Of a stretch of 64,000 bases of DNA, positions 1-64,000 are shown in pieces. Source of the DNA: an uncultured delta proteobacterium (GTDB lineage Bacteria > Desulfobacterota > Syntrophorhabdia > Syntrophorhabdales > WCHB1-27); assembly GCA_963810935.1 (NCBI GenBank), contig CAWEPK010000016.1:64001-128000 (forward strand). The letters are read 5' to 3'. The notes under the pieces are model-generated. The model made no database searches. It saw only the letters and a program-made list of their open reading frames with translations, and was not told where the DNA came from. The number at the start of each line of letters is the position of its first letter. Within the stretch, counting starts at the first letter, position 1. Position numbers and translations under genes: made by a program.

Positions 1-470
1 TCCGTGCCGGCAACCGGTATCACGTAGTAGATCTGCCCGTTATTCAGGCCGCCCACGTTGTTCAGGTAGCTGCCGTCATTCTCATAGCGAACCATTTCGC
101 CTAACGTGTAAGTGTTGCCAGGGAGGGTGATCATACTATGTGTCAGGTCCACGACCGACGACGAGGACGGGTCGAAGGTCATGCCGACGGAGACGAGGGT
201 GTTCGTCGAGCCGGATGCGCCGAGGCTCGTGAGCGTGATGGGATTTCCTGCAAGGGCGTCTTCCAGGGTGGTTGCAAGTTGTATCTTATCCGTGCCGGCA
301 ACCGGTATCACGTAGTAGCTCTGCCCGTTGTTCAAGCCGCCGACGGCGGAGCCTCCGTTGGTCTCGTAGGTCACCATCTGGCCCGGCGTGTAAATGTTGC
401 CGGGGATGGTGATCGTATTGTCTGTCGTATCCACGACCGACGACGAGGACGGGTCGAAAGTCATGCTGGC
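1..470. repeat. Tandem ~288-nt coding duplication inside the giant gene
   Basis: tccgtgccggcaaccggtatcacgtagtag at 1-30 and 289-318; tccacgaccgacgacgaggacgggtcgaa at ~148 and ~430. Confidence 0.9.
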
Positions 471-970
471 GGAAGTTGAAGGCGCGGTGAGCTGCAGGTC
501 GGAACCCGCAGGCGTGCCGGTCAGGTTTACAGGGGTCGGATCAGTGCCCGTATCGGTCACGTTCACGAGATAGTTGCCCGTGCCCGCGTAGCTGACGTTG
601 ACGGTGTTGTTCCCCAGTCCGCCGTCGATGTTCAAGGTGGCGGTGTCGGCGTAAGCCTGCTTGGTTATCGTGTCATTCCCCACGCCGCCGTAAACGAACG
701 TCTGCCCGCTCACAGTCGCGATGGTGATCGTGTCCCCGGCCGGGCCGCCGTACAGGTTCGTTGTGGTCGCGTCCGTATTGGCGATAGTGAAGATATTCTG
801 CCCCTTGCCCAGCCAGACGTTGAGGGTCGCAACATTGCCGTACGTGATGCTCCCCGCCATACCGAGGCCGCTAAGGGTCGTGGACGTTAGGATGTCGTTC
901 GTATCGGCTGCCGTGGCGGCCGCGTTGCTGACGTTGAGCACTTCGGTACCGCCGTCTCCCGAGACGGTCG
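1..970 (-). CDS. Giant protein segment 5, open to the window edge (not in the ORF track)
   Basis: Hand translation gives TVSGDGGTEVLNVSN...MTFDPSSSSVVD...GGLNNGQSYYVIPVAGTDKIQLA...GGLNNGQIYYVIPVAGT with no stop. Confidence 0.8.
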
Positions 971-3900
971 AGAAGGGCGTTGATGTGGCTCGTGTTGCCG
1001 TCCGCGTAGGTCTGGCCCAGGCCCCAGCCCACGTTTACCGTATCGGTCGTGCTCTGGTCGTTGATGGTTGTATCGTTGTTTATCCCGGTCACGTAGACAC
1101 GTGTTCGCCCCTGCGCCCGTGTAAAGGTACGTAACAGCGCTCGTGGAGGCGATCGTGAACGTTGTCGGAGCCGGAGCCGAGGTAGATATACATGGTCGGC
1201 ACTGCGAGTAGCTTATGCTGCCCGACATACCGAGACCCGTAAGCATCGTGGACGTCAGGACATCGTCGGGATCGGCTGCCGTGGCGGCCTCATTGCTGAC
1301 GTTGAGCACATCGGCGCCGTTGTCTCCCGAGACAGTGAGGAGGGCGTTGATATGGCTTGTGGAGCCGTTGGCGTAAGTATAGCCCGGACCCCAGCCCACG
1401 TTTATCTGATCGGTCGTGCTCTGGTCGTAGATCGTTGTGTTGTTGTCTATCTCGGTTACGTACACTATGTTCGATCCTGCGCCCGTGTAAAGGTTCGTCA
1501 CGGCGCCCGTGGATGAGATGGTGAAGGTGTCGGGGCCGGCGCCGAGGTTGATGTTCAGGTATTCGGTTGTGCCGTAGGTGATGCTGCCCGGCATGCCGAG
1601 GCCGGTGAGGGTGGTGGAGGTGAGGGTGCCCGTCGGCCCCGCCGTATCGCCCGAGTCGTCGATGTTGATCGTATTCGTGCCGCCCTGGCCGTTTATCGTC
1701 AAGGCATCGGCGATCGTGCTTACGACGCCGCCCGTGTTGGTGGTTGTGGCCTTGCTGCCGATGTCGATCGTATCGTTGCCGCTTCCGGCATCGATCTCGG
1801 TGGGCGTGCCCGCCTGTACGTTGGTCAGGTTTATTACGTCGTTGTCGTGGCCGCCGGTTATCGTCAGCTTGGTGCCGGTGATAACGCCGTCTATAGTTCA
1901 GGTAGGTCGTCGAGCCGGAGGTATAGGCGTCTCCCTGGATCGTCACGTTGGTGGAGGAGTTCTTGCCCGTGTAACCGGCGGCGATCACCACATCAGGTTG
2001 CACTGTGACGTTGGTCCCGGCCACGATGCTTACGTAGCTCGCGTTACTCGCGATGGTCGTTATCTGCGACGAAGAGCCTTCGAGAATCACGGCCGTCCCA
2101 GCAATCAGCGAAACGTAGCCGTTGGCGGACTGGATGGTCACACCGGGATCGACCGTAAGGTCGCTGTTCGTCTCGCCAAGCGACGTGCCCGCCTGCTTGA
2201 CGATATCGCCTTGCGCGAATACGTCGCTGGATATCTCCAGGGGGCAGTCGGTGTTGACGTACACCCCCCCGCCGGCCTGCATGCCGTAACCGCTGCCCGT
2301 GACGCTGTTTGATAGGTCAAGGGCGCCCTCGTTATCCAGGTAGATGCTCCCGGCGGTCGATGCGCCCTGGACTATGGCCGCAATGGAACCTGACGGCGTC
2401 TGCGCCTTTATCGGGTTTGCCTGCGTGCCTATGTCGCCGGATGCGAAGAGGTATGTTTCCCCGGAAGTGATGTTGGTATTTCCTGTGCCGTTCAATATCT
2501 CGCCGGCCGGGGCGGAGATGAAGGCTGTGCCGGCCTGCGTCTGGACGGTGTTGAGGGAAAGGTTGCCCGTCGTCTCAGTCACGTACGTATTGAGACTGCT
2601 TAGAGAGGTCAGGTTCCCGGAGGCATGGATGGCAAAGCCGACCGCGACGCCGCCGGAGGCTTTGTTGATGACCCCGCTGTCGGCCTCAAGGGTTATATTG
2701 TTCCCTATCGCGACGGGCGCCACTGTTCCGTTCGCGTCGTAGAGGTTGACTGCGGCCCACAGGCCGATATTCCCGCCGTTCGTCGAATCGGCGGCTGCCA
2801 CGTTCATGTTGCCAGATACCTGGTGCAGGTAGATGTTCTGCCCAGCGGTAGCCGTGACTTTCCCGCTCTGGCCAAGGTCGGTCGCGACGTAATTACTGCT
2901 TGTACCGATGCTCCCCCCTGCCTGGAGGAATGCCGACTGGCCGCCGATTTCCCACACGCCTGCGGCCGCGCTGTTCGGGTTGTCGTCGAAGATCGAGCCG
3001 GTGCCGTCGGCAGTGAGGTATACGTTGGCGTTGCTGTATATATCGACGAGCCGCAAGTCGTACTCGGTGGCAGTAATATAGATGTCGTTTGCCGCGCTGG
3101 CACTCAGCGAGCCGGTGGAGAGGGCAACGTAGATCGGGACCGAGGAGGTGCCGATGCCGTTATTGCCGCCCTCGAGGATCGCGTTACCGCCTGCTACGAT
3201 CACGGGGTTGGTGTCGCCCCTGACATCTACGAGGCCTGACTGTGCCTGTATCCTTGCCTCGCCTCCGGCGTTCACGCTTTCAAGGTTGAACCCGCCCAGA
3301 GTGCCGACGTTCACGTTCCCCGTCGCATTGAAAATGACGGTGCCCGTAGTGGTAGCGATGTCAACCGACTTAACCTCGTTGACCGTGAGACTCACGGGCG
3401 TGTCGGAGACGTTGACCGTGCATCCCGTGCCCTTGCCTCCGGCCGTAGCGCCGCCGTTCGCCGCCGTATAACCGGAACCGAGGGAGACCACGTTGAAGGC
3501 GGCGACAGCGTTGTTCGTTCCAAGGGCGGTGACCTGAAGCTCCATACCCGAACCGCCGGATACGGTAAGCAGGTCGCCGACCGCGTAGCCGCTTCCTGCG
3601 GCGTTCAGCACGGGGAAGACGTTCGTGATGGCCTGTCCGCCTGCGTCATAGAAAGTGATGTCCTCAGGCTCCGCTGCCGCAATGGCCACTTTTGTGGCGT
3701 CCGAGAGGGAGGCTGGAAAGGGGCAGGGAGACTGTAAGGGTCCCGTTGCTGACGCCTATGTCGCCGGTGGTCGATGTATTGCCGCCTGCGCTCAGGTATA
3801 CATTGTTCCCCGTGATGTCCGTTGCCGTGCCGTAGAGGGTCGATGTTGTGGTGTGCGATTGGAAGATGCTTACGCTGACGGAGTTTTGCAACTGGGTCTG

Positions 3901-6900
3901 GCTCCATGCCGCCCTCTGGCTCAGGACCGCGCCGTCCGACAGGTAGTTCCCCGTCCCCGTTATGGTGCTCAGGTCGATCGCGTTGCCGCCCGCAGTCGAT
4001 GCGAGGCTGATTACCTGCTGGTTGCCGGTCGTGACGACATAGTATGTCTGGCCGTACGTGAGGTTGCCGTTCGTGTTGCCGGCCGTTCCGCCCTCGAAGA
4101 CGACTTCCTCGCCGTTCGTAAAGGCGTTGAGGCCGACGTTAACGGTAGTCCCCCCCGAGATGTTCGATGGGCCGAAAGTCTGATGTAAGACGTCCGTGGC
4201 TGCGACATCGGTGGTGGTGTTGAACCCCGAGGTGTAAGAGAAATTGGGGTCATAGTTGCCGCCGTCGTAGTGACTGCCGGCTTCTATATTCCCGACCTGT
4301 CCCCACGTCTGGTTCAGGGTGTGGTATTCCTGGGTTTCCTGGGTCTGAAGGGTGGCGAGGGCGTTAGCTACATAGGTGCTTTCACTCTCGCTCGGGTTTG
4401 TAAGCGCCTGGTATTGTGCTTGGTAGTACGCTGTATATGCCGTCGTCTGCGCGGCGGACAGGGTCACCGACTGGCCGTCGCTGTACGGTACGTTCCGCTC
4501 GAACGTGACCGCCTCGCCGTTCGTCAACGTGCCGCCGCCGCCCGTGTTGGATATGCCCGAAACCGCAATGGTGCCCGCCGTATTGTTGATGTAGGTAGAG
4601 GAGTCATTGAAGGTGACGTAGCTCGACGAACCGGTGTAGAGGCGCTGTTGGGCGCCGCCCGCCCCTGGGTCGCCCGAGGCCGTTATACTCACAGGCGCGC
4701 CTCCCGGGGTTAGGGAAAGACTTATCGTGCTCCCGTTCAGCTCGACGTAATAAGTCTGCCCCTGGGTGAGACCGCCGACATAATCGTCGGACTGGCTGTT
4801 CCGGTAGCTCCAGTACGTCTGGTAGTCCTGCGTCTCCGCCTGCTGGTACGCAGCGATCGTGTTGTTTACGCTGGTCTGGGCCGAGGCCCCTGTCGCATCC
4901 ATGTCGTCGTACATGCTGAGGAGCTCGTTCCACGTCCTGGAGTCTGTTGTGACAGTCGTATTGGCATTCGTCAGGTTCCCGTTCAACACCTCGACCCTTA
5001 CGTCGGCCGGTGTGGTTATGGCGTTCACCCGCAGGTCGCCCGTCAGCTCAACGATGTAGACATCGCCCTGGGCGGTAGCCGTGAGGGTGTCGTGGGTCGC
5101 GTCGGTCCCCGTATCCATGTTGATGGGAAGGGCGTCGGTCGCCGGGTTTGCATACGTGCCTCCCGTGCCGAAGGAGCCTATGCCGCCGTCAGTCGCAGTC
5201 AGCGTTACGGCGCCGCCGACAATAAGCGACTGCGTGGCCGAGAGGCCCGCCGCCGCAATCTGCGCTGCCGTAGCGGCCTTGATGCTTCCTGCCGCGGACA
5301 GCGTAATGTCACCGGCCGGCGCAGACGACGTTCCTGACTCTATCTGACTGACGACCATGTCGCCGTGTGGGTCCGTCAGGTCTATGTCGCCGGTCGTGCT
5401 CGTTGCATTGATCACGCCGGGCGTGCCGTTGTTCGGCGTCGTCGGGTCGACGGTAAGGGCGTTGCCGGCGCCTATGCCGGAAGCGGCCGAAAGTATAATG
5501 TTGTAGCCGCCGACGGAGGCGGTCGCGGCGCCCGTCTCGATATCGCCGCCGGAGGATGTGATGCTCGTCGTGCCTACCGCATCCTGGATCGAGCCTTTAA
5601 TCACGACGCTTCCCTGTGACGTTACGGTGATCCCTCCCGTATCGCTGCCAATGAACTGGATGTTAATCGGCTGGTCGGCCTTTATGCTCGCCATGTAGAC
5701 TGCGTCGTACCCCTGCTCGGTTACCGACGTCGAAGTATAGGTTTTCTTGCCGTACCACGTAGAGCTTTCCTGCACTGGATAGTCCTGCGTCGTGGCCGTC
5801 CCGACGGCGTTGAATTGGCCGCTGAAGGAGAAGTTGCCCGAGTAGGTTGTAGTCTGGTTCGAGCTACCACCGTACCAGTTTGAGACGCTGGTCGTAACGC
5901 TGCTGCCTGCCACGTAAGCACCCGGCTGTATCGCCAGTCCGCCCGTGGCTACAGTATTGGAGCTTGTCAGGTTCGAAGGCGTATAGAAGGCGGTGATGCC
6001 GAGCCATGAAGACGCGCTGTACGTGTTGGTCGTCGTCTCCATGAATTGCTGCCCCTCGGTCCAGTAGTAGCGTTGGCCCGACAAGGGCGTATATATTGCG
6101 GTCCTTTGGCCGAGGTCGGCGTTGCCCACTACCGCCTGGTAGTTGGGGTCGGAGGTGGAGGCCGGGTGACTTGGGTCACCATAGTAGTTGCTTACGGCTA
6201 CCTGATCGTTCGTCCCTACCGTGTACACCGTGGTCAAGGGCGTTCCGCTGCCGTTGGTATAAGCCGTGTTCGTAATCAGCAGCTCGCCGGCCACGCCTGT
6301 TCCCGTGCTGATATTGTTCGTGACTATCGCATAAGTGGTGTTGTTCGTTATGCTGACCGTGCCGTAACCGTCGAGGACTTTTATCTGGCCGCTGCCCGTG
6401 CTCACGATGTCGCCGTAGAGTTGCATGTAGCCGCCCTGCACGCTTATCGATCCCAGTTCGATCTGCTGGGTCTGGGCGTCGTAAGCGGCGCTTATAGTGT
6501 CATTGGCGCCGTCCGTCGTCAGCTTGAAGAGCTTGCCGTCGCTCGTCGAAAGGCCATAATACGATTCGAGATATTGGGCATACCACGTCTGGCCCGCCTG
6601 CTCATATGAGTAGACCGTGTTTGCCTCGCTGATTTGGGTCGCCGCATTTGTTCCTATGGTCACGGTCTGTGCCGGCTGGCCGCTCTGGACGATGCCGTCG
6701 ATGTTGAGGTACTCCGCGGCGATGAAGACGTTGCCGCCTGATACGATGCTGCTTGTAGGCTGCGCCGCAAGGGCTTTCGCGATGTCCGCCTGGATGGTTG
6801 AGTCCGCTCCTGCTGCATAGGTGTAACTCGTATTCGTCGGAGAGAGGCTCGCGTCCGCTACGGCCTGATTGATCGCCTGCTGCCACCAATATTGGGCCGC

Positions 6901-9900
6901 GGGGTCTCCGCCAACGTTGCTCAAAGCGTTTGTATAGTTCTGCACGTAGCCGCCGCCCGCCGTTATGGTAACGGTCCCCGCGTCGAGGTTGGCTTCTTCC
7001 GTGACGCCCCCGGCGCTCGTGATCGTCACCGTGCCGTTCAGGTTATTGATGTCTCCCGCGATCTCTATGTCAGGGGTCTGGGCCGAAGGGGCGTATGATT
7101 GATCTACAGGGTCACTCGCGTTGAATTCGCTCTTGATGGTAATCGTCGGTTCCGTGGAGCCTGACCCGCCGGCCGCGTTGATGTGGCCGCTTCCCGTTAC
7201 CCCCAGCGTGCCCCCATTCAGGCTTGTGAGCGGATTATAGTTGTACATCACCTGGCCTGCGCCGGTGTTGTTCGGTATCGTAATCCCTTCGATGCGGAGA
7301 TAGGCCGGGCTCTTGTTGTCGATAGTGACTGCGACGTTGCCCGCCGCATCGAGCGTCCCGTTGACGACGAGGGCGTTGCCCGAGGGGTTGGACGCCAGGA
7401 TATTGATACTCCCCTGCTGCGCCCAGATGGGGCTGACAGTGATAAAGGGCACCACATAAGAAGTGATATACGCGGTGCCGGCGCTGCCCGTCGCGGTGAG
7501 GCCGAGCTGCTGCATCTCGGTCGCTATGTAACCCGCCTGTGTGGCGTATGCCTGGCCGGCCGTCGAGCCGCCGTACACTTGCGCAAGCTCGGTATAGTAG
7601 TTGAATTCCATAACCAGGTTGTTGGCTTCCGATTCCGTGTCCGTAGTAAAGGTGATGTCGCCCGTTGAGGCATGATCGACTGTGCCGTCCATGTCTATGA
7701 TGAGCGTCTGCGTGTCCTCTATGCCCACCTCGATATTGCCGTTCACCGTTACAGTCCCAACGGTCGTCTCGGTCCCCGTGCCGCCCTGCATGGTAGCGGG
7801 TATCGGGGTGCCTCCCAGGGCGCTGTTGATGGCGCCGGAGACGGCCGTCAGCCAGTCTTTCCCCGTGCCGTAGGCTTCCAGTAAAATGTCACCGAGCGTC
7901 TGTGCGGTGAGGTTGGCGTCCTTGGCTGCCCTTAGGTCTGTATCTATATCCGTAACCGGGTCCTGCCCTCCGACATAGACTGTGTTGTTCTGCACGACTT
8001 CGCCGTGGGAGGTCAGCGAGCTGATGGGGATCGCGGCGGCGTTCAGCTCGTCGCCGTGCGAGGTCACGCTGAAGTAGTTCTCCGTCCCCAGGTGGTTTTC
8101 GCCGGCAAGGAGGTTCAGGTTGCCCATGGCCGTTACGAGGGTGCCTGTCCCAACGTTGACGGCGTCGTTCTCGTGGATGCGCGCGAGGGCGTCAACCGAT
8201 GCGGCGGCGGCCAGGCCGTACGTGTGCGCCTTCGGCTCGGAGTCGAGTATCCCCTTGGTGTAGCTCTCCAGGTCGAGGTCTCCGACGGTGCTGATCACGT
8301 CATTGTTGCCGAGAGCGGCGGTAGCGTTGTTCGTATCGGCCCTTATCTCGCTAACGACTCCTGCGCCCGCTATGGCGCCTCCGGCGTCGATGTCTACGGA
8401 GTCGTACGCCTCGACGTCATTGTAGGCGCTAACGATGAAGTCGCCGGGGTTGGTGATGCTCCCGGTAACGGCAATGCTGACGTAGTTGCCGATGGTGGCG
8501 GACGTATTGTTGGTGATATCCGTCTCGCTATCAGCCGCGCTCCCTGCGAAGACGCCGCCCGACCCTGCCTGGACGTCCCAATCGCCCGACCCGACTGCGA
8601 CAAAGTTCTTGAGGGTTGTGCTCTGCGCCGTCACGTCAAGGGACTGCGTGGTGATATTGGTATAGTTGCCGATGGAGGCCTGGACGGTGGAGTTGGCGTC
8701 GTTGTAGCCTGAAGCGCCGCTCCCGCCGACCAGTCCGGCAGCGAGCGAGTTGGCCTCGGCGTCGAACCGCGCCGTATGGTTCGCCGTGACCGTAAGGGCC
8801 GCGACATCCAGGTTCGTTGCGTTCGAGGACGACGACGCATCGGCTATGTAGGCCTCGGTGGTGCTCGTGTCTCGGACGGTCGATGCCGCGCCGGCGCCGG
8901 CAAGAAGCCCGCCCGAGCCCGACGTCGCCTGGGCAAGGTTTGTGTCATAGCCGGTTGCGGAGATCGTTACCGACGGGGCCGTCGCTTTCGCATATACGAC
9001 CGCCTCACCCTGGTAGAGTCCGCTGTCCGGCCCGACGTAGATCGACCCGTCGGCCGTATTCAATTCCGTGCCGGGGTCGAACGTGATTGCGGCGTCGCCG
9101 TTTGCAGGTGTGAGGGTGTGACCCGGCGCCGGAACTGTCGGCTCGCTCAAAGACAGGGTTACGGGGATCTGGGATGTTGCGTTGTCAAAGCTCGAAGCCA
9201 GCATCACCCTGGTAGGACTTATCTCCTGGAAGGACTGGTTGTTCCCGGTGGCCGACCCCGGCGTCAGGGTTGTGACAAGGTTCCCGTTCTGGTCCTTGAG
9301 GGTAAAGTAACCCGGCCTTGATGCATCCGCGGTGAGCGTGTAAACTGCGTTGTCCGTAAGACCGCCGATGGGCGCATACGGGGTATACACGGGAATACCG
9401 TTCGAGTCGGTCCCCGACTGGTAGCTGCCTGTCTGATAGACGACCTGATCGCCCGTCATGAAACCGCTTCCCGCCCCTAGGTCAACCTCGTTGCCGCTGA
9501 TATCGGTGGCGGGGTCGATTGTCTTCGATTCGTAGATAGGCACTACGTAATACTGGCCGCCGTCGGTGAGGCCGACCACGGAGGTCCCTCCGGTTATCGT
9601 GACGCCGGTGCCGATGTAGGCCTGGGTGGAGACATTGTTGCTGTCTGCCTCTGCGACGTTGCCCCCTGCGGCTACAAGGCCGTAAGCGTCTCCATTAGCA
9701 ACTGCGTATTGGTCTGTGTTGTTTGTCGCCGTGATGGCTACGGAGCTTCCGATCGTCAGGGTCGTTCCGTTGTCCACATAGCTTGTCACGGTGCCTGTAT
9801 TGACCGCCGTACTCTGCGTCCCGTCGACCGCCACCAGACCGCCCGTCGATCCCGTGGTACTCGCCTCAGCGGCGTGCTGGCCCGATGCTTCGGAATCGGA

Positions 9901-12900
9901 AGCCTGGACGATCAGGCTGCCGGCCTCTATGTTGCCCGCCGCCTTGGCCGTCACTGTAGGCGACACAGTTGCCGTTGCGACCGACGCGCCCGCCGCCAAA
10001 GCGCCAAGAGCTATGCCGCTGGCGTCCGATTCAAGCTGCGGCGTGGCCCCTGCGCTTACGGTCATTGCGCCGGTGACGTTGACGTTCGTGTCGTTGGGAT
10101 TACTGCCCGTGTAACTCGGATCGCTGCCCACGTAGGCAAGGAGCACCGGTGTGGCAGTGGATGCGGCCTCGTTATAGGTTAAAGCGCCTATGCCGCCCGA
10201 CAGGCCCCATACCTCGGAAAGAGTCGTATCGGATGCTATTGCCTCTACGGTGAGACCGCCCACGGTCATGCCCGCCGCATTGCCGACGTCGGTATAATTT
10301 CCGAGGTAGGCCTCGGTAGTGCCGCCTATGGTCGCCGTAACGACGCTTGCCCCTGCCGCCACCGTCCCAAGGGTTGCACCCAGGGCGATGCCGGTTGCGC
10401 TTTCGGTGGCCTGCGCTTCTATCGTCACGAGGCCCGCACCGTCGATTTCGGTCCTTGACGTATCGGACGTCCCCGATACGTACGCAAGCGTGTTACCGTC
10501 CATGGTGTTCGTGACAACTGCGCCGCCTGCTGCAAACCCGAGGGCGCCCGCAAGGGAGATGGCAAGCGAATTAATGCTGCCCGTATCCGTCGCGGTGACA
10601 TTGATGGGGCTCGACGCGCCCGCCTCGATAGTGGATGCGCCGTCGATGTAAGCGCTTACGTTATTGTCTATCGTGTTCGTCGCTGCGGACGCATTGAGCG
10701 CCACGCCGCCCGCTGCGCCGATGCCCGCCGCGATACTGGCTATCTGCTCGCCCGATATTGCCTCGACCGTCACGTCGGACCCTGTCGAGGTTACGGCGGA
10801 GCTCGTTACCGTCGCGCTTATCGTGTTCGTGATGCTGTTCGTAGAGACCGCCACGCTGCCTGCCGCGAGGCCCGCCCCCCCGATGCTGCCGGCCAGCGAG
10901 ACTATGTTTGCCGCCTGCGAGTATGAGGCATTGCTGTTGCTGTTCAGGGCGTTCTCGACCTTCGTCAGGGTGCTCGCCGGGATGTCCATTGCCGAAAGGT
11001 AATCGAGGCCGCCGCCCGGCGCGGTGTCGGATGCCTTGATGAGCACCTCGCCGCCTGCCGTAATGGTGGCGCTCGTGACGGAGGCTTCTACCGTGCTGTC
11101 GATCTCATTGTCCGTGATGGACGCCTGCCCGGCGACGCCGCCTGCGCCTGAGATACCGGCTGCCACGCTCCTGATGATCTCCGTAGACGTTGCCGTAACG
11201 TCCGTAGCGCCGCCCGAGATAACCGTAGAATTTGCGATGGTGGCTTCTACCGTGTTCGGTTGACCGGACAGCGAGCCGATGTAGTTGTCCGCAGTCGCCG
11301 CGCCTGCGCCTAAGAGGCCCCCGGCCGAAAGGCCGATGGCTATCGCATCTATCGTCGATGTGTCGGAGGAGCTGACCGTGACCGAGGCCGATGTCGAGCT
11401 GGAGAGTACGCCTGCATTGACCGAGCACGCCCTTGCTCCGTCATTCTCGATGGCTGCTTCCACGGTGTTATGGATATCGTTTATCGTGGCGGAAAGGTTA
11501 CCCGCTGCGCCCCCCGAGATAGCGGCGCCCGCTACGAAGGAGAGCACCTGGGCGTTCGAAACGGCGGACGCAGAGACGCCCGACCCGGTCTCAACGTCCG
11601 AGCCTGAGATCTCGGCCTCTATCGTATTGCCTATGTCGTTATATTCCATTACTACATTGCCGGCGAAGCTGAAGAGGCTGAAGGAAGCGGCGAAGCCCAG
11701 GTCTGCGCCCGTTATGCTCGATTCGTCCTTAGCGGAAATCGCGAGCTGCCCGCCCGCCCTGACGGTCGAATCCTGCACCGTTGCCGTGACCCCGTTCGCT
11801 ATCGCATTGCCCATGACGTTCGCGCCGAGCGATGCGACGCCGGACAGCACGAAGCCCGCCATCGCGGCGATGATCGAGTCATCAGTCTCACTCGTCAGAT
11901 TAATGTCGGCGGCGCCGTTGAGCGGCGATACGCCCGCCTTAACCGTCGATGAAATGATGCCCGTTGCGACGGTGTTATCGATTACGTTGCCCAGGACGGT
12001 CACGCTGGCCGCCACTCCGCCCGCCCCGCCTACATTGATGACGAGGGCCACTATATTTGCGGACGACAGGCTGCCCGGGTAGCTGCTCGTCCCCGAGTTG
12101 TAGGTCGATTGATCGTTAGTCGGCACGGTCCACGACGGTATGGTCGAGGGCGCTATGTCTTCGGCCGTAAGATTTATCGCTCCCGAAGTCGTTACCGTGG
12201 AGTCACCGGTTATCTCCGCTTCGACCGTGTTATGGATGACGTTGCCGACTGCGGTCAGGCCGAAAGAGGCCCCGCCGCCGGAAACGCCTATAACCAGGGT
12301 GCGGATGATGGCTTGCGATTCGGCCGTCTGGCTCAGGGAAGCCCCCTGGACCGTCGAGTCCTCTACGTTCGCCTCAATTGTATTTACGATCGTGTTTACT
12401 GCGACGGCCAATCCGGCTGCGCCGCCGCCTACCGCGACGTCGAAGGATAGAGCGTTGATCTGGGAGCCGTCGTTGGCGGTGAGGGTGATCGCGCCACCTG
12501 CGCTAACCGGCGCGCCCGCGGTCCCGCTATCGACTATGAGGGCCTCGGTGGTATCGGAAATTACGTTCGCCGAAAGGGTGATCCCGACGGCGCCGACTCC
12601 TCCGGCCAGAGATAGGGTCAAGCCGAGTATGGAAGCTGTCGATTCGGCGTCCAGGGTCAGGGAGGTGTCCGCCGCGACACTGCTGCCCGATATCTCAGCC
12701 TCGACGGTGTTGGTTATCACGTTTGCGCCGATCAGACCACCGATGGCGACCGTGCTGCCTGCTACGCTGATTGCGAGGGAGGTGATGTGTGATTCATTCC
12801 GGGCGGTCAGGCCCGTTGAGCCGCTGGTCGATGTAACCGTGGAATTACCGGAGATAGTTGCCGCCACCGTTTCTGTGATGACGTTGCCGAACCCTGTTGC

Positions 12901-15900
12901 GTTCACTGCCACCGCACCGGAGCCAGCCACGCCCGCCGTTGCCGCCATAATGGCGTCGTTCGAAGTGGCGGTAAGGCTGACGCTTCCGCCGGCCGTCACC
13001 GTCGAGCCGATGATATCCGCACGTACCGTGTCCGTTATGATGTTGCCCGCGAGGACGCCGTTTACGGCCACCCCGCCTGTTCCCGCGATGCTTGCCACGA
13101 TGGCGAGTATATTGCCCGTAGGCTGTACCGTCGAGCCGCTGAAGGAGCCGCTGAGGGTGCCCGTATCGAGAGAAGCGCTGTTGCCCAGGTCCGTCCACTT
13201 AGAGGTATCGTTATAATTTGCGGATGTCAGATCGAGAGAAGCAGTGCTGCCTTTGTACTGGTAGCGGTCTCCAACCGTGCCCGAGCCCGTAAAACCCTGC
13301 AGCACGTCGACGGTGTCCCCGCTGTTTACGGTAGTCGAACCAGTATCGCTCGTGTTGTAAGTCGAGCTATGGAAGGGAAGGCCCTGGGTCGTCCAGTCGG
13401 GGACGAGGGTCGGCGCCTGGTCCATGGCCTGGATAGTTATGCTGCCGGTGCCGGTCGTGGTAACATTCGAACCGCCCGTCACCTGCGCGAGGACCTGGTC
13501 GGCTATAACGTTGCCTATTGCCGTTACCTGGACGGCAACGGCGCCCGAGCCCGAGACGCCGACTGCCAGGCTCCTTATGATCTCGTCCGCCTCGGCGGTC
13601 ATGTTGAGGCCGCCGGCCGTTACGTGAGAGTCGGTAATCTCCGCCTCTACGGTGTTGGCTATGACGTTGCCCGAGAGGGAGACCCCCACCGCCACTGCGC
13701 CCGTGCCTGCCACGTTCAGCGAAATCGCGTCTATCTCTGACGAGTCCAGGGCCGTCATTGTGACGGTCCCGCCCGCGCTCACGTTGGACTTGGCGGTCCC
13801 GTTATTGACGATGAGGGACTCGGTCGTGTCGGCGATGACGTTGGCCGAGATTGCAGGGCTCACCGCCACCGCCCCGGAGCCGGAGACGTCGACCGAGATC
13901 CCCATGATCTTAGCGAGTGACTCGGATTCGAGCGTTAGCGCGCTGTCCGCGTGGACCGTGGAGCCCGATATCTTGGTCTCCACCGTGTTCGTCACCACGT
14001 TCGCAGCGAGGAGCGCGCTCACCGCCACTGCGCCCGTGCCGGCGACGCCGACGCCGAAGGAGGTGATGTTCGACTGGTCGTGGGCGGTAAGGCCCATGGT
14101 GCCGGCCGAATCAACAATGGATCCACCCGTGATCGTCGCCGCTGTCGTGTCGGTGATCACGTCGCCGTAGCCCGTTGCGTTGACCGCCACCGCGCCGGAG
14201 CCTGCGACGCCGACGGTGAGGGCGATGATGGAATTCTGCGACAGGGCGCTCAGGTTGAGGCTCGACGCGGAGCCTGAGATTTCGACGCCTGAGTTGCTGT
14301 AGCCCGCCTTGACCGTGGAACCGATGATGTCAGACCTCACGGTGTCGATTATCAAGTTGCCCGAGAGTACCGCGTTGACCGCCACCGCGCCGGAGCCGGC
14401 GACGCCCACCATGACGGTCAGGATATTGTCGTTCCACGGGATCGGGGAGTTCGGAGTGGCGCTGTCAAACGAGCTGGACATGGAAGTCGGCAGGCCGGGT
14501 ATGGCGGAAGGCGCCTCATCCTGCGCTGATATCGAGACGCTGCCTTGCGCGTAAATAGTCGAGTTCGTCACGTCGGCTTCCACGTGGTTCGCGATGGCGT
14601 TCCCCATGGCGGCAACCTGGACTGCACACGCGCCCGAGCCCGCTACGCCGATGTCGAGCGCCCTGATGATCTCCGAGGACGCGGCGGTCTCGGTAAAACT
14701 CGCGGTGGAGGTCGCGCTGGTGCTTCCGGCGGGGCCGACAGTGACGGTAGAGCCCGAGACTTCTGCCTGTACGACGTTCGCAACGACGTTGGCAGCAAGG
14801 CCCACGGTGACGGCCGCTGCGCCCGATCCGGCGATGCCGATGGAAATGGCGTTTATCTGGGATGAATCTTTTGCAGTTATCGAGAGGGCCCCGTCGGAAT
14901 GCACGGAATAAGAGCCGCTATCGTTCTCGATCTCCGCTTCCGTCGTGTCGTGGATAACGTTAGCCCCGAGGAGCACCGTCACGGCCGCTGCGCCCGAACC
15001 GGTAACGCCGGCGACGAAGCTGTAAATGATCGCAGTCGATTCGGCGTCCAGGGCCAGCGTCCCGCCCGATGCGACGGTGGAGCCCGAAATAAGGGCCTCC
15101 ACGGTGTTCGTGACCACGTTCGCGCCGATGATGGCGGAGATGGCGGCGCTGCCGGAGGCCGCTATGCTAAGGGCCAGGGCGGTTATCTGTGATTGGTCGG
15201 TTGCTGTAAGGCTCATGACTCCGGTGGAGCTGACGGTCGAGCCGCCCGATATCTCAGCCTCCGTGTCATCCGTGATCACGTTGCCGAAGCCGGTCGCCTG
15301 TACAGCGACGCTGCCCGAGCCGCCCACGCCCACTGTAACGGCCGTGATGCTGGAGGACGAAGTCGCTGCCAGGATGACGCCCGCGCCCGAGACCGTAGAG
15401 TCTACTATATAGGCGTGAACGACGTTGTGGACGATGTTGCCGGAAATAGCCGCGCTTACGGCAACGGAGCCGGAGCCGGAAACGCTGACCATGATCGCCA
15501 GTATGTTGCCGGTGAGGCTGATGGGGGAGCCCGCGAGTGCGGTCGTCAGCGCGCTCTCCTGGGTGGAAGTCGTGCCCGTTGTCCCGGTCAGGGTGAACGG
15601 GGAAAGCAAGCTCGGGGCGATCTCCTCCGCCGTGATGCTCACGTTGCCCGAAGCCGTGACGGTCGAGCTGTTGTCTATCTCGGCGGTAACGGTGTCGCCG
15701 ACGTAGTTGCCCAGGGCCGTGACGCTGACCGCTACGTTGCCGGAGCCCGAGACTCCGAGGGCCAGCGCCCGTATCAGTGACTGGGCTTCGGAAAGAAGGG
15801 TGACGGTGGTGCCTGCGTCGATCGTGGAGGCATTGACGTCCGTCCCGATGGTGTTCGTTACTACATTGGCCGCCACGGCCGCTCCGCCTGCCGCGGTGCC

Positions 15901-18900
15901 CGAGCCCGCTACGCCTATGGCGAAGGCGTCGATGGTGGAGGTATCCTGCGCGGTCAGAGCGACGGTCCCATCCGACCCGGACCCGCTTGTCGTATTGACG
16001 ACAGCACCGTCGGTGAGGCTGGCCTCTACCGTGTCGTTGATTACGTTGACGGCAACCGCGACGCCCGCCGCATAACTGCCGGCCCCTGCCCCTGCGAAGG
16101 TCAAGTTATTCACTATACTGTTGTCCGTCGCCGTGAGCGAGACGTCATGTGCGGTAGCGTGGGAGTTGTCTATATTGGCCGTAACGCCCGACAGGAAGTC
16201 GCTGTCGCCGGAGGCGAGGCCGACCGCCGCCGTGCCTGCGCCGGCTGCTGCGCCTGCGATGATAGTAGCCGAAGGAGCGGTGGTGGCGCTGACATTGATA
16301 GTGCCTACGTCGGCCGTCACGCGGGCGTTATCCACTATGGAAGCATCGACTACGCTGCGGATAAAGTTCAGGGCGATAGAACCGGCTATGGCCACCTTGC
16401 CTGCGCCCGCGCCCCCTGCTGTGACGTCCACGAGGCTTGGACTCGAGTACGCCGTAACGTTCACGTTGCCGTGCGTCGATTCGACAGTCGAGCCGTCGAT
16501 GTAGGCGGTCACCTGAGCCTGGCTGCTCCCGAGCGGGTTTTCCGGCACGTTGAGCACGGGGTTGGTCGGGTCGCCGCCTATATAGTCATAGGCAAGGGCC
16601 GCGCCGATTGCCACCTGCCCCGCACCGGCTGCGCCGAGTGTGCCAGTGTCGAGCTGGGCGTTGTCCGTGGCCGACACCGTGACGTCGCCGTGGCCCGTTA
16701 CAGTGGCGTTATCCTTGATATATGCGATGACCGTATTGTCCAGCCAGTTGAGGGAGATTGCGGCGCCCGCCGCGAACTTGCCCGACCCGGAGCCTGCGAC
16801 CGTAACGTTGACGATCTGCTCGCCAAGCTGGGGGACGCTGCTCGCCGAAGGCAGGGTAATCCCGCTCACGCCCGTATTGACGTTCGATAGATTGGCCGCT
16901 GTCTGGGGAGGCGCGAACCCCGCATTGACATTCACCTCACCTGTGCTTGACGTGACGGTTGCCCCGTCGATATACGCCTCTATCCTGTCCGCCACGTTGG
17001 TGACGGAGATGGCCGCGCCGACGGCCACTTTATTGGAGCCGGCAAAGCCGCCGGCGATAGCGATCATAGTCGTGGTATCATTGGCGCTGACTGTGATATC
17101 GCCCGACGCCGTGACAGTGGAGTTGCTGTTAGTTATGTAGGCCTCGACTGTGTTGGTCGTCTCGTTCACCGCCACCGAGCCGCCCAGGGCGAATTTGTCG
17201 CCACCGGCCGCGCCCAGGACGACGTTCAATAAAAGCTCGTTTGCGCTTGCGTCGATCTTCACGGTAGACGCGGTAGACTTCAGGCTTGCATTATTGACGA
17301 AGGCCTCCACCGTGTTGTAGCTCAGATTGACTCCGATTGCGGCGCCTATCCCCGCCTGGCCCGTTGATATGGCCACCCCGCCCATTACGGCGATATCCGT
17401 TTCCGTGTCGTTCGCATTTACGGCTACAGCGCCGGTTGCGGTCACGCTGCTTGCGCCCGTCACCTCGGCCTCGACTGTATTGGACAGGTAGTTTACGCCG
17501 ATGCCTGCGGCTAATGCGGTCTTCTTGGAGCCGGCCCCTGCCGCGGCTACCGATACGACCGTGCCCGTCCTGTCTGCTTCTGCCGTGAAGGCGTTGACCG
17601 GGCTCGATGCGGTGCCTATTGTGGAGCCGGTGACTATTGCAGTCGCGGTGTCCAGGACTACGTTGACGTCGACCGCGCCGCCGAGGCCCGCCGTCTTGCC
17701 CACGGCTACCGCTCCCGCAACAGCATACAGCGACGTAGCGTCCGTCGCGAGGACTCCACGTTGCCGGAAGACGTTGTGGTCAAAGTGCTGCCCGTGATCT
17801 CTGCGTTGACCTTGTTGAGCAGCGCGTTGATCGTTACGGTGCCTGCTCCGGCGTAACCCGACTCGCCGCCTCCGCCCGTGGCGATTCCCAGAGAGCCTGT
17901 CGCTGCGACGACCGTGCCTCCGTTGGTCGCGTCCACGTTTATATTGCCCGCCGCACTTAAGCCCGCCGCTCCGTTATAGCCCGTAACGTTGGCTATTTCC
18001 GCCTGGGTCGTATTGTTCTCATAAGTAAAACCGACCGCCACCCCTACGCCCGCCTTGCCGCCGAAGGCGCCCGAGCCTCCCACGGAGACGAGGTACGATC
18101 CGTCGTTTGCGTTGACGGTTACCGCCCCACCGACAGTCACCTGGGGATTGGCAGAGGTGCCCGTGATATTCTCCAGGCCTGCCTCGGTCGTATAGGTAAT
18201 GATATTAACTCCCGCCGAGCCGGCTATCGCCTTGCCGTCCTTGCCGGTTGCCCCGGCGAAGCCCGCGGCTACGGAGATCGTCCAGCCGGTTCGCTTCGAT
18301 TCAATATCGAGCCCTCCTGCAAGCACCAGGCCCGCTACACCGTCAATGAAGGCGTCGGTCTCGCCCGAAAGTATATTGATCGCAGCAGCGCCACTGATGC
18401 CCGTTGCCGAATTGTTGTTGCTGCCGCTCGCGTATGCGACCGACCCGGCGAGGTTCACCGTGGTCGTGCTGTTTTTTGCGTTAATGGTAAGACTGCCGCC
18501 GCTGTACGTCTGAAAGACACCCGTATCGCGGACGTACGCGTCCGCACTGTCGAAAAGGAGGTTGACCCCTGCCGAGCCTGATACACCGACGGCCGAGCTC
18601 GACCCCTCCGCCGTGCCGCCGCCCTCGCTGTTGGCCGTACCGGCTATATTTCCGGTCATCTTGCCCTTCGCTACGGCCTCCTGCAGCACAGCGCCCATCT
18701 TGCTCTGCCAGGTTGCGAGGTCCTGGTTGCTCTGCTGCGTACCGTTGGAGCCTTGGGTGCCGCCCGTGCCGGGGTTGCTCGTGCCGCCGGAGCCGTTTTG
18801 GGATTGTGAGGCCGAGCCCGAGGATTTGCTCCCCGCTACGGCAAAGGCGCCGACGAAACCTCCGTTTATCGCATCGACCTCCACGTTTCCGGACGCACTG

Positions 18901-21900
18901 AAGGAGCCGAGGGTAGACGGGGCCGCCTCGCCTTCTTCCAGGCCGATCACGGCCTGGGTGTTGCGTCCCGTGAGATTGACGGCGCTGGAAAGGCCTACAG
19001 CCGTCTGGTCCGACACGGCGACACTTCCCGCAACGCTCACGAGGACCGACGTGTCATCGGCCCTCACCAGGACGGTATCGTCGCTGTTGACGCTGCCCGA
19101 TCCGATTACGACTGTAGCCCCGCTGTCGATCTGGGCGAGGGTTGTATCGAGGGCGCTGCTGAACGTGATGGTGCCGTTGAAGGCCAGGCTGCTCGACTTG
19201 CCCCCCGATGCGGTCAGGTTGATCAATATGTTCTTTGTGTCCGCCTCTACGTCAAGGCTGCCCCCGTAAAGCGTGACCCCGTCCTCTACCTTGGCGGTAA
19301 CGTTAGACTCGTCAAGCTGCACCATGATGCCGCCGCCCGCTGCCTTCGCCCCCTTACTCGTACCGAAGCCCGGCTTTTGGAAGCTAGGGACCCAGGACTT
19401 CGACGTGTCTAGAGTGAGGCCGGGGACCTGGAAGTTCCCGGTAATGTTTATAGTGTCGTTTTCTGCGTCGGCAGTCACCGCTACGGCGCTGTTGTGGTAC
19501 GCGGTGCCCTGGTTGATGACCGCGCCGCTGTCGATGCTGGCATCGGCCGTGTGCTCAAGGAGAAGAAACGCGAGGGCAGCCGATATCTGTTTAGTCTCCC
19601 CCTGTGCCGTTGCGGTCGACCAACTGTTTGCTACGTTGTATCCGATCCCGAAGCTGTCGTTCAGGTAGGTATCGAGGTTTCCGATGAAGCTTTTCGTCGC
19701 CTGTTCCGCCGTGCTGCCGAGGTCCTGCCACGAGCTGGTATCCCCGTAGTTGGTTGCCGTCAGGTCAATGGACGCGGGACTGCCTATATACTGGTAGGTA
19801 TCCCCGGCAGTACCGCCGTTCGCATACCCGGGCAGCACGTTGACCAGGGTGGGGCTGTTGGGATTGTTGGTGACATAGGTCTGACCCGTGTCGCCCGTAT
19901 TGTAATCCTGCTGCGCCGGCTGGCCCAGGTCTTTCCATAAGCTCGTATTGGTGTAGAGCGTGTTCGAAAGGTCCATCGAGGTCTGCGTCGTGCCCAGGTA
20001 CTGGTAACGGTCACCGCCGACGACGTCGACCGTATCTCCCGGGTTTATAGTAGTCTGGCCGGTATCGCCGCTATTGTACGTAGCCCCGTAGTTGCTCGAC
20101 TGGAAGGGAGCGATGAGGTTCATTATCTCCAGGCTGCTAGGACTTATCTGGTTCAGGGACTGGGCATTGACGGTGACGGCCGTTGCTCCGCTAACGGAGG
20201 CATGATCGGCTATGTAAGCATAAGCGTCGTCATGGACTATGTCGGCCGTGACGGCAATAGCGATGCCGACTTTAGTCGGCTGCTTCTTGGCGGGCTCGGC
20301 GTCGTTTGCCTGGCCCGTCGCACCGTGCTCCTGCGACTCCGTGGCGGGTGTCTTGTCTTTGCTGGCCTCGGAATCAGAGGTATCATCCTGCACTGTTGTT
20401 TGGGCCTGGATGCTCGGGCTGTCCGATACCTGCGACGCGACGCTTACGGTACCTTGCGAGGTTACCGTTGCAGCGTTCGTGCCGTCACCGATGCGCGCCG
20501 TGGTCTGGCTGTACTCCTCCTCGAAGGCTACGGCAGCTCCGAAATCGAAGCTGGGCGGTGGGCTGCTGGACGCGAATTTGCTCATGAGCCACTTGACGGG
20601 ATTACGCGCGGCCAACCACTTGCCGAGAGGGGTAAGGAGCTTTATCGCCCCGTTCTTGAGTGGAGTCGTGAGCTTCGTGATCGCTGCCGACTTGTAATCG
20701 GTGACGAGATCGCCCGTATTCGAGCCCGCGCCCACCCCCGCGCTCGCTGATACGCCGCCGACTGTGCCCGGTATTATGCCGAGCTTGTTCTGCTGGATCG
20801 ATGCACTCTGGGTGGTCGCGTCTACATTAACGTTGCCGGCTACGGTTGCCGTACCGTCGAGGTAGGCGTTCGTCTGCTCCGTCTCAAGCGAGACGGCAAA
20901 TGCAGCGTTCAGCACGCCGTCCGAGTCGGAGTTCGACATCGCCGTTGTAAAGTTGCGGTCGATTCTGTTCCCGCTCACGTACAGGTTGCCGCCTATATTC
21001 AGCACGGCTAGATGGGACACGTCGGCCGTGGCGTTCGAGTTGATGAGGCTTATTGCCGCCGCAACGCCGTAACCCTTTATGGCGCTTGGATTAGACTTGA
21101 CCATAATCGTGTTGTCGGTGCTCGCCGCTATTACCGCGTCGCCGGTTGTCGTGATGTGGCCATCGATCGTCACGGTCGCCGTTGTATCGATCTCACCGAA
21201 GGCCACGCCGAGACCCCATGAGGTCGGGTTGGCGGACGCGGACGCCTTCGCTGTAGCATCCACGTTGAGGACGGCCGCGTTGATATACGCGTTCTGGCCG
21301 ATGTCGATTGTAGCAGTCGATTTGGATATCGTCACGCCTGCGAAGAAAGAGAGGCTTTCGAGGCCGCCCAGGACGCCGTCTATCGCCTCCTGCACGAGGG
21401 AGGCCCCGCTCTTCAGCCTTCCCCCGACATCGAAAACCTGGAAATCGCTTGCCTGGAAGTAGTGCTGGCTGTAACCCGTTGCCGTGATGGTGACGTTGCC
21501 GCCGCTGATCGTCGCGCCCGAAGTCGTGCCTATGTTAAGCACAGCGTTTACATTGTCAATGTTGGCGAAGCCCGTCGTAAAATTGGCCCTGTTATCAAGG
21601 GCGGTAATCGTGATGGCGCCGTCCGTGCCGCCTGCCGTTGCCTTGGCGAGGATCTGGGCGCCGTCGTCTATATTTATGGTATAGCCCTGGATTGTTATGT
21701 TTCCGGCCTTTGTCACCGACGTTATCCCGTCCGTGCCGCTGTTCACGGTATAGCCGTCGATGGTGACCGTATCGCCCTCTATCGTGATGTTCTGGCCGTA
21801 TGTGTAAATGTCCTGCGTGACTACGGTGTTGCTGCCCCCGTCGTAGACGTAGGCGGCAGCCGAGCTGCCTGCGCCCACCCAGGTGATCCAGCCGAAGCTC

Positions 21901-24900
21901 GATGTCGTGATGTTATGCGAGCCCCCTTCGATGACAACGCTGTTATTGGTACCTCCGCCGGGGTTTACCGTGACCGTATCGATCCCCGGCGTCATGTTCT
22001 TGACATTGATCTCAAACACGTTGCCGCCGCCCAACCCGCCGTTAAGGATGTCGTCCCGGCTCGTGTTGAAGGTCACGCCGCCCGAAAAACCGGAGGCATC
22101 CAGGGTACGTTTGGTGCCAAGAGCAGTGCCGCTGTCCGTAAGGGTAATATTGCCGATATTTGTAAGGGTATCCGTTTTGGTGGTGCCTACGGTCAGTGAC
22201 GAGCTTGCGACGCTGCCGGCGAGGGTCATGTTTGCGTCCCACGCCTCTACAAGGCTGTTCGTGGTGCCCGTACCGGCTTTCATCGTGTCGTTGCCGGCGC
22301 TGGAATAAAAAGTCACGCTCCCGCAGGAGATCGGCGACCCCGTCAGGCTTGCCCCACTGCCCGTCCCCACAATACCGAGGTCCGTGGCAGCGGTGGAGCC
22401 GGAGCAGTTAGCCACCGTGAGATTATGGGAGCCGTTAGTGGAATCACCGATGGTGATTGCGCCGTTTGAGCCCAGCGTAGCCGTAAGATGGCTGTTGGCT
22501 GCGTCTATGGCGGTCAAGACATCCTGAACGGTAAAGGCGCTGCTAAGGCTTACCAGGACCTGCGTGCTGCCGTCTGAAAGGGTGATGTCGAGGTCATTCT
22601 GGCCGCTGCCCGCGCACTGGACGCCTTTACCATTGTTGAGGGACTGCAGCTCCGTGGTGGTATAGACGCCGTCGAACCCTGTAGTGTCGAGGGTATTATT
22701 GCCTCCTCCGCCCGTGATCTGGACGTTTTGAATGCCGCTTAAGGTGTCCGTTTTCAGGCCGGCGACGACCAGGCTTCCGTTCGTCAGCGTCATGTTCGCG
22801 TCGTGCGTCGCGATGAGGGTGTTCGTGCCGGTCGCGTTACCCGTGATCGTGTCGGTTCCCGTGCCGTCGTAGAAAGTGTTGTCTTCCGGGCCGCCGATCA
22901 TCACTGTCGTGCTCGAGCCGGCTTTGAACGTGTTGTCCCCCTGTCCGCCCGAGAGGGTGACGGTGCCGGTGGTGCTGAATTGCGAGGTGTCCATAAGGAC
23001 GCCTTGCAGGATACCGTAAAATCCGACGTTCTGTACGTTCGTAACAGTGTCCGGATTGGCTGGAGGCGCACCCGTCGTGACCGGGGTCACCTGCACGCCG
23101 GGGCTAGCACCGGTCAGTCCGGTGCCGTCGGCCGTAATCGTTTGGGGAAGCCCCGCGAGGTTTTCCGTGAAGGTGACGCTCCATGTCCCGGTGGTATTGC
23201 TTGCGACCGTCACATCGCCGCTGCCTATATTCGAAAGGGCCATCAGGTCAGCCTGAACGACTCCGGCCGAGGCGTTATAGGGGATGGCGATGGTCGTCTG
23301 GCCTTCATAGGTGATGGTGAAGGTGCCGCCGGTGACCGTTCCCGTCAGCGCGACGTTTTCGACTTCGTCCGTGCCCTGGCCCATATCGAGGGTAGCACTG
23401 GTGGAGTTGCCTGAGAGCACGTAGCGGTGATCGCCGACTTCCACAAGATCGTTCGTGGCGCCTGCGCCGCCCGTGACCGTATCATTGGTGCCGACCCCGA
23501 CGGTTAATGTATTGGTGATTCCGGAGCCTGCCCCGCCTACAGGCGTATCGTTATTGCCGTCGCCCGCATAGAGAATGTTGGTGGCGTTGCTGCCTGATCC
23601 GGCTTTAAGGAGATCGTTATTGCCGTCGCCGACCGTGAGAGTTGTGTTCCCTCCGGTGAAGGCAGACGTATCCATTGTGTCACTGCCGTTGCCTGCCGTA
23701 AGCGTCAGGTTCTGCACATCGGTCAGAATGTCCGAGGCGACGACCCCGCTTGTGCGTCCATCGATCGTCAGCGTCGTGTCACTCTGCGTATACAGGAAGG
23801 TGTAGCTGTCGTCGCCTCTGGTTTCGACAACCGTATTATTCGTGCCCTGGCCGATGATGGTGGTTGTGCCTCCGCCGCCGGTGAAGGTATTGGTTCCTGT
23901 GCCTCCGTAAAGGGTATCAACCTTGTTGCGGCCGTCGAGGGCTTCCGAACCGGTGACTATGGCCGCGCCATGGAGCACATTGCCGGTGGCCGTGCCCACG
24001 ATCCCCAGGTCGGTTCCGGCAGAGGAGCCGTTCATGTTAATGACGCTTAAACTCCCTCCTCCGCCTGCTGTGTCGGTCAGATTAATGCCTGTGCCCGTTG
24101 CGTTTATGGACGCAGTGAGATTGGGACTTGCCTGATTGAGTACAGAGAGAACATCCTGAATGTTGTTAAGCCCGGACAGGTCCACATCGAGTTTCGCGCC
24201 GCTCATCATCGTGATTTGGATATCGGCTGTCACCTCGGCTATCGAGGAGCCTATGAGCGTATTGCCGTTTCCTGTACAGAGAATGCCGAGGCTTGAGGCC
24301 TGACCGCTCGTCGAGTTGCCGACCAGGGGCGTAATGCTGACGCTGCCTCCCGAGTCGAGGCTATCGGTGATGACAATGGAGTCGCCTTGCTGGGAATCGA
24401 TTCCAACGCTCACCCTCGGCCCCCCAGGGGTGGTCTCGGTTACGTTGACGCTCCCACCGGCCAGCCCTGAACCGTCGGCCGTTATCGTTTGGGGAGAGCC
24501 GGCGAGGCTTCCGGTGAACGCGACCGACCACGAACCCGGGGTGCCGGTGACGGCAACATTGCCGCTGCCTATGCCCGAAAGGGCCGTTAAGGCGCTTTGC
24601 ACCTGGCCGGCCGTTGCGTTGTAGCCGATGCCGGCTGTTGTCTGGCCGTTGTAGCTGAGGGTGAAGGCTCCGCCCGTTGTCGATCCGGTCAGCGCGACAT
24701 TCTCGACTTCGTTTGCTTTCGGCGCCGCGTTCGTTATCGCGTTGAAAACGTCCTGAAGGGTCGGGCTCGAATTTGTAATTGTGCTCAAATCGACGTTGAA
24801 GGTGGTGCCGTCGGTAAGTGTGACCGTAAAGCCGTCACCCGAGGCGAGGTCCGCACCGGCCCCGTCATTGAGACTCGATAGGGGTGTCGATCCGGTCAAA

Positions 24901-27900
24901 CCGGGATCTGTCGCATCCGTCGTAGAGAAGCCGTATTCCAGGGCGGAGAGCAGAGTCTGCGAGCCTGCGTCGAGGGTGACGTTGCCCGAGAACTGTGAAG
25001 CGTCTATCGTAGTTGAGTGAAGTCCGCCTGTAAGTATGGCCGCCTGGACGTTAGTCAAGTTATCCGTCCCGACGGTGGTCCCGTTATTCGCGATAGTCAG
25101 GGTCGAGCTCGCGACGGTGCCGATAAGCGTCATGTTGCTCACGTCCTGCGTCTCGACTATCGTATTCGTGCCCGTCGTGTTGCCCGTAATCGTGTTCGTG
25201 CCGCCGCCGCCCGTGAACATGTTGTTGGCTGGCCCGCCGATGAGGGTGTTGTTATTGGCATCCCCGATGAGGGTGTTGTTTCCCTGCCCGCCCGTCGCGT
25301 TCCAGATGTTGCTGATACCGTTGGTGCCTGTAGCGATGCCAAGGCCTAAATTGACCTCTACGTCCGAATTGTACAGGGAATAGTCGAGGGTGTTGTTCGA
25401 GTAATCGTGGGTGGTACTCGAGAGTGTCCCTGCCAAGGTGCCGTCGAAAATGGCCTGGTCCTGGAACGCGAACGTGTTTGCCCCCGGGCCGCCGATGACG
25501 GCCTGTATGCCCGCAACGCTTGCAAGGGTGTCCCCAAGGGCGTCCGAAACGGACACAGTGCCGTCCGCGTTGAGCGTTACAGCGAGGGTGGGGTTATTTG
25601 TGGCGTTGAGGCCGGAGAAGTCGAGCGTCGCCGTCCCCGTAGCCCCGGTGTTCGTCACGGTAGTGCCCGTGCCCCAGCCGTTTAGGAACTTGAACGTGTC
25701 GTTGCCGCCCCCGTCTGAGAGGGTGTCCGCCCCGCCGCCCGCCGTGATGATGTCGTTCCCGCCTCCGCCCACGATCACATTCGCGCCTGTAGCGCTGGCG
25801 GTCAGGACGTCATTGCCGGGGCCGCCCGTAATATTCTGGATATTCTTTATGCCCGCCGTTCCGGTGGCCGCGCCGAAACCCGTGCTGGGGTTGGCGTTGA
25901 GGTTGACAGTCACGCCCGTCGTATATGCGGAATAGTCGATGGTATTGCTCGTTCCTGTGCCGCCGTTTATGGTGCCGTTGAAACTGCCCTGGTCGTCGAA
26001 GGCGAAGGTGTTGCTGCCAGCGCCACCTATTATCTGGGACACATTGGCGACGTTGCCCAGCGTATTCATCTGGCTGCCGTCGTTAACGGAGACGGTGCCC
26101 GCGTGTATATTAAAGGCGAGGTCTGTGTTTGAGCTGATTTGGGAAAAATCGAGGACATTCGAGCCGGCGCCGCTTGCCGTAACGTTGCCCCAGGTGTCGT
26201 CCTGAGCGGACGTGGACCCGAAGGCGAAGGTGTTGGTGGCGGAGCCCCCTATTACGTTGCTTATGTTGCTGAACGTAGTCTGGACGGAGGATACCGTCGC
26301 GGCGTCTGTTGTAAAGTTGACCGCAACTGCCGTTGTATAATGCGAAAAATCGAGCGTGTTCAGGCCGCCTGAGCCGCCGTTTATCGTGCCTGCGAAGGAG
26401 GCGCCGTTATTAAATGTAAAGGTATTATTGCCGGAGCCCCCGATTAATTGCTCCATGCTTGAGACATTGCTCAAAGTGTGGCCCGAGCCGTCCGAAACGC
26501 TGACTGTCCCTCCCGAGCCTATGGTGAAGGCGAGACTGGACGTAACGGCCGAAAAATCGAGCGTATCCGTCCCGCTTGAATCGGTTATCGTATCGGTTCC
26601 CCAGCCGTTCGAGAACTTGTAAGTGTCATTGCCGCTGCCGCCGATAAGGGTATCGTTCCCGCTGCCCACTATAAGGGTATCGTTACCGCTGCCGGCTGTG
26701 ATCGTATCCGAGCCTGTAGCGCTGGCTGTCAGGGTATCGTTGCCCGAGCCGCCGGTGATGTTCTGTATGTTGCTTATTCCCAGCGTGCCCGTTGCGGTCC
26801 CTGCCTGCAGGTCGACCGTGACGTCCGTCGTATAAGCCGCGTAATTAAGGGTACTCGTGCCCGCTCCGCCGTTTATGGCGCCGGCCAGGGCAGCGCCGGC
26901 GGCGAAAACGAAATTATTCGTGCCGTGGCCGCCGATGATGGACTCTACGCCCGCAACGCCGGTGGAGTCCGGGGTATCGGCTACGGTGTTACCGCCGGCT
27001 GCGACGGATACGCTGCCGTCCGCATTGATATTGAATGTTAGGCCGGACGTGACTGCGGAAAAGTCGAGGGTCTTGATGCCGGTCGTGGCTATGGAGACCG
27101 CGCCCCAGCCGTTTGAAAAGGCGATGGTTGTATTTGCTGTGGCCGAGCCTACCACGTTGTCGATGTTGCTGATGCCCAGCGTGCCCGTGGCGGAGCCTGT
27201 GCCGGACGCCGCCGGTAGGTCGATCGTGACGGCCGTCGTATAAGCCGAGTAATCGATGGTGTTTGCGCCCGTGCCGCCGACGATGGTGCCGGCGAACGTG
27301 CCCCCGTTGTCGAAGACGAAGCGGTTCGTGCCCGACCCGCCGATGACTTCTTGTATGTTGGCTACATCGTTGAGGGTGTCGTTGTTCGCGTCGGTTACCG
27401 AGACCGTACCGTTGGCATGGAACGTGAAGGTGAGGTTGGAGGTGACGTTGGAGAAATTGAGGACGTTCGTACCGGTCGTGCCTGTGTCGGTAACCGTTGC
27501 ATTGCCCCAATTATCAAGGAATATGTAGTTATCGTCCCCGTCTCCGCCGGTCAGGTTCATATTGGGCGAGCCGGCCGTGTGGTCGGTGAGGAAGTATTTG
27601 TAGCCCTCGACGGAGGTGACCGAGAAGAGGGGCATTGCCGTAACGGCGCCCGTCGCGTAATTAAGGGCCCAGGTCGCATTCGAGCCGTTGCCCATATCTT
27701 CGGTGGATGCCGCGACTACTGTGCCTGTTGCCGCGGCGAGGTCGTTTACGAATTTTACGCCCGATTGTCCGGACGCTACGTCGCACGCATAGAGTAGGAT
27801 ATCGGCCCCGGGCGCGAGCGACGCCTGCCATCCGGAGATCTCCGCCAGCCTGCTCTGAAGAGTTTGGTCATCCAGAACGGTAGTGCCGAGGGTGAGAAGC

Positions 27901-28547
27901 CCCGAGCTGCCGTGGGATAATATATAAACGGAACTCACGCCCTGGTATTGCGAGAGCACCTGGGTTATCTGGTCCACGCCGTCTTTGTACGGGTTGAGCA
28001 CGACGATCAGCCTGCCGTTGTCGTCGAACTCCATCTGCTGCCCGTCGCCCGAGGAGGATGTCCCGAAGGCGGAAGGATGGAAGGCTACGTTACTGCCAGA
28101 TGTCTGCCCGGCCCGCCCGCTTTGAAACATGTCCTTGATAAGCTGCGTATAGTCCGTGACGGAGGGGTCGACGAAGACGATTTCCTGTATCGGGCTCGCC
28201 TTCTGCGTGTCTGCGAAGGATTGTTTGGCCGTCCGCACGGCCTGGGATTGGGCGATGTTGAGGTGGTAGTTGGAGGCCGCCGCCATTGCTCCCGATTCGG
28301 CGGACCTTCCGGGTCCCCATCCGGCAGGTCCCTGCAAGTGCCCGGAGGCATCGGAAGCCCACTGTACATGCGCCGGAGCGGCGTGTGCGTCGGCCGCATG
28401 CTTCGCCATCTGGGACGCGATGATACCGCCGGCAGAAGGAAGAATCCTGCGTTCGAGCACTTCGAATTGCATGGCCCGTCGCTGGCGTTTCTCCTGTCGT
28501 TTTACAACTCGTTTCGGGGAGAGCCTTTCTTTCAAGCCGGCTAACAT
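1..28547 (-). CDS. Giant multi-domain surface protein/adhesin (>=~9,500 aa, runs off the window), interrupted by ~7 single-base indels; probable type I secretion substrate
   Basis: GGAGG RBS before ATG 28547. ORFs 17706..28547, 3664..17703, 1290..3689, 887..1702, 871..1092 and the open frame 1..~970 join into one continuous Gly/Thr/Ser/Ala-rich repeat protein once single-base shifts at ~17755, ~3718, ~1897, ~1202, ~1162, ~1100 and ~970 are corrected. Directly downstream of tolC. Confidence 0.85.
887..1702 (-). CDS. Giant protein segment 4 (fragment with further indels)
   Basis: LTSTTLTGLGM.GSITYG..E.LNI.LG.G.DTFTI repeats; frame switches at ~1202, ~1162 and ~1100. Confidence 0.7.
   Translation of the reverse strand: MTINGQGGTNTINIDDSGDTAGPTGTLTSTTLTGLGMPGSITYGTTEYLNINLGAGPDTFTISSTGAVTNLYTGAGSNIVYVTEIDNNTTIYDQSTTDQINVGWGPGYTYANGSTSHINALLTVSGDNGADVLNVSNEAATAADPDDVLTSTMLTGLGMSGSISYSQCRPCISTSAPAPTTFTIASTSAVTYLYTGAGANTCLRDRDKQRYNHQRPEHDRYGKRGLGPGPDLRGRQHEPHQRPSRPSRETAVPKCSTSATRPPRQPIRTTS
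1290..3689 (-). CDS. Giant protein segment 3 (in frame only from ~3718 to ~1897): filamentous-haemagglutinin-like beta-helix repeats
   Basis: L.A.G.IG....PI repeats. Translation becomes Arg/His-rich junk after TTYLN, and the sensible frame continues LTIDGVITGTKLTI. Confidence 0.8.
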   Translation of the reverse strand: MAIAAAEPEDITFYDAGGQAITNVFPVLNAAGSGYAVGDLLTVSGGSGMELQVTALGTNNAVAAFNVVSLGSGYTAANGGATAGGKGTGCTVNVSDTPVSLTVNEVKSVDIATTTGTVIFNATGNVNVGTLGGFNLESVNAGGEARIQAQSGLVDVRGDTNPVIVAGGNAILEGGNNGIGTSSVPIYVALSTGSLSASAANDIYITATEYDLRLVDIYSNANVYLTADGTGSIFDDNPNSAAAGVWEIGGQSAFLQAGGSIGTSSNYVATDLGQSGKVTATAGQNIYLHQVSGNMNVAAADSTNGGNIGLWAAVNLYDANGTVAPVAIGNNITLEADSGVINKASGGVAVGFAIHASGNLTSLSSLNTYVTETTGNLSLNTVQTQAGTAFISAPAGEILNGTGNTNITSGETYLFASGDIGTQANPIKAQTPSGSIAAIVQGASTAGSIYLDNEGALDLSNSVTGSGYGMQAGGGVYVNTDCPLEISSDVFAQGDIVKQAGTSLGETNSDLTVDPGVTIQSANGYVSLIAGTAVILEGSSSQITTIASNASYVSIVAGTNVTVQPDVVIAAGYTGKNSSTNVTIQGDAYTSGSTTYLNYRRRYHRHQADDNRRPRQRRNKPDQRTGGHAHRDRCRKRQRYDRHRQQGHNHQHGRRRKHDRRCLDDKRPGRHEYDQHRRLGRYGGADGHPHLHHPHRPRHAGQHHLRHNRIPEHQPRRRPRHLHHLIHGRRDEPLHGRRIEHSVRNRDRQQHNDLRPEHDRSDKRGLGSGLYLRQRLHKPYQRPPHCLGRQRRRCAQRQQ
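3664..17703 (-). CDS. Giant protein segment 2: leukotoxin LktA-like beta-helical repeat stalk plus accessory modules
   Basis: 4679-aa ORF with no RBS. The same frame reads upstream as VLATDATSLYAVAGAVAVGK up to the indel at ~17755. Recurrent GVAGSGAVAV / N.I.N.VEA.I repeats. Confidence 0.85.
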   Translation of the reverse strand: MGKTAGLGGAVDVNVVLDTATAIVTGSTIGTASSPVNAFTAEADRTGTVVSVAAAGAGSKKTALAAGIGVNYLSNTVEAEVTGASSVTATGAVAVNANDTETDIAVMGGVAISTGQAGIGAAIGVNLSYNTVEAFVNNASLKSTASTVKIDASANELLLNVVLGAAGGDKFALGGSVAVNETTNTVEAYITNSNSTVTASGDITVSANDTTTMIAIAGGFAGSNKVAVGAAISVTNVADRIEAYIDGATVTSSTGEVNVNAGFAPPQTAANLSNVNTGVSGITLPSASSVPQLGEQIVNVTVAGSGSGKFAAGAAISLNWLDNTVIAYIKDNATVTGHGDVTVSATDNAQLDTGTLGAAGAGQVAIGAALAYDYIGGDPTNPVLNVPENPLGSSQAQVTAYIDGSTVESTHGNVNVTAYSSPSLVDVTAGGAGAGKVAIAGSIALNFIRSVVDASIVDNARVTADVGTINVSATTAPSATIIAGAAAGAGTAAVGLASGDSDFLSGVTANIDNSHATAHDVSLTATDNSIVNNLTFAGAGAGSYAAGVAVAVNVINDTVEASLTDGAVVNTTSGSGSDGTVALTAQDTSTIDAFAIGVAGSGTAAGGAAVAANVVTNTIGTDVNASTIDAGTTVTLLSEAQSLIRALALGVSGSGNVAVSVTALGNYVGDTVTAEIDNSSTVTASGNVSITAEEIAPSLLSPFTLTGTTGTTSTQESALTTALAGSPISLTGNILAIMVSVSGSGSVAVSAAISGNIVHNVVHAYIVDSTVSGAGVILAATSSSSITAVTVGVGGSGSVAVQATGFGNVITDDTEAEISGGSTVSSTGVMSLTATDQSQITALALSIAASGSAAISAIIGANVVTNTVEALISGSTVASGGTLALDAESTAIIYSFVAGVTGSGAAAVTVLLGANVIHDTTEAEIENDSGSYSVHSDGALSITAKDSSQINAISIGIAGSGAAAVTVGLAANVVANVVQAEVSGSTVTVGPAGSTSATSTASFTETAASSEIIRALDIGVAGSGACAVQVAAMGNAIANHVEADVTNSTIYAQGSVSISAQDEAPSAIPGLPTSMSSSFDSATPNSPIPWNDNILTVMVGVAGSGAVAVNAVLSGNLIIDTVRSDIIGSTVKAGYSNSGVEISGSASSLNLSALSQNSIIALTVGVAGSGAVAVNATGYGDVITDTTAATITGGSIVDSAGTMGLTAHDQSNITSFGVGVAGTGAVAVSALLAANVVTNTVETKISGSTVHADSALTLESESLAKIMGISVDVSGSGAVAVSPAISANVIADTTESLIVNNGTAKSNVSAGGTVTMTALDSSEIDAISLNVAGTGAVAVGVSLSGNVIANTVEAEITDSHVTAGGLNMTAEADEIIRSLAVGVSGSGAVAVQVTAIGNVIADQVLAQVTGGSNVTTTGTGSITIQAMDQAPTLVPDWTTQGLPFHSSTYNTSDTGSTTVNSGDTVDVLQGFTGSGTVGDRYQYKGSTASLDLTSANYNDTSKWTDLGNSASLDTGTLSGSFSGSTVQPTGNILAIVASIAGTGGVAVNGVLAGNIITDTVRADIIGSTVTAGGSVSLTATSNDAIMAATAGVAGSGAVAVNATGFGNVITETVAATISGNSTVTSTSGSTGLTARNESHITSLAISVAGSTVAIGGLIGANVITNTVEAEISGSSVAADTSLTLDAESTASILGLTLSLAGGVGAVGITLSANVISDTTEALIVDSGTAGAPVSAGGAITLTANDGSQINALSFDVAVGGGAAGLAVAVNTIVNTIEANVEDSTVQGASLSQTAESQAIIRTLVIGVSGGGASFGLTAVGNVIHNTVEAEITGDSTVTTSGAINLTAEDIAPSTIPSWTVPTNDQSTYNSGTSSYPGSLSSANIVALVINVGGAGGVAASVTVLGNVIDNTVATGIISSTVKAGVSPLNGAADINLTSETDDSIIAAMAGFVLSGVASLGANVMGNAIANGVTATVQDSTVRAGGQLAISAKDESSITGADLGFAASFSLFSFAGNVVMEYNDIGNTIEAEISGSDVETGSGVSASAVSNAQVLSFVAGAAISGGAAGNLSATINDIHNTVEAAIENDGARACSVNAGVLSSSTSASVTVSSSDTSTIDAIAIGLSAGGLLGAGAATADNYIGSLSGQPNTVEATIANSTVISGGATDVTATSTEIIRSVAAGISGAGGVAGQASITDNEIDSTVEASVTSATITAGGEVLIKASDTAPGGGLDYLSAMDIPASTLTKVENALNSNSNASYSQAANIVSLAGSIGGAGLAAGSVAVSTNSITNTISATVTSSAVTSTGSDVTVEAISGEQIASIAAGIGAAGGVALNASAATNTIDNNVSAYIDGASTIEAGASSPINVTATDTGSINSLAISLAGALGFAAGGAVVTNTMDGNTLAYVSGTSDTSRTEIDGAGLVTIEAQATESATGIALGATLGTVAAGASVVTATIGGTTEAYLGNYTDVGNAAGMTVGGLTVEAIASDTTLSEVWGLSGGIGALTYNEAASTATPVLLAYVGSDPSYTGSNPNDTNVNVTGAMTVSAGATPQLESDASGIALGALAAGASVATATVSPTVTAKAAGNIEAGSLIVQASDSEASGQHAAEASTTGSTGGLVAVDGTQSTAVNTGTVTSYVDNGTTLTIGSSVAITATNNTDQYAVANGDAYGLVAAGGNVAEADSNNVSTQAYIGTGVTITGGTSVVGLTDGGQYYVVPIYESKTIDPATDISGNEVDLGAGSGFMTGDQVVYQTGSYQSGTDSNGIPVYTPYAPIGGLTDNAVYTLTADASRPGYFTLKDQNGNLVTTLTPGSATGNNQSFQEISPTRVMLASSFDNATSQIPVTLSLSEPTVPAPGHTLTPANGDAAITFDPGTELNTADGSIYVGPDSGLYQGEAVVYAKATAPSVTISATGYDTNLAQATSGSGGLLAGAGAASTVRDTSTTEAYIADASSSSNATNLDVAALTVTANHTARFDAEANSLAAGLVGGSGASGYNDANSTVQASIGNYTNITTQSLDVTAQSTTLKNFVAVGSGDWDVQAGSGGVFAGSAADSETDITNNTSATIGNYVSIAVTGSITNPGDFIVSAYNDVEAYDSVDIDAGGAIAGAGVVSEIRADTNNATAALGNNDVISTVGDLDLESYTKGILDSEPKAHTYGLAAAASVDALARIHENDAVNVGTGTLVTAMGNLNLLAGENHLGTENYFSVTSHGDELNAAAIPISSLTSHGEVVQNNTVYVGGQDPVTDIDTDLRAAKDANLTAQTLGDILLEAYGTGKDWLTAVSGAINSALGGTPIPATMQGGTGTETTVGTVTVNGNIEVGIEDTQTLIIDMDGTVDHASTGDITFTTDTESEANNLVMEFNYYTELAQVYGGSTAGQAYATQAGYIATEMQQLGLTATGSAGTAYITSYVVPFITVSPIWAQQGSINILASNPSGNALVVNGTLDAAGNVAVTIDNKSPAYLRIEGITIPNNTGAGQVMYNYNPLTSLNGGTLGVTGSGHINAAGGSGSTEPTITIKSEFNASDPVDQSYAPSAQTPDIEIAGDINNLNGTVTITSAGGVTEEANLDAGTVTITAGGGYVQNYTNALSNVGGDPAAQYWWQQAINQAVADASLSPTNTSYTYAAGADSTIQADIAKALAAQPTSSIVSGGNVFIAAEYLNIDGIVQSGQPAQTVTIGTNAATQISEANTVYSYEQAGQTWYAQYLESYYGLSTSDGKLFKLTTDGANDTISAAYDAQTQQIELGSISVQGGYMQLYGDIVSTGSGQIKVLDGYGTVSITNNTTYAIVTNNISTGTGVAGELLITNTAYTNGSGTPLTTVYTVGTNDQVAVSNYYGDPSHPASTSDPNYQAVVGNADLGQRTAIYTPLSGQRYYWTEGQQFMETTTNTYSASSWLGITAFYTPSNLTSSNTVATGGLAIQPGAYVAGSSVTTSVSNWYGGSSNQTTTYSGNFSFSGQFNAVGTATTQDYPVQESSTWYGKKTYTSTSVTEQGYDAVYMASIKADQPINIQFIGSDTGGITVTSQGSVVIKGSIQDAVGTTSITSSGGDIETGAATASVGGYNIILSAASGIGAGNALTVDPTTPNNGTPGVINATSTTGDIDLTDPHGDMVVSQIESGTSSAPAGDITLSAAGSIKAATAAQIAAAGLSATQSLIVGGAVTLTATDGGIGSFGTGGTYANPATDALPINMDTGTDATHDTLTATAQGDVYIVELTGDLRVNAITTPADVRVEVLNGNLTNANTTVTTDSRTWNELLSMYDDMDATGASAQTSVNNTIAAYQQAETQDYQTYWSYRNSQSDDYVGGLTQGQTYYVELNGSTISLSLTPGGAPVSITASGDPGAGGAQQRLYTGSSSYVTFNDSSTYINNTAGTIAVSGISNTGGGGTLTNGEAVTFERNVPYSDGQSVTLSAAQTTAYTAYYQAQYQALTNPSESESTYVANALATLQTQETQEYHTLNQTWGQVGNIEAGSHYDGGNYDPNFSYTSGFNTTTDVAATDVLHQTFGPSNISGGTTVNVGLNAFTNGEEVVFEGGTAGNTNGNLTYGQTYYVVTTGNQQVISLASTAGGNAIDLSTITGTGNYLSDGAVLSQRAAWSQTQLQNSVSVSIFQSHTTTSTLYGTATDITGNNVYLSAGGNTSTTGDIGVSNGTLTVSLPLSSLPLGRHKSGHCGSGA
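17706..28547 (-). CDS. Giant protein segment 1: LEPRxLL-like motif, DUF4347-like domain, RTX-like Ca-binding repeats, FliD-like and phage-tail-like modules, start of LktA-like stalk
   Basis: FEVLERRILPS; QEIVFVDPSV...ILSHG...ILLYACDVA...AAS; GGSGNDTL nonamers; 3613-aa ORF whose last ~16 residues are out of frame. Confidence 0.85.
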   Translation of the reverse strand: MLAGLKERLSPKRVVKRQEKRQRRAMQFEVLERRILPSAGGIIASQMAKHAADAHAAPAHVQWASDASGHLQGPAGWGPGRSAESGAMAAASNYHLNIAQSQAVRTAKQSFADTQKASPIQEIVFVDPSVTDYTQLIKDMFQSGRAGQTSGSNVAFHPSAFGTSSSGDGQQMEFDDNGRLIVVLNPYKDGVDQITQVLSQYQGVSSVYILSHGSSGLLTLGTTVLDDQTLQSRLAEISGWQASLAPGADILLYACDVASGQSGVKFVNDLAAATGTVVAASTEDMGNGSNATWALNYATGAVTAMPLFSVTSVEGYKYFLTDHTAGSPNMNLTGGDGDDNYIFLDNWGNATVTDTGTTGTNVLNFSNVTSNLTFTFHANGTVSVTDANNDTLNDVANIQEVIGGSGTNRFVFDNGGTFAGTIVGGTGANTIDYSAYTTAVTIDLPAASGTGSATGTLGISNIDNVVGSATANTTIAFSNGWGAVSIATTGIKTLDFSAVTSGLTFNINADGSVSVAAGGNTVADTPDSTGVAGVESIIGGHGTNNFVFAAGAALAGAINGGAGTSTLNYAAYTTDVTVDLQAGTATGTLGISNIQNITGGSGNDTLTASATGSDTITAGSGNDTLIVGSGNDTLIGGSGNDTYKFSNGWGTDTITDSSGTDTLDFSAVTSSLAFTIGSGGTVSVSDGSGHTLSNVSSMEQLIGGSGNNTFTFNNGASFAGTINGGSGGLNTLDFSHYTTAVAVNFTTDAATVSSVQTTFSNISNVIGGSATNTFAFGSTSAQDDTWGNVTASGAGSNVLDFSQISSNTDLAFNIHAGTVSVNDGSQMNTLGNVANVSQIIGGAGSNTFAFDDQGSFNGTINGGTGTSNTIDYSAYTTGVTVNLNANPSTGFGAATGTAGIKNIQNITGGPGNDVLTASATGANVIVGGGGNDIITAGGGADTLSDGGGNDTFKFLNGWGTGTTVTNTGATGTATLDFSGLNATNNPTLAVTLNADGTVSVSDALGDTLASVAGIQAVIGGPGANTFAFQDQAIFDGTLAGTLSSTTHDYSNNTLDYSLYNSDVEVNLGLGIATGTNGISNIWNATGGQGNNTLIGDANNNTLIGGPANNMFTGGGGTNTITGNTTGTNTIVETQDVSNMTLIGTVASSTLTIANNGTTVGTDNLTNVQAAILTGGLHSTTIDASQFSGNVTLDAGSQTLLSALEYGFSTTDATDPGLTGSTPLSSLNDGAGADLASGDGFTVTLTDGTTFNVDLSTITNSSPTLQDVFNAITNAAPKANEVENVALTGSTTGGAFTLSYNGQTTAGIGYNATAGQVQSALTALSGIGSGNVAVTGTPGSWSVAFTGSLAGSPQTITADGSGLAGGSVNVTETTPGGPRVSVGIDSQQGDSIVITDSLDSGGSVSITPLVGNSTSGQASSLGILCTGNGNTLIGSSIAEVTADIQITMMSGAKLDVDLSGLNNIQDVLSVLNQASPNLTASINATGTGINLTDTAGGGGSLSVINMNGSSAGTDLGIVGTATGNVLHGAAIVTGSEALDGRNKVDTLYGGTGTNTFTGGGGTTTIIGQGTNNTVVETRGDDSYTFLYTQSDTTLTIDGRTSGVVASDILTDVQNLTLTAGNGSDTMDTSAFTGGNTTLTVGDGNNDLLKAGSGSNATNILYAGDGNNDTPVGGAGSGITNTLTVGVGTNDTVTGGAGATNDLVEVGDHRYVLSGNSTSATLDMGQGTDEVENVALTGTVTGGTFTITYEGQTTIAIPYNASAGVVQADLMALSNIGSGDVTVASNTTGTWSVTFTENLAGLPQTITADGTGLTGASPGVQVTPVTTGAPPANPDTVTNVQNVGFYGILQGVLMDTSQFSTTGTVTLSGGQGDNTFKAGSSTTVMIGGPEDNTFYDGTGTDTITGNATGTNTLIATHDANMTLTNGSLVVAGLKTDTLSGIQNVQITGGGGNNTLDTTGFDGVYTTTELQSLNNGKGVQCAGSGQNDLDITLSDGSTQVLVSLSSAFTVQDVLTAIDAANSHLTATLGSNGAITIGDSTNGSHNLTVANCSGSTAATDLGIVGTGSGASLTGSPISCGSVTFYSSAGNDTMKAGTGTTNSLVEAWDANMTLAGSVASSSLTVGTTKTDTLTNIGNITLTDSGTALGTKRTLDASGFSGGVTFNTSRDDILNGGLGGGNVFEINVKNMTPGIDTVTVNPGGGTNNSVVIEGGSHNITTSSFGWITWVGAGSSAAAYVYDGGSNTVVTQDIYTYGQNITIEGDTVTIDGYTVNSGTDGITSVTKAGNITIQGYTINIDDGAQILAKATAGGTDGAITITALDNRANFTTGFANIDNVNAVLNIGTTSGATISGGNVTITATGYSQHYFQASDFQVFDVGGRLKSGASLVQEAIDGVLGGLESLSFFAGVTISKSTATIDIGQNAYINAAVLNVDATAKASASANPTSWGLGVAFGEIDTTATVTIDGHITTTGDAVIAASTDNTIMVKSNPSAIKGYGVAAAISLINSNATADVSHLAVLNIGGNLYVSGNRIDRNFTTAMSNSDSDGVLNAAFAVSLETEQTNAYLDGTATVAGNVNVDATTQSASIQQNKLGIIPGTVGGVSASAGVGAGSNTGDLVTDYKSAAITKLTTPLKNGAIKLLTPLGKWLAARNPVKWLMSKFASSSPPPSFDFGAAVAFEEEYSQTTARIGDGTNAATVTSQGTVSVASQVSDSPSIQAQTTVQDDTSDSEASKDKTPATESQEHGATGQANDAEPAKKQPTKVGIAIAVTADIVHDDAYAYIADHASVSGATAVTVNAQSLNQISPSSLEIMNLIAPFQSSNYGATYNSGDTGQTTINPGDTVDVVGGDRYQYLGTTQTSMDLSNTLYTNTSLWKDLGQPAQQDYNTGDTGQTYVTNNPNSPTLVNVLPGYANGGTAGDTYQYIGSPASIDLTATNYGDTSSWQDLGSTAEQATKSFIGNLDTYLNDSFGIGYNVANSWSTATAQGETKQISAALAFLLLEHTADASIDSGAVINQGTAYHNSAVAVTADAENDTINITGNFQVPGLTLDTSKSWVPSFQKPGFGTSKGAKAAGGGIMVQLDESNVTAKVEDGVTLYGGSLDVEADTKNILINLTASGGKSSSLAFNGTITFSSALDTTLAQIDSGATVVIGSGSVNSDDTVLVRADDTSVLVSVAGSVAVSDQTAVGLSSAVNLTGRNTQAVIGLEEGEAAPSTLGSFSASGNVEVDAINGGFVGAFAVAGSKSSGSASQSQNGSGGTSNPGTGGTQGSNGTQQSNQDLATWQSKMGAVLQEAVAKGKMTGNIAGTANSEGGGTAEGSSSAVGVSGSAGVNLLFDSADAYVRDTGVFQTYSGGSLTINAKNSTTTVNLAGSVAYASGSNNNSATGISGAAAINILSGETDAFIDGVAGLVLAGGLDIESKRTGWTISVAAGFAGATGKDGKAIAGSAGVNIITYTTEAGLENITGTSANPQVTVGGAVTVNANDGSYLVSVGGSGAFGGKAGVGVAVGFTYENNTTQAEIANVTGYNGAAGLSAAGNINVDATNGGTVVAATGSLGIATGGGGESGYAGAGTVTINALLNKVNAEITGSTLTTTSSGNVESSRRTLRRCMLLRER

Positions 28548-28604
28548 GGTGCTTCCTCCACTCTCATTTCGATGATTCTGGGCCTTTGTCCCCCGGTCGT
28601 TATC

Positions 28605-29960
28605 TTACTGCAGCCACTCGTTAACGGCAGACAGGTCCTGGTCGGAAAGCGTACCGACCGCCTGCTTCAACCTCAGGTTGTTTATGATATATTCGTATCT
28701 GCTCTGGGCGTAGTCCCTTCTGTAGAGGTACAGGTCTCTGGCCGCGTCGAGCACGGCAAGGCTTGCGTACATCCCGGACCTGTAACCCTGCTCCTTGGCG
28801 CGCAGGAGGATCGTCTGGGCCTCTACCGATTTCTTGATGGCGTTCGCCCTGCTCAGGGCCGTCTTCACGCCGTTGTAAAACGTGTTGATCTGACGGATGG
28901 CGAGCCGTTTCTGCTGTTCCAGGGTCTGGCGCCCCTTCTCGTACCGGTTGGTGGCTTCCCTTGTTTTTGACAGTATTACGAGACCTTCGAAGATAGGAAC
29001 GCTGAGCGTGAGCGTGACGTCCTTCGTATCGACCGTTGCCCCGCCGCCGAAGAGAGATCCGCCCATATCGTTACGGTAGTACCGGCCCACCAGGTCGAGG
29101 CTCGGGTAATAGGCCGATTTCTGACGGGAGATTTCGTCCTTGGCCACATCGACATCGAACCCGACGCTTTTTACCTTCAGGTTGTTTTGCAAGCCGGCGT
29201 CCACCCAGGCCTCCGGGTCATCGGGGTCGGGAGAGACGAGGGGCAGGGCATCTTTCAAGGCGCTCACTGCGACGACGCGGTTGCCCGTGATCTCCATCAC
29301 GGCTTGAAGGGCGTCACGGTAATCGTTCTCGGCCTTTACGAGCTGCGAGTTGACCGACGCAAGGCGCGCCTCTGCATCGTACAAGTCCGTGTTAGGCGCG
29401 AGACCCGAGTTGTAGCGCGCTTTTGCTCTTTCGAAGAATACCTCCACGTCCCTCTTTTCCGCTTGCGCAAATGCTATGTTTTCTTTAGCGGCAAGGGTCG
29501 TCAGGTAGGTTTGGGCCACGCGTATCATGAGGTCCTGTTTGGCCATCTCCAGGTCTACGTCGGCCCGTTTCGAGAGTTTTTTTGCCTGTGATATCTCGAT
29601 GAAGAGGGAATATCTGAAGATGGGCTGTACCAGCTTGGCCGTATACAGCTTGGTGTCGTAATTGGCGACGCCCTGGGCGAAGACGGGGTTCGACGTCTTC
29701 ACGATGTCCTGATAAGTCCTGGTGCCGACGCCCTCCAGGCTTACCCCGGGCATGACCCGCCCGCGAGCCTGCTTTATGCTTTCCTTCAGCGCAAGGCTCT
29801 CGAAGGACGCACCCCTTAGCTGGGGGTCCTTGTCAACGGCCTGCCTGTATATATCTATCAGGTCGTCGCCGTACGCCTTCCCCAACGAAATGGCGAGAAC
29901 GGCTACAAGAATAGGGAAACAAATCCAGAGAGGGAAACGTGAAATGATTGCTTGTCTCAT
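28605..29960 (-). CDS. tolC: TolC-family outer membrane channel (type I secretion)
   Basis: Signal peptide, DLIDIYRQAVDKDPQL N-terminus, two OEP-type repeats (YYPSLDL, LSVPIFEG), C-terminal LKQAVGTLSDQDLSAVNEWL. Confidence 0.93.
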   Translation of the reverse strand: MRQAIISRFPLWICFPILVAVLAISLGKAYGDDLIDIYRQAVDKDPQLRGASFESLALKESIKQARGRVMPGVSLEGVGTRTYQDIVKTSNPVFAQGVANYDTKLYTAKLVQPIFRYSLFIEISQAKKLSKRADVDLEMAKQDLMIRVAQTYLTTLAAKENIAFAQAEKRDVEVFFERAKARYNSGLAPNTDLYDAEARLASVNSQLVKAENDYRDALQAVMEITGNRVVAVSALKDALPLVSPDPDDPEAWVDAGLQNNLKVKSVGFDVDVAKDEISRQKSAYYPSLDLVGRYYRNDMGGSLFGGGATVDTKDVTLTLSVPIFEGLVILSKTREATNRYEKGRQTLEQQKRLAIRQINTFYNGVKTALSRANAIKKSVEAQTILLRAKEQGYRSGMYASLAVLDAARDLYLYRRDYAQSRYEYIINNLRLKQAVGTLSDQDLSAVNEWLQ

Positions 29961-30101
29961 ATACGGGCCTGCCCCTTTCTGCACTCAGCCCACTTTTTAC
30001 AGTCCCGGGCCTTTCGAATGCATCTGTCCTATGTACGTGAAGAATAAACTTCAAGTCGATAAAATGCACCTCTACCACCGCAGCTAAAAACTGTAATGAA
30101 T

Positions 30102-30166
30102 CAAAAAAGCCGGGCCGTAAAATGAGTAAGACTGGCGTCCCTGGCGGGTCTCATTTTAGTCGCCCG
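30102..30166 (-). terminator. Terminator/attenuator-like hairpin plus U-tract in the tolC leader
   Basis: Minus strand CGGGC..TAAAATGAG / CTCATTTTA..GCCCG stem followed by GCTTTTTT. Confidence 0.55.
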
Positions 30167-30190
30167 TTCCCACTTGTCCGTATGCCCAAT

Positions 30191-30219
30191 GTATTACAAA
30201 GAATCTCTAGATATGTCAA
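30191..30219 (-). promoter_or_regulatory. Putative sigma70 promoter for the tolC-giant gene operon
   Basis: TTGACA-17 nt-TAATAC on the minus strand. Confidence 0.45.
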
Positions 30220-30399
30220 GGATTTTCTGTAATTATGTTGCGGATGGGACATTGTTTGTTATGCCCTTTTTGTATCCTTTGTGAACATGTTTAATTACGC
30301 CCGTTTCGGGGTGCTACGGAAATGTGGGACCGAAAGCGATCCCGGCATGCACGACCCGACGAAAGCCGAAGATTACATTGCGTCCAGACGGCCGCGAGT

Positions 30400-30417
30400 A
30401 TGTGCGTTTTCGCACAT
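30400..30417. promoter_or_regulatory. Palindromic putative regulator site (TGT-N10-ACA)
   Basis: ATGTGCG-TTTT-CGCACAT. Confidence 0.35.
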
Positions 30418-30518
30418 GATTTGCCGAGTCCGAACGGGCTGATTTGAATGGAGTCTTTCCGGCGGTTTGAAGAAAGGCTCCACGAGTGAAGCCCGCGAAG
30501 CCTTTCTTCTCATTCTAC

Positions 30519-31163
30519 CTATTTTTTCAGTGATTCATAGTCCTTAAGAAAACGCTCCAGGCCTATATCCGTCAATGGATGCTGCATTAACTGTTTGAGA
30601 ACGTTGAACGGTATCGTTGCTACGTCGGCGCCCATCATTGCTGCGTGGAGGACGTGCAAAGGGTTACGGATGCTTGCTACGATTATCTCGGTATCGATGC
30701 CGTAATTCCCGTATATGGCTATGATCTGCTCGATAACTTCCATGCCGGAGGCGGAGATGTCGTCGAGCCGGCCGACGAACGGGCTGACATAGGACGCCCC
30801 GGCTTTTGCCGCTATAAGCGCCTGCAACGGCTGGAATATAAGCGTCACGTTGGTCCTTATCTTCTCCTGGGACAATACTCTGACGGCTTTTATCCCTTCT
30901 TCCGTCATGGGGATTTTTACTACCACCTGGCTCCCGAGAGAGGCGAGCGTCCTTGCCTCGGCGATCATCCCGTCTGCCTTGGTCGCCAGCACTTCCAGGC
31001 TCACCGGCCCGGACACTAGGGAGAGGACCTCCTTGATTGTCGCGTCGGGGTCCTTCTTTTCCTTGGCCAGGAGGGTCGGGTTCGTCGTGACGCCGTCCAC
31101 CAGTCCCATTTCAAGGCCTTTCCTTATCTCTCCCGCATTGGCCGTGTCTATGAAGAATTTCAT
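30519..31163 (-). CDS. tal: Transaldolase / fructose-6-phosphate aldolase family
   Basis: [38 protein letters not shown] motifs. Confidence 0.95.
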
Positions 31164-31179
31164 CTCTATCCTCCTGCCT

Positions 31180-31740
31180 TCAGTTGTATTGATCGGAAGT
31201 TTTCCGTTTTTCCTGCCGGTGTTCGTCGAAGGATGCTATCTCTTCGGGTGAGACTTTACGGAAGAGCTCGATGGTCTGTTCCGGGCCGATGCGATCAAGC
31301 CATTCGGAGAGAGGCCGTCCGAAAACGGGGTGGACAAGGCCCGGCTCTATCTCCAGGCACGGGACGATGGTGAACCTTCTCTCGTGCACCCTTGGATGGG
31401 GTATCGTGAGCCCCGGCTCGTCCATTGTCATATCTCCGAAAAAAAGTATGTCGAGATCTAGGGTGCGCGGTCCGAGCCGGACCGTCCTACTTCTGTTCCT
31501 TTCATCCTCGACCGCCTGGAGAAAGGCGAGAAGCTCGCGGGGCGAGCCCTGCCATTCGACTTTGAGCGCGCAGTTGAGATAATCGTCCTGGCTTACGGGC
31601 GAGACGGGCGCGGTGCGATAAAAAGATGAGAGGGCGACGAGCGCCGCCCTCTCATTCCGGATTATCCGTTTCAGCCCCGAAAGAAGGTTTTCCAAGGGGT
31701 CGATATTAGAGCCTGCACCTATGAACGCGACCCCCGCCAT
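31180..31740 (-). CDS. folK: 2-amino-4-hydroxy-6-hydroxymethyldihydropteridine diphosphokinase
   Basis: [34 protein letters not shown]. Confidence 0.95.
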
Positions 31741-31744
31741 GTCT

Positions 31745-31936
31745 TCAGGATGTCTTAGGCTTCTCCTGGTCGCCCTTTGGCGTCACGTCTATTTCGCCGG
31801 GCTCCTTGATCGACTTCTTGAAGCTATTTATCCCCTTACCGATTGCGCCGCCGATCTCAGGGAGCTTACCGGCGCCGAAAATGATCAGCACAATGACCAT
31901 GATCACGATCAACTCAGGGAAACCGAGTCCGAACAT
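31745..31936 (-). CDS. tatA: Twin-arginine translocase TatA/TatE subunit
   Basis: [37 protein letters not shown] before ATG 31936. Confidence 0.93.
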
Positions 31937-32067
31937 GTGTTCCCTCCTTGTGATGCTTACATACAGGCGAGCCTCCGTGCCGAACAAGTTTTTTGCCGGC
32001 CCGAGTCTTTCCCAACTGCTAGTATAACATGAAATACCGCCCTCTTCAATCGGCGGTTGATGTAAGG

Positions 32068-32286
32068 TCAGCGCGTCTGTTTTCCCGTTTTTTCCTGCTG
32101 TCTGGGTATTTTCTTGCTGCACGGGTGGTTCTTATGAACGAGCACCTTCTTGCGCTTGCAGAAAAGGGCGGCGAAGGTCCTGCAGCTCCCCGCACCGTCG
32201 ATGCCCGACATCTTCGGCATTTCGGCGTAGTCACAGGTGAGGTCGCAAAAATCGAAAAGGGTTTTTCCCGCTTTGCCGGTTGCCAT
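32068..32286 (-). CDS. Small Cys-rich hypothetical protein
   Basis: [11 protein letters not shown]...[12 protein letters not shown]...KNHPC; co-oriented with tatA-folK-tal; start uncertain. Confidence 0.6.
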
Positions 32287-32300
32287 TCCTTTCAACTTGT

Positions 32301-32458
32301 GGTCTCCCTGCAGCTTGCTGCAGGGAGACCTTTTTCCGCTTCGCTCCGTGACAATTATTGGGGTTCAGTACCCCCTCGCCGGGCAAAGCCCGGCGAGCCT
32401 CCGCGCTCGGCGCGGCGCTACGCTTGCTTTAATACCCTGCTGCTTGCAGCAGGGTATT
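32301..32458. repeat. Hairpin-bounded non-coding repeat (MITE/REP/PATE-like), copy A
   Basis: Perfect hairpins GGTCTCCCTGCAGC-TT-GCTGCAGGGAGACC (32301-32330) and AATACCCTGCTGC-TT-GCAGCAGGGTATT (32431-32458); inverted homolog at 37134-37240. Confidence 0.75.
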
Positions 32459-32554
32459 TGCTTGGAATCTATCACAAAGCAGTTGAGAGGGCTACAAAAA
32501 AATGGTAACGTGTGGAGGTTTTTCAGCGAGGGCTACAGGCAAGGCCGGCAATCT

Positions 32555-34126
32555 ATGGCGAACAAAAAGACGGTCGAAGAAGCGCTCAGACAGGCGGAGG
32601 AGAAGTACCGTAATATATATGAGAACGCTATCGAAGGCATCTTCCAGACGTCGCCGGAAGGACGTTTTATAAGCGCGAACCCCGCCCTGGCCCGTATACT
32701 CGGCTACGATTCCCCGGAAGAGTTGATGGAAGGGGTGAGAGACGTAGCGAAGCAGGTTTATATCAGAGAGGGCCAAAGGCAGGAGTACGTGCGCCTCATG
32801 GAGGCCGAAGGGCTCGCCCGCAACTTCGAGGCAGAAGTCTGTTGCAGGGACGGGAGCGTCCGGTGGGTCTCGCTGAACGCCAGGGCCGTGCACAATGCAG
32901 AGGGCAGCGTACTTTACTACGAAGGCACGATGGAAAGCATCACCGAGCGTAAGAAGCTGGAGGCACAGCTTCTGCACGCCGAGAGGATGCAGAGCGTCGG
33001 CAACCTCGCCGGCGGGGTGGCGCACGACTTCAACAACATACTAACGACCGTCATGGGATATTGCAGCCTTATTTTGATGAAGGCAGGTCCCGATAACCAG
33101 CTTGCGGGCTACGTCAACCAGATCATGGAGGCGGCGGAAAGGGCGAGCGCCCTCACACAGAACCTCCTCGCCTTCAGCCGCAGGCAGCCTATAGAGACAA
33201 AGGCGGTCGACGTCAACGAATCGATGAAGGTCGTCGGAAAGCTCCTGCGAAGGATCATCGGCGAAGACATAGAGCTGAGGACTTCCCTTTCGAAAGAGAA
33301 GCTGACCGTCCTGATCGGCGAGGGTCAGATAGGGCAGATATTGATGAACCTCGCGACGAACGCGAGGGACGCCATGCCGGCAGGCGGCATCCTCAGTATA
33401 AAGACCGAGAAAGTACACCTGGGCGGCGGCGTCGCGAAGGCGTACGACGGCATGGAAGGCGCCTGCGCCTGCATTGAGGTCTCCGATACCGGGAGCGGCA
33501 TGAACGAGAGCGTCAAGGACCAGATATTCGATCCCTTCTTTACGACGAAAGAGGTGGGGAAGGGTACCGGGCTCGGCCTGTCCATCGTCTATGGGATCGT
33601 CAGCCAGAACAAGGGCCGGGTCGATGTCGAAAGCCGGCCGGGCAGCGGCACGACATTCACCATATACCTTCCCCTGACCGAGCCTGCCTCTTCGTCGCTA
33701 ACCCCCGAGGGGAAGGAGGAGCTGCGGGGCGGCAACGAGGTCATACTGGTTGCCGAGGACAATAAGGACGTGAGGCAGATCGTAACCACCGTGTTGCACG
33801 ACTTCGGTTATGTGGTGATAGAAGCCGCCGACGGCGTCGAGGCGGTCGAAAAGTTCAAAGAACAGAAAGAGGCGGTGGACCTGCTGCTCTTCGACATCAT
33901 CATGCCGAGGAAGAACGGCAAAGACGCTTATCTGGAGTTGAAGGAGATAAGGCCCGACATAAGGGCTATCTTTATGAGCGGATACACGGGCGACATCCTG
34001 TCGAGAAAGGGGATCGGAAGGGAAGGGGTCCCGGTTATCTCGAAGCCCGTAGTCATCGAGAAGCTCCTGAGGCAGATCCGCGATATCCTCGACACGAAAC
34101 CCGCCCAGTTGACGCTATTTCCGTAA
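32555..34126 (+). CDS. Cytoplasmic hybrid sensor kinase (PAS-HisKA-HATPase-REC)
   Basis: PAS (IYENAIEGIFQTSPEGRFISANPALA), H-box GVAHDFNNIL, N-box NARDAM, PFFTTKEVGKGTGLGL, receiver DLLLFDIIMP. Start set at ATG 32555 because the upstream ORF extension crosses the repeat. Confidence 0.92.
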   Translation: MANKKTVEEALRQAEEKYRNIYENAIEGIFQTSPEGRFISANPALARILGYDSPEELMEGVRDVAKQVYIREGQRQEYVRLMEAEGLARNFEAEVCCRDGSVRWVSLNARAVHNAEGSVLYYEGTMESITERKKLEAQLLHAERMQSVGNLAGGVAHDFNNILTTVMGYCSLILMKAGPDNQLAGYVNQIMEAAERASALTQNLLAFSRRQPIETKAVDVNESMKVVGKLLRRIIGEDIELRTSLSKEKLTVLIGEGQIGQILMNLATNARDAMPAGGILSIKTEKVHLGGGVAKAYDGMEGACACIEVSDTGSGMNESVKDQIFDPFFTTKEVGKGTGLGLSIVYGIVSQNKGRVDVESRPGSGTTFTIYLPLTEPASSSLTPEGKEELRGGNEVILVAEDNKDVRQIVTTVLHDFGYVVIEAADGVEAVEKFKEQKEAVDLLLFDIIMPRKNGKDAYLELKEIRPDIRAIFMSGYTGDILSRKGIGREGVPVISKPVVIEKLLRQIRDILDTKPAQLTLFP

Positions 34127-34140
34127 TTAAGTATTCTGCT

Positions 34141-35142
34141 TTACGGGACCAGGACTGCCGCGCCCTGTATGTTGCCGTCGCGCAGGGCGCTCAGCGCCTC
34201 ATTAGCCGCCTCCAGCGGGAATGGGTGCACCTCCGTCCTCACAGGCACCTCCGGCGCCATTGCCAGGAACTCCTCGCCGTCCTGCCTGGTCAAATTCGCC
34301 ACCGAGCGTACCACCCTCTCCTCCCAGAGCAGATGGTAGGGGAATGATGGGATATCGGACATATGGATGCCCGCGCAGACCACCGTACCGCCCCTTGCAG
34401 TGCTTTTAAGCGCCTCGACTACGAGCGGACCGACGGGTGCGAAGATAATGGCTGCATCGAGGGGCACGGGCGGCCTCGACGTCGAATCGCCGGTCCAGAC
34501 AGCGCCCAGGCTCTCCGCGAAGGACCGGGCTTGCGCATCGCCGGGCTTCGTGAAGGCGTAGATTTCTTTGCCCTGGTGGGCGGCAACCTGGGCTATGATG
34601 TGGGCGGCCGCGCCGAACCCGTAAATGCCGAGCTTTGCGATGTCTTTGCCCATCATCCGATACGATCTGTAGCCTATGAGTCCGGCGCATAAAAGCGGCG
34701 CTGCTTCGGTATCGCCGTAAATGGCGGGCAGATGGAAGCAATACCGGTGGTCGGCGACTGTGTACTCGGCATAGCCGCCGTCGATGGTGTAGCCCGTGAA
34801 AAGGGCATTGTCGCACAGGTTTTCATGGCCTGCCCGGCACGGAGGACAATGGCCGCAGGTGAACCCGAGCCACGGGATGCCGATCCGGTCGCCCGTCCGG
34901 AAACCGGAGGCCTTATCGCCCGTTTTGACCACCGTGCCGACGATCTCATGCCCCGGTATTAAAGGAAGCTTGGGGTGGGTAAGCTCACCGTCCACAACAT
35001 GGAGGTCGGTCCTGCAGACGCCGCACGCACGGACCTGCACGAGCACCTGCCCGGGCCCCGGCGCAGGGATTGGGACGTTTCTTGCGGCGAGCGGCCCGCC
35101 CGCCTCTTCGAGCACCATGGCCCGCATTGTTTCGGTCTCCAT
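34141..35142 (-). CDS. Zinc-dependent alcohol dehydrogenase family protein
   Basis: CGVCRTDLH, GHEIVG, CGHCPPC...NLC, GIYGFGAAAH. Confidence 0.93.
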   Translation of the reverse strand: METETMRAMVLEEAGGPLAARNVPIPAPGPGQVLVQVRACGVCRTDLHVVDGELTHPKLPLIPGHEIVGTVVKTGDKASGFRTGDRIGIPWLGFTCGHCPPCRAGHENLCDNALFTGYTIDGGYAEYTVADHRYCFHLPAIYGDTEAAPLLCAGLIGYRSYRMMGKDIAKLGIYGFGAAAHIIAQVAAHQGKEIYAFTKPGDAQARSFAESLGAVWTGDSTSRPPVPLDAAIIFAPVGPLVVEALKSTARGGTVVCAGIHMSDIPSFPYHLLWEERVVRSVANLTRQDGEEFLAMAPEVPVRTEVHPFPLEAANEALSALRDGNIQGAAVLVP

Positions 35143-35288
35143 GCCTCTCAACTTCCCTTTTGCTACATTTTAAACCGTTTTTGAGGGGTGGACAAGGGCC
35201 GGGGCCGAAGGTGCTCGATCTTTATGATGATAGAAATAAGGCCGGACGCGGATAGCTGCGCCACCCGCGCCCGGCCCGTTGCCCGATA

Positions 35289-36926
35289 TTACTCCGTCTT
35301 GAAGCTTTCGACCGCCTTTTGCAGGTTCGCGGCGAGCACGGAAAGCCCTTTGGCCGCCCCCGAGATATCCTCGGCGGAAGCAAAGTTGTCTTTTGTAATG
35401 CCCGAGATCTGGTTCATGTCCCTAGTTATCTCTTCGGTTGTCGCATACATTTCTTCAATGGCTGTCGCTATCTGGTGCACGTCACTGTAAAGGTTGTCGA
35501 TGCTGGTGATGATATGCTCCAGTGCGGATTGCGCGTGCGATGAATATTCGACTCCCGTCACCACGTTTTCCTTTGCCATGTCCATGGAGCCGACCGTCTT
35601 TTCAACGCCCACCCTGATGGTGGTTATCATATCGCCTATCTCTTTCGTAGAAGCCGAGGTTCTCTCTGCCAGCTTTTTCACCTCGTCCGCCACTACTGCA
35701 AACCCACGCCCGTGCTCTCCGGCGCGGGCCGCCTCTATGGCTGCGTTGAGGGCGAGGAGGTTTGTCTGGTCGGCTATCTCGTTGATCGTCGTCACGATGT
35801 TTCCGATCCGCTCGGACTGTATGCCGAGGTCTTTCACGAAGCCCAGGGCCGTCTCTACAGTCTGGGCAATCACCTTCACCTCACTGATCGCCTTGTCGAC
35901 GACCTCGCGGCCGCCTTTTGCGATCTTGACGGCCTCGCCGGCCGACTGCTCCACCTTGCTGGAATTCTTGGCTATGTCGTCGGAGGTCTGGTTCATCTGC
36001 GTCGAGCCCGCCGCAACCTGGGACGCCCTTTCCACCTGCTCCATGGCATTCTTTGATAGCTTATCCGCCGAAACGCTGAGCTGGGTGCTTGCCGATGCGA
36101 CGTTGGTCGCCGAGAACGTCACTTCTTTGAGAGTCCGGCCTAGATTGGCGTTCATTTCCTGCATGGACCGCGCGAAGATGCCCATCTCATCCTTCCGTTT
36201 AATCGCGTGCTCCGAAACATGTATGGAGAAATCGCCCTTTGCCATCAGGTCTATATGATTGGACGAGCGGAGAATAGGCATCGTGATGCTGTGGGTGATG
36301 GCCTTGGAAAGCCATGCCCCTACGAGGATAGTCAGGAGGCCGAGGACCAGGAAGATCACGCGTGCGGACGAGACGCTTTTCGTTATGCCGGAAAGCTCCC
36401 GGGAGATTACCCCGGCACGGTTCTCCACGATCCGGTCGGCCGTACCCATGTAACTTTCGATTGTCTTTACGGTATCGCCGTATTTGGCCGTTGCTTCGGC
36501 AGTCTGGCCGGACATGGCGAGCTCGATCAGGGCGTTGTTCGCTTCTTTGCCTTTTTGGACATCTTCCCTGAATTTCGTTATCAACTGCCTGCCGGCCTCG
36601 TCGGTCATCGATTTTTCGAGGTATGCCATGTTGGCTATGTAGCCGGCCCTGAGCGCCTCTATCCGTTCCTTCGCTTCTTCCCTGGCGGCGAGGTCCGGGC
36701 TCGTGGTTATGCGCCCTAACTGGAACGTAATATCGGAGAGTGCGGTCCTCATCTCCGTCGCGTTACGGAGGCCGGGGTTTCCCACCTTATCGAGCTGCCT
36801 GACGTCCCCGTTGATACCGGAGACACAGAGCATGCCTATGACGACCATGCCGGCCGCCAGCGCAAGTGTTATGCCGAACGCGATTCCCAGTCTCTGCCCT
36901 ATTTTGGCGTCCGTAAAGAGTCTCAT
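35289..36926 (-). CDS. Methyl-accepting chemotaxis protein (4HB sensor, HAMP)
   Basis: Two TM helices; [38 protein letters not shown]. Confidence 0.95.
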
Positions 36927-37133
36927 CCGTGGAGCCCCCTTCAAATAATAGTATTTTCAGCCCCGCCGCCGGTGTCGCTTCTGGCGGTCACATTGTACAC
37001 AATGGAGGCGGTCTGGAAGTTTATCGTCTCTTCGGCAGATTCTATTAAGATGGTTAACGGTTTTTTAACAAAAGGCCGGCCGAAAAAAACGCGACCGGGC
37101 TGCGCGTGCCCGGAAGTGCTATTTTTTTAATAG

Positions 37134-37240
37134 ATGACCCGGCTGCAAGCAGCAGGGTCATAAAGCGAGCGTATGCGAAGGCCGAACCGGGAGGCTCCAC
37201 GGGCTTTGCTCGTGGAGGGGGCGCTGAGCCCCGATAATTT
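37134..37240. repeat. Hairpin repeat copy B (inverted relative to copy A, truncated at the IS)
   Basis: atgacccggctgc-aa-gcagcagggtcat...gggctttgctcgtggagggggcgctgagccccgataat aligns by eye with the reverse complement of 32350-32458. Confidence 0.7.
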
Positions 37241-37247
37241 CATTCTG

Positions 37248-37892
37248 GTAAACCCCCGGCTCTGCCGGGGGAATCCCGGAGTTTGACAATTCCGGGAATA
37301 TATAGGAAAGCCTCCTGTATCCGTGAACCGTTTAGGCGGTCGGCAGAGTTAAGGAGGCTTTCGGTGGAAGATATTCAGAGCTTATGTCATACGGTATGGG
37401 ATTGCAAGTATCATGTGGTGTGGATTCCGAAGTACCGGAAAAAGGTACTATACGGGAATCTCAGGAAGGAGCTAGGGCCCATCATCAAGGAGGCTGGCGC
37501 GGCAGAAGGAGAGCGAGGTGTTGGAGGGGAAACTGGTAGTGGACCACGTCCACGTGTTGCTCTCGGTTCCCCCAAAGTATGCCGTTGCCCAGGTGGTAGG
37601 CTTTATCAAAGGGAAGAGCGCGATCTACATAGCCCGGATGAGCGGCAGGAGACGCAACTTCGTAGGTCAGAGCTTTTGGGCCAGAGGTTATTGCGTATCG
37701 ACCATAGGGTTGGACGAGCAAGCCATACGAGCGTACATCCAAGCCCAGGAAGAGACAGATCGAAGGCTCGACCAGATGAAACTGTTTGAGAAGGACAAAT
37801 AGCTGCCTTTAGGCAGCTAACGCACAACTAACCGCTTTGAGCGGTTCACGGTTTTAACAAACCCCCGGCTTTGCCGGGGGTAGATGATTGAC
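37248..37892 (+). mobile_element. IS200/IS605-family insertion sequence (tnpA only)
   Basis: Subterminal hairpins CCCCCGGC-TCT-GCCGGGGG (37253-37271) and CCCCCGGC-TTT-GCCGGGGG (37862-37880) flank tnpA; exact ends not determinable. Confidence 0.85.
37364..37802 (+). pseudogene. tnpA: IS200-family HUH transposase with a +1 frameshift at ~37492
   Basis: SLCHTVWDCKYHVVWIPKYRKK in one frame, then ELARQKESEV...DHVHVLL...FIKGKS...FWARGY...YIQAQ in another; RBS AAGGAGG before GTG 37364. Confidence 0.88.
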
Positions 37893-37971
37893 AATGAAGC
37901 CGCCGGGCATTAGATAGAAAACGGAGCAGGCTGCATTAACGGAGAAGAAAATGAAGGAGCGGAAGGGGGCA

Positions 37972-38691
37972 ATGGTCTCTGGGCAAGTAACACGAAGACA
38001 TTTTCTGGCGACCTCAGGCACGCTCGCCGCAGTCTTTACCGCTGCCGGGGCGACCGGGCTGCTTTTACGGAGGGAGGCGGCCGGCGAGGAAAAACAGGCG
38101 GATATATCACCCGTGGAAGACCTGATGCGCGAGCACGGGGTATTGAGACGGCTCCTCTTTGTATACGAGAACTGGGTTTTCAGGCTCGCCCGGACGGGGG
38201 AAGACAAAATGGGCACCCTCTTCGAAGCGGCCAACCTTATCCGGTCTTTCGTCGAGGAATACCATGAAAAGCTTGAGGAGGACTACATATTCCCCGTCAT
38301 GAAGAAGGCGGGGAATATGGCGAGCCTGGTGGATGTCCTGCTCGCACAGCACCAGGCGGGAAGGCGCCTTACGGAAAACGTCCTCCGGTTCGCCGGTAGA
38401 AGCTCGGTCAAGGACCTCAGCGGCCGGCGCAGCCTATCGAACAACCTGCTAGAGTTCATCCGCATGTACCGCCCCCACGCTGCACGCGAAGACACCGTGC
38501 TCTTTTCCGCCTTCCGTGGGGCGGTCGAAGAGGGCGAGTATGAAAGGCTCGGCGACCTGTTCGAAAAGAAAGAGGACAGCCTTTTCGGGGAAAAGGGGTT
38601 CGAGCGGGTGGTCGGCCGGGTCGCCTCCATAGAAAAGATGCTCGGCATCTACGACCTCGCCCAGTTCACGCCGCGCAATTACTGGGGCTAG
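37972..38691 (+). CDS. Hemerythrin/HHE cation-binding domain protein with Tat signal
   Basis: TRRHFL twin-arginine motif; EH...HEKLEE...QH...HAARED metal ligands. Confidence 0.85.
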   Translation: MVSGQVTRRHFLATSGTLAAVFTAAGATGLLLRREAAGEEKQADISPVEDLMREHGVLRRLLFVYENWVFRLARTGEDKMGTLFEAANLIRSFVEEYHEKLEEDYIFPVMKKAGNMASLVDVLLAQHQAGRRLTENVLRFAGRSSVKDLSGRRSLSNNLLEFIRMYRPHAAREDTVLFSAFRGAVEEGEYERLGDLFEKKEDSLFGEKGFERVVGRVASIEKMLGIYDLAQFTPRNYWG

Positions 38692-38848
38692 CGTCGCCCC
38701 CTCCACGAGCAAAGCTCGCCGGGGTACCCGCTTTAGCGGGTCGTCCCCCTCATGAAAAGGAAGAAACGTGTTATCCCTCTGGTTCGGTGGATAGCGTCGC
38801 CCCCTCCACGACAGCCAATTGCGGCGGGCGCGCAAATGCGCAAAATAA

Positions 38849-38879
38849 AGGGACCCTCCGCTTTAGCCGGAGGGTCCCT
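38849..38879. terminator. Hairpin between convergent genes
   Basis: AGGGACCCTCCG...CGGAGGGTCCCT. Confidence 0.65.
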
Positions 38880-38908
38880 CGTTAAAAGGCGACCGAAATG
38901 GTGCGTCT

Positions 38909-39415
38909 TTAGGCTTTGCCTGTGGCCTGTTTCTTCGAGAATGCACTCTTCATTATAGCACTGTTGATGTTGAGCAGTACCCAGAGGATGCACAGTACCA
39001 GGAAGACGCCGGCGAACCGGATAAGGAGCGTGCTCAATATCCAGGTGAAGTTATCGCGCACGATCTTGACCGTGGTTGTCGGACCGCCGGTCTTGGAGAT
39101 GCCTATCGAATGCCAGTTGGCCGCGCCCTGGTCCTCGATATACATCTGGTCCTTCCAGTCGCGGTACTTGGTGAACTCGATATTCATCTGCTGGTCTCTG
39201 TAATCCTTCAGCGCATTTTTGTACCAGGCCAGCACTTTGTCGTACGGCTCGTTGTATTCGATGTAGACCGCCGTGCTCTCCGTCTTGACGATTTTGCCGC
39301 CGGCCATCACGGGTGCCCCCCATGGCGCCGTGCCGGAGGCGAAGCCGTAAGAAGAAGCGGGCAGGAGCGCCGCTGCGAGCACCACGACTGCTATTATTGA
39401 TAGTATGGTCTTCAT
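38909..39415 (-). CDS. OadG/gamma-delta-like membrane subunit with an N-terminal exported domain
   Basis: Signal peptide; C-terminal TM LLIRFAGVFLVLCILW resembles the OadG anchor; RBS GGAGG; directly after the beta subunit gene. Confidence 0.6.
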   Translation of the reverse strand: MKTILSIIAVVVLAAALLPASSYGFASGTAPWGAPVMAGGKIVKTESTAVYIEYNEPYDKVLAWYKNALKDYRDQQMNIEFTKYRDWKDQMYIEDQGAANWHSIGISKTGGPTTTVKIVRDNFTWILSTLLIRFAGVFLVLCILWVLLNINSAIMKSAFSKKQATGKA

Positions 39416-39424
39416 TAGCGCCTC

Positions 39425-40579
39425 CTACTCGAACATGGATATGAGCATGCCCGCCGCCGCAGGAGAGCCGATGGAACCGGCAAGGCAGGCGGCCATGGCG
39501 TGCATAAGCAGGTAATTTTTCTTGTCATACTGCTGGCCTATGACCTGGGACAGCCTCGGCGACATGGGGAGGGCCGAGACGCCGCTGTTTCCGATAAGCG
39601 GATTGATCTTCTCTTTTGCTACCAGGTTGATGACCTTTACGGTCAGAATGCCGCCGGCCGTGCAGACGACGAAGTCGAGGAGACCGAGGAGAAAGACCAT
39701 AATAGGCTTATAAGTCAGGAAGATGTGCGCCTGCATCGAAGCGCCGATGCTGAGGCCCAGGAAGATCGTAACGATGTCCATGAGGGAGTTGGAAGCCGTG
39801 TCGGTAAGCCTCTTCACCACGCCGCTGACCCTCATGAGGTTGCCGAACATGAGCATGCCCATAAGGGGCATGACGGCAGGCACCATCAGGGCGATTATCC
39901 CGCCGCATATGAGAGGGAAGAGAACGAGCTCCGTCCTGGAGCACTTTCTCACGATCTTCATCTTGATGAGCCTTTCCTTGCTGCTCGTCATTGCCCGCAT
40001 GATCGGGGCCTGTATGATAGGTACCATGGACATGTAGGAGTATGCGGCCAGTGCGTTTGCTGAGAGAAGGTGGGGCGCCAGCTTCGCCGTCAGGTAAATC
40101 GTGGTAGGGCCGTCCGCGCCGCCGATGATGCCGACCGAGGCTGCCTCTTTAATGGTGAAGCCGGCCATGATCGTCCCGGTGAAGGTCACAAAGACACCCA
40201 ACTGCGCACCCGCACCGATGAGGAGCATCTTGGGGTTCGAGATGAGCGGCTCGAAGTCCGTCATCGCCCCAAGTCCCAGGAATATGAGACAGGGGATCAC
40301 CTCCCAGATGATGCCGTACTTGTAGAAGAACTGGAGCAGTTGCGGGTGGCCCTCCTGAAACCCGAACAGCGGCGTGTTCGGGAAGTTCACGAGAAATATG
40401 CCGAACCCGATCGGCAGAAGAAGCAACGGCTCAAAGTCCTTGACTATGGCCATATACAGGAAGAAACAGCCGACCGCCCACATAAAGACATATTTCCAGC
40501 CGATTACCGTGAAAAGTGCCGGGAAGCCGGTCGTCTGCATTGTGCCGACGAGCAGGTCCCAAATCTCGTTGAAACTCAT
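39425..40579 (-). CDS. oadB: Na+-translocating decarboxylase beta subunit (OadB/GcdB/MmdB family)
   Basis: EPLLLLPIGFG, GAMTDF, IIGGADGPT, AYSYMS, GMLMFGN, NPLIG..GVSA.P...R. Confidence 0.92.
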   Translation of the reverse strand: MSFNEIWDLLVGTMQTTGFPALFTVIGWKYVFMWAVGCFFLYMAIVKDFEPLLLLPIGFGIFLVNFPNTPLFGFQEGHPQLLQFFYKYGIIWEVIPCLIFLGLGAMTDFEPLISNPKMLLIGAGAQLGVFVTFTGTIMAGFTIKEAASVGIIGGADGPTTIYLTAKLAPHLLSANALAAYSYMSMVPIIQAPIMRAMTSSKERLIKMKIVRKCSRTELVLFPLICGGIIALMVPAVMPLMGMLMFGNLMRVSGVVKRLTDTASNSLMDIVTIFLGLSIGASMQAHIFLTYKPIMVFLLGLLDFVVCTAGGILTVKVINLVAKEKINPLIGNSGVSALPMSPRLSQVIGQQYDKKNYLLMHAMAACLAGSIGSPAAAGMLISMFE

Positions 40580-40696
40580 GACAAGCTCCTCTCAAAATTT
40601 TTTGATTGGCTCTTTAGACCCATGGAAATCCCCAAGAACGGTTATTCCTGTACGAATGCACGAAAAGCCCGCCGGCAACGTCTATACTAATGAAAA

Positions 40697-40746
40697 TTAT
40701 CACAAACTGTGACAAGCATATATAACATTCCGCAAAGATATGTCAA
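40697..40746 (-). promoter_or_regulatory. Putative promoter and operator of the oadB-like gene
   Basis: TTGACA...TGTTATATA on the minus strand, followed by the imperfect palindrome TTGTCACA-GTT-TGTGATAA. Confidence 0.45.
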
Positions 40747-40865
40747 TCGATTTTTTTTGAGGAACGGCGATTTTGCAGGCAGGCTGCCGGCGTAAAAGCG
40801 GCGTGAAAAACGAAAGTTGCCATGCGTCTCGAGCCGTCCCTGCCGGAACGCGCTGTTTTTAAGGT

Positions 40866-40894
40866 TTGCTTTTTTTCGCCAAACTATTTATCAT
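40866..40894 (+). promoter_or_regulatory. Sigma70 promoter predicted to give a leaderless mRNA
   Basis: TTGCTT-17 nt-TATCAT, 7 nt before ATG 40902; no RBS. Confidence 0.55.
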
Positions 40895-40901
40895 AACCGA
40901 G

Positions 40902-41081
40902 ATGCGGCCGTATATTTCGGAGGAGCTTTGCAAGAAATGCGCGGAGTGCGTAGATTCGTGCCCCTACGAGGTCTTTGCGGACGCTGACGGCGAGGTAACG
41001 GTCAAAAATCCCGAGGACTGCATCGAATGCACGGCATGCGTGGAATCCTGCCCCGAACACGCCATCTCGATGGGTGATTGA
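40902..41081 (+). CDS. 2x[4Fe-4S] ferredoxin
   Basis: CKKCAECVDSCP and CIECTACVESCP. Confidence 0.9.
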   Translation: MRPYISEELCKKCAECVDSCPYEVFADADGEVTVKNPEDCIECTACVESCPEHAISMGD

Positions 41082-41615
41082 ATGAGGCGAGTCCTTCTTG
41101 ACGATAAGGCGATAGAGCGGAGCGTCACCAGGATCACCCATGAAATCCTTGAAAAGAACCACGGCTCGAAAGACTTAAGCCTCGTGGGCATCAGGACGAG
41201 AGGCATCTACCTTGCCCACAGGATCAGGCAGAAAATCAAAGAGATCGAGGGAAGGGACCTGCCGGTCGGCGTTCTCGATATAACCATGTACCGGGACGAT
41301 ATCACCAGGCAGAAGGCGACGCTCGCCGTCAAGAAGACGGACATCCCCTTCGACGTTAACAATAAGACCCTTGTCCTCGTCGACGACGTTCTCTACACGG
41401 GACGGACCACGAGGGCGGCGATCGACGCCATTATGGACCTGGGAAGGCCGAAAAAAATACAACTGGCCGTTCTTATCGACCGGGGCTCCAGGGAGCTGCC
41501 TATACAGCCGGATTATACGGGGTTCTCGTGCGGGGCGGCCACGGAAGAAGAGGTCTCGGTGAGGCTTCGCGAAATGGACGGAATGGATGAGGTCCTGCTG
41601 TCGAAAACACCATGA
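41082..41615 (+). CDS. pyrR: Bifunctional pyr regulator / uracil phosphoribosyltransferase
   Basis: [44 protein letters not shown]. Confidence 0.95.
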
Positions 41616-42535
41616 GCTGGTCACGTAAAGACCTTCTTGGCATAAGGGAGCTGTCGCGGGAAGAGATACTGCTGCTTCTCGATACGGCCGATTCCTTCCG
41701 TGAGGTTTCGCGACGGGACATCAAAAAAGTCCCGACGCTCCGCGGCAAGACGGTCATTATGCTTTTCTACGAGCCGAGCACCAGGACGCGGGTCTCCTTC
41801 GAGATCGCGGCCAAGCGCCTCTCTGCAGACACCATCAGCATATCGGCGAGCACCAGCAGCGCAGTTAAGGGAGAGACGCTCAAGGACACGGCGAGGAACC
41901 TGGAGTCGATGCGCCCTGACGCGGTCATTATCCGGCACAGCATGGCCGGAGCTGCGCACATGCTCTCCGGCGTCCTCGGCTCCTCGGTCGTCAACGCAGG
42001 CGACGGCGCCCACGAGCACCCCACCCAGGCGCTCCTCGACCTGTTCACGATGAGAGAAAAGAAGGGGACCCTGAACGGCCTGCGGATAGCGATTATCGGC
42101 GACGTCGCCCACAGCCGGGTGGCCCGCTCGAATATATTCGCCCTTAGCAAGTTCGACACGGAAATTACGTGCTGTGCTCCCCCGACCATGATCCCCCCGG
42201 GGCTCGAAGACCTGGGAGTCCGGGTGGAATACCGCATCGAAGAGGCGGTGGCCGGCAGGGACGTGATCATGATGCTCCGCATCCAGAAGGAAAGGGGGGG
42301 CACCTCCTTTATACCCTCCATAAAGGAATATTCATCCCTTTACTGCCTCAGGGAGTCCCACCTGAAAAAGGCGAAGGACGACGTCATCATCATGCACCCG
42401 GGACCGATCAACAGAGGGGTTGAGATCGGCGACACCGTGGCGGACGGCCCTTACTCGGTCATCCTCAACCAGGTGGAGAACGGTGTGGCCGTCAGGATGG
42501 CGGTCCTCTTCCTGCTCAGCGGAGGTGAGGGTTGA
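41612..42535 (+). CDS. pyrB: Aspartate carbamoyltransferase catalytic subunit
   Basis: [48 protein letters not shown]. Confidence 0.97.
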
Positions 42536-43815
42536 TCCTCGTCAAGAACGGCAGACTGATAGACCCGTCGAGCGGCCGGGACGAAATCGCCGATATCCTG
42601 ATCGAAGGAGAAACGATAAAGCAGATCGGCAGGAATATCTCCGGCGTTAAGGCCGAGCGCGTAATAGATGCGGCCGGCCTTATTGTAGCGCCGGGCCTGA
42701 TCGACGTGCACACGCATTTGCGGGAGCCGGGCTACGAGTGGAAAGAGACGATAGCCACCGGGACGGCCGCGGCTGCGCGGGGCGGTTTTACATCAGTCGT
42801 CTGCATGGCGAACACGGACCCCGTGAATGACAACAAGAGCGTGACCGAGTACATAATGAAAAAGGCCGGCTCGGAAGGCGCAGTCCGCGTCTTCCCCTGC
42901 GGGGCCATGACGAAAGGGCTCAAAGGCGAGGACCTTGCCGAGATGGGGGAGATGCGCGAGGCCGGCATAGTCGCTGTTTCGGACGACGGGAAGTGGGTGG
43001 GGAATTCCCAGCTCTTCCTGAAAGTCCTTGAATACGCGCGCCTCTTTGACCTGCCCGCTATCTGCCATTGTGAGGACACAAGCTTCAGCGGGGTAGTCCA
43101 CGAGGGGCGCGCCTCGCTCCTTTCCGGCCTGGAAGCGGTCCCGCCGGTAGCCGAGGAGATCGCCGCGCGAAGAGACATCGCCGTAGCGCGGTACGTCGGA
43201 GCGCACGTCCACGTCACGCACATCTCGACCGCCGGGACGGTGGAGATCATGCGGGACGAGAAACGGAAGGCAAAGCCTGCGACCTGCGATACGTGTCCCC
43301 ATTATTTTACGCTAACGGACGCCGCCACTTTGGGCTATGACACGAACACGCGGGTAAACCCGCCCCTGCGCTCACAAGCCGATGTAGAGGCAATCAAGGA
43401 GGGGCTCAAGGACGGGTCCATCGATATCATCGCCACCGACCATGCGCCCCACGATTCCGTCTCGAAGGATGTCGAGTTCGCTATTGCCTCCTCGGGGATT
43501 TCGGGGCTTGAGACAGCTTTGGGCCTGAGCCTCTCCCTCGTTCACGAGGGCGTGCTGGACCTGAAGGCCCTCCTTTCCAAGATGACCTCTAATCCGGCCC
43601 GGCTGCTCGGCCTGCCCTACGGCACGCTGGATGCGGGCAAAACGGCCGACCTTATCGTCTTCTCCGATTCGGCGGAATGGACGGTGGACAGGTCGGCATT
43701 CGTCTCGAAAGGCAGGAACACGCCGTTCCACGGTTGGAAGCTGAAGGGCAGAAACCTTATGACTATGGTGGGCGGAAGGGTCGTGTACAGCGACCTGGAG
43801 CGCAAAGGGAACTAA
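42532..43815 (+). CDS. pyrC: Dihydroorotase
   Basis: [36 protein letters not shown]. Confidence 0.96.
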
Positions 43816-43846
43816 AAAGAGGCCGGACAGGCCCCTCCCGCTTCCG

Positions 43847-44227
43847 TTAGCTTATCGGATCATTATCCAGGGGTTTTGTTTCCCTGCCGAAGCCGTGGTC
43901 CCGGTCATACTGGCGACGCCTGGCCCTGTCTATCCTTACGATGCCCATATAAAAGAAGACCAGAGTGAAAACCAGGAAGAACCTGAAGGGTATCCTTTTC
44001 GGCACGAGTTTCGAGTACGTCGACGGGGCCTTACGGTTAGGGTCGATGGGCTCCGGGCCGTCCGTGCGGACATGGGCGCCTCTTTGCAGGTCTATTGCGA
44101 CGCCGCCGTACAGGTTTTGGAAGATGCTCTTATCCTTTGAATAACCCGAAACGAACGGCAGGACCAAAAGCGGTATGCAGATGCCGATGGCAATGCACAG
44201 TAAGCCGGTTTTCTTTTCTGGGTCCAT
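43847..44227 (-). CDS. Hypothetical membrane protein (2 TM)
   Basis: Hydrophobic stretches LLCIAIGICIPLLVLPFV and FFLVFTLVFFYMGIV; start set at MDPEKK. Confidence 0.65.
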   Translation of the reverse strand: MDPEKKTGLLCIAIGICIPLLVLPFVSGYSKDKSIFQNLYGGVAIDLQRGAHVRTDGPEPIDPNRKAPSTYSKLVPKRIPFRFFLVFTLVFFYMGIVRIDRARRRQYDRDHGFGRETKPLDNDPIS

Positions 44228-44399
44228 ACAGACGACCAATATACCACAAGACCGGCCGCGCACGGTAAAAGTTTTCTTCGCCGGTGCCGGGCAAGGGGCC
44301 GGATTCGCTTGAGCCGCAACAGAAAAATTCGTATGGCGCAATACGACCCACTTATGCTATATTTCTCTAAGTTAATTCATTACAAGGAGCATGGTCGTC

Positions 44400-45125
44400 A
44401 TGGATTGGGGCTCGATATGCAACGTATCCTTTACTACGGATTTCTGGTTAGCCCTTGCCAGCATAATCGTCATCAACATCATTCTGTCAGGCGACAACGC
44501 AGTAGTGATCGCACTGGCCGTGCGCTCTCTCAAAGGCAAACAGAGGCTCCAGGGCATCATACTGGGCACCGGCATGGCCGTGGTGCTCCGCATCATTCTC
44601 ACGTTCTTCTGCGCAAAACTCCTTGAGATAAACTTCCTCAAGTTCCTGGGCGGGTGGCTGATTGCCTGGATCGCGGTGAAGCTTTTTATCGAAGGCACAG
44701 GCGACGACGGGAACCACAAAGAAGTCCATACTCTAGGCAAAGCGGTCGTGACTATACTGGTCGCGGACCTCGTCATGAGCACCGACAACGTGCTGGCTGT
44801 GGCCGGCGCCTGCAAGGGCAACGTGGCGTTGCTGCTTATCGGTCTCGGGACCAGCATCCCGCTTGTCGTATTCGCGAGCGATATACTCTCGCGCCTCATG
44901 GACAAGTACCCCATCATCGTCACGATCGGCGCTGCCGTCCTGGGCAGGGTGGCGGGCGACATGATAGTGGGTGACGCCTTCATAGAGAACACCTTTCACC
45001 CGAGCATCTGGACCAGCTATGCCGTGCAGGCCGTATTCACCGTCGGCGTTATAGTAGTCGGAAAGCTTTGGTTGAAGAGGAAGGCGGCGAAGCTCGGGCG
45101 AGACGCGGACTTGAAAATGGAATAG
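44400..45125 (+). CDS. TerC/YjbE-family membrane metal transport protein
   Basis: INIILSGDNAVVIALA, ADLVMSTDNVLAVAGA; RBS AAGGAG. Confidence 0.92.
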   Translation: MDWGSICNVSFTTDFWLALASIIVINIILSGDNAVVIALAVRSLKGKQRLQGIILGTGMAVVLRIILTFFCAKLLEINFLKFLGGWLIAWIAVKLFIEGTGDDGNHKEVHTLGKAVVTILVADLVMSTDNVLAVAGACKGNVALLLIGLGTSIPLVVFASDILSRLMDKYPIIVTIGAAVLGRVAGDMIVGDAFIENTFHPSIWTSYAVQAVFTVGVIVVGKLWLKRKAAKLGRDADLKME

Positions 45126-45212
45126 GGCGCCCTGGGCCTTCGCTCCTGCGGTGAGCCCGTGCCCCGAAAGTCCGTGCGTTGCGCTGCGATGCAGTCCAAA
45201 TACAATGGAGCC

Positions 45213-45241
45213 TTGACAAAAAGCGCTCCCCACGTTATCAT
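45213..45241 (+). promoter_or_regulatory. Sigma70 promoter of secDF
   Basis: TTGACA-17 nt-TATCAT. Confidence 0.7.
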
Positions 45242-45292
45242 TTTTTGGGGTTTTCGCAATACCGGAGTCACTAAAGCAAATGAGGTCTCTAA

Positions 45293-46885
45293 GTGCTTAA
45301 GTCATTGAAGCTCAGGGCCGTTCTCATACTCGTGTTCCTCTTTATATCGGTCGTCTACCTCGTGCCTAACGTGGTAAATCTGGAAGGCGCGTGGAAGAAA
45401 TATTTCCCGTCTGAAAAGATACACTTGGGCCTCGACCTCAAGGGAGGCATGCACCTCCTCCTTTCGCTCGACACGAACCGGCTGCTGGATAATATGCTCG
45501 ACAGGAAGTTCAATCAGTTGAAAGAGGGGATGATCCGCGAAGGCATAAGGTTCATAGCCCTGGACAAACGGGCGGACAGGATCGACGTCGTCATAAAGAC
45601 CGAGCAGCGTGAGAAGCTCTATAACCTGCTGGGAAAAGAGATGCCCGACATAAAGGTGACCGGCAGCAAGACGGAAGGCGACAACCTCTCGATCGACCTT
45701 TCCTATTCGGAAAAAGAAGTGGCCAATTTGAAGGACAACGCCGTACACCAGGCGCTGGAGACGATCAGGAACAGGATCGACCAGTTCGGCGTCTCCGAGC
45801 CGGTCATAGTACAGCAGGGGGAGACCAACATACTCGTTCAGCTCCCCGGCATCAAAGACCCCGAAAGGGCGCTGGAGCTGATAGGCAAGACCGCCCAGCT
45901 CGAGTTCAAGCTCGTTGACGAGGAGAACACGTCGAGGGCCGAGTCGGGTCCCGTCCCCGAAGGCGACGAGCGCCTGATGATGAAATCGAGGAACAAGGAA
46001 ACGGGCGTGACCACTACCACCCCGATACTCCTCAAGAAGCAGACCCTGCTTACCGGCGATATGCTGACCGATGCAAGAGTGAGGATAGGGGGCGAGTTCC
46101 GCAACGAGCCGTACGTCGCCCTCGAGTTCAACAGCGAAGGTTCCAGGATATTCGAGAGGGTCACCGGCGAGAACGTGGGCAAGCGCATAGCGATCATCCT
46201 CGACAACACGGTCTATTCCGCACCGGTTGTCAGGGAGAGGATATCGGGCGGCAAGGCGTCGGTCACCGGCGGCTTCACTCCCGACGAGGCAAAGGACCTG
46301 GCCATAGTCCTCCGGGCGGGTGCGCTGCCGGCCCCCGTCAGCGTGATACAGAACATCACCATCGGGCCGACGCTCGGGCAGGACTCGATCAGGAAAGGCG
46401 TGCAGGCAGCCGCACTGGGCGGCCTCCTCGTCATCGTCTTCATGGTCTATTACTACCGGGCTTCAGGCATAGTGGCCGACATAGCGCTCTTCCTGAACCT
46501 GGTATACCTTCTCGGCGCGTTTACGGCCATGCGGGCCACAATGACCCTGCCGGGCATAGCGGGCATCATCCTTACGATAGGCATGGGCGTCGATACGAAC
46601 GTGCTGATCTTCGAGCGCATACGGGAGGAGCTGCGCCTCGGGAAGACGGTGCGCGCCGCCGTAGACGGCGGTTACTCGAAGGCGTGGGTGACCATCTTCG
46701 ACGCGCATATCACCACCCTGATCACCACGTTCATTCTTTTCATATTCGGCACGGGCCCCATAAAGGGCTTTGCAGTTACCCTCGCCATCGGCATCATCAT
46801 CAATCTTTTCACGGCCGTATTCGGCTCGAAAACCATTTTCGACTGGATACTGGCGAGGTATAAACCGAGGAGCCTGAGCATCTGA
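45293..46885 (+). CDS. secD: Protein translocase subunit SecD
   Basis: LGLDLKGG, IRNRIDQFGVSEP, LRAGALPAP, GMGVDTNVLIFERIREE. Confidence 0.97.
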   Translation: MLKSLKLRAVLILVFLFISVVYLVPNVVNLEGAWKKYFPSEKIHLGLDLKGGMHLLLSLDTNRLLDNMLDRKFNQLKEGMIREGIRFIALDKRADRIDVVIKTEQREKLYNLLGKEMPDIKVTGSKTEGDNLSIDLSYSEKEVANLKDNAVHQALETIRNRIDQFGVSEPVIVQQGETNILVQLPGIKDPERALELIGKTAQLEFKLVDEENTSRAESGPVPEGDERLMMKSRNKETGVTTTTPILLKKQTLLTGDMLTDARVRIGGEFRNEPYVALEFNSEGSRIFERVTGENVGKRIAIILDNTVYSAPVVRERISGGKASVTGGFTPDEAKDLAIVLRAGALPAPVSVIQNITIGPTLGQDSIRKGVQAAALGGLLVIVFMVYYYRASGIVADIALFLNLVYLLGAFTAMRATMTLPGIAGIILTIGMGVDTNVLIFERIREELRLGKTVRAAVDGGYSKAWVTIFDAHITTLITTFILFIFGTGPIKGFAVTLAIGIIINLFTAVFGSKTIFDWILARYKPRSLSI

Positions 46886-47787
46886 TGAAATTTCGAGAGA
46901 TCACGAAAAAGACGAATATAGATTTCATAGGCTTCAGAAACAAGATGTTCATACTTTCGGCTGTTCTGGTCGGCCTGGGCCTGTTCGCGTTCGTCATGAC
47001 AGCAGTCGGCAAAGCGAACCTGAGCGTAGATTTTACGGGTGGGACGGAGCTTCAGATACGGTTCGACCAGCCTACCTCGATCGCGACGTTGCGGAACGCC
47101 CTTGCGAGCGGCGGCGAGGACGTCCAGATACAGGAAGTGGCGGGCAAGAACGACTTCTTCCTGAAAACGAAGCTGATGAACACCGGCACCGAGAAGGTCC
47201 AGGACCGGATATCGGCCATTATCTCGAAGGCCCTCCCCGGCAAGGGTTTCCAGGTGCTCGGCAGCAATATGGTCGGTTCCAGCGTGGGCAAGACCCTGAA
47301 GCAGCACGCCATCATTGCCATAGCCCTCTCCCTCCTCGGGATCGTCATCTATATAGCATGGAGGTTCAATTTCGTTTTCGGCGTCGCCGCGACGATAGCC
47401 ACCTTCCACGACGTGCTGGCCCTCCTCGGCATTTTCTACCTGCTCAATTTCGAGATGAACATCCTCTTCATCACGGCCCTCCTCACGATAGCGGGCTATT
47501 CCCTGACCGACACGGTAGTCGTCTTCGACAGGATCAGGGAGAACATGGCAAAAATGAAGTCGAAATCGGATTTCGGCCACGTCATCAACAATAGCATCAA
47601 TGAGGTATTGAGCAGGACATTGATCACCTCCCTTACTGTCCTGCTGGTCATAGCGGCGCTTCTCTTCCTGGGCGGCCATGTGCTGTTCGATTTCTCGTTT
47701 GCCTTGTTTATCGGTGTGATGGTGGGAACGTATTCGTCCATTTTTGTGGCGAGCCCGTTGATCTATTTGTGGAGGACCAGGAGCTGA
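46885..47787 (+). CDS. secF: Protein translocase subunit SecF
   Basis: VDFTGG, GYSLTDTVVVFDRIREN, GTYSSIFVASP. Confidence 0.97.
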   Translation: MKFREITKKTNIDFIGFRNKMFILSAVLVGLGLFAFVMTAVGKANLSVDFTGGTELQIRFDQPTSIATLRNALASGGEDVQIQEVAGKNDFFLKTKLMNTGTEKVQDRISAIISKALPGKGFQVLGSNMVGSSVGKTLKQHAIIAIALSLLGIVIYIAWRFNFVFGVAATIATFHDVLALLGIFYLLNFEMNILFITALLTIAGYSLTDTVVVFDRIRENMAKMKSKSDFGHVINNSINEVLSRTLITSLTVLLVIAALLFLGGHVLFDFSFALFIGVMVGTYSSIFVASPLIYLWRTRS

Positions 47788-47888
47788 CGTACCCTTCGGT
47801 TACTTCGCGCAGGTTCGTGCCTCCCTTCATCCTTGCCGGGCGGCCCCGCCCGGCCAAGCCGGACGTACCGGCAAGAGACTTTGCCTGA

Positions 47889-50147
47889 ATGCAATCTAAG
47901 CTTGAAGACGTATTGAAGGAAAAAGAGAGGGAGCTGAGGCTCTACGAGAAGTTTCTGACCCTCGCCCGTTTCTGCGAGGAAGAGGTCTTCCCGTCGGCAC
48001 AGGTCCCGCTTGCGACCCACGTCGAGGCGCTGAAGGGTTTCATTGAAAAGCTCATCCCCGAGCCGAAGGACCGTCGGGAAGAGATGTTTTCCGGGGAGGT
48101 TTTCATCCTCCTCTGCATGCTTTACCTGCACGACACCGGGGCGGCCTCGGGATATGCCTTCAGCCGGAGCCCGGAGATCGTCAATACGCTCGACCCTCTC
48201 CAGAAGACGTTTTTTCTCAACAACGAGATAGCCGCCCGACTTGAAATGCCCGAGGGGTCCATCGAGCTGATAAATGGGCTGATCTTCTCGATAAAGAAGA
48301 TCCCCATAGAATGGGAGATAGCGGAAGGGCCGAAAAAGGCGATTATTCGCAACGTCCCTATGCTGGGCGGCATTTTCGATTTCGCCCACCTGATGTGGGA
48401 CGTCTTTTCCGACGATGCATGCCACGCGGTCCTGAACAGGGCGCGCAACCCCGGCTTGCGCCCGGGATGCGGGAAGGCGCTGCTTGCCGTTGACAGCAAG
48501 GAAGGGGCGATCTCGGTCTCGTGCGCTCCAGCGTTTCCCTATCAGGCGCACATGTTGGAGCGCATCAGGGAACACGTCGATACGCATTTTGCACGCTTCA
48601 AGGAGGCGGTTAACGGCAGGCTCGGGTTCCAGTACAGGCAAATCCTGTGGGACACCGAACAGCGGCAGGAGGAGGACCACCCCGATTCCGCGGGCCGTTT
48701 CCCTTTCACGGAGCTGGAGGGTCTTCCCTATGTCCGCTGGGGGGAGGCGTCGAGGCTCCTCGACGTACTTTTCAGCCACGGCTGCGCGATCGTTGTAGGC
48801 GATGCGACCACAGGTAAGACGACGATGCTCAACTCCTTCGTGGCGCCGCAGCTCCGCCGCATCTCCCCCAACGTCTTTTACGCGGAGATATGGGACCACC
48901 CGGTCCACGATATAAGAGAGGCCATAGGGAACGTCCATAGCACGGTCGCCGGAGACGCCGTAGATATAATATCGACGTGCAGAAAGCTTATCGTGCAAGG
49001 CGGGGGGCCGTGCTTCTTCATCCTCGACGGATGCGAGCGGTTGAAGGACCTGGAGGCGGATGAGGCGGAGAAGCTTGAAAGGTTTGTCAGGTTCTGCCTG
49101 GAAAACGAGAACGCGTATCTCATAGCAATTGGCGACAAAGAGGACTTCCTCGACTGGCACCGGCCGTTCGCGGAAATGAGCATGTCGGCTATCTTCGAGA
49201 TGAGCCCTATCGTCCGCCCGGAGGCCGAGCTGGCCGCCATGCCTCCCACAGGCGCCGTCCCGCTGGAGATCGTAGACGACAAGGTGGCCGAGGTGATCGA
49301 GCGGCTTGGCGGCGCCGGGGACCTGCCGGAAGTAGTCTCGGTCCTCGCGGGCAACGGCGAGAAGACGCTAAAGCGCTACTCAGAGGAAGAAATATGCTTC
49401 GAGACGCGGGTGCCGCGCAAGCGAGTCCTTAACTGCCTTGAGCTGCTTCAGGAGAAAGGGATCGTCCGCAGGCAGGAAGTCCTGAAGACCGTTTTCTGGA
49501 CGCTTTCAAGCCGCCATTTGAAAGAGCCCCTGCATCGCCGCCTGGGTCTCGACGCCTTCGACTGCAAAAGGCGCCTGCGGGACGCGCTGCGCGAGGCCGC
49601 CGGGGAGTCACGCTTCCTCGATCCGGGCGTCCTCGACACGGTCGAAGACCTTATGGACGGCATGAATTTTACCAAGAGGGAGATGGGGCTGATACTCGCG
49701 AGCATGGTCTACCACGGGAGGGACTGGGTGCGAGGCATCGAAAGGGCCGGGAAGGGCGGTCACGGGTTCGACGGCCAGTTTGCCCTGTTGCTTCTCAACC
49801 ACGACTCGGACCGGATGCGTGAGGCGGCGCTCAGGCTGCTCGCAAAGGCGAAGGACGACGCCCTCATCAACCCGCTGCTCGCCCACCTCAGGAAGGAGAA
49901 ATCGGCCGAGCTGCGCAGGCTCCTTGTCAGGGGTTTCGTCGAGACGGGCAAGAGGAGAAGCATCGTGGCGCTCATGGCCGCCCTCTCCGAGGTGGACGAC
50001 CGGGATGCCAAAGCTTACACCGTCGATTATATCTGCGGACTTCCTCCGAGGACCGCCAGAGACCTGCTCATAGAGATCGCCGACGCAGAGAAGGACCCGG
50101 AGATGATCGACGCGATAGACGGCCGTCTCTCTAGACTCGAGGAATAA
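47889..50147 (+). CDS. HD-like + STAND-type P-loop NTPase + HEAT-repeat protein
   Basis: LYLHDTG; Walker A GDATTGKT; Walker B FFILDG; LSSRHL helical region; C-terminal HEAT-like repeats ([19 protein letters not shown]). Confidence 0.65.
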
Positions 50148-51405
50148 CCTCCATACCGTGCATATACGGCCGCAGGACTTCGGGGACGGCTATCCTGCCG
50201 TCGGGAAGCTGGTAGTTCTCCATCACCGCCATGACAGTGCGGCCGATGGCGAGCCCCGAGCCGTTCAGGGTGTGGACCATCTCCGTCTTCCCCGTCTCCG
50301 TCTTGTACCTGATTTTTGCCCTTCTCGCCTGGAAATCGACGAAATTACTGCACGACGATATCTCCCTGTAAATGTCCTGGCCCGGCAGCCATACCTCGAT
50401 GTCGTATGTCTTCGCCGATGAAAAGCCGAGGTCACCCGTGGAAAGAAGGGAGACGCGGTAATGGATATTCAACCTTTTGAGGACGTCTTCAGCATCTAAT
50501 AACAGGCTCTCGAGGTCCGCAAAGGAGTCCCGGGGCAGGCTGAATTTGACAAGCTCCACCTTGTTGAACTGGTGCTGTCTGGTCAGGCCCCTCGTGTCTT
50601 TGCCGTGCGCCCCGGCCTCTTTCCTGAAGCAGGGCGTATAGGCTACATACTTGACCGGCAGGTCCGCCTCCTTGAGAATCTCGTCCCTGAAGATATTAGT
50701 CACAGGCACTTCGGCCGTGGGGATAAGGAAATAGTCCGGATCGGAGAGCTTGAAGAGCTCCTCCTCGAACTTGGGAAGCTGCCCGGTAGCGGTCATGCTC
50801 TCCCTGTTGACCATGAACGGTGGAAGGACTTCCATATAGCCGTGCTCGCGCACATGGAGGTCGAGCATGAAGTTGATGAGGGCCCGCTCCAAAAGCGCGC
50901 CTCCGGATTTGTAAAGCGTGAACCTCGACCCCGTTATCTTGGCCGCCCTCTTGAAATCGAGTATCCCGAGCGCCTCGCCTAAGTCCCAATGGGCCGCAGG
51001 CGTAAAGTCCAGGGCCGGTTTGGCGCCCCAGACCTTGACTACCTTGTTGTCTTCCTCGCCCGCCCCTACCGGCACCGATTCATCCGGGATGTTCGGTATT
51101 TCCAGGCTCAGCGCCTCCCATTCCGCCTCGACGGATTTCAACTCCTGCTCGCGGACCTCCATCTGCTTGCCCAGCTCGCGCAGCCGCTCGATTTTGTCTT
51201 TCCCATCGGCCCCGCTTTTGCGCAGGCGCGCTATCTCGTCGGAAGTGGCGTTCCGGTCGCTTCGCATCGCCTCGACTTCTTTTATGAGGGTCCTCCTTTT
51301 CTCGTCCAGGCCGATCAGCCTGTCCAGGTCGAAAGAGGCCCCCCGTTTCTTGAGGCTTTCCTTTACTATCTCAGGTCTTTCCCTTATCAGTTTCGGGTCG
51401 AGCAT
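50131..51405 (-). CDS. serS: Serine--tRNA ligase
   Basis: [40 protein letters not shown]. Confidence 0.98.
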
Positions 51406-51921
51406 CTAATCCTCCAGCAGTTCCTTGTTGAATTCCAGCGGCTCAAGCAGATACAGAAGGCCGTTTCTCGTATATACGGGCGCCCCGTCCACAAGTAACT
51501 GTACGCGGTTTGCAAGCGGGAAGCTCGCCAGGAATGAGTTGACTATGCTGTATACTACCGTGACCTCTCTTGCCGGTGTCCCGGGGTCGATGAAATCCTT
51601 CGACACGTTTAAGTATAATATACCGTCCTCGCCCACGGCCATCTCGTAAAGCCTGAGCCTGTCGGGTATGGAGCGCCCCTCTTTCAGCTCCCTGAAGAGC
51701 GTTTCCGCCCTTGCTTTGTCGGTTAGCTGCTTTTGTACCTCCACTACCCTTTTTGCCAGCTTTCCCTGGGTGCCCGGGACGAAGATAACGGCAGTGGCGC
51801 CTGCCTTGCTCGCGGGGCCGGATGCGATTTTAGCGGGCCGGCCGTAAAGGAGGCAGACGATGATTATCGCAACCAGGCCAAGAGCAACGTAAACGGGTAA
51901 CGTGAGCTTAAGCTTGCCCAT
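51406..51921 (-). CDS. GerMN (sporulation/spore germination) domain protein
   Basis: N-terminal TM; YLNVSKDF...E..VVYSIVNS...VQLLVDG. Confidence 0.8.
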   Translation of the reverse strand: MGKLKLTLPVYVALGLVAIIIVCLLYGRPAKIASGPASKAGATAVIFVPGTQGKLAKRVVEVQKQLTDKARAETLFRELKEGRSIPDRLRLYEMAVGEDGILYLNVSKDFIDPGTPAREVTVVYSIVNSFLASFPLANRVQLLVDGAPVYTRNGLLYLLEPLEFNKELLED

Positions 51922-52471
51922 TGTTCAGCATGCCGAGGAATTGTTCCCCCGTCGCTACGGCGAACAGGGGGTATAGGACCGATTTCCTGTAGGCGTCCAC
52001 GAAATGGGTATGTATTTCGAGACTGAACGCGGCGCTCATGTCTTCGAGGATGATAGTGCGGAAATCGTGGCAGATTGCGTCTATGGCGCTGGCTATGACG
52101 CAAAAATGCGTGTTGATCCCGCCTATCGCCACCGTATCCACCCCCATCGTCCGCAGCGTCTGGTCGAGGTCCGTCTTGAAAAAGGCGCTGAACCTCCTTT
52201 TCGGCAGCATGATGTCCGACTGCTCCGGTTCGAGCAGGGGCGTGACCTGCGCCCCGCTCGTCCCCCTAAGTGCTTGCGGCTTCATCCTGCCCTTGAATAT
52301 GAAATCGCCCTCAAGGAAGCTGTCGCAGGCAAAAATCACGGGGACCGAGGAGGCCCTGCAGCGTTTGAGGAAGCCCCGGACGGACGGCACTATGGCGGAA
52401 ATGGGCGCCGGGACCTTCTCTTGTTCGTACGTATCGTTCAACATATCAATAATGATTACGGCAGGTTTCAT
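51908..52471 (-). CDS. Isochorismatase-family cysteine hydrolase
   Basis: IIIDMLND, KRRFSAFFKTDL, GINTHFCV. Confidence 0.92.
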   Translation of the reverse strand: MKPAVIIIDMLNDTYEQEKVPAPISAIVPSVRGFLKRCRASSVPVIFACDSFLEGDFIFKGRMKPQALRGTSGAQVTPLLEPEQSDIMLPKRRFSAFFKTDLDQTLRTMGVDTVAIGGINTHFCVIASAIDAICHDFRTIILEDMSAAFSLEIHTHFVDAYRKSVLYPLFAVATGEQFLGMLNNGQA

Positions 52472-53259
52472 TGTTTACCAGCCAAAGGTGCCGTTTTTCG
52501 ATTCGTTAGGAAGACGGACCTGAACGTCTCCATTATAACTGCCGCCGTCTCTTCTATCGTCTTCGATTTCAGGGCGGCTATCTCCCGGACAACGCGCTCC
52601 ACAAAGGCAGGCTCGTTCCTCTTCCCCTTTTCGGAGGCGGGCGTAAGAAACGGGGCATCCGTTTCCGAAAGCAGCCTGTCGAGCGGCGCGTAGCGGACGA
52701 CCTTGGCAAGCCCCGCGTTCTGATAGGTCACCGTGCCGGGGACGGAGAGGTACATGCCCATGTCGAGGATCTTGCCGGCAGTTTCCACATCGTACGAGTA
52801 ACAATGTATAACGGTAGTATGGCCGGCCAGGGCCGTTCTCAGTATCTCGAGAGTCTCACGTTTGGCGTTCCGTGAATGTATGACCACCGGCAGCCCGGCC
52901 TCACGGGCAAGCTCTATCTGCCCTCTGAAGGATTCGACCTGGAGCTGGGCCGGTGAATAGTTCCGGTAAAAATCCAGGCCGATCTCCCCGTAAGCGATTA
53001 TCTTTGGATGTGTGAGGTATTCTTTTATGGTTTTTTCGGCTTCCGGAGAATAATCCTTTGCATTATGAGGGTGGATGCCGATGGCGCCGTATATCGAGTC
53101 GTGCTTCTCGATAATGGACACCACCTTCCCGAAATAGGCGGCTTCCGTCCCCACGGTGATCATGCAGGATACGCCGGCCTCGGCAGCCCTGCCGATAACC
53201 TCCGGACGGTCCCTGTCGTAATCCTCGAGCTCGAGGTGACAATGTGAATCTACAAGCAT
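52468..53259 (-). CDS. tatD: TatD-family hydrolase
   Basis: DSHCHL, GIHPH, GEIGLD, HSR, HCYS, ETDAPFL. Confidence 0.95.
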   Translation of the reverse strand: MLVDSHCHLELEDYDRDRPEVIGRAAEAGVSCMITVGTEAAYFGKVVSIIEKHDSIYGAIGIHPHNAKDYSPEAEKTIKEYLTHPKIIAYGEIGLDFYRNYSPAQLQVESFRGQIELAREAGLPVVIHSRNAKRETLEILRTALAGHTTVIHCYSYDVETAGKILDMGMYLSVPGTVTYQNAGLAKVVRYAPLDRLLSETDAPFLTPASEKGKRNEPAFVERVVREIAALKSKTIEETAAVIMETFRSVFLTNRKTAPLAGKQ

Positions 53260-53264
53260 GGATA

Positions 53265-53293
53265 TTTATAGCATACTGAGCAAATTCAGGCAA
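53265..53293 (-). promoter_or_regulatory. Sigma70 promoter, probably leaderless tatD transcript
   Basis: TTGCCT-17 nt-TATAAA with extended TGn, 5 nt before ATG; no RBS. Confidence 0.5.
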
Positions 53294-53385
53294 TTCAGAC
53301 TTAACGGCGAAAGGACGCCTTTGTATCCATAAAAACGTCCTCTTGACGAATAAGTGGCTCCGCCGTACGCTATAATTCGTAACGT

Positions 53386-53508
53386 CCGTGTTTGTGCTCG
53401 TGCTTCCGGACATACAGCCGGGCGGGTTCAAGCAGCCGGCCTGCCGCAGGATCAGGAGCAGCCCGGCTCCTTTGCGCAAGTTCCTCAGGAGGCGGCAATA
53501 AAGCACGG
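53386..53508 (+). ncRNA. Candidate structured RNA of unknown family
   Basis: Nested stems CCGTGTTT/AAAGCACGG, GCTTCC/GGAGGC, GCCGGGC/GCCCGGC; preceded by TTGACG...TACGCTATAAT. Confidence 0.35.
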
Positions 53509-53718
53509 TCGGCATGGGGGCGAAGGGTATTAAGGGGACGTACGGAAATGGACTTCCGAAGGGCCGGGCCGGGCGCGTTCGGGTTCCGATTGCCACCCGT
53601 TATATTTAATAGTTTGATGCAGTTATCTTATAATTGTATAAGGTTGTCGCTGTCATATCTTGCAGTTTCCCGGAAGAATATATAATGTATACAGCAGGTT
53701 TGCGGGGCGTGTGAACTG

Positions 53719-53734
53719 CGGCATGTTTTATGCT
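53719..53734 (+). promoter_or_regulatory. Sigma54 (-24/-12) promoter of the fhs-acs cluster
   Basis: CGGCATG-TTTT-ATGCT (GG-N10-GC); AT-rich upstream DNA with an IHF-like TAA-N4-TTGAT at ~53607. Confidence 0.55.
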
Positions 53735-53834
53735 TGATGCAGTAAGTTGGAGAACCGGTATTCATGCGTCGAGGCCGTCGTGAAAGCGCGAACAGTGCAA
53801 TAACCCCAGAAACCATTATTTAAGGAGGTCTTGT

Positions 53835-55595
53835 ATGGCGTACGATGCGACAAAAATGGCAGACTGGCAGATTTCCGAGGCTGCTGAAGGGAAAATGAAG
53901 TCGATCTGGCAGTTGGGCGACGAAATGGGGCTCAAGAAAGAGGAGATCCAGCCCTACGGCCGGATAGGTAAGGTCGATTTCATGAAAGTCATCGAACGGC
54001 TGAAGGACAAGCCGGACGGCAAGTACATAGAAGTCACGGCCATTACTCCGACCCCCCTGGGCGAAGGGAAGACGACCGTTTCTATGGGCCTTGTCGAGGG
54101 TATGGGCAAGAGGGGCTGGAACGTAGGCGGCGCCATCCGTCAGCCTTCGGGCGGCCCGACGATGAACGTCAAGGGAAGCGCGGCCGGCGGCGGCAACGCG
54201 CAGGCAATCCCTCTGACTGAGTTTTCTCTCGGCCTCACAGGCGACATAAACAACATTATGAACGCCCACAACCTCGCCATGGTCGCGATGACGTCGCGCA
54301 TGCAGCACGAGAGGAATTACTCGGACGCCGAGCTCGCGAAGAGGAAGCTGAAGAGACTCGATATCGACCCGAAGAACATCCAGATGGGCTGGATCATGGA
54401 CTTCTGCGCCCAGTCGCTCAGGAACATCGTGATCGGCCTGGGCGGCAAGATGGACGGCTACCTCATGCAGTCCCGCTTCGACATAGCGGTCAGCTCCGAG
54501 GTTATGGCGATACTCGCAATCATCCGGGACCTTGCGGACCTCCGCGAAAGACTCGGCAAGATAACCGTCGCATATGACAGGACCGGCAAGCCGGTAACCT
54601 GTAACGACCTCGAAGTGGCCGGCGCCATGACCGCCTTTATGAGGGAGAGCGTCAACCCGACGATCCTCCAGTCCGTCGAGGGGCAGCCTGTCCTCGTCCA
54701 TGCCGGCCCGTTCGCGAACATCGCAGTCGGCCAGTCCTCCATCATAGCCGACCGTGTGGCACTCAAGCTCTTCGATTATAACGTTACGGAGAGTGGGTTC
54801 GCCGCAGACATCGGGTTCGAGAAGTTCTGGAACGTCAAGTCGAGGATCAGCGGCCTGAAACCCAACGTATCGGTCCTCACGACCACGATCCGCGCCCTCA
54901 AGATGCACGGCGGCGGACCGAGGGTTGCCCCGGGCCTCCCGCTGCCCGAAGAGTACAAGAAGGAAAACCTGGGACTCCTCGAAAAAGGCGCGGCCAACAT
55001 GGTCCACCACATAAAGACCATCAAGCAGTCGGGGATGAAGCCCGTCGTCTGCATCAACTGGTTCCACACGGACACGAAGGACGAGATCGCCATGCTGCGG
55101 AAGATCGCTGAAGCCGAAGGCGCCCGCGTGGCCTTATCGACCCACTGGCTGAACGGTGGCGACGGCGCACTCGAGCTTGCCGACGCAGTCCATGACGCGT
55201 GCGAAGAAAAGTCGGATTTCAAGTTCCTTTATCCCCTCGAAATGCCTCTCCGCCAGAGGGTCGAAATGGTGGCGAAGAACGTTTACGGCGCGGACGGCGT
55301 CTCCTGGTCGCCCGAGGCGGAAGCCAAAGCCAAGGCCTTCGAGGCAGACCCCGAAAAGAGAGACTACTACACGATGATGGTCAAGACGCACCTGAGTCTC
55401 TCCCACGACCCGAACCTGAAGGGCGTGCCGAAGGGCTGGGTGCTGCCGGTGAGGGACGTCCTTATCTTCTCCGGCGCCAAGTTCCTCTGCCCCGTGACCG
55501 GCGCGATCAGCCTCATGCCCGGCACGAGCTCCGACCCCGCGTTCAGAAGGATCGACGTGGACGTCAAGACGGGCAAAGTAACGGGTATGTTCTAA
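53835..55595 (+). CDS. fhs: Formate--tetrahydrofolate ligase
   Basis: [52 protein letters not shown]. Confidence 0.97.
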
Positions 55596-55607
55596 CGGCA
55601 TAGATGC

Positions 55608-55649
55608 AAAGGTGCATCCGGTGGAAGGAAAGCCGCCGGGTGCACCTTT
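55608..55649 (+). terminator. Hairpin after fhs (terminator or processing/stability element)
   Basis: AAAGGTGCATCCGGTGG...CCGCCGGGTGCACCTTT. Confidence 0.55.
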
Positions 55650-55701
55650 CAACACATAAGAAGCATTGGCGCGAAATACGAGATGGAGGGGGTTTTGAGG
55701 G

Positions 55702-56469
55702 ATGGCAAGAGTGGCGGCGCCTGAGATTTTCGCCTTTGCCGGCAAAGGGGGGGTGGGCAAGACTACCGTCAGCGGCATGCTTATTCGCTACCTGGTGGAA
55801 AGGCGCAAGGACGGCCCCGTGCTCGCCGTGGACGCCGACCCCAACGCTAACCTGAACGAGGTCCTTGGCATACGCTCATACGCTACGATAGGTGAAGCGC
55901 GGGAGATGATGAAAGAGGCTGTGCCTTCCGGCATGACCAAAGAAACCTGGATGGAGCTGAAGGTGCATGAGTCCCTTGTCGAAAGCCGGGGGTTCGACCT
56001 CCTGGTGATGGGAAGGCCCGAAGGACAGGGTTGTTACTGCGCGGCCAACACGCTGGTCAAAAAGCACATCGATATCCTCAAAGACAACTATTTTTACATA
56101 GTGGTGGACAATGAGGCGGGCATGGAGCACATGAGCAGGCTCGTTACCCAGGACGTGGACCACCTGTTCGTAATCTCCGATGCGACTTCAAGGGGCCTTT
56201 TGACCGCCCGTAGGATACTGGAGCTTGCGGGGGAGCTCGATCTGCGGATCGGCTGTAAGCACACAATAGTCAATCGAGTGGGGCCGGGGCACGAGGGGCT
56301 GGCCCGGTTGGCCGCAGAAAGGGGCGTTGAGGTGAACGGCATCATCCGCGACGACCCGTCGCTTTTTGCCATGGATGCGGAGGGCGGCAACGTGTTCTCG
56401 ATAGAGAACGGCGTGGCCCTTCACGACGCTTACGATGTTTTTGAAAAAATCCTGAAGGGAAAGGAGTAA
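55702..56469 (+). CDS. cooC: CooC/AcsF-type nickel-insertion ATPase
   Basis: AGKGGVGKTT, DADPNANL, MGRPEGQGCYC, DNEAGMEH. Confidence 0.92.
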   Translation: MARVAAPEIFAFAGKGGVGKTTVSGMLIRYLVERRKDGPVLAVDADPNANLNEVLGIRSYATIGEAREMMKEAVPSGMTKETWMELKVHESLVESRGFDLLVMGRPEGQGCYCAANTLVKKHIDILKDNYFYIVVDNEAGMEHMSRLVTQDVDHLFVISDATSRGLLTARRILELAGELDLRIGCKHTIVNRVGPGHEGLARLAAERGVEVNGIIRDDPSLFAMDAEGGNVFSIENGVALHDAYDVFEKILKGKE

Positions 56470-56471
56470 AC

Positions 56472-57359
56472 ATGGCTGCAACTATTATAAGCGGAACCGC
56501 CGTAGCGGCTCAGATAAGGGAAGAGATCAAGAAAGACGTGGATGAGCTCAAGGCGAAGCATAACCTGACTCCAGGGCTTGTCACCATCCTTGTCGGGGAA
56601 AACCCTGCCTCGGTGAGCTATGTCACTGCGAAGCAGAAGACATCGCACGACCTCGGCTTCTATTCGATACAGGACAACCAGCCCGGGGACATCACCGAAG
56701 AGGCGCTCCTGGCCCTTATCGACAGGTACAACAAGGACCCTAAAATTCATGGTATACTTGTTCAGCTTCCCCTGCCGAAGCACGTGAATGAGACGAAAGT
56801 GCTGTACGCCATCGACCCGGATAAGGACGTCGATGCGTTTCATCCCGTCAATGTCGGCAAGCTCGTTATAGGGGAGGCCAATTATTATCCGTGCACTCCG
56901 TACGGTATCCAGCAGCTCCTGGTGAGGAGCGGAGTCAAGACGGACGGCGCGGAGGTTGTTGTCGTGGGCAGGAGCAACATCGTCGGCAAGCCAATCGCCA
57001 ACATGCTTCTCCAGAAGGCAAAAGGGGCCAATGCGACGGTCACCATTTGCCACACGGCGACGAAGGACATGGCCTTCCATACGAAACGGGCGGACATACT
57101 GATAGTCGCCGCGGGCAGGCCGAAGGCGATCACGGGCGACATGGTGAAGGAAGGAGTAGTGGTTATAGACGTAGGCGTCAACCGCATCGGCATGACGCCG
57201 GAAGGCAAGGCGAAGCTGGCCGGAGACGTGGATTTCGAGTCGGTTAAAGAGAAAGCTTCCTTCATCACACCGGTCCCCGGAGGCGTGGGCCCCATGACCA
57301 TCACCATGCTCATGCTTAACACAGTCAAGGCTGCGAAGCTTTTTGGGGGAATAAAGTAA
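56472..57359 (+). CDS. folD: Methylene-THF dehydrogenase/cyclohydrolase
   Basis: GILVQLPLP, KDVDAFHP, PCTP, GRSNIVGKP, TPVPGGVGPMT. Confidence 0.97.
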   Translation: MAATIISGTAVAAQIREEIKKDVDELKAKHNLTPGLVTILVGENPASVSYVTAKQKTSHDLGFYSIQDNQPGDITEEALLALIDRYNKDPKIHGILVQLPLPKHVNETKVLYAIDPDKDVDAFHPVNVGKLVIGEANYYPCTPYGIQQLLVRSGVKTDGAEVVVVGRSNIVGKPIANMLLQKAKGANATVTICHTATKDMAFHTKRADILIVAAGRPKAITGDMVKEGVVVIDVGVNRIGMTPEGKAKLAGDVDFESVKEKASFITPVPGGVGPMTITMLMLNTVKAAKLFGGIK

Positions 57360-57369
57360 GGAGGAGACA

Positions 57370-57585
57370 ATGGCGGACTACAACTACGAAGAGAAGGAAA
57401 ACTTCGAGGGCAAGAAGGTGAAAGTGCTGGGCGCCACCTACGAGCCGGGCTCAGGCCAGGGAAAAGACGACTGGACGGAAAAGCTCGGCAGCGTAAATGA
57501 AAGGCTCGGTTATTTGAAAACCGCCCTCCGCTACTGGTACAGCGACGACTGGTTCGGCAGCGAGAAGAGGAAGCAGGAGGCATAA
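57370..57585 (+). CDS. Small hypothetical protein in the Wood-Ljungdahl cluster
   Basis: Strong RBS AAGGAGGAG; 71 aa; aromatic C-terminal motif RYWYSDDWFGSEKRK. Confidence 0.75.
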   Translation: MADYNYEEKENFEGKKVKVLGATYEPGSGQGKDDWTEKLGSVNERLGYLKTALRYWYSDDWFGSEKRKQEA

Positions 57586-57793
57586 AGGGGCCTGCTTTAG
57601 CGCCTTCGCGGACAGACCCGTCGCACGCGACAAGGCCGGTCCGGGATCTTCCGTAGTTTTTGGCGGGGCGAGGCGCGTAAAGACGGTTTTCGGTTTCGGC
57701 CCGCTCAAAAGAGGCGCGTCAAGCGAGGGGCCGCAGAGAGCGAGCGAAAGCCGTCCTATCATAAAGCGGTAAAGAACCCAATGGAGGTAACCC

Positions 57794-58735
57794 ATGGCTT
57801 TAACGATACCTACGATCAGCTACACAGGTAAGATCAAGGAAGTGACATTAGGCAGCGGCACCTCTTCCGTTACTCTCGGAGGAGAGGCATGTTACCCCTT
57901 CTATACCTTCGAGGGGGCCATGCCCCGTGCGCCCCAGATAGCCTTTGAGGTATGGGACGCCAAGCCGGAAGACTGGCCGGAGTGGGCCGTAGAGCCGTAT
58001 AAAGACGTCATCTCCGACCCGGTTGCCTGGGCGAAGAAGGCAGTTGATGTCTACAAGGCTGAGATGGTCGCCCTGCTCCTCAAGAGCGCAGACCCGAACG
58101 GCGCGAACCGGGACGCCGAGGCCGTTGTTGCAACGGTCAAGGCGGTTGCGGACGCAGTTTCCGTTCCGCTCATCGTCTGGGGCTGCGCGAACGACGAGAA
58201 GGACGCAATCATGCTCCGGCGCGTAGCGGAGGTCTGCGAAGGCAAGAACCTCGCCATCGGCCCCGTGACCGATAAAAACTACAAACAGATAGGGGCCATG
58301 GCCATTGGCTACAACCACGTGGTTATCGCATCCACGCCTATCGACGTCAACCTGGCGAAGCAGCTTAACATCCTCCTCGGCAACCTTGGTGTGCAGGATA
58401 ACCGGCTCCTGATCGACCCGACGACAGGCGGCCTGGGCTACGGCCTCGAATATTCCTATTCGGTGATGGAGCGCGACCGTATGGCCGCCCTCACCCAGGA
58501 AGACGTGAAGCTCCAGACGCCCATCATCTGCAACCTCGGGAACGAGGTATGGAAGACGAAAGAGGCCAAAACCAGGACAGAAGATAATCCCAAGCTCGGC
58601 GACGCGAAGAAAAGGGCCGTCCTTATGGAGTCGGTCGCTGCGATGACGCTCGCCATGGCGGGCGCGGACCTGCTTATCATGAGACACCCTGAATCCATCG
58701 CCTATGCGAGACAGATGTTCAAGGAATTAACGTAA
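57794..58735 (+). CDS. acsD: Corrinoid Fe-S protein small subunit (CODH/ACS delta)
   Basis: GGEACYPFYTFEG, DPVAWAKK, PIDVNLAKQLN, DPTTGGLGYGLEYSYSVMER, MRHP. Confidence 0.95.
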   Translation: MALTIPTISYTGKIKEVTLGSGTSSVTLGGEACYPFYTFEGAMPRAPQIAFEVWDAKPEDWPEWAVEPYKDVISDPVAWAKKAVDVYKAEMVALLLKSADPNGANRDAEAVVATVKAVADAVSVPLIVWGCANDEKDAIMLRRVAEVCEGKNLAIGPVTDKNYKQIGAMAIGYNHVVIASTPIDVNLAKQLNILLGNLGVQDNRLLIDPTTGGLGYGLEYSYSVMERDRMAALTQEDVKLQTPIICNLGNEVWKTKEAKTRTEDNPKLGDAKKRAVLMESVAAMTLAMAGADLLIMRHPESIAYARQMFKELT

Positions 58736-58745
58736 GGGGGAAACC

Positions 58746-60692
58746 ATGTCGGAAGAAAAGATACGGAGTATAGATAAAGCGACAATCGAGCTTCTGGACA
58801 AGGCGGAAAGAGAGAAGATCTCAACCGCCTTCTTCCGGGCTGAAGATTTGAAGCCCTGTCCCATAGGCGTGGAAGAGAGCTGCTGCAAGATATGCGCGAT
58901 GGGACCGTGCAGGATGCCCAAGCCGAAGAAAGACGACGGAAAGAAGAGAATGGGCGTCTGCGGCGCCACCATCGAGACCGTAGTCGCCAGAAACTTCGCG
59001 CGTAAAGTGGCCGGCGGCTGTGCAGCCCACTCCGACCACGCCCGCGAGGTCGTAGAGACCTTCATCAAGGCGGCCAAGGGCGAGGCCCAGGGCTTCCAGA
59101 TCAAGGATGAAATGAAGCTCCAGGAAGTCGCCCTCGATTTCGGCGTGCCGACCGAGGGTAGGGAGCCGAACGATATCGCCCTGGAAATAGGCGAGAAGGC
59201 CCTTTCGGAGTTCGGCAGGCAGCACGGTGAGGCCGTATACGTCAAGAAGGCCCCCCTCAAGAGACAGGATATCTGGCGGAAGCAAGGCGTAGTCCCCAGG
59301 GGCATCGACCGGGAAGTGGTCGAAGTGATGCACAGGACGCATATGGGCGTGGACCAGGACTACAGGCACATTATGCAGCAGGCCACGCGCTGCGCGCTGG
59401 CGGACGGCTGGTCGGGCTCCATGATCTCGACTGACCTCCAGGACATCATGTTCGGCACGCCTGTGCCGGTAGTGGGCACCTTCAACCTGGGTGTCCTGAA
59501 GGAAGACCAGGTCAACGTCATCATCCACGGACATGAGCCGCTCCTTCCGGAGCTTATGGTTGTCGCGTCCCGCGACCCGGAGATCAAGAAAGAAGTGGAA
59601 AAGGTCGGCGCGAAGGGCATCAACCTTGCCGGCATGTGCTGCTCGGCCAACGAGGTGCTGATGCGTCACGGCGTGCCTGTCGCAGGCAACTTCCTTCAGC
59701 AGGAGCTGGCGCTCGTAACGGGCGCAGTCGAGCTGATGTCGGTCGATGTCCAGTGCGAGATGCAGGGTCTGGCCGACGTCGCCCAGTGCTTCCACACAAA
59801 GCTGATTACGACGTCCGACAGGGCGAAGATGGAAGGCGCCGAGCACTATGAGTTCACCCCGGAGACGGGTCTCGACACTGCAAAGAAGCTGCTGAAGCTC
59901 GCCATAGCCAATTACCCGAACCGGCGTCACAACGTTACGATACCGCAGTATTCGGCGGACGGTGTCGTCGGCTTCTCCCACGAGACGATCAACTACCTGC
60001 TGGGCGGCCTCTTCCGCGCGAGCTACAAGCCGCTCAACGACAACATAATCAACGGCCGCATCAGGGGAGTGGCGGGCGTCGTCGGGTGCAACAACCCGAG
60101 GACCCCTCACGACCAGGGCCATATAGAGATGGTTAAGGAGCTCCTGAAGAACGACGTTGTCGTCCTCACGACGGGCTGCTCCGCAATGGCCTGCGGAAAG
60201 GCCGGCCTGCTCACGCACGAAGCCTCAAAGAAATACTGCGGTCCGGGTCTGGCTGAAGTCTGCGAGACGGTAGGCATACCGCCGGTCCTCCATATGGGCT
60301 CTTGCGTAGACAACTCACGCATCCTGATCGCCGCTACGGCGCTTGTCAAGGAAGGGGGCCTCGGCGATGACATTTCCGACCTGCCTGCGGCGGGCGCGGC
60401 GCCAGAGTGGATGAGCGAGAAGGCCATATCGATCGGCCAGTACTTCGTCGCCTCCGGCGTCTACACGGTCTTTGGCGCCACTTTCCCCAGCTTCGGCAGC
60501 GAGATATTCACGAAGCACCTCTTCGAGGAGCACGAGGACCTGTATAAAGGCATGTGGGCCTTCGAGGTGGACCCGGTAAAGGCCGCCCGTATGATGATCG
60601 CCCATATCGATAAGAAGAGGAAGGCGCTCGGCCTCGACAAGGGCAAAGAGAGGGTGCTGTTCGATATGGCCATGCGCAGGGCCATCGAGTAA
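58746..60692 (+). CDS. cooS: Anaerobic Ni-CO dehydrogenase catalytic subunit (AcsA/CooS)
   Basis: CPIG....CCKICAMGPC, AAHSDH, HGHEP, GMCCSANE, DVQC, GCNNP, TGC, GSCVDNSR, EWMSEKA. Confidence 0.96.
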   Translation: MSEEKIRSIDKATIELLDKAEREKISTAFFRAEDLKPCPIGVEESCCKICAMGPCRMPKPKKDDGKKRMGVCGATIETVVARNFARKVAGGCAAHSDHAREVVETFIKAAKGEAQGFQIKDEMKLQEVALDFGVPTEGREPNDIALEIGEKALSEFGRQHGEAVYVKKAPLKRQDIWRKQGVVPRGIDREVVEVMHRTHMGVDQDYRHIMQQATRCALADGWSGSMISTDLQDIMFGTPVPVVGTFNLGVLKEDQVNVIIHGHEPLLPELMVVASRDPEIKKEVEKVGAKGINLAGMCCSANEVLMRHGVPVAGNFLQQELALVTGAVELMSVDVQCEMQGLADVAQCFHTKLITTSDRAKMEGAEHYEFTPETGLDTAKKLLKLAIANYPNRRHNVTIPQYSADGVVGFSHETINYLLGGLFRASYKPLNDNIINGRIRGVAGVVGCNNPRTPHDQGHIEMVKELLKNDVVVLTTGCSAMACGKAGLLTHEASKKYCGPGLAEVCETVGIPPVLHMGSCVDNSRILIAATALVKEGGLGDDISDLPAAGAAPEWMSEKAISIGQYFVASGVYTVFGATFPSFGSEIFTKHLFEEHEDLYKGMWAFEVDPVKAARMMIAHIDKKRKALGLDKGKERVLFDMAMRRAIE

Positions 60693-60739
60693 AGGGAATC
60701 GGGTAGTGAGACGGGTAATAGCATAAAGGAGGCAACCAA

Positions 60740-62944
60740 ATGTCAAAGATCATTTGTTCTGCGGCCATAAGAGGGGCGCAGAAGATATTCGATAGGGGCG
60801 AGGCCACGTACAAGGCCACCCTCGCAAAATACGGGCCGGACCAGGAAATAGGCTTTCCCAACACCGCCTACTATCTCCCCATCATTTACTCCATGACCGG
60901 GATGCCGGTAGCCAAGCTGGGCGACATGAAGAAGGTCTTCGATCTCTGCAGGAAGCTCATCCCGGCGCCTGTCAGGGAAACGAACCCTCTGCCTTACCTC
61001 GCCCCCACCCTCGACGCGGGCATGGCAACGTTCTTCGTCGAAGAGATGGTTGAGGCGATCAAGTATCTGGAGACCCCGAACCTTTACGTCAACGGGGAGG
61101 ACCCGATTGATGGGAACATCTGGCTGGGAGCGGCCTCGGACCTCATCTTCAGGAAGAGGGGCGTCGAGTTCGTGGACGGCACCGCGCCTGGCTTCGCAGC
61201 CATCGTGGGCGCTGCGCCCGATTCCCAGACAGCCGCGAAGATCGCGCTGGAGCTCCAGGAGAAGAACCTCTATGTCTTCATGGCGGCGGAAAACAACGGC
61301 AAGAGGTTCGCGGAGCAGCTCGTAGAGGCGGGCGTGCAGATCGGCTGGCCGACGCGGCTGGTCTCCTTCGGCCCGGACATCCACCAGGCCGTATTCGCAA
61401 TCGGCTTCGCGTGCCGCGTTGCAATGGCCTTCGGCGGCATCAAGCCGGGAGACTTCAGAAAGGTCCTCATATACAATAAGGACAGGACATACGCCTTCGT
61501 CATGGCCCTTGGGGACGTGACTGACGAATGGTACGCCAATGCGGCCGGCTGCCTTAACTGGGGCTTTCCGACCATCGCGGACACGCCGATCCCCGAGGCG
61601 CTGCCGACGGGCATCTGCACGTACGAGCACGTCGTCTCGAATATCCCGCATGCGAACATCGTGGAAAAGGCGGTCGAGGTCAGGGGCCTTAAGGTGCAGG
61701 TCACGAAGGTCCCTATCTCCGTCTCCTACGGCCCCGCCTTCGAGGGCGAGCGCGTGCGCGGCGAGGACATCTATCTGGAAGTTGGCGGCGGCAAGACGGT
61801 CGCCGTCGAGTGGACCACTTCAGCCAACATGGAGGACGTTGAAGACGGCCGCGTACAGGTTTTCGGGCCGGAGCTTAAAGACATCACCCCCGGCACGCGC
61901 CTCCACTTCGCCATGGTCGCGGAGGTGGCGGGCAGGAACTTCCAGGAGGATTTCGAGCCGATCCTGGAGAGGCAGAACCACCACCTCATCAATCAGGCCC
62001 AGGGCATCATGCACATAGGTCAGCGCGATATCGCCTGGATCCGCATATCCAAGCAGGCGGTCGAGAAGGGCTTTACGCTGGCCGACATCGGAAAGATCAT
62101 CCATGCCAAGTACCATCAGGACTTTGGCGCGATATTCGACAAGGTCCAGGTGAAGATCTACACGGAAGAGGCGAAGGTCCAGGAAGTGCTCGCGAAGGCG
62201 CGCGCCTCGTACAAGCACAGGGATGACCGCGTCGAGAACATGACCGACGAGACGACGGACACCTTTTACTCCTGCACGCTCTGCCAGTCCTTCGCGCCGA
62301 ACCACGTCTGCGTGGTCGCACCGGAGAGGACGGGTCTGTGCGGGGCTTACAACTGGCTCGACTGCAAAGCCTCCTACGAGATCAACCCTGAGGGGCCGAA
62401 CCAGCCTATAGCCAAGGGCGAGGTACTCGACGCCAGGTACGGCCAATTCAAGGGCGCGAACGACTTCGTCTTCAAGGCATCGAGACAGAAGGTCTCCAAC
62501 GTAAGCTTTTACAGCCTCATGGTCGATCCTATGACGACCTGCGGCTGCTGCGAGTGCATCGCAGCCGTTCTCCCCATGGCGAACGGCATTATGACGGTCG
62601 ACCGCGACTATACAGGGATGACCCCGTGCGGCATGAAGTTCACTACACTTGCCGGCTCCGCGGGCGGCGGCGCGCAGGCGCCGGGCTTCCTGGGACACAG
62701 CAAGTACAACGTCACGCAGAGGAAGTTCCTTAAAGGCGACGGCGGCCTCCTGCGGCTCGTGTGGATGCCCAAGAAGCTGAAAGAAGACCTGCGCGAGCGG
62801 CTGCAGAAGCGCGCGGAAGAGCTGGGCGTGCCCGATCTGCTCGACAGGATCGCTGACGAGACGGTAGCGACGACGGAAGAGGAAGTCATCGCATACTGCA
62901 CTGAGAAGGGGCATCCGGCGCTGACAATGGAATCGATTATGTAG
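60740..62944 (+). CDS. acsB: Acetyl-CoA synthase (CODH/ACS beta)
   Basis: FPNTAYYLP, VDGTAPG, CTLCQSFAPNHVC, PMTTCGC. Confidence 0.97.
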   Translation: MSKIICSAAIRGAQKIFDRGEATYKATLAKYGPDQEIGFPNTAYYLPIIYSMTGMPVAKLGDMKKVFDLCRKLIPAPVRETNPLPYLAPTLDAGMATFFVEEMVEAIKYLETPNLYVNGEDPIDGNIWLGAASDLIFRKRGVEFVDGTAPGFAAIVGAAPDSQTAAKIALELQEKNLYVFMAAENNGKRFAEQLVEAGVQIGWPTRLVSFGPDIHQAVFAIGFACRVAMAFGGIKPGDFRKVLIYNKDRTYAFVMALGDVTDEWYANAAGCLNWGFPTIADTPIPEALPTGICTYEHVVSNIPHANIVEKAVEVRGLKVQVTKVPISVSYGPAFEGERVRGEDIYLEVGGGKTVAVEWTTSANMEDVEDGRVQVFGPELKDITPGTRLHFAMVAEVAGRNFQEDFEPILERQNHHLINQAQGIMHIGQRDIAWIRISKQAVEKGFTLADIGKIIHAKYHQDFGAIFDKVQVKIYTEEAKVQEVLAKARASYKHRDDRVENMTDETTDTFYSCTLCQSFAPNHVCVVAPERTGLCGAYNWLDCKASYEINPEGPNQPIAKGEVLDARYGQFKGANDFVFKASRQKVSNVSFYSLMVDPMTTCGCCECIAAVLPMANGIMTVDRDYTGMTPCGMKFTTLAGSAGGGAQAPGFLGHSKYNVTQRKFLKGDGGLLRLVWMPKKLKEDLRERLQKRAEELGVPDLLDRIADETVATTEEEVIAYCTEKGHPALTMESIM

Positions 62945-62955
62945 AAAGGGCAAGG

Positions 62956-63110
62956 CTGCCAGGCAGCGCGTACGCGCTTTAATAGGGAAGATGGTGTAAT
63001 TCCATCACGGACCCGCCGCTGTAAGGGGGGACGATGGCGCAAGATCCACTGGGTAATCCCGGGAAGGTGCGCCGGAGGATGATCCCCGAGTCAGAAGACC
63101 CGCCTGGCAG
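62956..63110 (+). ncRNA. Cobalamin riboswitch
   Basis: P1 CTGCCAGGC/GCCTGGCAG; AATAGGGAA.GATGGTGTAATTCCATC, CCCGCCGCTGTAA, CCACTG...GGGAAGG, and B12 box AGTCAGAAGACC.GCC. Confidence 0.92.
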
Positions 63111-63168
63111 TTCTTACAGACACCCTCCTCGAGGCCTGGGAGAGGAAGCTTAAAAAAAGGAGACTGCT

Positions 63169-64000
63169 ATGGGACTCACAGGTATCCAGATATTCAAGCT
63201 TCTTCCCAAGACCAACTGCGGGGAATGCGGTTACCCCACCTGCCTTGCCTTTGCCATGGCGCTCGCTGCCGGCAAGGCCGAGCTGGAAAAATGCCCGACC
63301 CTCCCGGATGCGGCTAAAGAGCAGCTTGGAGAGGCGAGCGCGCCCCCCATCAGGCAACTCACGATAGGGACGGGCGAATACGCAGTGAAGGTCGGCGGAG
63401 AGACGGTCATGTTCCGCCATGAGAAGACCTTCTTTAATAAGCCCGGTCTGGCCGTCCTTATTACCGACGGGATGGACGACGCGGAAGTGGCCCGCAAACT
63501 CGGTAAAATGGCCGAGCTGCAGTACGAGCGCGTCGGCCTCAACCTGAGGCCGGAGCTGGTTGCCGTTAAAGAAGCAGGCAACAAGACCCGCTTCCTGGAA
63601 ATCGTGAAAAAAGTGGCGGCGACGCCATACAGCATTATCCTTATGTCTTTCGACCCGGCCGCCATGAAAGAGGCGCTCGATATCGCCAAGGACAAAAAGC
63701 CGCTCATTTACGCAGCCACCAAGGACAACACGGACGCGATGGGCGCCTTGGCGAAAGAGTACGCCTGCCCCCTGGCAGTCAAGGGTGAGGGCCTGGAGGC
63801 TCTGGCCGCCCTGTCCGAGAAGCTCATCGGTATGGGCGTCAAGGACCTGATTCTCGACTCCGGCACCAGGACCGTGAAGGAAGCCTTCTCCGACCAGATC
63901 ATGATGAGGAGGGCCGCGCTCCAGTCGCGCTTCAAACCCTTGGGCTTCCCGACTATCGCTCTGCCCTGCGAGATGACGGACGACGTAATGAAAGAGACGC
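63169..64000 (+). CDS. acsC: Corrinoid Fe-S protein large subunit (CODH/ACS gamma), runs off the window; absent from the ORF track
   Basis: MGLTGIQIFKLLPKTNCGECGYPTCLAFAMALAAGKAELEKCP...GGETVMFRHEKTF; RBS AGGAG. Confidence 0.95.
   Translation, partial: MGLTGIQIFKLLPKTNCGECGYPTCLAFAMALAAGKAELEKCPTLPDAAKEQLGEASAPPIRQLTIGTGEYAVKVGGETVMFRHEKTFFNKPGLAVLITDGMDDAEVARKLGKMAELQYERVGLNLRPELVAVKEAGNKTRFLEIVKKVAATPYSIILMSFDPAAMKEALDIAKDKKPLIYAATKDNTDAMGALAKEYACPLAVKGEGLEALAALSEKLIGMGVKDLILDSGTRTVKEAFSDQIMMRRAALQSRFKPLGFPTIALPCEMTDDVMKET

Follow-up and report, generated by a model that had tools for sequence, protein, structure and literature searches.

The window, as we call the whole 64-kb stretch of DNA analyzed here, carries near its end two forward-strand genes of the acs operon. 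The first, acsB (60740..62944), encodes acetyl-CoA synthase (alpha/beta subunit; NCBIfam NF040764, 1069.8 bits; Pfam ACS_CODH_B_C, CdhC and CODH_A_N), and the second, acsC (63169..64000, continuing past the window), encodes the large subunit of the corrinoid/Fe-S protein, CFeSP (Pfam FeS and CdhD). The acsC product starts at the ATG at 63169 and scores 359 bits against NF003195 over the part in the window and 635.7 bits as the full 444-aa protein taken from the genome. The 224-nt gap between the two genes is filled by a cobalamin riboswitch. When the whole window was compared with Rfam (cmscan), a single match reached the gathering threshold, RF00174 Cobalamin at 62944..63121 on the + strand (117.8 bits against a cut-off of 31.5 bits; E 6.6e-29), spanning positions 1–189 of the 189 in the model without truncation, and the acsB stop codon ends on its first base (62944). 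The complete B12 element that the initial annotation had placed in the acsB–acsC gap is thus present; the interval 62956–63171 given for it does run to the acsC start but begins 12 nt inside the aptamer. A class-I cobalamin riboswitch aptamer, by sequence, is confirmed inside the acs operon, directly ahead of acsC.

The aptamer has a P6 extension and the B12 box CCACUG. The box and the core (GGGAA, CCACUG, GAAGG and the AGCCAGAAGACC-like 3′ junction) fit the consensus and were invariant in the 20 distinct acsC leaders compared. From the Rfam alignment and sequence reading, the 5′ strand of P1 is AAGGCUGCCAGGC (62952..62964, + strand), the outer part of which, AAGGCUG, resembles the Shine–Dalgarno (SD) region AAGGAGACUG. 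The 3′ strand of P1, GCCUGGCAGUUCUU (63102..63115, + strand), is a candidate second anti-SD, complementary to the segment from the SD to the AUG. The L5 loop, the kissing-loop partner within the aptamer, was located in the Rfam alignment at 63011..63015 (+ strand); it reads ACCCG and so has the CCCG of class-I cobalamin aptamers. It is RCCCG in 20/20 leaders, next to the UCCCG given as consensus in PMC10653944.

On the 3′ side of the riboswitch, the gene order is acsC, acsE, hdrC/B, a fused hdrA-like gene and metV/metF. No B12 transport or uptake genes were found among these, and acsC is single-copy, with no second acsC in the genome; both were points on which the initial annotation had called for a check. 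Four further RF00174 matches occur in the same genome, ahead of cbiM, cobU, a radical SAM gene and a ferredoxin-like ORF with an AOR gene, and, as judged by eye, a G+C-rich hairpin plus a U-tract comes after each. The acsC platform ends in an SD and an ATG, and an intrinsic terminator is not its shut-off structure: on the + strand between 62500 and 63400, we found no terminator-like and no sigma-70-like site, which agrees with the earlier remark that no U-tract terminator is present. Sequencing runs that match the stretch were also looked up. Among the 19 listed, 18 are DNA runs, and four of these contain half or more of the sampled words, two of the four being possible sources of the DNA; the DNA runs with the stretch carry the label soil metagenome, and the sole RNA run contains 4% of those words.

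The same aptamer was found in the acsB–acsC gap at 14 of the 160 AcsC loci compared, which were drawn from two collections that each list ~460 more AcsC relatives; its scores there in the Rfam scan are 104–128 bits. A search of these 160 loci with a sequence-only nhmmer profile of 17 aptamers returned no carriers beyond the known 14. A quick tree of 55 AcsC rows (SH-aLRT; L027, L035 and L043 omitted for frameshifts) places all 12 of the carriers it includes inside one 17-row clade. Within the Syntrophorhabdales-like family of the window, 18 of the 22 species genomes have the riboswitch, always between acsB and acsC, and by genus it occurs in 4/4 (g1), 7/7 (g2), 6/6 (g4) and 1/1 (g5).

Could the element lack any part in regulation, as an insertion that is neutral or in decay? 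Close relatives have indeed lost it: L087 retains the platform hairpin only, L088 has neither aptamer nor hairpin, and genus g3 is without the riboswitch; in relatives lacking the element, acsB abuts acsC at a distance of ~10–20 nt. On the other hand, every carrier scanned with Rfam keeps a score of 104 bits or more, the aptamer columns are invariant down to 75% AcsC identity while the linkers vary, and the prevalence across the family speaks against decay as well. A neutral insertion is therefore very improbable, and the pattern of conservation indicates that the aptamer is real and under selection.

Downstream of the aptamer lie CCTCCTC (63124–63130), GGGAGAGG (63138–63145) and AGGAG (63158–63162). 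The initial annotation had CCTCCTC pairing with either GGGAGAGG or the SD AGGAG. The C-rich strand does have both options (GGGAG or the SD), but the register CCTCCTC:GGGAGAGG is limited to the closest relatives of the window; what is kept in all 20 distinct leaders is the pairing of CUCCY (63125–29) with RGGAG (63138–42). In the window, CUCCU (63125..63129, + strand; YUCCY in 20/20 leaders) is predicted to be both the 5′ strand of P13 and the anti-SD, as it can pair with 63138–42 or with 63158–62. The SD look-alike GGGAG (63138..63142, + strand) is the predicted 3′ strand of P13, and the pair 29–38 is UG in 13 leaders, CG in six and UA in one. The acsC SD region AAGGAGAC (63157..63164, + strand) stands 6 nt before the ATG at 63169. 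Its AAGGAGA is invariant in the 20 leaders, and the SD with its spacer, AAGGAGACUG, is also found in relatives without the riboswitch, such as L015, which counts against the activating reading proposed below.

The loop of this hairpin, CGAGGCCU (63130..63137, + strand), is the predicted L13; its motif CGNGG would kiss the CCCG of L5, with N bulged. Bases C30, G31 and G34 of the loop are invariant, and the motif reads CGNGG in 19/20 leaders (N being A in 12, C in six and G in one) and CGGAG in the remaining one. These bases are kept while the linker and the stretch from the hairpin to the SD vary. The loop is able to pair with L5 CCCG (4 bp plus a bulge) in 20/20 leaders, and a fifth kissing pair, between L5 nucleotide 1 and the nucleotide after GG, is possible in 15/20 (AU in eight, GU in six and GC in one). 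A covariation between L5 nucleotide 1 and position 29 (A/U and G/C in 13 leaders) was considered and rejected, because it fails in L180 (G with U) and has no fitting geometry. We infer that the hairpin CUCCU (63125–29):GGGAG (63138–42) is P13/L13, the partner of L5 CCCG, because CGNGG recurs in the hairpin loops of the other platforms of the family: it occurs in 14 of 19 distinct non-acsC riboswitch platforms, mostly in the form UUUCC-[CGNGGA]-GGAAA with N being C, A or U. By analogy only, these paralogous loops would be L13 as well. P13 and the anti-SD:SD helix share columns 200–204 of alignment A2, so that in silico P13 and the shut-off structure are mutually exclusive, the P13 5′ strand CUCCY being the anti-SD itself.

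In which direction would such a platform switch? Its layout leads us to predict a probable ON switch that acts on the translation of acsC, the gene for the corrinoid-carrying CFeSP subunit, because both anti-SD strands would be tied up in the ligand-bound fold. Ligand binding would close P1, and L5 ACCCG would then kiss the CGAGG loop of the CUCCU:GGGAG hairpin (P13/L13). Together, the kiss and P1 closure would lock two strands otherwise able to pair with the ribosome binding site, namely the P13 5′ strand CUCCU, complementary to AGGAG, and the P1 3′ strand GCAGUUCUU, complementary to AAGGAGACUGC. With both strands tied up, the SD and AUG would be free and AcsC would be made; without corrinoid, both strands would be released, the SD would be sequestered and apo-AcsC would not be made. 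The upstream genes acsD, acsA and acsB would escape this gating.

The opposite reading, a canonical translational OFF switch by which corrinoid lowers AcsC synthesis, seems unlikely to us. Here, L5 CCCG would kiss the contiguous Y37-G38-G39-G40 and pull GGGAG from the hairpin, freeing CUCCU for the SD; P13 would be the anti-SD:SD helix with GGG in its loop, with the local hairpin serving as anti-sequestor when no ligand is bound. The succession of anti-SD, GGG and SD fits the btuB/env8 logic in which a kiss-stabilized P13 promotes an RBS hairpin, as set out in PMC10653944. The YGGG partner is contiguous and occurs in 19/20 leaders, and its pairing with CCCG holds in each of the 13 rows of alignment A2; furthermore, the unconstrained fold of the window at 63100–63185 sets GGGAG in a 5-nt loop atop a CUCCU:AGGAG helix, and the SD-sequestering hairpin of L092 has CGG within its loop. 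Known translational cobalamin riboswitches, moreover, are all repressing. However, in L181, a member of the same genus, AGGAG replaces GGGAG. This change keeps the P13 pair (U.G to U-A) and the loop CGAGG but destroys the contiguous YGGG.

The long-type leaders (7/20) also argue for activation. In six of the seven, the SD is predicted to be sequestered by the extended helix UCUCCU-CG-AGGUUG(G):(C)CAAUCU-GAA-AGGAGA, and in L090 by a shorter UUGGG:CCCAA. Since the extended helix uses up the loop and G38-G39, it excludes both kissing-loop candidates, and the pairing of G38-G39 in these 6/20 leaders is incompatible with a YGGG kiss. In the seven leaders, the predicted SD accessibility is 0.01–0.12 in free folds and rises to 0.35–0.90 with P13 and L13 fixed; as the SD is already sequestered without a ligand term, nothing is left there for an OFF switch to repress. 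An OFF switch would also leave unexplained the invariant C30, G31 and G34, the CGNGG loops of the family's other riboswitches, and the complementarity between the P1 3′ strand and the SD. Repressing the sole corrinoid-binding subunit of CFeSP when corrinoid is plentiful would, we infer, have no evident logic.

The complementarity of the P1 3′ strand is confined to short-type leaders of the window's subclade; none was found in the long-type leaders. In the window, the P1 3′ strand and the segment from SD to AUG give an RNAduplex energy of −11.8 kcal/mol, with 11 bp involving 63157–63169, and 3% of 300 shuffles were as low. In L010 and L185, the value is −15.5 (0–1% of shuffles as low), and in L168, L030 and L197 it is no better than in most shuffles. 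In the predictions, P1 comes out as much more stable than the P1-3′:SD duplex; therefore, the P1-3′ lock would need a destabilized apo aptamer, which is beyond these folding models.

Pair counts do not tell the two directions apart. In the 13 rows of alignment A2, P13 with its loop kissing partner and the anti-SD:SD helix with the YGGG partner each have 97.4% of cells paired, every shuffle equalled the observed value, and no compensatory covariation separates ON from OFF, with zero pairs changed on both sides; we therefore set pair counting aside as an arbiter. By nearest-neighbor folding, a clear switch is absent in 13/20 leaders, including that of the window, where the SD accessibility is 0.55–0.60 in the free fold versus 0.57–0.64 with P13 fixed. 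The SD-sequestered ensemble of the window is 0.7–1.0 kcal/mol less stable than the P13 ensemble, so that there is no clear OFF state, and the sequestered state is the more stable one in only 12/20 leaders. Plain folds of 63100–63185 and 62940–63190 gave uninformative z-scores of 0.08 and −1.10, and forcing YGGG to be unpaired shifted the SD accessibility inconsistently across 10 leaders. The activating switch suggested in the initial annotation is consequently favored by comparative anatomy (the L13 motif, L181, the long-type SD helix and the P1-3′/SD complementarity), whereas the pair counts do not separate ON from OFF and the window's own leader folds without a clear OFF state.

The aptamer might also bind corrinoid and act mainly on the mRNA, by way of Rho-dependent polarity or of mRNA processing or stability in the acsB–acsC region, and thereby fix how much upstream relative to downstream product is made, with either sign. 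The position of the element within a long operon, in a gap that is nearly closed in relatives without it, is consistent with this, as are the short-type leader folds, which lack strong SD sequestration in either state, and the two to three stable hairpins that long-type leaders add between the conserved hairpin and the SD. We nevertheless consider an action at the mRNA level quite unlikely, given that there is no terminator-like site and that what is conserved in the platform is precisely the anti-SD, the SD look-alike and the SD, a set that suggests regulation at initiation.

Textbooks present cobalamin riboswitches as feedback repressors of genes for B12 supply. In the main texts searched, we found no report of one ahead of acsC, CFeSP or acetyl-CoA synthase, and the literature searched yielded a single natural activating corrinoid riboswitch, which is transcriptional and precedes a biosynthesis gene. 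The acsC element may be the first natural case of a corrinoid riboswitch directly activating the translation of a corrinoid-dependent enzyme, placed in a Wood–Ljungdahl operon and working by a double lock in which the ligand withdraws the P1 3′ and P13 5′ anti-SD strands, so that AcsC would be made only when its cofactor is at hand, and the same ligand would shut off cobalt uptake and cobamide synthesis via terminator-type riboswitches elsewhere in the genome; for this full claim, we regard the case as evenly poised. If true, cofactor sensing can directly gate the synthesis of a cofactor-dependent enzyme, and this would account for the matching of CFeSP synthesis to corrinoid supply in syntrophic Thermodesulfobacteriota, the group indicated by the record titles. 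The leaders would also provide a compact template from nature for a translational device inducible by corrinoid, in 20 sequence variants and two kinds of lock.

Several known systems share parts of this design. In Enterococcus faecalis, a non-coding RNA of the eut system under the control of a B12 riboswitch reportedly makes a B12-dependent pathway B12-inducible. According to PMC11575231, the propanediol antisense RNA of Listeria monocytogenes, likewise controlled by a B12 riboswitch, does the same for its own B12-dependent pathway. The physiological logic is that proposed for acsC, a B12-dependent function being fully expressed only with B12. As far as these accounts go, however, the two RNAs act in trans as antisense or sequestering RNAs whose transcription the riboswitch terminates, whereas the acsC element would act directly, in cis, at the ribosome binding site of the enzyme gene itself. 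The add adenine riboswitch of Vibrio vulnificus is a translational ON switch in which ligand-stabilized P1 withdraws a strand masking the SD and AUG. It parallels the P1-3′/SD complementarity of the short-type acsC leaders but belongs to another aptamer class, without a kissing loop or P13.

Closer in structure are E. coli btuB and env8HyCbl, translational OFF switches that, as described in PMC10653944, share with the acsC element the aptamer family and the lack of a terminator, and have an L5–L13 kiss and control at the RBS like those predicted for it. In both, the kiss stabilizes P13 and promotes the RBS hairpin, and uptake genes are repressed. The predicted P13 of acsC, in contrast, contains the anti-SD as its own 5′ strand, and therefore stabilizing P13 should free the SD. 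The closest known case is cobT of Alkalihalobacillus halodurans, presented by its authors as the first activating corrinoid riboswitch known (Procknow et al. 2023, mBio, PMC10653944). It is a transcriptional switch in which P13 is the antiterminator, it lies at the 5′ mRNA end of a biosynthesis gene, and its best ligand is cobinamide; the bulged kissing loop proposed for acsC has precedents there in env8HyCbl and in cobT itself (PMC10653944). Both cobT and acsC have cobalamin-family aptamers, and the kiss of cobT L5 (GCCCG) with L13 is bulged, as is predicted for acsC. In cobT, as described, the kiss-stabilized P13 excludes the repressing structure, so that the ligand activates, and the same is predicted for the acsC element. 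The two differ, on that account, in that cobT works by terminator competition, whereas the acsC element is without a terminator and its competing structure would be SD sequestration. Furthermore, cobT stands at the 5′ end of its mRNA before a biosynthesis gene, whereas the acsC element is intercistronic and precedes the gene for a subunit of a corrinoid-dependent enzyme.

The gap between acsB and acsC holds a cobalamin riboswitch (RF00174), the single Rfam match at the gathering threshold in the whole window (cmscan, Rfam 15). The match (62944–63121, + strand) scored 117.8 bits (cut-off 31.5; E = 6.6e-29) and covered the full model from 1 to 189 without truncation, including the P6 extension, which is a mark of class I cobalamin riboswitches. 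By score and core features, the element is a member of RF00174. The complete B12 element proposed here in the initial annotation was thus borne out, but its start at 62956 was not, as the aptamer begins 12 nt earlier, sharing the final base of the acsB stop codon, and ends 47 nt short of the acsC ATG (63169). Upstream, by NCBIfam/Pfam naming, lie fhs (53835–55595), a cooC-like ATPase gene (55702–56469), folD (56472–57359), acsD (57794–58735), the CODH gene acsA (58746–60692), and acsB (60740–62944); acsC runs from 63169 onward. No terminator-like or sigma-70-like site was found within 62500–63400 of the + strand, in agreement with the lack of a terminator first reported. The C-rich strand, the GGGAG stretch, and the Shine–Dalgarno sequence (SD) also lay where they had been placed, and CUCCU (63125–63129) can indeed pair with either GGGAG (63138–63142) or the SD AGGAG (63158–63162).

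Could the riboswitch serve B12 uptake genes rather than acsC? The genes that follow it are acsC (444 aa), acsE, hdrC-like and hdrB-like genes, a gene for a 1469-aa fused HdrA-like/NAD(P) oxidoreductase, metV, and metF, with, farther downstream, an ADP-forming acetyl-CoA synthetase gene (GNAT domain included) and another hdrCBA set. No B12 transporter or cobamide gene was found among them, which removes that objection. The fused protein (L006:5253–9662, equal to G000:C16:131253–135662, downstream of the window) combines a glutamate-synthase-small-subunit-like NAD(P) domain with HdrA-like domains and, encoded between the hdrCB-like genes and metV/metF, is probably the electron-transfer partner of methylene-THF reductase. 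The assembly (4.06 Mb, 21 contigs, 93% complete), in which the window spans C16:64001–128000, has one acsC, which answers the initial question about a second copy. Its only other AcsC-like match, on contig C7, has 33% identity and covers the C-terminal corrinoid domain only (333869–334237, + strand, outside the window, within a 357-aa open frame); this protein is possibly a corrinoid protein of mercury methylation resembling HgcA, since HgcA-type NCBIfam models match the same AcsC region as it does. CbiD and CbiC are encoded on contig C9, and the organism therefore probably makes corrinoids itself.

Four further RF00174 matches in the genome precede cbiM, cobU, a radical SAM gene, and a ferredoxin-like ORF with an aldehyde:ferredoxin oxidoreductase gene, and all four are followed by a G+C-rich hairpin and a U-tract, as judged by eye from the sequence. 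The acsC element is the only one of the genome's five RF00174 riboswitches without a terminator, on the same judgment by eye. The last of the four, a terminator-type riboswitch outside the window (locus L004, G000:C8:771178–771379, + strand), precedes a 98-aa Cys-rich ORF (no Pfam match; ferredoxin-like by eye) and an oxidoreductase gene (AFOR_N, AFOR_C) with no obvious B12 link. Its platform, the stretch after the aptamer, is near-identical to that of R2 (C7:97805–98009), ahead of the radical SAM gene, and is common to the relatives L182, L188, and L193.

Among the query's 80 nearest AcsC loci in the species-genome collection (by record title, Syntrophorhabdales, Syntrophorhabdaceae, and other Thermodesulfobacteriota MAGs), all of which were motif-screened, the aptamer lay directly upstream of acsC in nine (Rfam was run on 18, with 9 matches). 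It was also present in 5 of 80 metagenome loci (Rfam run on 12), and an nhmmer search of all 160 fetched loci with an aptamer profile returned exactly the same 14 carriers. The carrier gene order was acsA-acsB-riboswitch-acsC-acsE-hdrC, with acsB upstream in all 13 of the carrier loci inspected and the more distant genes seen wherever the locus extends that far. The window's GTDB family comprises 22 genomes with 77 RF00174 matches, and an acsC-linked element was found in 18 of these genomes (4/4 in genus g1, 7/7 in g2, 6/6 in g4, and 1/1 in g5). In g3, acsC had no riboswitch in 3/3 genomes, with acsB abutting acsC in two, and acsC was not found in the single g6 genome (84% complete). A quick 55-row AcsC tree, from which L027, L035, and L043 were omitted for frameshifts, placed all 12 of its carriers inside one 17-row clade, requiring two state changes. 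Two metagenome leaders are natural deletion variants in which loss is in progress: L087 (640–716) has lost the aptamer and kept the SD along with the platform hairpin CCUCCUCGAGGUCGGGAG (the new 5' flank lengthens the local hairpin, and the SD is free in the unconstrained fold), and L088 (1447–1503) has lost both aptamer and hairpin. The distribution across the family, the tree, and these variants indicates that the element is old, maintained, and occasionally lost. The riboswitch is real and conserved, in an unusual place, and, with its retention weighed beside the losses, we regard an element without function as very improbable.

According to PMC10653944, L5 (consensus UCCCG) kisses L13, and the kiss stabilizes P13; consequently, the direction of the switch turns on where L13 lies. 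We compared the platforms of 20 distinct leaders. All share L5 RCCCG, a hairpin YUCCY (63125–63129)-loop-RGGAG (63138–63142), the SD AAGGAGA, and the ATG, while the linker ahead of the hairpin and the stretch from hairpin to SD vary freely. Thirteen leaders have U·G at pair 63129–63138, six have C-G, and one has U-A; at pair 63125–63142, the counts are 16 C-G, 3 C·A, and 1 U·G. In 19 leaders, the hairpin loop reads CGNGG (N = A in 12, C in 6, G in 1), and in one CGGAG, with C63130, G63131, and G63134 invariant. This loop is one L13 candidate, forming 4 bp with CCCG around one bulged base, a bulged kiss like those of env8HyCbl and A. halodurans cobT (PMC10653944); the other is the contiguous YGGG at 63137–63140. 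A UGGGA within the window's first two acsC codons (63169–63174), overlapping the start codon, is an unlikely partner because codon 2, GGA (Gly) in most leaders, changes to GCA (Ala) in L009, L089, L010, and L030.

Pair counts do not separate the two candidates: either structure set is 97.4% paired, with no pair changed on both sides. By analogy, CGNGG with a variable middle base appears to be the lineage's usual L13, because it forms the loop of hairpins with stems of 4 bp or more in 14/19 distinct non-acsC riboswitch platforms of the family, mostly as UUUCC-[CGNGGA]-GGAAA (N = C, A, or U); the other five, of the R2/R4 type, read CUU-[GG(A/C)GA(A/G)A]-AGG. In L181, from the window's genus, the platform reads CUCCU-CGAGGCUA-AGGAG, so that P13 (through U·G to U-A) and the loop are kept and YGGG is gone. 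As a fifth kissing pair, L5 nt 1 could join the base that follows GG in 15/20 leaders (A-U, G·U, or G-C), and the corresponding pair for YGGG is possible in none. Furthermore, the invariant loop bases lack an explanation if the hairpin is a mere ligand-free decoy. On these four sequence grounds, we favor CGNGG as L13. On this reading of the hairpin as P13/L13, the anti-SD forms its 5' strand, and ligand binding should therefore free the SD, as in an ON switch.

For the predicted ligand-free state, we considered 7 long-type leaders (g4 and metagenome relatives) and 13 short types, the window included. The g4 leaders carry 75–115 extra nt of hairpins between hairpin and SD; in L011, L012, L027, L124, L179, and L090, the extra nucleotides form two or three highly stable hairpins (four in L179), modules that appear to have been gained, lost, or duplicated between species. 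Six of the seven long types have a much longer SD-sequestering helix, UCUCCU-CG-AGGUUG(G) with (C)CAAUCU-GAA-AGGAGA, and L090 a shorter UUGGG:CCCAA in its place. The extended helix takes up the loop and G63138–G63139 and thus excludes either kissing candidate. In the long types, the SD-sequestered ensemble was favored over the P13 ensemble by 5.4–8.9 kcal/mol, with an anti-SD:SD pair probability of about 1.00, and SD accessibility rose from 0.01–0.12 to 0.35–0.90 once P13 and L13 were fixed. In silico, these leaders would act as ON switches, with hardly any room for further repression. A canonical OFF switch, in which corrinoid binding would mask the SD, must be set against this result and beside the pair counts, which are neutral on L13; we consider it unlikely.

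In the short types, the ensemble difference was small (−2.9 to +4.6 kcal/mol; window +0.7), and the window's SD accessibility barely shifted (0.55–0.60 vs. 0.57–0.64 with P13 fixed). This small modeled change is the main weakness of the ON reading for the window itself. Action mainly on the mRNA, of either sign, has to be weighed at this point and seems to us quite doubtful. The short types have a feature absent from the long types: the P1 3' strand, together with the linker, is complementary to a stretch running from the SD through the spacer to the A of the ATG, because the outer P1 5' strand AAGGCUG (62952–62958) resembles AAGGAGACUG (63157–63166). In the window, this P1-3':SD duplex has 11 bp and −11.8 kcal/mol, with 3% of 300 shuffles at least as low; the values were −15.5 kcal/mol (0–1% of shuffles) in L010 and L185, −11.1 (8%) in L008, −9.8 (6%) in L180, and −8.8 (4–8%) in L009 and L089, and in L168, L030, and L197 the complementarity was no better than in most shuffles. 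A ligand-stabilized P1 would withdraw this strand, so that an ON switch is again predicted; the lock is put forward as a hypothesis only, because P1 wins even without ligand in nearest-neighbor models.

On balance, and with moderate confidence, we read the riboswitch as a predicted ON switch for acsC. The loop CGNGG would act as L13 and kiss L5, and the corrinoid-bound fold would leave the SD free. In the free fold of all leaders, the SD would be masked by the P13 5' strand, with help from the extended helix in 6/7 long types and, in the short types, from the P1 3' strand. Translation of the sole corrinoid-carrying CFeSP large subunit would then proceed in the presence of corrinoid, which would also turn off cbiM and cobU via their terminator-type riboswitches; acsD, acsA, and acsB upstream would escape gating.

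Our literature search, supplementary tables aside, turned up no description of a cobalamin riboswitch upstream of genes for AcsC, CFeSP, or acetyl-CoA synthase. The sign of the switch is probably unusual. Its working principle is nearest to that of the activating A. halodurans cobT riboswitch, where, according to PMC10653944, a kiss-stabilized P13 excludes the shut-off structure; unlike in cobT, the defining terminator is absent, and the shut-off structure here would be SD sequestration. With btuB and env8, the acsC element would have translational control in common, but its sign would be opposite.
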